Positions 1 to 43,588 of a stretch of DNA of 43,588 bases are shown piece after piece. Within the stretch, counting starts at the first letter, position 1. Every line of letters begins with the position of its first letter. A program made the position numbers and the translations under genes. This DNA is from Lenisia limosa (lineage: Eukaryota > Protista > Breviatea): contig LPNZ01003227.1 of assembly GCA_001655205.1 (NCBI GenBank), forward strand, positions 1 through 43,588. The letters are read 5' to 3'. The notes under the pieces were generated by a model that had not been told where the DNA came from, searched no databases, and saw only the letters and a list, made by a program, of their open reading frames with translations.

Positions 1-1011
1 CCCCCCCCCCCCCCATTTCTCTAACCCATTTACATAAAAGAAGAAGGAAAATCATGTTGCACTTTTTCCAGCTGGCGCGACCTATGCACAAGAAGAGTAT
101 TAGCCTGTAATGAAGTACTGTAATCAAGCTGCAGTAAAGCAAGTGGCCTGCAAGTGGCAAGCTGTTATTATAAAAGGGCGGGGACGCGGGGATTGCGGAG
201 CGGAAGCGGAAGCGGATGAGTGACTGTGCTCTTAAATCATCCCAGGTGCTCCTGTACTACCCATGCCAGGTTACGCGCCCGCATCTCCGCAATTGTGTCT
301 CCGCTTTGCATCAGTGTCCATTCATCACTGGAGACACCACTACAACACTGCAACAGCCTCTCTTAACTACCTCTCTTTCCCAGTCTCTTCTCTACTTTCA
401 TGCTGGTTAGGCCCTACCACCCCCTTCCCTCACCCTCACCAACTCGCCTTGCTTTGGCAAACCAAAGGCGTAGCTTGTCTCCTGCTGCATCCTTGTTTTG
501 ATGGCCAGCCCTTTTCAAGTTCTTCTTGTACGGATGGTGGTCTTCATTGACTTTTTTTAGATAGCTGTTGTGGTTCATTCTCTTCTCTGCTCATGCTCTG
601 CTTTATTGTAAGCGGGGCTCAGGTGGTATACAAGACTTACTAGTATGTAGCCCACATAGACTTCTTTATTATTGTGTTTCTAAAGTACAGACTTGCATCA
701 CTATCTCATCACACTGATACTCTTATTTTTTTTCATTTCTACATTCTCAGCACACTCCCTATTTTGGTGACATACAAGGCGTGTATGATATGACTTTAGG
801 CTTATGAAGAACCTCAGTATTGGGGGAGCACTCAGCAACAGGGAGAATTCAATCGTTTCAAAAGGCACTGTCGATCAAGTTAGTGTTTTTGCCTAGCTTT
901 TAATCTAATTCATGATTCAGAGATTGTTTTCTGCTGCTGCCAGTTTGGTAAGCTTAAAGTAACAGTTAGGTTTACTTGTCTCACGAACAAAAAATGCAAC
1001 TCCGAGAGACT

Positions 1012-1032
1012 TTATTATTATTATTATTATTG
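1012..1032 (+). repeat. (TTA)7 microsatellite
   Basis: ttattattattattattattg read directly; probably intronic in the 5' part of the lectin gene. Confidence 0.85.
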
Positions 1033-1335
1033 TTTTTGCATAATCCTCCTCGTGTTCTTTTCAATTGTCCTTCACAGGCCTCGTATTCATTAGTTTAGAA
1101 TGTGACTCATTTATCTTGCCAAAACTGCACGTGTAGCAACATTGCACTAGTATGTTTCTGTGTACTCAATAAACTTACTCAGAGTTGCAAATTATTGTAT
1201 CAAAAAAATTTTAAGATAAAACAATAAAAGCAGTGAAAGTTAATAGTTAAGTTTGATTTGAGATCCTGTAATAAAAACAAGGTCACAATGTTGTTGAAGA
1301 ATTGGGAAAGATAATATTTTCTCATTTCAACATAG

Positions 1336-2525
1336 GAATCTGTTGCTATTCAGTTTGACTTTACGACACTGAATGCTACAAGAAATGATATTATTTCAAA
1401 GCTTAGCCTCGCAAGACAAAAGGTTTGCTCTCTTTGTCAAGTTGTATTGTCCCATACATACCCACAAGTGATATTTGGAGTCGAAATAATGAACGGAGAT
1501 ATTATGAGGGCTCATCCCGAGTGTGTCAGCATATCATCATTGAGCCTTTCTGTCAATGTTTCACAAGAGTGAATATGAGGTATCATCACTGCGTGGAAAG
1601 TAAATGTTCACACTTGTGAAAGTGACCCAAAAAGTGATATTTGCTGACCTCGTAGCTGAGTGACCTGAAGGTGCCTCTTCGCTCTGTTTATCATGGAAGA
1701 AACTTCTTCAATCTTTTTACACTTCTTCAGAATAAGTTTCCTTACACGTAAGTTAATGAGTTTTTTTTAACTCCAAGTAGGGTCTTTACAGACGGTGGGC
1801 ATTTTCGTCAGATTCACTATCGCACTGATAATATTTTTAATTTTGACGCAGCCGACACCGAATGTGCTGCTAACGGAGTAGGATCAAGAGGGATTAACTA
1901 ACTGTTTCAGGGACGTCTTTATTATCCAAAAGATGGTTCAGAAGTGAACATTGTTATTAATACTGCTGATATTTCCTATGTTGAAGACTTCCAAATTTGG
2001 ACTGGACTCAGAGAAGATGTAAGCAATGCAAGTTGTCTTCTCCCATTATCACTGTCTGGAAAAAGTGATATTAGTGACTTTCTTGGTCAATCTGGTTTGT
2101 CTTTTTTCAATCTATCACAGTTTCTCGATTTATTGTTCCAGGGGGGGCCAGGTGTATGGCAAACTCGTTTTGGTGAATCTAGTTTCCCCCTTTTGTAGGT
2201 TGAGTGAAGTGTGTTGCATTTACCAATTCAGGTGGGATGCAGGAGAACCAAACAATTATGGTTGCAGTGGGGGACTCCGGGAAGACTGTGGAACACTGAA
2301 GAAGAGAAGTGGTAGGGTGCAGATCTTCTGATATCACCTTCAAGGAGTCTTTGTGTTAAATGACGCATGTTGTGACACAGTCATCTCCTTTTTGTGCGAG
2401 CACCGGGTGTCTAATCACCACACCTCGCAAGCCTTCAACGATTACTTCAAATAGCACTAAGATACTTTTATTTATTTATCCTCTGTATCACTGTAGGTAT
2501 TATTCCAACATTTGTAGTATTATGA
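1336..2525 (+). CDS. C-type lectin domain (CTLD) protein, multi-exon; further 5' exons probably lie at about 580-1280 (unresolved)
   Basis: Phase-consistent GT-AG splicing gives ESVAIQFDFTT...ARQK|VPLRSVYHG...FDAADTECAANG|GRLYYPKDGSE...IWTGLRED|GGPGVWQTRFGESSFPLL|WDAGEPNNYGCSGGLREDCGTLKKRS|GVFVLNDACCDTVISFLCEHR. This carries the CTLD hallmarks: WTGL (WIGL-like), W..GEPNN, EDC, LND (WND-like) and terminal C...FLC. The stop position is tentative. Confidence 0.78.
1506..1640 (+). repeat. Dispersed repeat family A, copy 1, inside the 248-nt intron 1423-1670 of the CTLD gene
   Basis: Blocks gagggctcatcccgagtgtg, atgaggtatcatcactgcgtggaaa and gacccaaaaagtgatat match 14992-15095 in the same order. 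Confidence 0.85.
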
Positions 2526-2596
2526 CAGGCTATTAGGCAAAGAGGCAAAACATAAAGCATTAAAAAAACATTCCGTAGGATTGACCTACACCAGGA

Positions 2597-2666
2597 CTTG
2601 GACGCAGACAAGGTGGGGGTTCGAGGCTAGGAGGTGTATTTATATCTCTTCACCTCCTAGTCCAAG
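2597..2666. repeat. Interrupted hairpin between the convergent CTLD and peroxidase genes
   Basis: ctaggaggtg (2627-2636) and cacctcctag (2651-2660) form a perfect 10-bp stem; cttggac (2597-2603) pairs with gtccaag (2660-2666). Confidence 0.7.
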
Positions 2667-2979
2667 GACGGTTAGAGTAATATTCTACACTGGCAATAGA
2701 TGAATTGTACCTTTGGGTTTAGGAGGAATGGATGCCTCCCAAAGTGTACTGAGGGATTATCATATAATACTGGTATCTAGGTCCTGGTCTGTGTCAACAT
2801 TTGGCATGTTCCTTCAGAGATGAATTCGAAAAAGTGAATTTCAAAATATAATAAAATGCATTCACTAAATTAATGATGTACAAAATGATGACAGCTAGAT
2901 AATCTATACTTTCACAACAACGACGTCAACTTCCTCCATTAAAACTTCACCTGTGGTGAGGTTACAACAGGTTCATATG

Positions 2980-5273
2980 TCACAGACTGAATTGTGTATC
3001 AGCAACCTTGGAAGTCCCGCCAATTGACTTGCAGTAGGCCTTTCCTCCGTTCTTGTTCGTGAAAACAATTCCGTCATTAGCACTTCAAACCTCTGGAACA
3101 ACGAACATGTCATGTGGAATGCATTCAATGTTTGTGTTTCTCAAAACAATATCACTCAATTTGGTGGTCTGAACCAAGGCAATTTCGGAAGATGTCATTG
3201 TAGCCTCGTACCTAATGTTACATACAAGCTAGTAAACCAGAATCTATCACCATTTTTGATTCGATTCATTTGGTCAGAGATAATGGTGGCGAACAGTTCT
3301 CCAATTGCAGCGTCTCCTGAGAAATAAGGTGTTATTTTCAAACCTGAAGGAGTCTCAGCAAGTCCTCCGATAAACAAATCAATATCATCAACATTGGAGT
3401 ATGCAACACTCAAATGGCATGCAACCTTGAGCATTAGATTATGAAAATTAGACTGAAATGAAAATAATCTCAAAGTGGCGCACTTCTTCGTCCCTGGTGA
3501 CTTCAGCGAAGCTAGATTTCCTTCCCAGTCCCATCGCCTCACGAACATCGTTGTAACTTCCAAGTCCTTTTAGGTTACAGAAAAGTTTCCAACCATGGTC
3601 TCTTCCTCGGAAAATATCCAATGAAAACAGATCCAAGCCACGATCACGGCCAAAGAGCATATTACGCATTTCAGTTACTCCATAAGCATCAATCTCCTGT
3701 TCAACCTGGACAGAAATACCTGAAATCAATAAGGAGAGGAGGCGTGCAAACCTCTTAACAGCGGTTCAATTCCTCCTTCGGTCATGACCTTGAAAGGGTT
3801 CTGGAGGTAAGGTCCAGCCATTCCAGGAGTAATTTGAAAAAACCCTCACTTACAAAGAAACCATCTGCAAAACTTAAGTGTCCTTCTTTGATCATTTTCC
3901 ATTTGGAATCCAGTCGCAACATTTCGTGATTAACTTCACTATGCCCATATCTGAAATGTCACGATGTTGACCTTTTACCTGAAAGCTGCATGACTAAATT
4001 CATTCGCAATAGTGGGTTCCAGAGTACTATCATAGGTGTATCCCTTTTTATGGAATGAACCCAAAAGGACGGGAAGATATTCACGATCAGTGATTGATTG
4101 CATAAAAGCAATAACCCATCTGAAAGGTAAATAGGAAACTGAAGGCTCACCGTCTGGCTTCTTGAAAAACTTGCTCATCACTCCAATTTGAATTGGCAGT
4201 TTTGATCTTATAAGATAAATAAATCAAGGAGCTCCTCCCTTCCAACCTGCTTGGCCAGCCTGTTATGTTCTCTCACAAAAAGTGCATGGAAAGCAACCAG
4301 TAGTGGGTTTTCATTGCCTCGTACATCCCCAGTTGCAAGAAGACTTGTCACCGGTTTTTCTATTCTGTGAGTTACCACACTTCTTACGCATTGGATTGGC
4401 CATACTAACCCCAAGTGTGTTAAATGGAGGAAACTCTCCAGTTGGCAATACCTAGAAGTGTGACTAGCGGTTTCACCCCAAACAATTGATTTGAGAAGAC
4501 CATCTCTCATAGTGCGAAGAGAGTCACAACGTGCTTCATCACTATTGGAAATTAACAAATTACATTTACAAACCTTCCATAAACAAAAGAAGCATCAAGC
4601 CACGCTGATACGACAGAAGGCTGTTCTCTTGGGTTAGACTTGGAGTTCCCAGTGCCTTTGACAAAAGCAGAGCGGTCAGTATGCATTTTAACTTCGCAAG
4701 TATTGGAAGGGTCCTCGAAGGTCAAAAGACGAAAAACTCACAAAATGAATGTCCCCACATGGAACTTGCAGAACAGCACCTTCATCTTTGGAACCGGGGG
4801 TCAGGTCAAGGTTATGATCCACAACCTGTCCCCATATCATAACAACATCCTGGAGGAGGAGTCAGTCAAACTCAAAAATGAATAAAACCATATTTATCCC
4901 AGCTCAACATACACCCACCCCCAAGCAAACAGAAAGCAGTTTTGAGCTTGGGCGAGACATGTGCTGGGCGCTGACAATATTGGAAATCATTCGCTCAGAA
5001 GGCCGACCTTTTCCGCCAGGAGTTGAGATACCTGGAGGCGACCAGTCATGGCATAAAAATCACGCAAACCGTCATCATAATGATACCCTGCATGGCGAAT
5101 CAGAGGGTTTCCGGCCTTTCCCCATTCATCATTTTCCTCATTATTTCCAGTTCCATTGTAGGAATAAAAACCTGAAATATTAGTCCCGTGTATTCAAGCA
5201 GAAACACACTCTTTGCCAAAATTGTTGGAGAGAGAAGAGTGACAAGAAGTAGGAAACGGAGTATCATTCTCAT
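2980..5273 (-). CDS. Secreted haem peroxidase of the peroxidase-cyclooxygenase (animal haem peroxidase) superfamily
   Basis: Signal peptide MRMILRFLLLVTLLSPTILA, then SYNGTGNN...WGKAGNPLIR, distal WGQVVDHNLDLT, SAWLDASFVYG, GDVRGNENPLL, FVREHNRLA, proximal NEFSHAAFRYGHS, DIFRGRDHG, DIDLFIGGLAE and IKNGDRFWF. Multiple short introns; the last exon is tentative. Confidence 0.93.
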
Positions 5274-5760
5274 CAAGAAATAATACACAGAGAGAGCAGG
5301 TCTTCAGTTCGTATGTATGTTCACTGTAAAAAACCCGACGTTTTTCATTTTTGACTTTAAGTAAACAGTTGCCTTATTTGGAAAAAGACACTGAGCCGTA
5401 CCGGGCGCGTTAAAAACTCTGGCACGCTTCCACTGTTCTGACCAGCTCTTACGCTCTTGCAAGCTCAAGACTCTTAAGAATTATTATTAACAAATACATT
5501 TTAGTTAGAAACTTAGAAAAGAGAACTTCTGGTGATAATAGAGAAGGAATAGCATTATTCAATCCAGTCAAATTTTTTTATCTTCGTGAGTTATATTTTT
5601 GCTTTTGTTGAAACAAGTGAGAAACACAAAACGCAGCGTATACAGTTCTCGTAAGTAATTAATGTAAAATATAGAAATAAATTATCAAATAAAAACTGAC
5701 TATGATCAAATAGCCCCCTCTAAGAGCGTAAGATCCGTATCTTCCAAAAGATAGTCAGAT

Positions 5761-8700
5761 ATGGCTTCTATATCTGGAACTAACCATGGGAAGTCAAGAG
5801 GACAGCTTTCTAACTCTCTTGAAGAGGTAAGCCTTTTTACTGAAGTGCGCTGTTCATCAATTGCCGGGTCGACAAAGCTTAATACTCTTTAGGGGATGTT
5901 CTCTGTGCTTTATACTATGGTAAAAGGTGGCTGGGGTTAAGTTAAAATCTCTTCTATTACCTTATCCACGAGGTCACCACGCTTATTAAGTTTATAAACT
6001 TATAATTTCAGATAATCCGCTCTCTTTTCCGCAATTTGTGCTGTACATTTTTGTGAACAGTTTTTTCCAATGGACTGCTTTCTCCTTCAATGGAGTCCCT
6101 TGGGGAATTGGTGAGTATCAGTTGGGAATGTAATTCAGTAACTGTGGCGGTTTTACTTTTCGAGTCTGGCTATGATCATACATGGGCAATATACTTTGAA
6201 ATTATCATGGCAAGCAGTCCCTTCACACTTTTTAGGTGATCGACCGACAAATTTCTTTACCTTCTTCCAATTACCAATTTTTTGGATGTCGAACCAAACC
6301 TCATATCTCTTGACATATTCAGTCGTATTCCTCACCATTGCGGTTTGTGGATCCATTTGAAGACTGAATAACTCTCTAGCTTTCATTTGTATGTGCCTTA
6401 TACGTTATCCAAGCCTTCCAAAAAGATCGGTTTAAATACGTGTTCCCTCTTCGGGCACTGAGAATTCTTGTTTTCATTCTGGTATGATAGCGAATGCTAT
6501 GAACTCACACACAGGTAACCATTCTTTACATCCCGGTTTCTAAGCTGCTGCTGGTTTGTTTAAAGTGTGAGAATCTCAACGGACAACTTGTTATGTGGGT
6601 CATCAATGACCAAAGCTTGACTGACTTAACAGGACAATGTTCCCTGACGCGAAGTGTTGGGAGTGGCCAATGATTGTGCCTGAAATCCTCACAATCGTTA
6701 TCCTCCCGCTCTTCTTTCCTGTCGCTGTACTAGTCCGTCTTGTGTACTTCCAAACAAACCCCAAAAAAGGCAACCCCCTTGCAAGGTCGTCTGGTCGGCT
6801 TGATGCTCAACAGCTTGTCTTTGTGTCCGTCCTGGTTGTTGTCTACACTCTCATTGATGGGTAGGCGTTTGACTAGCCTGGTGGCAATTCTTACCAACAG
6901 TTATTCCACTGAAAAGGCCTGCTTTCTGACTGCTGTTAATCTCCATCTCTTCCGAGCCTACTATAACGCCATGCCTTACTACGTTACCCGAACAAACCGC
7001 ATCAAGTGAGTTGAGTCACATTGGTTAACGCCGCAGACTTGGCTTTCAATTGAGTCAAACAGTGACTTCACTCCTCTCAATTGTGGTCATCCAGTTCAAC
7101 TCCAATGACGAATTCACTTATTGGTATGTGCCTCTTCACTCCTTCTCACTGTAAAAGGTTCGCAGTGCTGTGGCTCTTTTTGCTCTTCCCTTCCCTTTGG
7201 TTTGGTCATAAACTTGCCGACATTCGTTTGAAACGAGCTGAGAAGCGCTGGCTTGGAACAATGCAGTTCTCTAGGGTTGGGTGGTCTAGTTCGTGTTCTC
7301 ATTCTTCAGTTCTACAAAGACCCAACAGTCGTGTCTACAAATGCCGAGTTGGGAGCTGAGGCGGCGACAGAGTCATCGTAGGTCGTCAAATTCGCTTCTG
7401 ACTCCCCAGAGCCGCAACGGAGTCGCCTAGAGAGAACTTGGATTCTCCTGAACAAATGCGGAACCCTTCTTATACCACGCCACTGAGGCAAACCGTTGTA
7501 TGTCATAGTGTGGTCATCTAATCGTTGTTCAGCCTGATGACGCGAGCGTGGCGTCGCACCCGTTTTCGACCCATTCGGCAATGGTGGATCATACGCAAAT
7601 GGTAGACAATGGCTTATGCTTATTGCTTTAGTCCGAGGCGGTAATGGACGGATACATTCAAGACGCCTACACTTCCAGTGATGAATCAGATCATGATCCT
7701 CTCCAGGCTTACCTCGTAGGCCGCCTTTCCCTGTTTCTGATTATCAGGATAATGGTTTTCTTGAGGATGCAGACCCGCCCCCTATCTTCGGCTCCGAAAC
7801 AGACATTGATGTGGCGTGTCGCCTTGTGATTCACCGAATGCGTTTGTTTTGGCAACACTATGCCCTTTAATGTTTTAGGCCCTCCATACATTGCGATGGC
7901 GCTTGCTCATGCCACCGATCTTTACGAAGAAGGGTGCAAGCTCTTCAAGTCGAGTGCTTGGGTCCGTATTATTTATAGTCACTTCCTGGTATGTGGGTAG
8001 ACTATATAAGAAATTCTAAAGATAGCATGCCGTTTTTTTACGCTTCAGGTGTTCTACATGAAGGACCCGCTTGAGGCCAGAGCTCAGGTGAGGAGGAGTG
8101 GCCTGGTTTTATTGACTTTTCCCAGATTTCGGCTGCAAAAACAATGTCTCCGTTTATTGATTGTCGGTTTTTCATCTTCATGAGAGAGAAAGATTGGGCT
8201 CTGGAGAGTTTGGCACATGAGGGTGGAGGTGACATTATCAACAGTGTGGAGTTCCAGTCTAATTATGAACAGGTAAGAGTTAATCTAGACCTGGTGGGTT
8301 TTATCCTTCAAGGCAGTTTCTCAGCACAACGCTGCTCTTTCGAATATTCGCCTCTTTTGGACGACACTCCTTCCGAAGCATGTAGCTTTGGAGCAATTGC
8401 CCGCCCTCGCCCAAAAGATTAACCTCACACAACGGAGGGCTGGAACAATTTGTACGTGTTCTTCACTCTATTTAGTTTTCTGATTTTGTAGACGCCAAAC
8501 TCGTTTCAAATCACCCAAACAATCGCTCTCTTCTCCGCAAATATGCCCACTTCCTTATGTATGTGCAAAATGAGCCAGATGCTGCCGCGTATTACTTCGA
8601 TAAAGCCGAAGAACTGGAGGTTGGCTGTACTGCATTTAGTCATTGTGTAGGACAACGATAGGGAAGGACGAACAAAATCCTTCATCACTCGAGACACAGT

Positions 8701-11700
8701 AATCCGAAAGTAGGGTGATGCTGATGTTGGTGACGCTTTAGATTATCCCGTGCTGGCAGAGACTCACCTGCTATTGACAAGTAAGAAAAGTCGTTTTTGT
8801 GACATTTCAGGTCGGATGGAGAGAGTGTTGGGGACGGTATCCACCAGAGTCACAGTGGACTCAGTGTCAAAGACATGGAAGACAATAACCTTGAGAAGAA
8901 CTCGATGAGAAGCTCTGGACGAAGGTCAAGCGGTAGGAGTGCCTTTTGTTTTGCAGTGTAATTTCGCAGGTGGTACACAGAAGAGCGGTGGTAACACAAG
9001 TCATCAACGGCGCAAGCAGTACCGTGAGAATGTTCTCAGTCGCAAGTCTACAGCAAAACATATTCTTGAACTAACAATTGTCGTCTCCATGGCCCTTCTT
9101 CTTCTTCTTCACGCTCTTTTCTTCATTTTCATTGATATGGAGTATCGATCTCTTTCGGTGAGTGCCTTTTTTTATACAATATCATATTTCTGTTTTTGTT
9201 TTTTATTATTTACCTTGTCTACTATGCAATTACCATTCAGAATGTTTACGATAACATTGAGAAGTCCTGTGACCGCCCCTATTTAGTTCAGAGTCTTGCC
9301 ACACATGTAAGTTCGGTGTAGTTGTTCTGACTTTCAGACCCGTCGAATGGAAACAGCAGCGCTGGCAGGAATGGACAAAAGCGCTCGAGGCCTTCTTGAT
9401 GATGAAGATGAACCCTTGGTGGAGTCCCATTACTCAGTTTCTATTTCTGATCTCTATTCCGACATTCACAAAGAGAGGGATGATTACGTAAGTCAGGTAT
9501 TGCTGTTGTCTCACCACTAGGCTCTGACAAGACGTGAGCTGGAGCCTGGACTGCCAACGTCTGAGAATGAGGGTCTTACACTGCTTATGGCGGGTACTGC
9601 CTTCACTAGAGTGAGTTGCTTCAATCTACTCAAGGTCATTACATATCTTTTTGCAGTAAGTCTCTACTGAAACTAGGATCATAGAGATCCGGCGGTTGTC
9701 TGTACACATAGAAAAACACCCACATATCGATATCGATCTGGTACTTTTTTCTTGCAATTTACCCCCCCCCCCCCNNNNNNNNNNNNNNNNNNNNNNNNNN
9801 NNNNNNNNNNNNNNNNNNNNNNNNNNNNNNNNNNNNNNNNNNNACCCATCGCAACCTTCTTCTTGGCGACAGCTCCACAACAGTAACGTCAAGTGCGATT
9901 GACGCTCTTTGGGAGACTCCTTTTGTTTGGGTATGCATGGTGATGTGTTTATGTCGTCTCATGTTCCAGGTTCGTAAGCCAATTGGGTCATCTACAGCAC
10001 CCACTTTTCCCCTGGGCGACACGAAAACTGGATGGGCTGCGGCCGCCGACCTCGAGCTGCTGAATCTCTGGGACGCAGGACATGAGCTCATCCAACATGT
10101 TGAAGTCGTGGCAGCCCTCCCGCACCCCCTCTCGTCTACTAATGTAACTGCCCGCAGTTTGGAGGCCTGGATGCAGCCAAGCAACTCCCCGCCTTTCTTT
10201 CCTTATTCACCTTCTTCTATTGGGCAACATGCAGACACGTGGTTTACCTTCGCTAACACCAACAACATTACGGACGCTTTCATTGTAGCATCTTATCTCT
10301 ACCAAGATATCGCCGAAGGAGTGAGTCTTTCACGTCATTGATTGTTCTAGATTTTGGACACGGCAGTCACAACCGCTTATGTCGTTTTTACTGTTACCAT
10401 TTTCCTTCTTCTGTCAATCACTATGGTTGTGTTCCGCCCAGTCTTTGCGAAGGTAGAGTTGTATTGTCTTTCTTCTCACCCGCAGATCCACAACGAGAGA
10501 ACCGCCGTGCTGCAGCTTTTCTTGGCTATTCCCAAGAAGGTCGTTTACGTCCTCGGCAAATCCGTGAAGGTGAGCAAGGTGCTGTTTTTTTGACCCGCAG
10601 GACCATGAGTTCAGCGGAGATAGCGACGCCGGTTCTCAAAACGATGAAGACGACATGCAGGATCAGGCTGCTCTACAAAAGGCTCAGGTTTGCTGATGAT
10701 TTTGTTTGTGTGGTTTGGTTAACTTAACAGGAGGCAAGTGGGCTGGTCCAAGAAAGTCAACAAAACAACCAAAAAGACCCACTGCGCCATTTGAACGCCA
10801 AAAACTTCTGCGCTTTCCTTCTCCTTATCCTTGCTGTTATTGGAGCCCTCTTAACTTCACTGTACTTCCACGCGCAGCTCAATGGGATCCACAGGGAAAT
10901 CACTGCAATCGGCCGGCAGCGTGTTGCGGTGTCAAGGTTTGCAAGGGATATTGATGACGCTTCAGAATTGCTATGCTATCGCAGGAGATGATCCGCAATG
11001 AGCGGTCCGCTTGGTTGGAAGAAACTTCAATTGAAGACCTTCTCAAAAACGAAACCGCTCTATTCGATGTATGCTTCTCACTCACTTTTTTACTTCTCAG
11101 AATCTGGTAATGGACTTGAAATGGGGTCTCAACGATCTTCCCGGCTACATTGATCGGTCAACTTCTCTGGATAATCTCCTTTTTGCCACCGGTTTGCCTA
11201 ACGAGGCCATTGACCCCCCAGGTGAATGTGCCGTTTCTGCGTCTTCAAGCATTATTTCGCTATGTAACGACTACGACGGTCTCTTGGCCCTGTCAGACAC
11301 CTTCACACGACACTCCGAGTCTCTCCTCGTCATGATGACCACTGAAAAGGTTGGACTATGGGTTCCTGGGCATGTCTTGCATGCCAACTCAAATTTCTCA
11401 TTGGTGATATTGATATCATTCTAATCCGAGACAACCCCGAATCCTTAACTTTCCAGAACTCAAGCAGATGGTTAACTGACACTTCTGCCCAATTCCCTGG
11501 AATAGCAGCCCGTCTGGACCAATTGATCATCGAATCAGAGATCCTTGCTAGTGGCCTTCTGGAAGGTTAGGCTTTCATTTTCTTCTTAACACTTTAGCAA
11601 TGAGCATCGTTCAATCATACTCGCGGTCGAATGTTTCAATGCATTCAACTTACCAAGGCTTCTGCATTGGCAGTCATTTTGTTTTCATCATTTCAATCTA

Positions 11701-12997
11701 CTGTGAGCACTTTTGGGGGAGGTTTGTCACCTTTCAGTGTTGTTCTTCCGACGTATGTTCCAACGGTTGAGAGACGAGCGGACCTACACCTCCACCATGC
11801 TTCTTATGATTCCGCAGCAGACGATCCAAGAGGTTAGTGCCTCTTCATCAGACGAAATTCATGGTTTAGGTTGCTGAGATTCGGCAATATTTCGAAAACG
11901 GCATGATTAAGGTTGGCTCCACACTCAGTTCAAATATTCTGCCGAACTGCCAATGTTCACGTAACTTTTTAGCAACGTGATGTTGAACAAAAACTGATCG
12001 AGAAAGTTCCCATGTTCGCTAACTCGTCACCAAAGTTTACTTCGGCGCTTGCTTCGAAACTCAAAATCAAAGTAGGAGGACAACAATGGAGGTGTGGCTT
12101 ACTTTTTCAGGTTTATCCTTCGAATATGAACATTATCATATGCTTCAGGTTTATCCTTCGAATATGAACATTATCACATGCTTCAGGTTTATCCTTCGAA
12201 TATGAACATTATCACATGCTTCAGGTTTATCCTTCGAATTTGAACATTATCACATGCTTCAGGTTTATCCTTCGAATATGAACATTATCACATGCTTCAG
12301 GTTTATCCTTCGAATATGAACATTATCACTTGCGGCGAAATCGGAGACGCTATGTACTTCTTGGTCAAGGGCTTTGTTGAAGTGGAATTACCAAATGGAA
12401 TTGGTAAGCGTTTTAGAGTTAGGGACAATAATGTTCCAGTTGTGGCTACTATGCAGCCTGGAGCCTTCTTCGGAGAAATCGCCTTGTTGACAGGGTCTCC
12501 TCGAACGGCCACAATCCGAACAAAAATGATCAGTGACGTGTTGGTGTTGTCGCGCTCTCACTTTAACAAAGTGCTCAAGAAGTTCCCACAGCATCATGAA
12601 GGTTTGTTTCATACTGAAAGTTATGTTTTGACCTCTGCAGAGTTCACTCAAATTGCAAATGAGTACAAAATCAGAGACATCAAGAAGAAGGAAGAGGAAG
12701 ACAAAAAGAAACAGGATGCAGAAGAAAAACGACTGAAAGAAGAGCAGGAAAGAGAAGAGTTGAAGAAAAAGCATGAAGAAGAGAGGGCTGCCCAGGGTCT
12801 CCCCCCGAAGAAGGCAACAATCGGTGGAGAAGTAGGTCCTTTTGGTGCTGGTCCAAATGACGCTCAAGGTTGAGATCCCGATCTCCCCAAGCATGACTCC
12901 AGTTCCTTCTGCTGTCAATGTGGACAACCAGGAGGATTTCAGCGAAGAAGAAGAAATCGAAGATGACAACGATGAGGAATATGAGGAGGAAGAGTAG
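5761..12997 (+). CDS. TmcB/TmcC (tiny macrocysts)-like large multipass membrane protein with a C-terminal cyclic-nucleotide-binding domain
   Basis: Spliced model: MASISGT...LEE|GMFSVLYTM; VFPLRALR; LYIPVSKLLLVCLKC; FPDAKCW; NPLARSSGRLD; MPYYVTRTN; SETDIDVACRL; YEEGCKLFKSSAWVRIIYSHFL; DCRFFIFMREK; VEFQSNYE; IRLFWTTLL; HPNNRSLLRKYAHFL; ERTAVLQLFLAIPKKVV; RDERTYTSTMLLMIP. These match my recollection of the TmcB-like family pattern. A CNBD follows (KVPMF...GEIGDAMYFLVKGFVEV...GAFFGEIALLTGSPRTATI) with a KE-rich and acidic tail. Over 25 short introns; one N-gap. Confidence 0.82.
12106..12333 (+). repeat. Tandem array of 6 x 38 bp spanning an intron/exon junction
   Basis: Unit ttcaggtttatccttcgaatatgaacattatcac(a/t)tgc, period 38. 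Single substitutions in copies 1 and 4; the last copy (cacttgc) is the coding one. Confidence 0.97.
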
Positions 12998-13351
12998 GTG
13001 CTTCTTTCTTTTGGGTTTTGCTTTTTCCAGTATTTTTGACGGCTTTCAGAGTCACGCCTACTCCACCGCGGAAAATAAGAAGAAATTCGTAGGCTTAGAT
13101 CCAACAGGGCCTATTCGGATGGTTATGTTCTCACATCTCAGCCCGCCACCCCCCAGCCGCGGCCGCCTTGATCCTGTTGCCTCGTCACATTCCAACAATC
13201 TCAGAAAACCAGCGCTGCCAAAGTTTGTCCAGACTGTTTTTTTTTTCCTCTTTTTTTTTTTTTTCACTTTTTAGAATCAGTAAGCGAGACCANNNNNNNN
13301 NNNNNNNNNNNNNNNNNNNNNNNNNNNNNNNNNNNNNNNNNNNNNNNNNNN

Positions 13352-13967
13352 GATCAGCGAATAACACCACCGACGATGGTAAACAGCTCTATGGCTCAAC
13401 TTATTCTTTTAGACGATAACAAGCACGACACACATCCCATCAACTATCGAACACGGTTTGTCCTTCTGACAGTCTTCTTACATTGAAGAGAGTCAAGAGA
13501 ATCGCTCCATTCGCGACACTCCCGGAGATCTCGAACAATGTCAAGGTCGTCAGCTCTCTCGAGTCGAAGCCCTTCCCCAAGTGGTTCCGAACAGACTTTT
13601 GACTCCAACAACAACTCACCGTATGCCAGTGGTTGTTCTCTTTATTTTACGGGACAGACGTCAAATGTCAAGCGTGAACCCTCCGTTCAAGTCGTTCAGC
13701 ACTGCACCGACGCCCAAATCTGACGGCAAAACTGAGGTAGTCAGCTCTCCCGTTAATTTTATCCCGGCCTCTTCGTTGTTGACGGTTCAGGCTGTTACGC
13801 TTGATATGGCGCTCCTGAACAACGCTTTTGACGAGCTGCCGCGATCCAACAGCAGCACCACGGGATTGTTGGTTTCTCATTGTTCCTCACCCTCCAGACC
13901 GTCGCATGTTGGTAAACAGTTGACGGCGCGTTCGGTGAGGAATTCGCCAAAGAATTCGCCAAGATAG
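13352..13967 (+). CDS. Ser/Arg-rich, probably disordered hypothetical protein (3' part; 5' end in or before the N-gap, possibly ATG 13119)
   Basis: Four successive GT-AG introns keep one frame open: ANNTTDD|DDNKHD...RT|RESRESLHSR...NNNS|PRQMSSV...KTE|AVTLDMALL...NSPKNSPR*. No family recognised. Confidence 0.6.
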
Positions 13968-14129
13968 GAGGTATTGTAGGTTTATGTGGTATTATTGCTG
14001 TCCTCTGTGTGAGAGGCTTAATGAGTCATTGTTGTAATATATCTTACTTGAATTATTTAAACAACCACCGTTATGAATTGTACTTTTAAACTATCTACTT
14101 TACAATTGACCTGGAACCATGGTAGTACT

Positions 14130-17100
14130 CTACACTACTTTTTCTTCTCTCTTGGCTTGCTGGGTTTCTTCTCCTTCTGTTTCTCCTTTTCCTCCTCTTC
14201 ACTGTCGTCACTCTCTTCTTCATCATCCCTGAGAAAGTTATGCGAAAGTAAAGAACCTACGATTCCCCTTCTCCTCCTGAAGGCAATTTCTTCGGCTTGG
14301 CTTTAGTTTTTTTCTTAATAGTGCTGTCGCTGAAGTGTGTTGCATGGGAAGTTGAATTGTACCTGAAAGGATGAGTGCTTAGAACTGATCATCTTACGTT
14401 CTCGTAAGCTTGGATTTGACAGCTGTTTTGATGGCAGGCTTGGCCGTCTAAAGATTAATCCCTCTGACAGATTTAACAAACTTGTGACAGTCCCACAGCA
14501 GAGAAATCTGTTTTCCACTGAGTCAATTCGATGATTTGGTCCAAATGTTCCCTTGTCAAGTCATACTTCTCCAAAAGGCGCACCACTTCTGCAACACCAT
14601 CCTGAACTTTGAGCAGCCCGTCATTGTCCCTACCTTCTCATTTTGCTCCAGAGGCTCTGTTAGTTCCTTACAGAGTGTGGGAAGGAAGTTTCGAGTTGCT
14701 TCAACTGAATAGTTAACAGAAAAAAGTCCTCACCTCCTGGAGGAAAATTGCAGGAGGACCTGAGACGATGGCTGATGTCCTGGAGTATTCTCTCATTCTT
14801 GTTCTTCGTTGATAACTTGCCAAAGAAGCTTGGGAATTGTACACGACCTCCTTGAACATACCCTGAAATAATTCGACCAGGTGCTGCGCATGACATCACC
14901 TGAATCGTCATCAAGTACTTGTTAACCCATATCCACTGGGGTACCATCATATGACCGACTTTGACGTCGAAATGATGAACTAAATTAATACGAGGGTTCA
15001 TCCCGAGTGTGCGGGCGAGGCGTGTCCGTCAATTATCATACGAGTGGTTATGAGATATCATATCAATGCGTGGAAAATGATCCAAAAAGTGATATGATGT
15101 ACCATCACTCTAGTCCATAATCTCCTCAAGAGCAAACAATACAGTGAGGTTTACAAAATTTATACTACACACTTACTATATGTCATACAATAATTAATTT
15201 ACCTCCAAAAAAATGAAATCAAACAAACAGCATGGGAAGGCATGAGGCTGAAGTTCATTTGTTGGCGCATTGTGTTGTCGATTCGGGCACCACATAAGGC
15301 ATATTCTTGAGCCTGATAATGAGTAGTTACCCATTTGCACCGTCACTCAAGGACCAACCTGGATGAGTAGTTCGTTTCGCTGGTTTTCGTCACGACAGCC
15401 CGACGGCATCACCTTTGTCAAGTTCTCCTGAAACATATGAGAAGCAAAACCCTCGTAAAAGCCACTCCCCTCGAGACCCTCGAGACCCACGGTGACAAAG
15501 AGCGGGATCATGGAGTTGTCCACGAAGTACGCGTCCATCAGCGCATCGATCGTCTGGGGCCCGCGACTTGACCATTAAAATTGCGTGGCTCTTACCCTTG
15601 AAGAATTCTATCAACAGCAGGGAAGACCGTAAGGAACTCGTTTTTCTTGTTGGTCTCCAATTTGGCTTGTACATCATCGTAGCCCATTTTCGAAGAAGAC
15701 ACGCGCCACATTTGCATCATATTCAAGGCCTGGCGGATATCGGCTGAACCGTGACGTTTAATATAACAAACCATTAGAGGCGGTGACAATAGTCTCCAGC
15801 GCATTGTCATCGACTGAAAGGCCTTCGTTGTTGGCCACTTCTCTCAGTCGTCTTGCAATCACTACAGCTGGCGTTCTTTGATGTAATTCAACAGCGTGGC
15901 CAACCTTTGGAATTTCAGCTCCAAGCTAACCCCAAGAAGAGGTCTAAGTTTTGGACCAGTGTCATTGGCAATGCAGATAACAGGAACCTGGGGGTGAGTT
16001 TTAGCGAAGGGCAGTACCTTTGATGCTTTAATAATCTGCAGCAATTCTTTCATTCCTCCTCGATCTTGATTTCCACTCATTCCATCAACTTCGTCCATTA
16101 TAACAAGTGTCTTTTTCTAAAACAATATTAAGCAAAAAGAAACCCTCCAAAATCTCATTAGACTCACCTTTTCCTTATTCGGTCCTGAACTTCCATAGAA
16201 CTCAAGCATTGAACGCGAAGCTGTCATTTCAGACACCTGTCGTCAGAAATGACATAGCATAATTGGCCTACGATTTGTTTGAGCGAAGCCGTGCTACGAG
16301 TATCACTTGCGTTGAGCTCACGAGGGTCATATCCACACTCCACGGCAATGAGTTTCGCTGTTGTTGTTTTACCAATACCGGGCGGTCCATGAATAAGTGC
16401 TGCTTGGAACGGGCCCGTTTTGGCCATTTTGCCTAGTGGTTTTAGTTACGGAGCAGATGACTCACCTTTTGCTTCGGCTGTGTAGGTGGACTTCCCCTTT
16501 TGCCAGCCTCTGATCCATTCTTTGAGCAACTTGACCTTGCCAGGGTTACCGATCACGTCAGAAGCCTTGGTTGGTGCATAACGATCCGTCCACAAACCAG
16601 CTAAAACGGGTAAATCCAGAAATCAGTACCTTCAGGGTTGCCTGGTTTGGCCTTCTTTCCAGTTGACTCAAATTGAGCTGTTGGAGATGGCGCAGTCTGT
16701 GAAGTAACTTTCTGTAACACAGCTGTTCATTCCCCAAAAATATCGCCCAAGCCCCGCCTGATTAGACACAGGAACAAGCCCCACCTGATTAGACACAGGA
16801 ACAAATGCCCTGTTTTGGAACCTGGATTCATGAGGAGGATGAAAGAGAAGTCGTGGCAAAAACATCGTCAAAAGTGCCCTTACTTAGCAAAAGAGGAAAC
16901 CGGGGTAGAGGATGAAGATGGGGTAGCGGAGGGGGTGGAGGGGGTGCCCGCTGGCTTTGCGGTGGTAGGCCTAAAGATTAAACAGGTCACAGGATAGCCC
17001 TACGCTTGATTGGGAAAATGGTGCTGAATATTGCCTAAAATAGTGAAAAAAACACGACAAAGAAGGATTACCCTTGGACTTGGAGATGACCAGTTGGAAA

Positions 17101-19567
17101 AGATCTTCCTCGGATTTCAGTGCCTGGGTGCAAGACTGAGTGGCAAGTTGTTCCATTTTCTTTGGTCCAGGGTCTGCTCCAACAACTAAGCTGTTTAGAG
17201 GTGTCCTGATAAAAAAAATCCAAGGGTGTGCCCAAATACCAAGATAGGAGAGCTTCTTGGTCATTGATCCAGTTACTTTGCTAAACTGTTACGAGAACTA
17301 AAACTGCATACCCTCCATGTCTTTCAATAAAGCGCTTGAACATTTCTTTGTCCAAGGATTCAAGAACTCCAGTATTGTAAAACGAAAGCCCCTTGAGAGT
17401 AAAAGTTGCAACAAGTCGTCAAACCTTGAGACAACTTGGGTCGCCTCGTGGGATTTCCTTTTGGCCAAGAAGAGGAGGGGCGCCGCGTGCCATGAAGGCG
17501 CGGAAGCCTGTGTTCTTTTTCTGTCCCGGAGAGGCGGGCTCTGAAGACGCCGCCGCACTGCAAAGTCAAAATGTCTCCCTTGGCGTTCCCCCTTGTGAAA
17601 AAGGAGCTAACCTAGTTGGTTTGGCGGCGGCAACGGGCGGCGGCGGTGGGACGGTCTTTGGTCTGAAACAGTCATTACAACCGAAAATCCTTACTGCACA
17701 GGTGCGGCTCTCTTTGCAGATCGCCTCTTCTTCTCTTCCTCCTCTTTTTTAGCTCTCTCCCTTCTCAGTACCTCCCTCTTCTCTCTCTCCTTTCGATCTT
17801 CCTCTTCTGAAACAGTTAGTAATCCGCTGGTAACAAAACCGATACCCACCTTGTGCCTTTCGTTTTGCCTTCAATTCGGACTCTCTTTGAGCATTTTCTC
17901 TTTCCTGCTTCTTATTTTCCTCCTGCTGTCTCCATTCATCCTCATCCTGTTGCATTTGAAGAGCGATTGCTGCGTCTGCTTCCTCGTTTGCCTGTCGGAT
18001 TTGTTCCTTTTCCTTCTCTTCCCGAGCAAGCCGCTCTGCCTCTTCACGCTTCTTCTTTATGGCCATGTTTTTGGCTTCCAAACGGGCCCTCTTCTGCTCA
18101 CGGTGTTCTTTTTCTTCACCTGTCTCAACTCTTGGCCTTGCACGAGACTTTTCACGCTCTTCTTGGGCCCTCTCAAATTCTTCTTCCGCTTTCTTCTCTT
18201 CCAATATTTGTTTTTCACGCTCACGCTCAAGCTGCTTACGTGCCTGCGCATCTTCAGCCGCTTTCCTTGCTTCTTCTCTCTCAGAAATCCGTTTTTGATG
18301 CTTCTAAACTCATGATATAACTTGTTAAACCAACAGTCAACATATAGCTAAAGTCTTTGTCATATATCTACATAATTATTTGTATAGTGTACATAATACA
18401 TATAATTATATACTATATATCATCGATATGTATACATATGATTGATATATATCACTATATCATATGATGTAGAAATAATGGATTATATATAGTAGCAATG
18501 AAAAATAAAGATATATCTGGCCGAAACCGTCCACACCACGCTTATGATTGATATTGGATTATAGTATAATATTAATTCACCCAACCATTTGCCTTACAAC
18601 TCTGCACATGATAATATGGTGATATCATATAAGATACTTCGGGTACTATTTTACCAATAAATAGCGTTTATAAAAGAAGATATGTAGAATAAGGTCTATA
18701 GTAAATGTTTAAATGTCTTTGTATCTGACAATATGCAAAATCAGCCCAACTAAAATTCTAGAATTACAAATTTTTCATTATTTTGTCTCACACTCAACAA
18801 AAGACCCACCTTTTCCCTTGCCTCAACAGCCTTAGGGTCCAGCGGCTGTGATTCAAACACCGAAGATGTCGACTTTGACGGTCTAAATGCATCAGAAACA
18901 TCAGCACCAACTTAAAGAATGACATGATGTTGGCACCCGCTGGTTTGACAGGCTTAACCGTTTTGGCGGGTCGTCCTTTTTTCATCTCCNNNNNNNNNNN
19001 NNNNNNNNNNNNNNNNNNNNNNNNNNNNNNNNNNNNNNNNNNNNNNNTCGGTCAAGCCGATATCAACTTACGTGGTGGCTGGATATGGTGGGTAGGTAAC
19101 ACGGAGCTTTCCTCCTCAATGGGGTCGAAGTCACTACAACATGAGACCTTAACCCAACCTTACGGCTCTAGCACGTCATTGACGTCTGGTGCCGGTCTAC
19201 ACTCCGTGGCCACTGGTCTGAAAACGTAACATACATACACAAGGCAAATATTTCGGTAAAACAAAATCCAAAGGAAATAATCAAATAAAACTTTTACAAA
19301 CTTCTTCACTCTTGACTTCGCTCGAGCCTAGAGGGTCAAAGGGAAACGGAAGGGAAATTCCAAACCTTTGCTGCGAGTTTCAGATTAGGAATTTCAGAAG
19401 GATTCAACTCTATAGAACAAGGTTAAGAGGATAGAAGAGCTTAAGAAAGGAATACAATGACGATGCTTACTGGCTTTTGAAGCATCTTTGCCGCTAAAAA
19501 ATCCAGATGTCTTCTAAAAATGGTAAATATAGCCTTAGATACAAGAAAAACTCACTGCGCTATTCAT
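14130..19567 (-). CDS. RFC1: Replication factor C subunit 1 (BRCT, AAA+ and C-terminal domains) with a long charged N-terminal region; start tentative
   Basis: BRCT: GQKEIPRGDPSCLKGLSFYNTGVLESL...ERHGGKVTGSMTKKLSYLVVGADPGPKK. Then LWTDRYAP, Walker A GPPGIGKTT, ELNASDTRS, Walker B IMDEVDGMSGNQDRGG, VICIAND, ADIRQALN, YFVDNSMIPLF, VQFPSFFGKLS, KSKLTRTYN and an acidic tail. Confidence 0.95.
14992..15095 (+). repeat. Dispersed repeat family A, copy 2, inside the 329-nt RFC1 intron 14900-15228
   Basis: gagggttcatcccgagtgtg, atgagatatcatatcaatgcgtggaaa and gatccaaaaagtgatat are collinear with 1506-1640. Confidence 0.85.
16748..16801 (-). repeat. 2 x 27-bp tandem duplication spanning an RFC1 5' splice site
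   Basis: caagcccc(g/a)cctgattagacacaggaa twice; on the minus strand one copy reads cag|gtgggg and the other cag|gcgggg. Confidence 0.9.
18498..18599 (+). repeat. Dispersed repeat family B, copy 1, inside the 489-nt AT-rich RFC1 intron 18321-18809
   Basis: Aligns with 28155-28258 (atg..aataaa...tatctg.cc.aa.cc...cacgcttat...gatattggatta...atattaatt.accca.ccatttgc.ttacaa). Confidence 0.88.
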
Positions 19568-19687
19568 TCTATCTTATATAAGTCTAGGCTTCCATATCCA
19601 AAACTTCCTGTATTCTTGATTTTGATCGTCTTCTTCTCTTACCAGTCTCTAACTTAATTTATTTTAATAACTCAACAAATGCAACAT

Positions 19688-20112
19688 TTAGGAGGTGTAT
19701 AGATATTATATATGGGGGGGCGCGGGTCCGAATCTCAGTTCATGAAGTCCACGTCATCGATTTTCAAATTCCAACCTTCAATATTGCTGAATGCTGGATT
19801 TTACCTGTATCAAACTCGGAAAGGTGTTATCATCATAATTTGAGTGAAATTTTCAAGTAAAAGTGACCATGCAAAAAATATACTGGGCTTGGACGCTTTA
19901 TTTCAACAGATCCTCTTCAGCAGCAATCCAATAGCGCTTCTTATTATATTATTATATGACACATTAATATAATAAACAAAACAAACTGTCTCAAGTAAAA
20001 GTCAAGTGGTTGACATTTGTTGCCAAAATTCTGATTTGGATGACGTGGACTTCGTGTACAATTATTTTTTGAAAAAATGATGACCCGCCCCCCCTTCTTT
20101 ACACCCGACTAG
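19688..20112. mobile_element. Degenerate MITE/foldback-like element with long imperfect terminal inverted repeats
   Basis: A perfect 15-bp IR gaagtccacgtcatc (19744-19758) / gatgacgtggacttc (20039-20053) is flanked by G7cgcgggtc / gacccgC7 and by taggaggtgta / tacacccgacta. No ORF and no clear target-site duplication. Confidence 0.65.
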
Positions 20113-21305
20113 GCAAACCGGAAAAACCTGGAATCGCGCTTTATCACACTTTATCGTCAACTTTTGCTGAAAAGGCAGGTGGGTTACCCGCGGGTATGAG
20201 ATTTTTGCCTGGGAAAGCCAAAACTGTGCATGTGGGGTAACATTGTTCTTTAGCTCTAAGAGCTTCCCCGAGACTTGGACGGACTGGACCTAAGAGCGCC
20301 AGATGCCCTTTTAGAGAGAGAATATTGCTTTCATCTAAATGTGCCTCTCACCTTCTTCTTTTACATTTCGGCTTGTGATGATATAATAACGTCTTGTGAC
20401 AAATTTTACAAATGATAGCCCCATGACTTTAGACCAATAATCATTTAGAAGCAACCCTTGTGTCCAATTCTGCACCTAAATCATCGTTTGAAATGAACTA
20501 CAACATTGTTTTCAGACCAGATTGAACGAACAAATTTCAACAATATGGAAAATACTAATTATGCATCAGGCTACCTTTCATTAAGGTCAAAAACAAGCCA
20601 AGGTTGATAAACAGTTACAACTAGTGGTGAAAAGAAGCTGGTCAGTGTGCAGCTTCAATAGATGCCCCTCCAATCTACGATACAATGAATGACCAAATGA
20701 CCCGTCAAGAAAAATAAGATAATAGAACAGAAGGGGAAAAAACTTTTAAAAAAACACAAAAATCTAATGAGACAGTAGGAAAAAAAGACCATTTCAAAGA
20801 CAGTCACCCACTTCATTCATAAAGTAAATAGCACTCACATCAAGGGGGGAAGGCTGAGGGTTCTTCAAAAAAGCCAGAGCAGCAAGTCTAGAACCTTTCT
20901 TCTTTCACATATCCTCCTATTGACTTTAAAAACATCACATAAAGCTTACCTGACAGGTAATAAACGGTTACTGGAGGAAAACTGCATAAGTCCTTGACAA
21001 CAAAAATGATATAGTTCCTTCAAATATTATAATACCTTGCTTCCTGTCGGATTTTATTAACTTCTATATTATATTACACATTATATTAAAAGCCGTCATA
21101 CTTTAAAAGAGATTGTAATGCAAAATCCCCCCAAATAAGCCTGTTTTTACACGGGTCCAAGATCTTTATATCTTTCTCCAGCCTTGCTGCTAGCCTTTCA
21201 GGCTGCTCTCAGGCTCTCAGAAGATTTGTAACTGTATTATTTTGTACTACGACAGTTGATTATTTGTTCACATTTTGGAGTTTTGTATAACTTTTTTTCT
21301 TAACA

Positions 21306-24300
21306 ATGTCAAGCGTAAGTGGATCTGAACTCTTTGTTGTCTGTATGAATCTAGCAACCAAGGAAAACAGTCTTGATAATTATTCTTTTAGATCAAAGGA
21401 GCAGAAGATTTGGGGGTTTCTGTCCCTCGCTCTACTCGCCTTGTTGTCCGTCAGACCATGGATGTATGGCGAAAATTGGTCTAAACTTCTCATTTTGTTA
21501 GGTGACTGAAGAGCAACGCGCAATGGTCCTCGCTAAGACCAGTTATAATGTCTTTAACTTCCCAGCTCAGGTATATGTGGCAGTAAAAGGGGAGTTGCGC
21601 TTTTATCTTCCACCACATCTGCTAAATTTTTGACATAAGCAGTTTGAAGACGTTTCAGGGGACAGTATAAGCTCGTTGTTGTGATTGAGATTCAATTTTT
21701 TCAGGGAATCTAAAAGTCTCATCTTTCAGCTTCTCAATGTTGATCTTCTGTCTGACTCAGGATCTTCGGCTCTCTGGGACCGCCAGGTATGTGGCAAGTT
21801 CTTTTGATTCGCTTATCTCCTTTTCTCCTCTAATTGTTTTTTTAGTGGGCAACAATGATGCTCGGAGATGAGGTGGGTTATGGGATTTTTTTAGAGAAGA
21901 AAATATGAAATATATTATCCAGGCAACAAAAGATTAGCAACAATCCACCAAAAATGAAGCATTTCTTCCAACTGATCTTAGAAGAAAGAAATGCCCCTCC
22001 CGCATATTTTTTTTTACCAACACACCAGGAAGATAACACTCCTTTTCGAAGATTGGCAGGGTGAGTCTCTCTTTAAAAAATGTGTCTTATCTTACATTTT
22101 CAAGTCTAATCCCAATTTCACAAACCAACGGAACTCGTCCAACTGCGAGCCCAAATATCAGTGTAGGAGCTTTCACTCAACCCACCCAAGGAAAAAAAAA
22201 GACCGTACAATTTTATTGTCTCTTCAAGATACTGGGCAAGTGCATTGGAGGGGGGGGGTGAATTCGTGGAAAACTACTCCTCACTCCTAGGAAAACTACT
22301 CAAAACCCTCCAAAAATTCACTTTCGGGAAAAGTAGCGTATTTGAAAAACTCACTAATACTGAAATATAGTAACGTAGTTTTCCTAGCGAATTCACCGAT
22401 TTGTCTTCTTCTTCTTCGCTATCTCGACCTTTCCATAAGGTCTCGTTTGCTCAGCGAAGAAAATTGCTCGGACTTTGTCCTCGTGGTTTTCTTTTAGGAA
22501 ACAACCCTGAAGTTCCATGTTATTATTTATTAACATGTTGTTGAATAATCTTTACCATTTTACAGTCTTATGGTCGCAACCGTGGCTATTATCTCCTCAT
22601 GGACACCTTCCGTGATGTCTTTGAACGTGGAGATGACAGAAAGAACCTTGTACGTTGGTTTATTTTTGAGAACATATTTTCTTTTAAATTTAAATAATGC
22701 TGGCACAGACAAAATGACGGTCTAGATCCGTAACGCCATGGCCAACGACGAGACTGTGGAGTCCCTTGTAGAGACCGTTCTTGCCCCCAATGAAGGAGGG
22801 TTCGTCAACGGTGGTGAGGCCCAGCTCGAGCGCCCCAACGCCTTCATCACCCCTCAGGTTTGAACAAAGTAATATTCATTTTCTTACACCCCAGGGACGC
22901 TGTGCTGAGTTCCTTCTCTTCAGTTCCATAAAGGAGGTGCTTGAGGAGCGTCACGGTGCTGGAAAGCCTTGGTGCGGGCTCATGTCAGGGTGCTTCGGAC
23001 TAACTTCTTAGGTTCTTCCTTTCCAACGGATGGTTTGACACTACTGGAGCCCATGTTGCCAACGCCGGATTCACCCCCATCAATCTCTTCGACCCCATGA
23101 GCCTTCTTGCTGACTTTGACAAGGACAAGATCTTCACCGAGAATCCCTTCAAGGTGGGCTGATTGTGAAGCGGCTTACATTTCAGGGTAACATGAACACT
23201 GAACTGATGGAGAAGACCATCCTTGAGAAGGGTGCCGAGAACGTGCCCCTTATTGTCCTCACCATCACCAACAACAGTGCTGCCGGACAGCCCGTCTCTC
23301 TGAAGTGGGTTTTCGGCCAAGTTATCTCACTGCATCACCTTCTGACTTGCTAGGAATATGGAAGAAACTTGTCGCATTGCTAAGAAGTACGACATCCCTC
23401 TTTTCTTCGACGCTTGCAGATTCGCTGAAAACGCCTATTTCGTAAGCACATAATGTCAAGGTGCTTGACGTTGTTTTACCTCTTTAGATCAAGAAGTATG
23501 AGGCTGGTTACGATGAGTGGTCCATTGAGAAGATTGTCCAGAAGTGCTTCACCTATGCTGATGGTGCTACTATTTCCCTCAAGAAGGTAGGAACACGGAT
23601 ATTTTGATGACATTCTTAGGACGGAATGGCCAACATTGGCGGTTGCATGTTCTTCAAGGACCGCGGCGTCTTCCACCGCAAGTTCTCCACTGCTACCGTC
23701 GACATCGGCACCCGCATTAAAGAGAAGCAAATCCTTGTTCTTGGCAACGACTCCTACGGCGGTCTCACTGGTCGTGACATCCTCGCCTTAGTAAGTTAGA
23801 TGTTGTCCTAATATCTTAGTCTGTCGGTCTTAACGGTGTAACCAACCTCTCCTACCTCGAAGAAAGAATTGGACTGACTCAGTAGGCGACAAGTTTGGCT
23901 TCTCACAACTTTAGATACACCGCTCATAAGATGGCCACTGCCGGAATCCCCGTTGTTCTCCCTCCTGGTGGTCACGCTCTCTACATCGACTGTGACAAGT
24001 AGGAACCTTCCGTTCTGTCTCATGTGTAGGTTCTTTGAAGGTACCGGTACCAACATCATGGACTTCAAGGGTGTTGGTCTCACCATTGAACTTATTAAGG
24101 TTCGTTTTGCGCTCAAATGATTTCAAATGATTCATCAATACCGAGTTCTGTTTTGACTTGCTAGCGCTATGGTATCCGCGGATGTGAACTGGGGCCCTTC
24201 GCTTTTGAAATTGGTAGGCTACATGAATCCATATGTTGTTAACTTGGGTAGACCAGAAGCCCGAAGACCAGCGTGCAGGCATTTTGAACATTGTCCGTTT

Positions 24301-24614
24301 TGCCATTCCTCGGNNNNNNNNNNNNNNNNNNNNNNNNNNNNNNNNNNNNNNNNNNNNNNNNNNNNNNNNNNNNNNNNNNNNNNNNNNNNNNNNNNNNNNN
24401 NNNNNNNNNNNNNNNNNNNNNNNNNNNNNNNNNNNNNNNNNNNNNNNNNNNNNNNNNNNNNNNNNGCTCTTGCTGAACTCCACCAACACCGTGAAGAGAT
24501 CCCGAAGGTATGGCAGAAGATCCTGATTGGTTCACCCTTAAGGTCCGCATTTCCCGTGGTGAGAAGCTTCGTCTCCGCCACTTCCAGTCCGGACTTGAGC
24601 CCATTTATAATTAG
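21306..24614 (+). CDS. tnaA: Tryptophanase (tryptophan indole-lyase; PLP-dependent beta-eliminating lyase)
   Basis: At least 18 introns splice to [69 protein letters not shown]-lysine motif [47 protein letters not shown] and [15 protein letters not shown]. About 150 nt is lost in an N-gap. Confidence 0.93.
22257..22397. mobile_element. 141-bp MITE-like inverted-repeat element in the 693-nt tryptophanase intron 21873-22565
   Basis: ggtgaattcgtggaaaactac ... gtagttttcctagcgaattcacc form a near-perfect IR; ggaaaactactc is repeated internally; a G-run precedes it. Confidence 0.7.
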
Positions 24615-24966
24615 GTCATCTCATTTCAAATGTATGTATTTATTATGGATTTCCATACCCCTTACAATAATTACCTTACGTAGAAACAAAGTTTTTCTAT
24701 CATTTTATCTCTTATAATAGTGCGAGTAATTATGGTTTTTGTAAAATTTATTTTGAAAGTTTCCAAAATGCTTGTTTTTGGAAAATTTCAAAAAAAGGGT
24801 AAATTTTACAAAAAAAAAACGCACAATAACCCCAAAATGTTATTTTCCAGAACCCGGAGACGTTTTGTTGTTTTGATTTGAGTGAAAGAACGCAGATGAT
24901 TTTATTTGCAGTGCTGTCAAAATTCCACTACATTCTAATGCAGAAAAAACCAAAAAAAAAACCCAA

Positions 24967-27338
24967 CTACACCACTAATGATGTCATCGCCTCCACAGTA
25001 AAGCCGACAGACGACCAAGCCCCAAGCGCGACAAGTGCCACAAGGGCAGGGTGTGTCAGTGCGTCACGTGTGGCTGTGGCGTCACTCAAAATCGCAAACA
25101 AACCTTCAATAAATGAGATTGAACTTGAAATGCCCTTAGACTCTTCGAGAGAGATTTCCATAACAGACGCTGCCATTGCCGTTAAAAAGGCAAGAGCCAC
25201 GCATCCAACCCAAGTGGTCTAAAGAAGTAAGCACTTTTAGCCTTTACAAGATGAAGTAACAAAGTAATAAGTAAGCAGTCCTCTTTCCCTCCAACAACAA
25301 GGCTGTAGAAAGCCGCAATAGCAACAACAAAGACAGCTAAGACCTGTGTTGTGAGAATTACAAATAATCAACTCCTAACAACATACAATTCCAATTCCTC
25401 CCAAGATGACAGCAAAGTCATTTTCTTCACACAAATGAGCAATTGTCGAAACAGCGTTGAGTTGTCTAGCAGATTACTATTTTGATGGTAAGGAACAAAC
25501 TGTGGGAAAACGAGAGGTTTGGGTCTTTCAAGCTTTAGGGCAGCCCTCCGCTCAGTCCGCATTTTCTTCTTGTCAGTTCTGATTTTCCAGGCTGCTGACA
25601 CTCCTGAACAATAATTTTTCGTCCAAAAGCCTAACATACCAGTGGCCATTGCTTTGGTACGGCCAATAAGGCCATCTTCAAGAGCCTCTTTAGTTCTTGA
25701 CATCATAGTCTCCATCACCGCCTTGGTGCGGTCTTCTAACGTAACTTTGGGCGACTTTGGCGTTTTGAGTCTCTGCATTGGGCTTGTTGGTGCGAGGGGG
25801 ACGCCAACAGAGGGTCGGCGCTACAGAATAAGCTCATATATTTTCTTTCAAACTTGTCTCTTTTTCTGGCTTGCAGATTGAGCTGTTTTGATAGCAATTG
25901 AAGACCAAAGTTCCTAATACGTTACAACCAAATCGTATTTTGACAAAAATGAGAAAATATAAAGGTGTTCATTTTTTATGTCAAAAAAAAGTCAAAAAAA
26001 AAAAAAAAAAAANNNNNNNNNNNNNNNNNNNNNNNNNNNNNNNNNNNNNNNNNNNNNNNNNNNNNNNNNNNNNNNNNNNNNNNNNNNNNNNNNNNNNNNN
26101 NNNNNNNNNNNNNNNNNNNNNNNNNNNNNNNNNNNNNNNNNNNNNNNNNNNNNNNNNNNNNNNNNGACCTAGGGAATCAGTAACAGGGAACTCACTATTA
26201 CCTTTCAAGATCATCCTCCTCAGGGGCATTTTCGATAGGAGCTGAAGTGGCAGTCTGCTCTTCTTCTAGAGTGCTGCCAGCAGCTATGACTGGTTCTTCA
26301 AGTGATTTGGCAGAGGGGGGAGCTTCCTTCTCACCCATAACTGGTTCATCATCTTCATCCTTACCCGAATCCTTCTCATCATCAGAGCCCTTCTCATCAT
26401 CAGAGCTTTCCAGCTGCTCATCAAGCTCAGCTGCCCGCTTCTGTCTTTCTTCTTCCTGTTGCCTTTCCTCCTCTAATTTTTTCTCTTCTTGGGCCTACAA
26501 TTATAATGAAATAGTCGGCTCAAACCTCTTCTTCAATTTTCTGAAGTTTTTCTTCATGCTCTCTCTTGGCAGCAATTTCAGCCGCTGTTTGCTCAATCAT
26601 AGCGTGAGTTTCCTCTGCCTTTGTTTCGTCTAATAACCTTTGGCGCTCTTTAAAGAACTCTGCTTCTTGCTCATCTTCAATCTAATGTCCGTTAAATGTT
26701 TAATTGTGCTCACCTTGTCAATGATATCCAACTGGGCCATTAAATCAGCTTCCATCACGTCAACTCTGGCTGAAGTCGTCAGTAACATTCAAACTGGTCT
26801 TACCATTTTCGTACTCAGTCATTGTAGAGAGGAGAGAAGCAGCGAAGTGGTTTCCATTTCTAAAGAGTTAAATTGGACTTGAAAAACATACCTTCTCAAG
26901 TCAGAGTAAGGGGTGCCATCCCATGAGATTTTAAGATGGCTCACAAGTTCTGACAATTCGTTGCGGTCCATGTTTACCTCTCCCAAATGGATACGTTCGC
27001 TTAAAGGTCAATATAATCACTTCTTACGTAGCTACAAAACCGGAGTCCGTAAGGTAGTTGTCACTTGCAGTAGCCATTGTAATGATGCTACAATGCTGAT
27101 TGATAAACTAATTGGAGAAGATGAACTCACCCCATCAATGTTAACACAGACATATTCACGTTTATGGCAGACAACTGAAGCCAACTTCACTCGTTGTCCT
27201 CCAATAACCTGAGTCATATGAATCTCCAGAGGATTACACTTAACCAACATTCTTTTGAAGGGTCAGAGCGAAATTACTTGAAATCGAATTTTCATTAAAG
27301 TACAAAAGAGGGTAGTTTTCAGGAGCTTCATAAACCAT
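24967..27338 (-). CDS. PPPDE/DeSI-fold protein lacking both catalytic residues, with acidic coiled coil and C-terminal transmembrane segments
   Basis: MVYEAPENYPLL...VIGGQRVKLASVVCHKREY...ERIHLGEVNM...LKISWDGTPYSDLRRNGNHFAASLL aligns by eye to DeSI (H-T-S-I-V-V, D/E-LG, Y-x-L-x-x-N-C-N-H/T-F). An E/K-rich helix follows, then after the N-gap hydrophobic exons (VILGGIGI|VLAVFVVAIAAFYSLVV, WVGCVALAFLTAMAA, ALVALVALGAWSSVG). The join across the gap is inferred. Confidence 0.72.
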
Positions 27339-27431
27339 CTAATTTTCCATTAAAAAAAAAACAATAATTCGATTCAATCCAAAAGGAATATCTGCAAATT
27401 ATCTTCATCACATAATATTTGTTTTGCTTTG

Positions 27432-28430
27432 TTATTTTATAATGTAGATAGAGCTTACAATATAAACATGGGGGTGGCTGATCTCGCCATTTTCGTCCTC
27501 CTCCTCCCCACTGTCCCCAGAGCGAAGAGCTCCAAGTGGATTAACCACCGCCTTTCCAACTGTTGTGATTCCTGTTGTTATGAAAAACACAAACGCAGTT
27601 CATTTAGCCATAAATTCAAACAAACCTTTTCCAACTCCTTTTACTCCTTTACCAACGCCCTTTCCGACACCCTGAATGATAAAAATAGGTTTCAATCCTC
27701 TTACCATTACTCCTTTTCCGACTCCTTTCCCCATGCCTTTTGCAAAGCCACCTGCTTTTCCAAACATTCCTTTCTTTTTTTGAACTACAACTTATTAGAA
27801 CAACATCCTTCAGTCTCTACAACCCGTCTACCTTCTGCTTCAAGTTCCTCTGACTCTTCTGGTGTTTCATTTTCTGAAATATTACTTGCTACACACTCAC
27901 CATTTTCAGGTCCTGGAAGAGGGCTTTGAGGATGTCCACCTCCAAGGCAACCGCCAGACTTCCTTTTGTGTTTCTTTTCTTCTTCTTTCCGTTTCTTCTC
28001 TTCCTCCTTTGTTTTTTTAGCATCTTCTTTCGCCTTTTTCTTGGCATCTTCTTTTTCCTACCATTTTTATTTGGAAAGATTTTTTAAAAGACAATGGACA
28101 GCAGAGTTTCATTATTTACCCTCAACCGTCCATTATTTTTGATCATAATATGAGATGAGAAATAAAACAAGGTTGTATCTGACCAAAGCCTATCACGCTT
28201 ATAAGAGATATTGGATTAGTATTACTTATATTAATTTACCCAATCATTTGCGTTACAATACCCATAATACTGAGAGCTGCAGGGGCTGGGTCATGGGACA
28301 NNNNNNNNNNNNNNNNNNNNNNNNNNNNNNNNNNNNNNNNNNNNNNNNNNNNNNNNNNNNNNNNNNNNNNNNNNNNNNNNNNNNNNNNNTGAAGCTTTCG
28401 AGCAGCTTTCTCTTCCTTAGTTTCGCCCAT
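27432..28430 (-). CDS. Low-complexity hypothetical protein (KE-rich segment plus GVGK repeats); 5' end uncertain, exons at 28500-28890 may belong to it
   Basis: Phase-consistent exons EKEDAKKKAKEDAKK...PGPEN|ENETPEESEE...|VQKKKGMFGKAGGFAKGMGKGVGKGVM|GVGKGVGKGVKGVGK|GITTVGKAVVNPLG. An N-gap lies at 28301-28389. Confidence 0.6.
28155..28258 (+). repeat. Dispersed repeat family B, copy 2, at the 5' end of a minus-strand intron (about 28058-28256)
   Basis: Collinear homology with 18498-18599, including a 31-nt block with 3 mismatches. Confidence 0.88.
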
Positions 28431-29123
28431 GCTGAAAGCCCTTCAGTCACAGATTCTTCTGTTTCTCTCTGTATGTTTAGATAAATCGATATTTCTATAA
28501 ATCAATAACAACTTTTTTATGTTTCGACAAAATGAGTGTTTTTTGATTTGCCATGTTGCTGTTAACCAACGAAACTGCTAAATCAGGTAAGTTTGCCCTG
28601 AGTGGAAATCCAATATCAAAAACAGTCCCATCCAAGACTTACCAAAAGTGGCATAATGATGATGGATCTCCTGTTGTCGGTCCACTTCTACTTCCTTTTT
28701 TTCGGCCTGGTAGAGGACCACTGCGACATCCCCCTTGCTGCCCGGCGCGGATCGCTGGCGGAGGCGAGAGAGCTGCGAGAGACAAAACTAACAACATACT
28801 ACAGGCGATAAACAGGAGGGAAACTGGGAAACTCGGAAGTGGAACGCTGCGTATCGGCTCGACCGCGGTCGGTGAAAACCAACGCAAAACAAACCCCTTT
28901 GCCCGGCGCCCCTGCTAGCCAGCGCCCCAAATTTGACACTTTCTTCCTTCCTTTCTTCAACTCTTCATCAACACTACAAACCAACCACAAACCACCACCA
29001 CACTCCCGTGACACTCCCCCACCACACCACACACACTCTCTGTCTGTTCCTTGCAGGTCCCTTGTGTTGTGTGTTGGTCCCTTGTGCTCTTGTCAAGCCA
29101 TTGTTATTTATAGCACATAAAAG

Positions 29124-31647
29124 ATGCCAACAACCATCACGAACATTGTTTACACTGGACCGATTCCTCCTTCAGATTTTTCAAATCAATCGCTAACATC
29201 ATCTTCAAGCGTCAATCATCTTGCCTCTGCTATTTCAGCCAGTTCTTCGTCGATAGCATCATGCTCACAGCCAAGGTCTAGACCATCGTAGGAAAATAAA
29301 CCTGTTGATTGAGTAGGTCGTCAACACAATCTTCAAAACAGAAGCAGAAAAAAAAAAAGCAAGTCTATACTGAAAAGGTATTATTACCAGTTCTGCTCGA
29401 TAATTACATCCAGGAGATTCAGTTCCGCAAACGCTCGGTTGAAGCTAGTGGTGGTTTGAAACCAGACTCTGCTATCGTAGATCTCACGTCCCTCTTGAGC
29501 CCATGTGGAGACATTGAAACTATTAAGTCAGAATGGTTAGCTGAGGCTAGAAAGTGTAAATATTCTAGTAAGTCATATCCATAATATGACCAACTGGATG
29601 TAAACCGAGTTTCTCATTTATATCTTCAGGAGAGACTGTAATAAAAAACAAGGGTTGCGAAGCCTCGTCTACATCGTTACTTTTGTCGACCAAGATTCGG
29701 TTGAGGTATGCAATCATTTGTAAACTTACACATAGAATGCACTCTTTTTAGATGGTGTTGAAGTTGCTACAGATGAAGTGCTGTCGCTTTCACGGCTTCC
29801 TCTCACAATCCCGGCATCGTTACCGCAGATATCATCTCAACCACCACGCAGCAAACCATCAGATAAACCTGTTCAGGAGAAAGAAACTCGTTGGTACTTT
29901 GATTGGTTATTTTAACTTTATAGAGCCTTCACAGCATTTTAGACGTAAGCCGAATCCAGGTGAAATAATAAACCCTACAGGCGGACAGGCGTCAAAACCA
30001 ATGAAAAAAGGAACAAAAACTCCAGTCCCGTCAAGCTTAACGAAGGAACAGAAGCTCTTGGATGCAGCCGCTGGTAATGATGATGAAAAGGTGAGGATAT
30101 TTTAGATTCATCAATGTTACCATTATGAAAGCGGGTCTCATTCAGTAGGTTGTACGATTAGTCGAACTTGGTGCTTCAACAACCTGTACTGACAGCTTTG
30201 GCTTTACTCCGTTGCATTATGTTGCACATTCTGGGAACAATGTTAATGTGGGGAAAGCTCACACAAGGACAATTTTCTTTTGTTCCTATTGCATTATTAA
30301 CTCTCTAGCTTGCCGAATTTCTGCTTGAAGAAGGTAAGAGAAAAAAATATATCATAGTATATAGTATATGCATATATATTATTTCTCATTGCATTATCTT
30401 TATAATATATGTATAGTGACCAGGGTAAGTCTTGACTGATTTTTTACGTGATTTCCCAAGGAAAATCGGTCAAGACTTATCCTGGTCACTGTATATATGA
30501 TATCATATGTATAAATTGTATATGATATATCGTTTATTATACATATGATATTATTTATCATATACTTCAATATAAAGGACGTACATATTATATGTAATAT
30601 ATACTAGTATATAATATGATATGTCTTTAGTTATTTTGCTCAAAAAGCGTTTATCTTTTTGGAGCATGTCACATATCCTATTCAGCTTCGTATTCAGAGC
30701 CGAAAAACTTTTAGATGTTGAGGAATAATGAGTTATGCCACCTCCGTTGAAGGGTTTAGCTAAGTTCAAAAAAGTCTTATGTTAATATATTTGCTTCATG
30801 CTGTTTGAGCTAAGGCCATAGTATACTGAACTGTTATAGGTTCTTGGATTTGGCTTAAGTCATTAGGTGCAAGGGCAGATCTTCCAGACCGATACAACTA
30901 CACTGCTCTTCACCGGTGAGTTTAATGTCTTTTGGTCAGATTCAGAAGCCCCTGTCTTATTAAATAGAGCATGTTTATCTGGACAAATGCCAATGATACG
31001 GCTTATCGCAAGGTACTGTGACGACTTAACAATGGCTTCAGTCAGGTATGGTTACTTTTTAGGAGTTATTATTACATTACCCTTACTTGCTTGACGTTAC
31101 AAAATTAGTCCAATTTTACCAAGAGATTGTTGCCAGAAGGCATCTCTGAGAACAGCCTTTTCTGGTAAGAATGGAGCAGGTGATTTATGCCATGTCACAT
31201 TGCTTGCCTTTTCGTATTGCTCACATTTTTGTTAAATGTGCCATTTGTTCTTTAGAATGCTGTGATGCGTTTTTTAAAAAAAGGTAACAGTCCAGTTTTT
31301 CAGTTTGATTATTACGACAAGGGGAATAATAAGCACTCAGAGAAGATGTCACAAAGGTTTCAGCCCTTACAACTCATCAATAGCACTCTTCCCTTCTTTT
31401 TAGTCGTACGATAGTGATAAATTTATCACCATCTTGTGTTCAATAAAACAACTTACCAAACAACAAAAACCTGCCTGAAAGTTCCTCAAAAAACGTGCAC
31501 ATATTTAACGGAAGTTACTTCTAATCTGCGTAGTTTGCTGTTGATCCTGTAGAATTGGAAGCAGAGTTCAAGAGGCACCGAAACCCCTCTGGCGTTGATG
31601 ATAGCGTTGTCGCTTTGGCTTTAGCGGCAGCAGGAACACAAACCTGA
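29124..31647 (+). CDS. Ankyrin-repeat protein with Ser/Pro-rich N-terminus; 3' end tentative
   Basis: KEQKLLDAAAGNDDEK|VVRLVELGASTTCTDSFGFTPLHYVAHSGNNVN|LAEFLLEE|GARADLPDRYNYTALHR|ACLSGQMPMIRLIA: TPLH/TALH ankyrin motifs across phase-consistent introns. Confidence 0.72.
30407..30498. mobile_element. Foldback hairpin element (family C, copy 1) in the 533-nt ankyrin-gene intron 30334-30866
   Basis: 37-bp arms atatgtatagtgaccagggtaagtcttgactgatttt / aaaatcggtcaagacttatcctggtcactgtatatat (4 mismatches) with an approximately 18-nt spacer. Confidence 0.8.
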
Positions 31648-31815
31648 GGCTGACTCCAAAGAAATTTTCATATTCCTTGAGAACCGTGGCCAAATTGAAT
31701 CCTCTTGGTAACTTCGTTTTTTTGTTTTTTTTCTTAATTCTCATCAATATTTATGTTATTTATGGTTATTTGGTTCTACATATCATTGCATTTGTATTTC
31801 TCATTTCTATATATC

Positions 31816-31930
31816 ATATGTATAGTCAAAGCTCCGGACATCATTCAAAATTAACCGGGACTTTTGATGTGTCCGGTGAGCTGAGGACCACAAGTGTGGT
31901 AGGTCAAGGCTTATCCCGGTCACTGTATAT
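31816..31930. mobile_element. Family C related copy, intergenic
   Basis: Begins atatgtatagt and ends ggtcaaggcttatcccggtcactgtatat, matching the right arm of 30407-30498. A different internal hairpin (gctccggacatca / tgatgtgtccggtgagc) replaces most of the left arm. Confidence 0.7.
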
Positions 31931-32430
31931 CATTGCAGAGTCACAATAACCAACAAAGAACAAGACGCGGGTGGTCATTCTAACAGAGGCAATTAGTATC
32001 ATGCGAAATATTTGGGCATTTGGGGGACATGAGTACCCTCCTCGATGAGACACCGCCTTGTGACTTGTGGGTACAAGTAATACAGTCTGCTCTCATGCTC
32101 TCGGTCTTCGTGAGGTGGTTGGTTCTCAAGGGGTCAGCATTAGGTCAGCAGAAGGAAAGCATGGGTAGTATAAGAAAGGTAAAAGAGATATACCCATGGA
32201 AGGAAGACTCTGGATCAAGAAATACACCGATATAAGTTTTCCCGGGCCTGGCTTGGGCTATGGACTTTGTGTAACTTTATACACAACCCCATGGCTGGGA
32301 TGTGGTTCAGATTTTTCTCTATTAATTCCCCTTATCTTTTTAATTTATTTAGCTAGCTTGAGTAGAACTGAATAATAATAAACGAGTCCCAGCTGCTTAT
32401 TAGGGATTTTTATACATTTCCATTTTTCCA

Positions 32431-35400
32431 ATGGATTCTCATGTGCATCCTTCTTTGTCAGATGTTTTGGAGTATGGAGAGGAAGCATATGTGGGATATC
32501 AGGTTTGATATTTGACGGTCTAAAATTAATATTAGATCACACGAGAAGAGATTTCTTCTGCTCAGGTGGTGAAACCTGGTATGTGTATTGAGTGCAATGA
32601 TACTCCCATTGAAGTTTTTTGTGAAGCATGTGGAGATGAATTTTGCAGGCTGTGTTTTTCAGCAGTTCACAGGTTTGTGTGTACGAATTGAGACCATATT
32701 AATAAATAGGAAGGGAAGTAGAGCGCGGCACACTGTCAAAGAGCTGAAGCCAATTGAGGCACATGGAAGTGATAAGGCTGAACCTGAGGAATCGATGGCT
32801 GCTGAAGTATGAAATTGAGATGTTTGTAACATATATAGGAAGTTTCCATCCCCATTGTGACTGCTGAAGAAGTGGTGAAGCAGGTAAAGCACAACATGAA
32901 GGGAAATTAATTATGTAATTTAGGTCCAAGCTGGTGCTACTGATGTATCTTTGTTCAGAGGTAAAAAATAATAGATTTCACACATTCACCTCGTATTATA
33001 GGATTCAAACAATCGTTGGACTTTCGCTTCAGATCCTCTGCTATTCCCCTTCGCTTGACAGAAAGAGAGAGAAAAATCTTGAAATTGCTTCAAGCCACAC
33101 TTCATGTTGGTTGACTCTTTTCAAATGGGATAACTTGTAGGTTTCGGAATACACTGACAAAGTTGATATTCTTTCGTACAGGTTGGTAGATGTCAGATTT
33201 TTAAGAGGGGATTTAAAATAAGGATACAATTTTGGATGAGAACCAAAAATTAGACGGTTTTGTTGTTTGAAAGTGTTGAAGGTTTTTCGAATGTATAACA
33301 TACTAAAGATATTTTTGACTGCGTACAACTTATCTTTTCAAGATCAAAAACACCACGGATTGTTGAGCAATTACGTGAAGTATGTGCAACACTCTCTGGA
33401 GTAGTGGTGGCCTCTGATTTCAAGGTAAGATAATGCCAAGCACAATAACTCTACTACTTGAGGTAATAAGTTTCAAGAAAGGGTACCGGGGTTGTTTTTA
33501 CCAAATGAGGTTTTTTTATTCCTCTATTTAGAGGGGACAAGCTTTAATTAAGGACAAAGAGTTCTCCCAATACCAAGATTTCTTCAGGGAGGCTTTTGAG
33601 GTTGCAAGACGGTAGGTCAAGATTGTTTTCAAAAGGTTGATGTTCTAGCTATAAAATTATGAACCCTGAAATGATGAGAGATCAGTACGGCAAGTTAATT
33701 TACCTCTTACAAGATGCGTAAGTCAGTTGATATCGGTTCACCCTCCTTTTAGTGTCTCTCCTGATGTTACTGAAATGCTTGGTTTTGATATGGTTAAGCC
33801 TATTGAGGTGTGCTTTCCTCCTGAGCTGTTATTATTTTATTTTCTCTTTAGACTGTCTTTAAAGTGTTAACTGAGAAAGGAACTGAAGCTTTACTTGATG
33901 ATCCTCTTCTCAGTGAGTCACGTTGCGTTTTTTACCGTCATTTAGACAACGCAACTGTGGAGATCATGCCTGAAGGTCGTTCCAGGGTGGGTGTGGTCAT
34001 AAGCAACCTATGGATTACTTTTCAGTTTGAAATTCAAAAGCAAATCCGTTCAAAGGAAAAGGCTGTCGCTACCCTTGCCAAAAAATATCAAAATTCAGAA
34101 TTGTCCAAAGATGATGTTTGACTTTTTGTTAGTTTGTAACAGTGTAGTTGTGTCGTATTATTTATTCCATTGGTGACAACAATGCTTTCCTGAGAGCAAA
34201 TCGTGACCCTTGTGAAAGAATGTTAAGGTATCTTTTTTTTTTTTTTAATAGTAAATTATAGACTTCTGAGTGCCCATTTCCCTCAGCATAACCCATCAGA
34301 GGTAAGATTTTATTTCATTCCGAACACCTCACTTTCTAGATGCAAGAGCTGGGTATCAGAATCTTCGATGAGGGTGCCCGTTTGAACCATGATCACAGTA
34401 CTCATTACCAATTTGTTATGCAAACGTTACTACTCTGGAGAGAGATCAACAACGACATGTTTCGGTTTGGATGATGTGGAAATTCGTCACCATCTAGGTT
34501 GTGGATGACTGCTGAAGGAGATCTTTTGGATCGTCAAAACTACTACAGGTAGGCAAACCAAATCTTACTTCTAATTCATTCAGACTTCGCGACACAGGTC
34601 AAGGTCTTAACAGAGTGCAAAGTGCCCCTCATGTCTCAAGAGTAAGTCTTTTCCTTTTGCACTTATCTCTCAAGGCTATGCACTCTATTATCTCCCGTGC
34701 TCAGACTGCCGCTGGTATGTTGTGTTTCAAATGGGAAAGTTGTCTAGGGTATCCGAAGCACGCAATTCTTTACTGCGCGTCATATTGAACGTGAATCACG
34801 CTACTTTTGCCTCTTTTACTCCTTTCTTATAATCGACTGAAGAGTCATTATCATTACAAAATAGAATAATATACAAGGCCTTTTCTTCGATAATTAAACT
34901 GCTATCCGAGACAACATTCCTGCGTTAAAGGCCTTGAAATAATATATTTTAGGTTCTTGGGTAGGATCGTCAGTTGTCCATCTTGGAGACCATGCGGTCC
35001 CAAATGCACTGAATTTTATTGATAAGTATGGAGTGATTTTATTGGTAACCACTCTTCATAGGTATACTCAAGTTGCTCGGATTTTAACCCCAATCATTAC
35101 CACAGTGGAGAAAATTCAAGATATTTGCCAAAATGAGGTAGGATTTGATGATTTCGATCACCAGTTATTGTTTTACTAATTTATTAGGAGCTGGACAATT
35201 ACGTCACTGCTGCTTTTGGTGACCCCAATAAGGCCTGTATGACGATTCTTCGTGACTTCTTCCGTCATGCTTTTGACGGATCCGGAGCAGATAACTTTTA
35301 CGATGCTGGCTCTTGGTATGGACAACCGTTGCAAATCAGTGTTATTTTGTTCTTTGCCCTTTGCTGTTGTTTCATTTGAATATCTGAGTCACTCTAAAGT

Positions 35401-35546
35401 GTTGATGGCCGCCTGACCTCTGCCTGGAACTGGTGCAACCAAATTGAAAAGAAGTAGGTTAATATTCTCTATATGACTCCTGTAGATGCTACTTCCCCCT
35501 GTTTCTGTTGACAGGATTTGTTGGCTTTGATGGTGAATTCAAATAA
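32431..35546 (+). CDS. UPF0652/DUF2009 family protein with N-terminal B-box zinc finger
   Basis: CIECNDTPIEVFCEACGDEFCRLCFSAVHR|KGSRARH (B-box). Then YGKLIYLLQD, YSIGDNNAFLRANRDP, GARLNHDHSTHYQFVMQTLLLWREI, HLGDHAVPNALNFIDKY, FDGSGADNFYDAGS, DGRLTSAWNWC and YFPLFLLTGFVGFDGEFK*. Confidence 0.9.
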
Positions 35547-35654
35547 CTGACCTGTGTGGGTAATGCAGAAATCATGGTAATTCAAATTATAACCTCGCTG
35601 ATCCAACCTTATTGAAACAAAACGTAGATAATAAATATGGGAACTCATTTCGAG

Positions 35655-37033
35655 TTACTGTTGAGCTTCATAAGCCTTCATAGCACGGTTGTAGTTCATT
35701 TTGCGGAAAAGTGCCTAGAAAGTGAAAAAACACAAATATACAAGACCCGGGGAATAAATTGGAGAGCAGACAAACCTGGACGTTGTCGAAGGCAACAAGC
35801 ATGATTCCACCACCAGGCCCAAGGCGAAGGAGACGCATTGAAAGTCCTTCAGGTGTAAGAAGAAGCTCACAAACAATCCGAATAAATCCATGTCTTTGCA
35901 GCCATCATACCACGGTAAAGAGAAGCGAAACCTTCAGTGCGGCAAATGTTCACAAGTGCTTCATGGGTTAGAACAATTCAAACAAAGAAGCAGCCAACCG
36001 GGAAGAGCGTAGTTGTACTGAGGTCCTGAACCGACCTTAACGTTTTGGAGACGAGACTTAACAACCTAATTAGTTAGATATGTAAATTATAGCTCAGATA
36101 AAAAGACCCTCACTGACATCAAATGGAGTATTGAGAAGAGTACCAAGAGTAGAGGCAATGACACCAGCCATGAAGTTGCGACCAGTCTCAGACTTCTTGC
36201 TCTTAGGGCTGGAAGGTTAAGGAAGAACCGTTGATTGGCAAGCTTACGTCCAGAGCTTCTGCTTGAGAGTGCCAATAAGACCGAAATAGGTACCGTTCCA
36301 AGCAGCATTACGCCAGAGCTGAGCCTCAAGACCATTGTAGAGGGCAAGAGGTCCTTCCTGAAACATGACAAAGGGTACACATAATATCTCAAGAACTGGC
36401 ACAATACTCCCGACATACGCTCTTGATAACCTTGAAGGCACAGTCCATAGTGGACTTGTAAAGTTCCTTGCCAGCAGGGGACTGGAGACGAACCTTAATG
36501 ACCTCGAAAGGAACGTTGACAAAGGCCTAAATATTAACGAGGGACTATTATACTGACATTTTGCAAGAAGAAAAACCTCAAACCTCAGTGATACCAGCAG
36601 CAGAACCGGCAGCAAAGAAACGGGGAATAGTCATTGAACCATCAGAGCGGCGGAAAAGCTGCTTGTACTTCTCATTGCAAGCAAACTTAACAGCACGTTT
36701 GGGGGCCTCAGCAAAGATAGGGGCAACAATTCCACGGTAGAAAACACCAGCTCCCTGCAGGTGTTATTGTGGGCTAGGGTACTTGAAAATCGTACCTCCT
36801 CCTTCATCATAGTCTGAACAACGCGCTTAATGTTAATTTTCTCGGTTGAGAGCTGGAAACGAGTCTTCAACACATCTGAAAGAGTTACTTAATTACAGAT
36901 TTCTAAATAACCCTTGTATTGTATTTTCCATACCAGTAGGATACATTGCAAGAACCTCAGCAACACCAGCGATAGCACCAGATGAGAGTGTTTGCCAAAC
37001 TGGCAGAGGAGCATTAAAATCAGGCTTCTGCAT
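35655..37033 (-). CDS. SLC25A21: Mitochondrial carrier, 2-oxodicarboxylate carrier (ODC)-like
   Basis: Three carrier signatures PTDVLKTRFQ, PFEVIKVRLQ and PFDVVKSRLQ, plus ODC-type motifs EAPKRAVKF, RNAAWNGTYFG and RLGPGGGIMLV. Confidence 0.88.
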
Positions 37034-37355
37034 ACTGAAACTGTTTAAAGAGGGTTAGAGAAATTTTAAATTTTGAAATAAAAAGGAAAAGGAAAGAAAA
37101 TTCTAGAATTTTCGACATCTAAATTCGTTCATGCGGCCTGGACACAAGATTTAAGTTATTTCTACTCGATTTCTACTGATTGTTCCTGACCTCCCATTTT
37201 CATCCAATCTAATCCCTCTTTTGTGCCCCACACTGAAACACCCCTGCTATTGTTTCACTGCCCCTCTAACGTCGATAACAACAACACACAACAAAAAGGG
37301 AATAGTAGGCTACCCTCCTGCTCCCCAGCTCCTGTCAAAGAAATAACATCTGTAC

Positions 37356-38349
37356 ATGATGGGTTCTCACTGGGTGGTCTCGAACCAAGATCCCATCAAC
37401 AAGCTTCCAATTTTGCCCACTGGCTTCCAAACAATTGTAGGTTGTACCGAAGAGCTCAACCTCCAAAATAGTGCACCGGCAAATCTCTTATTGTTCTAGG
37501 CGTCAGACCCCTTTGTGAGGAAAACTTCAAGTGATGCTAACATTAAGTTAAAGGTGAGGGTGTACAGAATGAGTTCTAAATAGTTTCTCACTGTCGTATT
37601 CCTCTTGACCTTCCATTTTTTTTTACTCGCCTCTTCTATAACATGGATTCTCTCTTATTCCTGACCCTTCCTGTTTTTATTTTCCTTCAATCTTGTGTTT
37701 GGCTAAACTTGTTTCTTCTCGTGATATTCTTGAAAGTTTGCAACCCGAGTCAGTTATTTCCTTTCTTTAACGGAAACAGAAAGCATGGGAGGCTGCAGTG
37801 TCACCCGGTAAAGAGCTGTTTATGACTGGCTTCATGCTTTGGATGTCTGGAACAGGCCTCAATATCTTCACAATGATGATTACTGGAATGGCTGTCTGGC
37901 GTCCTATCTCTAATATAATTTCTGCTTACTCCAGTAAGTCCTTTTTGAATGGCATTGTTTTTCCGATTTTCCTCTTGAAATGTTTTACAGAAAAGTCTGC
38001 CAAATTATATATGACGTATCATAATGCAGAATACAGTATTTCTTTTTTATGCTGTTAATTAAGAATGTATAATTGTTCTTAGAAGATATTACTTACTCCT
38101 TTCAGATTCTCTTCTACTCAAAATTGGGAAATTGTGCTTAATTTTTCAGAGTTTTCTGTTTACCGTGACCCCTCCACCTCAATCACTGCGCCTCTTGCCC
38201 TCTATGTTCTACTGTGTCTCTTTGGCCTGCTTCTGGGACTTTGGAAGGTGAAGTCTCTTGGTCTTCTTGGTGTCGAGGACGTTGAACTTCCTGAGCTGGC
38301 CATCTGGGCGGTATGTAATGCCTGTCTTCTCTTGAATCCTAACTCTTAA
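37356..38349 (+). CDS. EMC4: ER membrane protein complex subunit 4
   Basis: IKLK|KAWEAAVSPGKELFMTGFMLWMSGTGLNIFTMMITGMAVWRP...LALYVLLCLFGLLLGLWKVKSLGLL matches the EMC4 pattern (KAWE..P.K..M...M.WMSG..L.IF; LG.WKV..MGLL). The 3' end is ambiguous. Confidence 0.88.
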
Positions 38350-38364
38350 AGAACCAAGCTGGTA

Positions 38365-41300
38365 TCACTCCAACAAAGTGGCAGCATAACCTGGACTTGG
38401 CTGCTCATGTTTGTCGGAATCAACCTTCTCATGAACACTGGCGAGTAGTATGTAGGGAGCTAGCACAAATGAACAATTGATTTCACAACTTCTGAGTGTG
38501 CAAATAGCGGTATACAATATTAAATACAAATATATACATTTACACCATTCAATGGCAATCGCAACAATACAACAACCATTTTTATTTCTTAACTTTTCAA
38601 AAGAGACCATAATTGAGTAATACAATCAGACTGGGGGTTGGCCTAGATAGTTTAAGGATATAGTATATTATATGACCAACCTTCGATGGTAGTAGTTGAA
38701 GAATCTGTGTTATCTGAAGATACAGACTGAAATTTTTGAGAGTCTAAAAGGTCACATAAAAGCACTGCAAACTAGGTTGAAGGACTTCGTCCTGAGTTGG
38801 CTGCTCCTGTTTTGACTCAACCAGTATCTCAAAATGGAACTCATCAGACAAGCAGGCCTCGATGCTGACAGTCGGACCCTCAAGGATGGCTTCTTCTTTC
38901 ACAATGGCGTCTGTTCTTGGACTGCTTTGTGCATCTGATTTCGGTTGCTCCTCTTTCATCAGCTCCATAGAGCGGGGTGATAATTGTCTGTTATCAGGGG
39001 AAGTGGACACGGATGACACAGAATCATGCTGAACCCCAGGCTTTTCAATCTCCTCAAATTGTGGGTTTGATCTTACATCTGCCAAAACTTCCTGAGAATT
39101 CGGATCAAGCACTGAGGAAGCTTGGAGGGGACTTCGTGGAACTTGAATAATGTTCTCATACGGTGGCATTTCAATATCCACATTCTGAACTGCAGTTGGA
39201 GAAAATGTGAAAGGAAGGAGTTGGGTGAGATTCGACGGAACCATGGGGTTGTTAATATCAAAGATTAAGGGCTGTTGGTCACAAAGGACAGGAGTAGGAA
39301 CTTCTTCATTCATATATACTCTTGGTGGAGTAACGGGATTATCTGGGAATATGTGAATCAAGTCAGGGCTTACTATCACCATCTTTCATTGTGTCATTAG
39401 TGTAAACCTGTTCAAGTTTCAACGATGTATCCACTTCTGATGTAAACTCATCCTAAAACATGAATTCCGAGTAGAAAGTCGTTTATTCTGAGAATGGGCC
39501 ACTATATTTACTTTATAGTTACTTAAACAGAAAAACGCACTCTCACCATTTGAGACATGACTGCTGAATTGGTACTAAAATCTTCCTAGAGAACAATGAT
39601 ATTGTAAAATAGACACCCACTCCATCACCACCAAGAGCTGCAATCATTAGCATATTCTCTGTCCGTCGCTTGGAAATTTTCTAAACCGTCAAATGTGGAA
39701 ATTTTGACCAACTTTGGAATCACTTGCTTTTTGAACTCTCACAAACACTAAACCTAGCAGAACAACCTATGGTTTTAAATTAGCATTTAATGGTTCTTAC
39801 AAGAATTGGCAAGAGGAAAAAGGGAAGCTGATCAAAGAATTGAAGACATATTGCACCTAATTAGTCAGTTTGGAAAAAATAATAAGAAAATCAAGGGAAG
39901 GATAAAAAATCAGAATCCTAACAGAAGACATTGCACATAATAATATGCTTCTTCCCAGCAAACACAAAACAAAACAGTGAAGGCTTCGGGAAACTCTGAC
40001 AAAATTTGAGCTTGAGCAGCTGCAAAGAGTATTAATTTATGAAAACGGTTGAAAAAAAAGGTAACAGTTTAAAGGCAGATCACCCTCACCCTCCCTACCT
40101 TGAGAAGCTAAAGGAAAGCAGCAATTGGACCATAACAAAGAAAAAATTAACAAATGGGAACCACTGAAAAGTTATTGAGAGAATAAGTTCTACCTCATAT
40201 CCACCACGAATGACTTGAAACTGGAGAAACAAAACAACATGCAGAGCTTGAAATAAATCTAAAAGGACAATAAAGGTGGAAGTCATGCTTGCATACAAGA
40301 GAGACCATGGGACAAAGGCCACTGTGGAAGTCCACATTTGAAAGGAACTAGAGACCAGGCTGCAGCACCAGTGACAGTGACATATAAGACAGTTTCTGGG
40401 AATGTCAAAAAATATTTAGCACGTACGAAGAGCACAGGCAAGGGCAAAGAAGAGGGCAAGGATAGGAAATGTCAACGCTTCCGTGGTGTCCTAAACAGTT
40501 AAAAAAAAACCCAAAAAACAACTCACCGAAAAATCACTTTCCTGAAACGAAAGAGCTTGTGAGAGAAGAGAAAGAGTGATAGGTTGGGTTGCCAAAAGAA
40601 CAGAGCAAAACTACACCGTTTAAAAGATTGGCTAGCTGCACGTACATTTGTTGGCGCTAACAGAATAACCAAAATCACATGAAGAGGGAAGGCAGCAAAT
40701 GCTTGTAACTAAAATATAACTCAGTGAATAATCAGTTTACCGGTGTAATTGACTCTGGAATAACGAAAAAGACCCTCACAATGGTTTGCCATATTGACAT
40801 GGAGGATTGGAAAGGATATACCCTAAACCAAGTGTTATTACAAGACCGCTTACATGATGAATGCGTAAAGGAGCTGGACCAACAATAAGAATAAAGACAC
40901 TCCAAAACCGGAGGTTGGAGCATCGTCTGGGGTTACAAAGCGCTCAGAAAAGCGTTTTAATGACAGTGAATAGATCGTGCTACAAAATGAGATACACATC
41001 AAGATCCTACTTTGGAGAGATGAAGTTTAGCAATTGGGTTAAAGAAACAAAAATAAATATTGACATCACACCCGTTCGGATTCCTTCCAACTTATCAGAC
41101 GTTTCAGCTGAAGCGTTTGTTCCATGGGTGACAACTACAGTTGCGATTGCTATAAACCACGAAATAATTGGCATGACAAAAGCAAACACAGCTAAACATA
41201 AATTTCGGAGTTGGTCTTACATGAATATCCGTTAGGCCACGCACGGCTCAGTTTACTAGCCACTTGGTCTGTTCGAATGTGCATGTGAGGAGGTGGCTTG

Positions 41301-43270
41301 TGGGTAAGATTTTCAGTTGCCCTACAAGTGCGCCGAGGGGAGAACACTTTAAGGCACATTCTTTGATGTTCAAGAAAACAGATGATGTGAAAGGTTGAGA
41401 TAACGTTGGCTGGCGAGATGGTGGAGGGAGAGGTCTGGAAATATTAAATACAAAGTAAAGGGTTTTCCTACTTTGATGAGATCGCGTATGCAAGCCGGGG
41501 ACAAAGGTAAAACCCAAGGATTAAGCGTTTTAGTCCTTTGGTGGAGAACAAATTTTCTGATAAATTATGACAGAATTAATCTTACTGGCTATTCCAACGC
41601 TGGATAGCCTTGGATGTGTGTTGAGAAGAGAAATCAGTGGGTCCACTACCATGTCCTACTCGGTCAGAGCTTTTGTTTTTCAAATGATGTACTCACAGTC
41701 AGGTTGTTATTCGAAATATTTAGCGCTGAAATTGATTCATTATTGCTCAAAGATTCAAATAGAGAGATGACAACCTCTGAACCTAGTAGGTTTCCTTGAA
41801 CGTTACACCACAAAGTCGAATATTTATCATACCATCGAGGGCCAGAACAGCCAAGTGTTGATTGACTTCCAGAGATGGGAACAAGAGTTCAAGATTTCGC
41901 CCCATTGCATTTGCTATAAAGTCATGGATGGAGAGTCCAACATGAGAGACGGAGGACTGCGATGGGCGAAGTTCTGAGGGCAGCTGCAAGGCTTCGTGGG
42001 GCATGGTAATTCGTTTCTGTTTGTAACTACTTTTTTTTGGAAATCGACAAACCAGAAAGGTCCAAATAGTGGAGGGAACAAGGGGGTCGAGAAATGACCT
42101 AATATCAATTAGCCGACGTTTCTTCACTACAACATAGGGGTGCAGTTCAGATATCCAACATCCAACATCCAGCAAATTTGTTGGATATGTGTTGGATATG
42201 TAAACCAACTGTTGGATATAAATAAAGTAAATAAATAAATAAAAATATCATTAGTATTTTTCCTAGACAGTTTGAAGGAGTTTTTCATTGATGAGTTAGC
42301 AACTAGGGCTCCACTTCGGTTCGAAAATACCGGTAAAAGATAGTTTTCGGGGGTTTATTGAGAAATTCAGTATTTTTTGCTCCGAAGTGAAGCCCTTTTT
42401 GCAACATTCTGACAATCTTGGAAATTACACGGACAATGTGATAAAACATTGTAGACATAGGAGATGTCGATTATATAACACTAAATATCAAGAACAAAGG
42501 AGAAAAAGAAGATAGAAGGAATTAAATATATCCAACAAATTTGTTGGATGTTGGATGTTGGATACCTGAACGTCGTCAACATAGGGTATGAAGACGGAAA
42601 TTTGATTGATAGTATCTCATATAACAACTGCACCACCCTTCAAACTTTAGCAAGTTCATTAACAACGGGATCAAGAAGAGAAGTACCTGTTGGGTAACAT
42701 AAGAAGGCTTTTTGAGAGCAAACCTCTGAGAGTAATATGGGTTAATGATTTAGAAAAACTCAATCCTCCAGAAAGACCCACAATAAAGTCTCTCAATTGA
42801 TGCTGATCCAACACTTGTGCTACAGTCGTTATTTCTCCCCCTAATGCTTACGGAGCAAAGTAAAAGAGGACAATCTTGTTGCTTTTGCTAACGTACGGGC
42901 AAATGATGGGATAGAGAAATCACCAGAATCATGAAAGCGAAACTTTCTATAAAGGTTATCACCAATGAACCAAAGAATAAAAGCTACATTGGTCGTGGAC
43001 CCACCAACCCTTTTGCAGGCCTAGAACAGTTAAGAAAAAAAAAAATTGAAAAAGAAAAAAAAAAAACACCGCAGCAAACTTGTTGATGAAGAGGCGATCA
43101 ATGGAATTGTCACGAAGTTCAATAACTGCTGATTCTGAAAGATGACATTCCTTGCGAAATGGCCTCCCACCTGGAGATTGTGCGTACAACTGCCTGTATT
43201 TCGCCATTGGGTCATCGTCATCATCGCCATCAGCCTCCACTACTCCATTCTTTTTCTTCCGTCTCCCCAT
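38365..43270 (-). CDS. RNI-like leucine-rich-repeat protein fused to a multipass membrane region and a Pro/acidic disordered tail
   Basis: LRR exons SFSKSLTHITLRGTSLLDPVVNELAK, LEVNQHLAVLALDGNLLGSEVVISLFESLSNNESISALNISNNNLT and LNTHPRLSSVGIAKNLFSTKGLKRL splice in phase into hydrophobic exons (VFAFVMPIISWFIAIATVV, GVMSIFIFVSLTQLL, GVSLFLLLVQLLYAF, LTFPILALFFALAC, VPWSLLYASMTSTFIVLL). Several junctions and the start are tentative. Confidence 0.68.
42140..42576. mobile_element. 437-bp non-autonomous TIR element (Mutator/Foldback-like MITE) with 9-10 bp target-site duplication
   Basis: 44-bp TIRs at 42145-42188 and 42528-42571 (2 mismatches) are built of tccaaca subrepeats and a 20-bp palindrome atccaacaaatttgttggat. 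The direct repeat caacataggg flanks both sides (42130-42139, 42577-42586). No internal ORF. Confidence 0.92.
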
Positions 43271-43588
43271 TTCTGATATGAGACTTGAAAATTAAATTGG
43301 CAGACGAAGTGATTATGCTTGATAAACTCAGTCAAAAGTCTAACATGCTAACACCTGGCCCACCTCTGCTGGAGAACTGAAGAAAGGGCCAGTTGCTGAG
43401 TGGGATTCACTGGAACCCGTAAACAAGCTGTACTGCTGTGGTACTTTTCCTTGCCGTGTTGCCAATTGCGGGTAAAACTCGGGTAAAACTTGACTTAGTT
43501 TTTAAAAACGGTAAAACAATGGTTAAACGTGCAAGGGTAAAAGGGGAAGGGTGGTAAGGGCAAGGTGGGAGGGCGGGGGCAATAGGAG

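What the first reader, a model, noticed from the sequence alone, without database searches (positions are those of the whole stretch)
5761..12997. TmcB-like multipass receptor with no detectable PAS domain, fused to a channel-type cNMP-binding domain
Seen: N-terminal TM block, TPR-like helical region, a short Ser/Gly linker, further TM and luminal blocks, the typical family terminus (ERTYTSTMLLMIP...IRQYF), then an intact CNBD (FGEIALL...PRTAT) and an acidic tail. No S4 voltage sensor or GYG pore was found. Established: TmcB/C-like proteins are poorly understood protist membrane proteins that often carry PAS domains; the phosphate-binding cassette Gly-Glu/Arg binds cNMP, and Thr after Arg favours cGMP in PKG and CNG channels. 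Inference: a candidate new class of membrane cAMP/cGMP sensor or receptor. I do not recall this architecture but cannot confirm that it is novel.
Basis: partly seen in the sequence, partly recalled or inferred. Interest (0 to 1): 0.72.

Follow-up and report, generated by a model that had tools for sequence, protein, structure and literature searches.

The report
TmcB-family membrane receptor ending in cNMP-binding domain
A protist gene encodes a large multi-pass membrane protein of the little-studied TmcB family that ends in a cAMP/cGMP-binding domain, where some relatives carry a PAS domain or a PAS domain plus a cyclase, so it may be a membrane receptor controlled from inside the cell by cyclic nucleotides.

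Summary
The + strand at 5761-12997 carries one intron-rich gene. My model has 43 exons, 1639 aa and only GT..AG introns, median 37 nt.

- **Family:** Pfam finds TPR_TmcB and cNMP_binding. A profile of 25 TmcB relatives aligns to residues 12-1410.
- **Domain position:** the cNMP-binding domain (CNBD) starts about 5 residues after the conserved family terminus (EIRQYFENG). Chytrid homologues end 2-12 residues after that point.
- **Single transcript:** one spliced polyA-RNA contig joins the terminus exons to the CNBD exons.
- **Assembly gap:** the gap at 9775-9843 lies beside a poly-C run and a dispersed repeat, inside a probable intron. A DNA contig bridges it.
- **PAS:** none found, exon by exon, in the joined model or in any frame.
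- **"Channel-type" CNBD:** not supported. PKA/PKG-type and channel CNBDs score alike.
- **Relatives:** some carry PAS, or PAS plus a cyclase, at the same C-terminal position. None of about 30 relatives seen carries a CNBD, but sampling was thin, so novelty is unproven.
- **Fold:** a homologue's core shows two extracellular four-helix bundles resembling bacterial chemoreceptor sensor domains.

Best reading: a receptor-like TmcB protein modulated by cAMP/cGMP. This is a new variant of known kinds.

The parts
5761..12997 (+). Whole coding region of the TmcB-CNBD gene. The model has 43 exons and 1639 aa, with 42 GT..AG introns of 29-359 nt (median 37).
   Evidence: Profile-guided spliced alignment with nine RNA-confirmed introns fixed. 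The 5' third rests on homology and splice-site rules only.
5761..7275 (+). N-terminal multi-TM block, about 6-7 helices, residues about 1-325.
   Evidence: Alignment to N-termini of 14 homologues with conserved motifs (FSVLYxMV, LRxL..YIP, GRxD, PYY..N). Hydropathy.
7748..8619 (+). Cytosolic helical/TPR region containing the Pfam TPR_TmcB domain, which spans exons 8126-8272, 8313-8451 and 8492-8619.
   Evidence: Pfam PF25474 E 3.6e-8 and two exons matching. tblastn with homologues. Own-genome scan.
8620..9061 (+). Ser/Gly/Arg-rich low-complexity linker. Exon boundaries here are the least certain.
   Evidence: Model sequence. No homology support.
9077..9133 (+). TM helix opening the first extracytoplasmic block.
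   Evidence: Hydropathy 2.87. The exon is covered by RNA contig record 1.
9611..9969 (+). Probable intron holding a dispersed repeat (9648-9724), a poly-C run and the assembly gap (9775-9843).
   Evidence: Phase-0 GTGAGT..TTCCAG joins the flanking exons in frame.
10378..10545 (+). TM helix closing block 1, then the first juxtamembrane motif NERTAVLQLFLAIPKKVV. An in-frame 33-nt intron lies at 10453-10485.
   Evidence: Homologues lack the 11 residues of that intron and share the motif.
10806..10862 (+). TM helix opening the second extracytoplasmic block.
   Evidence: Hydropathy 2.71.
11657..11911 (+). Last TM helix and the conserved family terminus (DERTYTSTMLLMIPQQTIQEVAEIRQYFENG).
   Evidence: Conserved in chytrid, Cyanophora and Phalansterium homologues. 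Exons joined by RNA contig record 2.
11973..12680 (+). Cyclic nucleotide-binding domain, residues about 1415-1545, in four exons (11973-12071, 12301-12403, 12440-12601, 12641-...).
   Evidence: Pfam PF00027 E 1.1e-16. PDB CNBD hits. All four introns here are RNA-confirmed. Spliced translation.
12072..12300 (+). 229-nt intron containing a 38-bp x 6 tandem array that repeats the 3' splice site and the exon start.
   Evidence: TRF. RNA contig skips 12072-12300.
12681..12994 (+). Charged Lys/Glu helix and acidic C-terminal tail. A 37-nt intron lies at 12832-12868.

Best explanation
The gene encodes a receptor-like multi-pass membrane protein of the TmcB family.

**Anatomy, N- to C-terminus:**
1. 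An N-terminal bundle of about seven TM helices.
2. A cytosolic TPR_TmcB domain.
3. Two tandem modules of the form 'TM helix - extracellular helical bundle - TM helix - ER..IP juxtamembrane motif'.
4. A complete cyclic nucleotide-binding domain placed directly after the family's normal C-terminus, followed by a charged helix and an acidic tail.

**Topology:** four TM helices lie between the TPR domain and the CNBD, so both face the cytosol.

**Proposed mechanism:**
- cAMP or cGMP binds the CNBD.
- The conformational change passes through the short conserved juxtamembrane segment into the last TM helix and the core.
- This tunes whatever the core does: ligand sensing through its extracellular bundles, and output through the TPR domain or the N-terminal TM bundle.
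- In relatives the same position carries PAS, or PAS plus a nucleotide cyclase. In this member a cNMP-reading module stands there instead.

**Shown:** gene structure around the junction, single spliced RNA, family membership, intact binding cassette, absence of PAS.

**Inferred:** topology, four-helix-bundle ectodomains (seen in a homologue's predicted structure), ligand binding and allosteric coupling.
For: - **Single transcript:** one spliced RNA contig (459 nt) runs 11738-11830 | 11870-11911 | 11973-12071 | 12301-12403 | 12440-12512. The first CNBD exon also lies on the same DNA contig as the TmcB core, 9670-12135.
- **Domains:** Pfam finds TPR_TmcB and cNMP_binding.
- **Family profile:** it covers residues 12-1410 of the model at 505 bits. 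This score is inflated because the model was fitted to the same profile.
- **Independent homology:** tblastn and MAFFT support for the N-block, TPR, TM core and terminus.
- **C-terminal addition:** chytrid homologues end 2-12 residues after EIK(R/K)F(I/V)ESG. In Phalansterium P0170, PAS (1331-1443) and Guanylate_cyc follow the same motif.
- **CNBD completeness:** Gly-Glu and Arg-Thr are present in FGEIALLTGSPRTAT, and all helices and strands are there.
- **Predicted structure:** the C-core of homologue P0134 (pLDDT 70) has four 60-80-residue helices running from the membrane into helical bundles. The best VIA matches are the NasR NIT domain (Z 15.4, 266 residues aligned, spanning both bundles), chemoreceptor ligand-binding domains (PcaY, Tsr, Tar, PilJ) and sensor-kinase sensor domains, at Z 13-15.
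- **Literature:** Dictyostelium tmcB is described as acting in or regulating the cAMP pathway (PMC8516963, PMC12750705).
Against: - No binding or functional data exist for any family member's core.
- The structure was predicted for a chytrid homologue, not for this protein, from a shallow alignment.
- Z 13-15 is only just above what helical bundles reach by chance, according to the tool's own note.
- The N-terminal TM bundle has no recognisable fold match, so the output is unknown.
- RNA contigs cover only about 18% of the sampled words, so the 5' two-thirds of the model are not RNA-verified.
- I could not confirm that this genome's own TmcB paralogues carry cyclases. TmcB and cyclase matches fall on different, mostly small contigs.
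Confidence: 0.6

Rival explanations
1. It is a cyclic nucleotide-gated ion channel or transporter of a new type. The N-terminal TM bundle, or the oligomerised TM core, forms a conduction path, and the C-terminal CNBD gates it as in HCN/CNG/MloK1 channels or the sperm exchanger SLC9C1.
For: - The CNBD sits directly after the last TM helix, as in those proteins.
- Bacterial channel CNBDs are among the sequence hits.
- Weak Foldseek rows include TTYH, SOS1 and SLC9C1.
Against: - There is no GYG/GFG filter and no S4-like motif.
- Those Foldseek rows are non-significant: E 0.015-0.35, TM-score about 0.1-0.2.
- The C-core looks like receptor sensor modules, not a pore.
- Relatives attach PAS or cyclase domains, which is typical of receptors.
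Confidence: 0.18
2. The CNBD is a structural or dimerisation module that no longer binds nucleotide. The protein works like any other TmcB-family member.
For: - Many eukaryotic CNBD-like domains (KCNH, SOS1) do not bind cNMP (my own knowledge).
- No binding data exist here.
Against: The phosphate-binding cassette keeps Gly-Glu and Arg-Thr-Ala, and the whole domain scores 61 bits against Pfam even when read through two introns.
Confidence: 0.15
3. The fusion is an artefact: two neighbouring genes or a misjoin at the 38-bp tandem array, with the CNBD exons forming a separate transcript.
For: Short-read DNA contigs break inside the 38-bp array at 12106-12333.
Against: - The spliced RNA contig crosses both the terminus-to-CNBD junction and the 229-nt intron with the array.
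- The first CNBD exon (helix A and strand 1) is on the same DNA contig as the TmcB core.
- All junctions are in frame.
Confidence: 0.03

Closest known systems
TmcB/TmcC family (Dictyostelium tiny macrocysts proteins; Pfam TPR_TmcB PF25474), e.g. Spizellomyces SPPG_00879 (P0134) and Cyanophora P0149/P0126
   Same: N-terminal TM block, TPR_TmcB domain, two TM-loop-TM modules with ER..IP motifs, and the terminus EI(R/K)xF/YxE(S/N)G.
   Different: Those proteins end 2-12 residues after the terminus motif. This one continues with a CNBD, a charged helix and an acidic tail, about 230 more residues.
TmcB-PAS-cyclase proteins (Phalansterium solitarium P0170) and TmcB-PAS proteins (P0171; Chlamydomonas CHLRE_08g373200v5, P0165)
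   Same: The same scaffold. In P0170 and P0171 a cytosolic signalling module is attached right after the last juxtamembrane motif. They are also linked to cyclic nucleotide signalling.
   Different: They carry PAS with or without Guanylate_cyc, which makes cNMP. This protein carries a CNBD, which reads cNMP, and has no PAS. In P0165 the PAS domain lies just after the TPR domain instead.
Membrane proteins with a C-terminal CNBD: HCN/CNG/KAT channels, bacterial MloK1 and SthK, sperm Na+/H+ exchanger SLC9C1
   Same: The CNBD follows the last TM helix. The cassette residues are canonical, and CNBD sequence similarity is 33-44 bits.
   Different: The TM core is unrelated. There is no pore loop, no voltage-sensor motif and no NHE fold.
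Bacterial chemoreceptor and sensor-kinase four-helix-bundle sensor domains (4HB_MCP, NIT, PilJ, NarX/Q type)
   Same: TM - helical bundle - TM topology, and a fold match of the homologue's ectodomains at Z 13-15.4.
   Different: No sequence similarity (4-14% identity). Two bundles sit in tandem in one chain, in a eukaryote, and there is no HAMP, kinase or MCP signalling domain.

Membership tests
TmcB/TmcC family (Pfam PF25474 TPR_TmcB) | TPR_TmcB domain above the Pfam gathering score | tested here: met
   33.8 bits against a cut-off of 27 on a single exon covering profile positions 79-119. A second exon also matches. The own-genome scan gives 30.9 bits.
TmcB/TmcC family (Pfam PF25474 TPR_TmcB) | Multi-TM block N-terminal to the TPR domain, with the family's conserved motifs | tested here: met
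   tblastn and MAFFT alignment with 14 homologues. Exon-level hits down to E about 1e-7.
TmcB/TmcC family (Pfam PF25474 TPR_TmcB) | C-terminal core with two TM-loop-TM modules and the ER..IP / EIxxFxESG terminus | tested here: met
   The family profile aligns to residues 687-1410 at 154 bits, though the model was fitted to that profile.
Cyclic nucleotide-binding domain (Pfam PF00027) | Domain score above the gathering threshold | tested here: met
   61 bits against a cut-off of 27.5, E 1.1e-16. 61.8 bits in the genome scan.
Cyclic nucleotide-binding domain (Pfam PF00027) | Phosphate-binding cassette with Gly-Glu and Arg | tested here: met
   FGEIALLTGSPRTAT in the RNA-confirmed spliced sequence, aligned to PKA/PKG cassettes.
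Cyclic nucleotide-binding domain (Pfam PF00027) | Actual binding of cAMP or cGMP | not testable with these tools
   Needs ITC or a fluorescent-analogue assay on the expressed domain.
Cyclic nucleotide-gated / HCN-type channels | Pore loop with selectivity filter and S1-S6 architecture (S4 Arg repeats in HCN) | tested here: not met
   No GYG/GFG and no (R/K)xx repeat in the 1639-aa model. No ion-channel Pfam hit on any exon. No significant fold match of the homologue's TM parts.
PAS-containing TmcB subgroup | PAS domain after the TPR domain or after the last TM helix | tested here: not met
   No PAS family at E<=1 on 38 exons. A PAS profile built from the relatives' own PAS domains finds nothing in the joined model at E<=100. 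In any frame of 5000-14000 the best E is 6.7. The control finds all four PAS-bearing relatives at E<=1e-40. The linker after the TPR domain is low-complexity, and only about 5 residues separate the family terminus from the CNBD.
Bacterial-type four-helix-bundle sensor domains | Four-helix bundle between two TM helices | tested here: inconclusive
   Seen only in the AlphaFold model of homologue P0134 (pLDDT 70) with VIA Z 13-15.4. It was not folded for this protein because a spliced model could not be submitted.

The most novel reading that the evidence does not exclude
TmcB-family proteins are eukaryotic chemoreceptor-like receptors, with two extracellular four-helix-bundle sensors, that are wired to cyclic nucleotide signalling. 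This breviate member would be a previously undescribed class of membrane cNMP receptor. A C-terminal CNBD feeds the intracellular cAMP/cGMP level back onto the receptor core, possibly in mixed complexes with cyclase-bearing paralogues. No counterpart would be annotated in other organisms.
Probability: 0.3. Interest if true: 0.75.

Novelty: new variant of a known kind. Interest (0 to 1): 0.55.

Why it matters
**Gap in current knowledge.** By my own knowledge, the established eukaryotic cAMP/cGMP effectors are PKA, PKG, Epac, CNG/HCN-type channels and a few exchangers. A TmcB-family receptor ending in an intact CNBD would add a different kind of membrane effector, and it sits in a deep-branching lineage (Breviatea, per earlier scan notes).

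**A testable handle on the family.** TmcB is known only from a Dictyostelium sexual-development phenotype tied to cAMP. Three observations now point the same way:
- Some relatives end in PAS plus a cyclase.
- This member ends in a CNBD.
- A homologue's core resembles tandem chemoreceptor sensor domains.

Together they suggest that the family couples extracellular sensing to cyclic nucleotide signalling.

**If the architecture turns out to be common** in protist proteomes, the finding is an ordinary family variant. The fold observation would then be the more useful result.

Tried and rejected
**Gene models**
- **First ab initio models:** rejected. They skipped homology-supported exons and missed in-frame introns. 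The profile-guided model replaced them.
- **Reading an exon through the gap (9712-9930):** rejected. The real gap is about 47 nt, not 69, which shifts the frame into a stop at 9884. The left flank is also a dispersed repeat.

**Searches for relatives**
- **Single-exon searches of the own genome for paralogues:** only self-hits.
- **Big profile search with a 48-column TPR exon profile:** mostly HAT/TPR splicing-type proteins. Only about 7 of the 150 listed were TmcB family (6 of them long).
- **Word-based searches:** 17, 2 and 3 hits. This is too few for an architecture census.
- **Atlas searches:** TmcB fragments, TmcB+PAS and PAS+cyclase clusters. No CNBD combination appeared, which is weak negative evidence.

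**Other tests**
- **Contig coincidence of TmcB, CNBD and cyclase matches in this genome:** no overlap apart from this gene. I could confirm neither a second TmcB-CNBD gene nor the TmcB-cyclase paralogues noted by earlier first readers.
- **Origin of the CNBD from the genome's PKA-R-like gene:** rejected as a recent event, at 31% identity.
- **Fold searches of the N-terminal block:** nothing above the helical background. The block was not tested as a single domain.
- **Literature:** no paper on TmcB plus CNBD in the library.

Those were run exon by exon by reference. The joined model was used only in local scripts.
Full report
**What is there**

The + strand between 5761 and 12997 has no long ORF. 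It holds many short stop-free pieces typical of an intron-rich eukaryotic gene. Pfam finds TPR_TmcB on 8476-8658 (E 3.6e-8) and cNMP_binding on 12244-12870 (E 1.1e-16). Earlier notes of this scan assign the genome to the breviate Lenisia limosa. I did not test that. The run metadata (2016, polyA metatranscriptome) are compatible with it.

**One transcript**

Contigs of a polyA RNA-seq run (X1) laid on 7101-13100 show nine GT..AG joints. One 459-nt RNA contig links five pieces in order: 11738-11830, 11870-11911, 11973-12071, 12301-12403 and 12440-12512.
- The first two pieces encode the family terminus (DERTYTSTMLLMIP, EIRQYFENG).
- The last three encode the CNBD.

A second RNA contig continues through 12515-12601, 12641-12831 and into 12869 onward. 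This puts the acidic tail in frame. The first CNBD exon also lies on the same DNA contig as the TmcB core (9670-12135). The fusion therefore does not depend on the scaffold join across the 38-bp x 6 array at 12106-12333.

**The gap**

- The 69 N at 9775-9843 are bridged by a DNA contig with 22 fewer letters.
- To the left lie a poly-C run and, at 9648-9724, a dispersed repeat. That repeat has 41 matches at 84-95% identity and 227 first-look candidates in the genome.
- A phase-0 intron 9611-9969 joins the neighbouring exons in frame.
- Reading through the gap would hit a stop at 9884 once the true gap length is used.
- I conclude that the gap is intronic.

**Gene model**

I therefore fetched relatives with a profile of the TPR exon from this gene and three paralogous loci. 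Most hits were HAT/TPR proteins. Seven single- or double-stretch hits, six of them long, proved to be TmcB family:
- Chytrids: Spizellomyces SPPG_00879 and others.
- The glaucophyte Cyanophora.

From 25 relatives I built a profile. I ran my own profile-to-genome spliced alignment with a codon model and the nine confirmed introns fixed. After merging the gap intron, the model has these features:
- 43 exons and 1639 aa.
- All introns GT..AG, 32 of 42 between 29 and 40 nt.

The 3' third is largely RNA-verified. The rest rests on homology and splice rules.

**Architecture**

| Residues | Feature |
|---|---|
| 1-325 | Multi-TM block with family motifs |
| about 454-665 | Helical/TPR_TmcB region |
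| 665-765 | Ser/Gly/Arg linker |
| 773-791 | TM helix |
| 792-1027 | Loop block 1 |
| 1028-1046 | TM helix, followed by NERTAVLQLFLAIPKK |
| 1071-1134 | Acidic loop |
| 1135-1153 | TM helix |
| 1154-1351 | Loop block 2 |
| 1352-1370 | TM helix, followed by DERTYTSTMLLMIP...EIRQYFENG (to about 1410) |
| 1415-1545 | CNBD |
| 1546-1639 | Lys/Glu helix and acidic tail |

Four TM helices separate the TPR domain from the CNBD, so both are on the same side, presumably the cytosol. Chytrid homologues stop 2-12 residues after the terminus motif. In Phalansterium P0170 a PAS domain and a nucleotide cyclase follow the same motif. The CNBD is therefore a C-terminal addition at the site where that relative carries a signalling module.

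**No PAS**

- Pfam on 38 exons gives only cNMP_binding and TPR_TmcB, with no PAS at E<=1.
- I built a PAS profile from the PAS domains of TmcB relatives. It recovers those relatives at E<=1e-40.
- The same profile finds nothing in the joined model, and nothing in any frame of 5000-14000 on either strand.

**The CNBD**

The spliced domain has helix A, the beta roll, the cassette FGEIALLTGSPRTAT and helices B and C. Against PDB sequences the scores are:
- 78 bits summed over five repeats for a Toxoplasma multi-CNBD protein.
- 44-53 bits for PKA-R and PKG.
- 41-44 bits for MloK1 and SthK.
- 33-39 bits for HCN.

It is therefore not specifically channel-type. It is 31% identical to this genome's PKA-R-like CNBD. 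Nucleotide preference cannot be read from Arg-Thr alone.

**What the core looks like**

AlphaFold models of homologue P0134 gave pLDDT 79 for the N-block plus TPR and pLDDT 70 for the C-core.
- **C-core:** four helices of 60-80 residues run from the membrane into two helical bundles. The best structural matches are the NIT domain of NasR (Z 15.4, 266 residues, spanning both bundles) and ligand-binding domains of bacterial chemoreceptors and sensor kinases (Z 13-15). This is only just above the level that helical bundles reach by chance. The shared TM-bundle-TM topology makes the resemblance plausible.
- **N-terminal TM bundle:** no convincing match.

**Context**

- This genome has at least seven TmcB-like loci, nine CNBD matches and at least 27 cyclase matches. 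Only this gene combines TmcB and CNBD.
- A Chlamydomonas TmcB-related protein was listed among methylated cilia proteins (PMC11244166).

**Verdict**

The most likely reading is a receptor-like TmcB protein whose activity is modulated by cAMP/cGMP through its C-terminal CNBD. A new kind of cNMP-gated channel or transporter is the main rival. Among about 30 relatives and clusters seen, none has a CNBD. My sampling was too thin to call the architecture new, and a direct two-domain census is the decisive missing step.

Noticed in passing
window 12106-12333: A 38-bp x 6 tandem array inside the 229-nt intron repeats the 3' splice site and the first about 30 nt of the next exon. The RNA contig uses only the last AG (12300). 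Upstream copies would run into a stop. Already noted by the scan (s1-215683).
   Followed up: partly
window 9648-9724: End of a dispersed repeat. It has 41 matches at 84-95% identity and 227 first-look candidates across the genome, and many copies sit at contig ends. Here it lies in an intron next to a poly-C run and an assembly gap, and it probably causes assembly breaks genome-wide.
   Followed up: partly
window 10453-10485, 12404-12439, 12602-12640: In-frame, stop-free introns of 33-39 nt that ORF-based reading takes for coding sequence. Two are RNA-confirmed. The third is inferred because all homologues lack those 11 residues.
   Followed up: yes
window 5761-12997 (all introns): All nine RNA-confirmed and all 33 modelled introns end in AG and are at least 29 nt long. 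Earlier notes on this genome describe many 21-26-nt introns ending in TG. My scoring penalised non-AG ends, so only the nine confirmed introns are evidence.
   Followed up: no
window 10378-10545 and 11657-11832; homologues P0134 and P0170: The TmcB core is an internal duplication. It has two modules of TM helix, extracellular helical bundle and TM helix, each followed by an E(R/Q)..(L/M)..(I/V)P motif.
   Followed up: partly
P0170 (Phalansterium solitarium); Atlas clusters: TmcB scaffolds with a C-terminal PAS plus nucleotide cyclase exist in Amoebozoa. Large PAS-cyclase clusters of 1200-1560 aa, some from Parabasalia, have similar features. TmcB-type cores may underlie many protist 'receptor cyclases'.
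   Followed up: partly

Follow-up and report, generated by a model that had tools for sequence, protein, structure and literature searches.

When every unit of a tandem array that covers a splice acceptor begins with GT and ends with AG, are the units nascent introns, or has a minisatellite simply lengthened an intron that was already there? This question is raised by a locus in a 43,588-nt stretch of Lenisia limosa DNA (the whole stretch analyzed, referred to below as the window). Tandem Repeats Finder (TRF) places an array at positions 12106-12333, with a period of 38, 6.0 copies, 97% matches, no indels, and a score of 435; the second-ranked array of the 43.6-kb window scores only 107. The unit consists of TTCAG, which is the final 5 nt of an intron, and of the 33 nt that open the next exon. 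An earlier note on this DNA had described exactly this arrangement, six 38-nt copies of the acceptor plus the first 33 exon nucleotides, as well as five consecutive units, 12111-12148 through 12263-12300, that start with GT and end with CAG; direct reading of the sequence bears out both statements. The array has the head-to-tail copies, the unit length of 10 to 100 bp, and the high identity of a minisatellite. It also presents TTCAG|GTTTAT six times, juxtaposing an acceptor with a donor (AG|GT) as in a recursive splice site, and contains a tandem duplicate with AGGT, as expected for intron gain by AGGT duplication.

A copy-by-copy table shows that copies 2, 3, and 5 are identical, whereas copy 1 carries C>T at unit position 34 (Thr>Ile in the exon frame), copy 4 carries A>T at unit position 21 (Met>Leu), and copy 6, the coding copy, carries a synonymous A>T at unit position 35 (ACA/ACT, Thr). 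The copy-specific substitutions thus number three rather than the two counted earlier. The table shows no microhomology at either edge of the array, and the locus is single-copy across the 49-Mb assembly of 11,727 contigs. The features of the region are as follows.

11973..12071, plus strand: upstream exon (QRDVEQKLIEKVPMFANSSPKFTSALASKLKIK), encoding the helix that precedes the beta-roll of the cyclic-nucleotide-binding domain (CNBD) (forced open-frame model, translation).
12072..12110, plus strand: ancestral phase-0 intron of 39 nt, GTAGGA...CTTAC...TTCAG, divisible by three and stop-free (model, intron scoring).
12098..12102, plus strand: branch-like CTTAC, whose A lies 9 nt from the proximal AG; outside the repeated unit (motif scan).
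12106..12333, plus strand: tandem array, 6.0 copies of 38 nt (TRF and copy table).
12111..12300, plus strand: five extra GT...CAG units, 190 nt in total, that would have to be missing from any CNBD-coding mRNA (open reading frames, forced open-frame model).
12165..12167, plus strand: TGA met after the proximal acceptor at 12110 (open reading frame 12012..12167, translation).
12301..12403, plus strand: exon opening with VYPSNMNIITCGEIGDAMYF..., encoding the first CNBD strands (PF00027 match).
12404..12439, plus strand: next intron, 36 nt, GTAAGC...TTCCAG (open-frame model, intron set).
12440..12601, plus strand: exon with the phosphate-binding cassette FFGEIALLTGSPRTATI (open reading frame, PF00027 match, model).

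The downstream exons match the cNMP_binding domain (Pfam ID PF00027) with 60.3 bits against a cut-off of 27.5 (E value, 1.8e-16), profile position 4 falling on residue 2 of the exon, and their FGE...PRTAT cassette is intact. A path forced to remain open over 9970-12994 requires 15 or 16 introns and, at the array, removes 12072-12300 (229 nt), so that an upstream exon ending in ...ASKLKIK is joined to one starting with VYPSNMNIITCGE. In the homologue P0023, the final residue of the upstream exon corresponds to residue 543 and residue 2 of the downstream exon to residue 545; residues 543 and 544/545 flank the join, and the 12071/12301 junction is therefore gap-free. In both the domain and the homologue searches, the exons were taken separately and by reference, not as a joined protein. 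On this model, a homologue-consistent CNBD is predicted only when all of 12072-12300 (229 nt) is removed, in agreement with the earlier claim that a full CNBD needs all 190 nt of extra units out. Use of an earlier acceptor leads to ...VYPSNMNII(I/T)CFRFILRI, followed by TGA (12165-12167 for the proximal site) or its equivalent. Two open reading frames, 12012..12167 and 12086..12205, indeed end in ...CFRFILRI*, as would be expected if the retention of any extra copy caused an early stop, and the list of open reading frames contains no frame, on either strand, that is open across the array.

The splicing signals of the gene were derived from a reference set of 36 hand-curated introns (window positions 5762-12997), with the array excluded. 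Their median length is 35 nt, most being 29 to 43 nt long and four 60 to 107 nt; for this gene at least, 38-nt units are indeed of the usual intron size. The donors are GT with variable positions +3 and +4 and with G at +5 in 34 of the 36, a count that is not fully independent because the set was picked partly by eye and by signal; in a donor-neutral run, +5 G was still found in 26 of 38 predicted introns. All 36 introns end in AG. A motif scan found T[AGT]A[CT] 5 to 20 nt from the 3' end, usually at 8 nt, in 28 of them (YTRAY in 17), while the tails of the remaining eight, read by eye, carry TCAC or TCAT at 7 to 9 nt; the same reading places TNAY, with its A 7 to 12 nt from the 3' end, in every member of the set. 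The spacing between branch and acceptor is unusually tight in these introns. None of the 36 has an AG between the branch-like motif and the 3' end, and the few long ones have no internal AG with a good 3' score, which suggests that competing acceptors are normally selected against. From these sequences, the acceptor used appears to be the first AG to follow the closely placed branch site.

Two further observations concern the introns of this gene. The introns that flank the CNBD exons, 12072-12110, 12404-12439, and 12602-12640 (39, 36, and 39 nt), are all stop-free and divisible by three and would therefore keep the frame if retained; such lengths occur in 11 of the 36 curated introns. Within a presumed exon, positions 11192-11221 contain an in-frame 30-nt GTTTGC...CCCCCAG with a branch-like motif and a score of 15.9 bits, higher than that of most real introns, which may be an unrecognized or optional intron.

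Arrays of this kind are not confined to the CNBD gene. Two more were found at acceptors in genes that each have one locus in the assembly, those for bystin and TOR.

C6340 (L029), 1477-1644, minus strand: bystin array, 24 nt x 8.1, 96% identical (TRF).
C9127 (L032), 1097-1283: TOR array, about 48 nt x about 4.5, 91% identical with indels (TRF).

The bystin unit combines 9 nt of intron with 15 nt of exon, ACCCCACAG being the intron end and TTGAACTACCATCTC the exon start, and contains no GT at all. The array adds seven copies of the acceptor and exon start, which are in frame and coding, (LNYHLTPQ)n, whereas bystin homologues have a contiguous ...QENKKLNFHLY... with no insert at this site; the composite intron measures 199 nt (L029, 1477-1675). 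A public ENA gene call from a 15.3-kb contig (P0166) reproduces this array with the same copies and variants, and since that contig has sequence at the G000 gap, it appears to represent a second assembly that agrees with the first. In the TOR gene, four decaying copies of the opening 22 nt of the FRB exon lie ahead of it, each unit consisting of these 22 nt and a 26-nt pyrimidine-rich tail that ends in TAG or CAG. The units begin with AT, earlier acceptors lead to TAA, and the composite intron is 230 nt long (L032, 1054-1283). The tail is unlike the 3' end of the upstream intron, so that the build is more complex than that of a simple junction duplicate. The TOR units also contain an internal 30-nt GTTCAT...TAG, and a model with an 18-nt micro-exon and a 30-nt intron can be drawn for three of the four.

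Minisatellites at acceptors, including the present array and those of bystin and TOR, are thus a recurring class in this genome. Because the bystin units lack GT and the TOR units start with AT, arrays of this class cannot depend on the removal of GT...AG micro-introns. In the present, bystin, and TOR arrays, the intron contributes 5, 9, and 26 nt to each unit, respectively, from which the boundaries look arbitrary; an origin of the units at the branch point was considered and rejected on the same figures. About 60 kb of randomly drawn contigs yielded more minisatellites in TRF, most of them with periods divisible by three.

Two other repeats touch on the same subject. A random sample contig, C2900 (L016), carries at 7004-7316, in a nucleotide-cyclase-like gene, a 75-nt x 4.2 array (96% identical) that covers the end of an exon (...LYKVGE) as well as the donor, mirroring the acceptor arrays on the donor side. 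Within the window, 16748-16804 is a 27-nt x 2.1 duplicate whose minus strand, CAG|GTGGGGCTTGTTCCTGTGTCTAATCAG|GCGGGG..., shows a tandemly copied intron-like unit with the second GT replaced by GC.

The explanation to which we give somewhat better than an even chance is that the array is a real, young minisatellite at a splice junction and that the gene still yields some correct mRNA, whichever route is used. A 38-bp segment over an existing intron-exon boundary, with 5 nt of intron and 33 nt of exon, would have been duplicated head to tail and then multiplied to six copies, most likely via replication slippage or unequal exchange, converting a 39-nt phase-0 intron into a 229-nt stretch with six identical TTCAG|G acceptors. 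Only via the last acceptor, or through the stepwise loss of the five extra units, could the ancestral mRNA and a complete C-terminal CNBD then be obtained, and the cell would presumably still be producing some of this mRNA. Transcripts joined at earlier acceptors would meet a premature stop ahead of additional introns and either be lost or be translated into a protein without the CNBD. That these arrays are real DNA of different ages can be argued from the decay of the TOR copies and from the copy-specific changes in all three arrays.

Such a history does not involve the birth of an intron, as had been proposed earlier. On contig C8906, a paralogue is interrupted by an intron at this very codon and has an exon that opens ...CCCAG|GTG TAC GGA (VYGINANIIKIGDQGDAMFF), and in the CNBD gene itself a 39-nt intron lies directly upstream of the array, where the appearance of an intron at a new position would have required a formerly continuous exon. 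The AG|GT is an existing intron-exon boundary common to the paralogue, which means that no new intron position was created and that an old intron was lengthened. A search for decayed junction copies in the other 35 introns of the gene gave one weak donor-side match and none on the acceptor side. The exon after the array opens with a conserved Val codon, GTT. Exons beginning with GT number 7 of 36 in this gene, where GT is the most frequent opening dinucleotide, so that units beginning with GT are a coincidence to be expected; in each unit, the initial GT belongs to this Val codon and is probably incidental.

Against productive splicing stand the gene's own rules, under which the proximal acceptor should be favored: the ancestral intron 12072-12110, with CTTAC at 9 nt, has a 3' score of 11.8 bits, above those of 35 of the 36 curated introns. 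On the gene's grammar, the default product is expected to be truncated or subject to NMD, and productive splicing is an assumption of the preferred explanation. The main alternative is accordingly a truncating allele, in which the proximal acceptor is used, the units are retained, and translation stops at 12165-12167, giving an NMD target or a membrane protein without the CNBD, in a gene that may be recently disabled or in a diploid that carries the array on one allele. This alternative, which we hold to be unlikely, draws on the second-best 3' score in the gene at the proximal acceptor, the branch-like motif of which is preserved, and on the absence from all 36 real introns of an AG past the branch-like motif or of a good internal acceptor. 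RNA structure that would hide the early acceptors was also considered and rejected, as the fold is no better than those of shuffled sequences (z = +0.73).

The truncating allele is also in keeping with the absence of a protein with this CNBD from the public collections searched. With the CNBD stretch as the query, a word-index search yielded no protein of more than 45% identity, and the best match of this stretch in a library of 1.84 billion representative proteins had 40% identity, with nothing near-identical; the junction-spanning open frame had zero matches in a word search of proteins, and zero metagenome contigs matched the exact exon pattern. This absence is weak evidence, however, because no part of the gene was found in the protein collections. 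The CNBD exons, moreover, are undecayed, and the only change in the last copy is synonymous, but visible decay may not be expected yet if the array is very young. Similar arrays occur in the bystin and TOR genes, each of which has a single match in the assembly and must be expressed correctly from some allele. This comparison suggests either that a distal acceptor can win or that crippled alleles of a diploid are what the assembly shows; in bystin and TOR, the arrays could lie on one such allele. Only at the present locus would stepwise removal of the units offer a further route.

The second alternative is the one proposed in the earlier note, according to which each 38-nt unit is itself an intron and the 190 nt are removed unit by unit, either recursively or as back-to-back introns with zero-length exons, AG|GT being restored each time. 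Part of this proposal stands. The units are of modal intron length, and their 3' signal of 7.0 bits equals the median of the real introns. In each of them, the A of TCAC (TCAT in copy 1) lies 10 nt from the AG, within the range of real introns. In its repeat context, the donor CAG|GTTTATCC scores 4.9 bits, outscoring 7 of the 36 real donors; among decoy GTs, 92% score lower and 8% reach this value. The 5' and 3' splice sites combined reach 11.9 bits, which is more than 14 of the 36 real introns and all but one of 92 exonic GT..AG decoys of 25 to 45 nt attain. Judged by its signals, then, a 38-nt unit is a plausible but weak intron. Segmental duplication of AGGT, in addition, has been shown to create a spliceable intron in cells (PMC3265369).

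The weak part is the donor. GTTTAT lacks the +5 G, and once the upstream intron is gone, the donor stands in the context AAA|GTTTATCC (AAA|GTTTAT), where it scores 2.5 bits, below 34 of the 36 real donors. The regenerated donor is thus far from the consensus of the organism to which a recursive splice site would conform, and no very long intron is being subdivided, the segments being 38 nt and the whole stretch 229 nt. The same GTTTAT also has to stay unspliced in the mature mRNA. The bystin units, with no GT, show that the genome has arrays for which there is no unit-removal route, and the frequency of GT-initial exons and the Val codon make the GT of each unit unremarkable. Known ratchet points have strong donors and lie in very long introns (PMC8605326; bioRxiv 10.1101/006163), and in the sole experimental re-enactment of AGGT duplication, just 6 to 16% of transcripts were spliced (PMC3265369). 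The signals alone do not decide the micro-intron reading either way, and with all these points considered it appears quite improbable.

We also regard as very unlikely an assembly artefact, in which the true genome would have a single copy, or at any rate fewer copies, and the assembler or a gap-filling step would have inflated the repeat. In favor of an artefact, the assembly is broken into 11,727 contigs and the window contains many N gaps; the identity of copies 2 and 3 makes the copy number hinge on reads that bridge about 100 nt between variant anchors; and the composite introns are suspiciously alike (229, 199, and 230 nt), which may reflect a ceiling of assembly resolution and not biology. 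Against it, there are three copy-specific substitutions here, the TOR array shows both decay and indels, the gene call from the longer, gap-free ENA contig has an identical bystin array, and minisatellites are common in unselected contigs of the genome. Short-read assemblers usually collapse tandem repeats and do not expand them. The N runs of the assembly (9764-9843 in the window and others in L023, L029, and L032) are regularly flanked on one side by a C or G homopolymer, which points to sequencing or assembly failure at homopolymers.

Should the array be real and the gene functional, as the young-minisatellite explanation holds, six identical acceptors face a spliceosome that is used to introns of about 35 nt, in which the branch site keeps a set distance of 7 to 11 nt to the AG, and the junctions used at the array would reveal whether a 3' splice site is chosen by proximity, as the last copy, or stepwise. 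Together with the bystin and TOR arrays, the locus would then illustrate one concrete way for tiny introns to lengthen. If the proximal site is used, the array is merely a fresh disabling mutation of a non-essential sensor domain. One could go further and suppose that a protist with tiny introns routinely resolves identical tandem acceptors to the correct message, through the distal-most copy or unit by unit, that minisatellites at junctions are nearly neutral and allow introns of 30 to 40 nt to grow to about 200 nt, and that the units of the present array have become self-contained introns separated by zero-length exons; this larger picture is speculative, and its chances seem rather poor.

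Among the systems with which this locus can be compared, it shares the AG|GT geometry with both AGGT-mediated intron gain and recursive splicing, and it lacks their other defining features. In the creation of introns by AGGT duplication (the Rogers model; Hellsten et al. 2011, PMC3265369; PMC4974935), the GT in one copy and the AG in the next bracket one unit, the removal of which would restore the original message, as it would here. A spliceable intron can be made in this way, with an efficiency of 6 to 16% in the published re-enactment (PMC3265369), and an intron in a potato RdRp gene is another case of creation through tandem duplication of an AGGT segment (PMC4974935). In those cases, however, the AGGT lies within an exon, a new intron position results, and there are two copies, whereas here the AG|GT is an existing boundary and there are six copies, with 38-nt units that are candidate introns.

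In recursive splicing, strong donors are regenerated inside very long introns (PMC8605326; bioRxiv 10.1101/006163). The Drosophila ratchet points with zero-nucleotide exons (PMC8605326; bioRxiv 10.1101/006163; PMC6110457) resemble the present units in having AG|GT, from which the upstream exon can be spliced again using the regenerated donor. Unlike the ratchet points, which combine strong donors with introns of many kilobases, the array has a weak GTTTAT without +5 G and segments of only 38 nt, and its motif arose by the copying of an exon start.

Tandem alternative acceptors, both of the NAGNAG type and in the form of larger duplicated 3' splice sites, provide a further parallel, as equivalent acceptors compete for one donor. 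The spacing of 38 nt, the six copies, and the identical flanks set the present array apart from NAGNAG-type acceptors, and since 38 is not divisible by three, all acceptors except the last are out of frame. Finally, the locus has the head-to-tail 38-nt copies, 97% identity, and sporadic variants of a minisatellite or VNTR within a gene, and comparable arrays are frequent in this genome. It differs from the usual genic minisatellite in that its unit straddles an acceptor, so that a change in copy number alters the set of competing splice sites and not a protein repeat.
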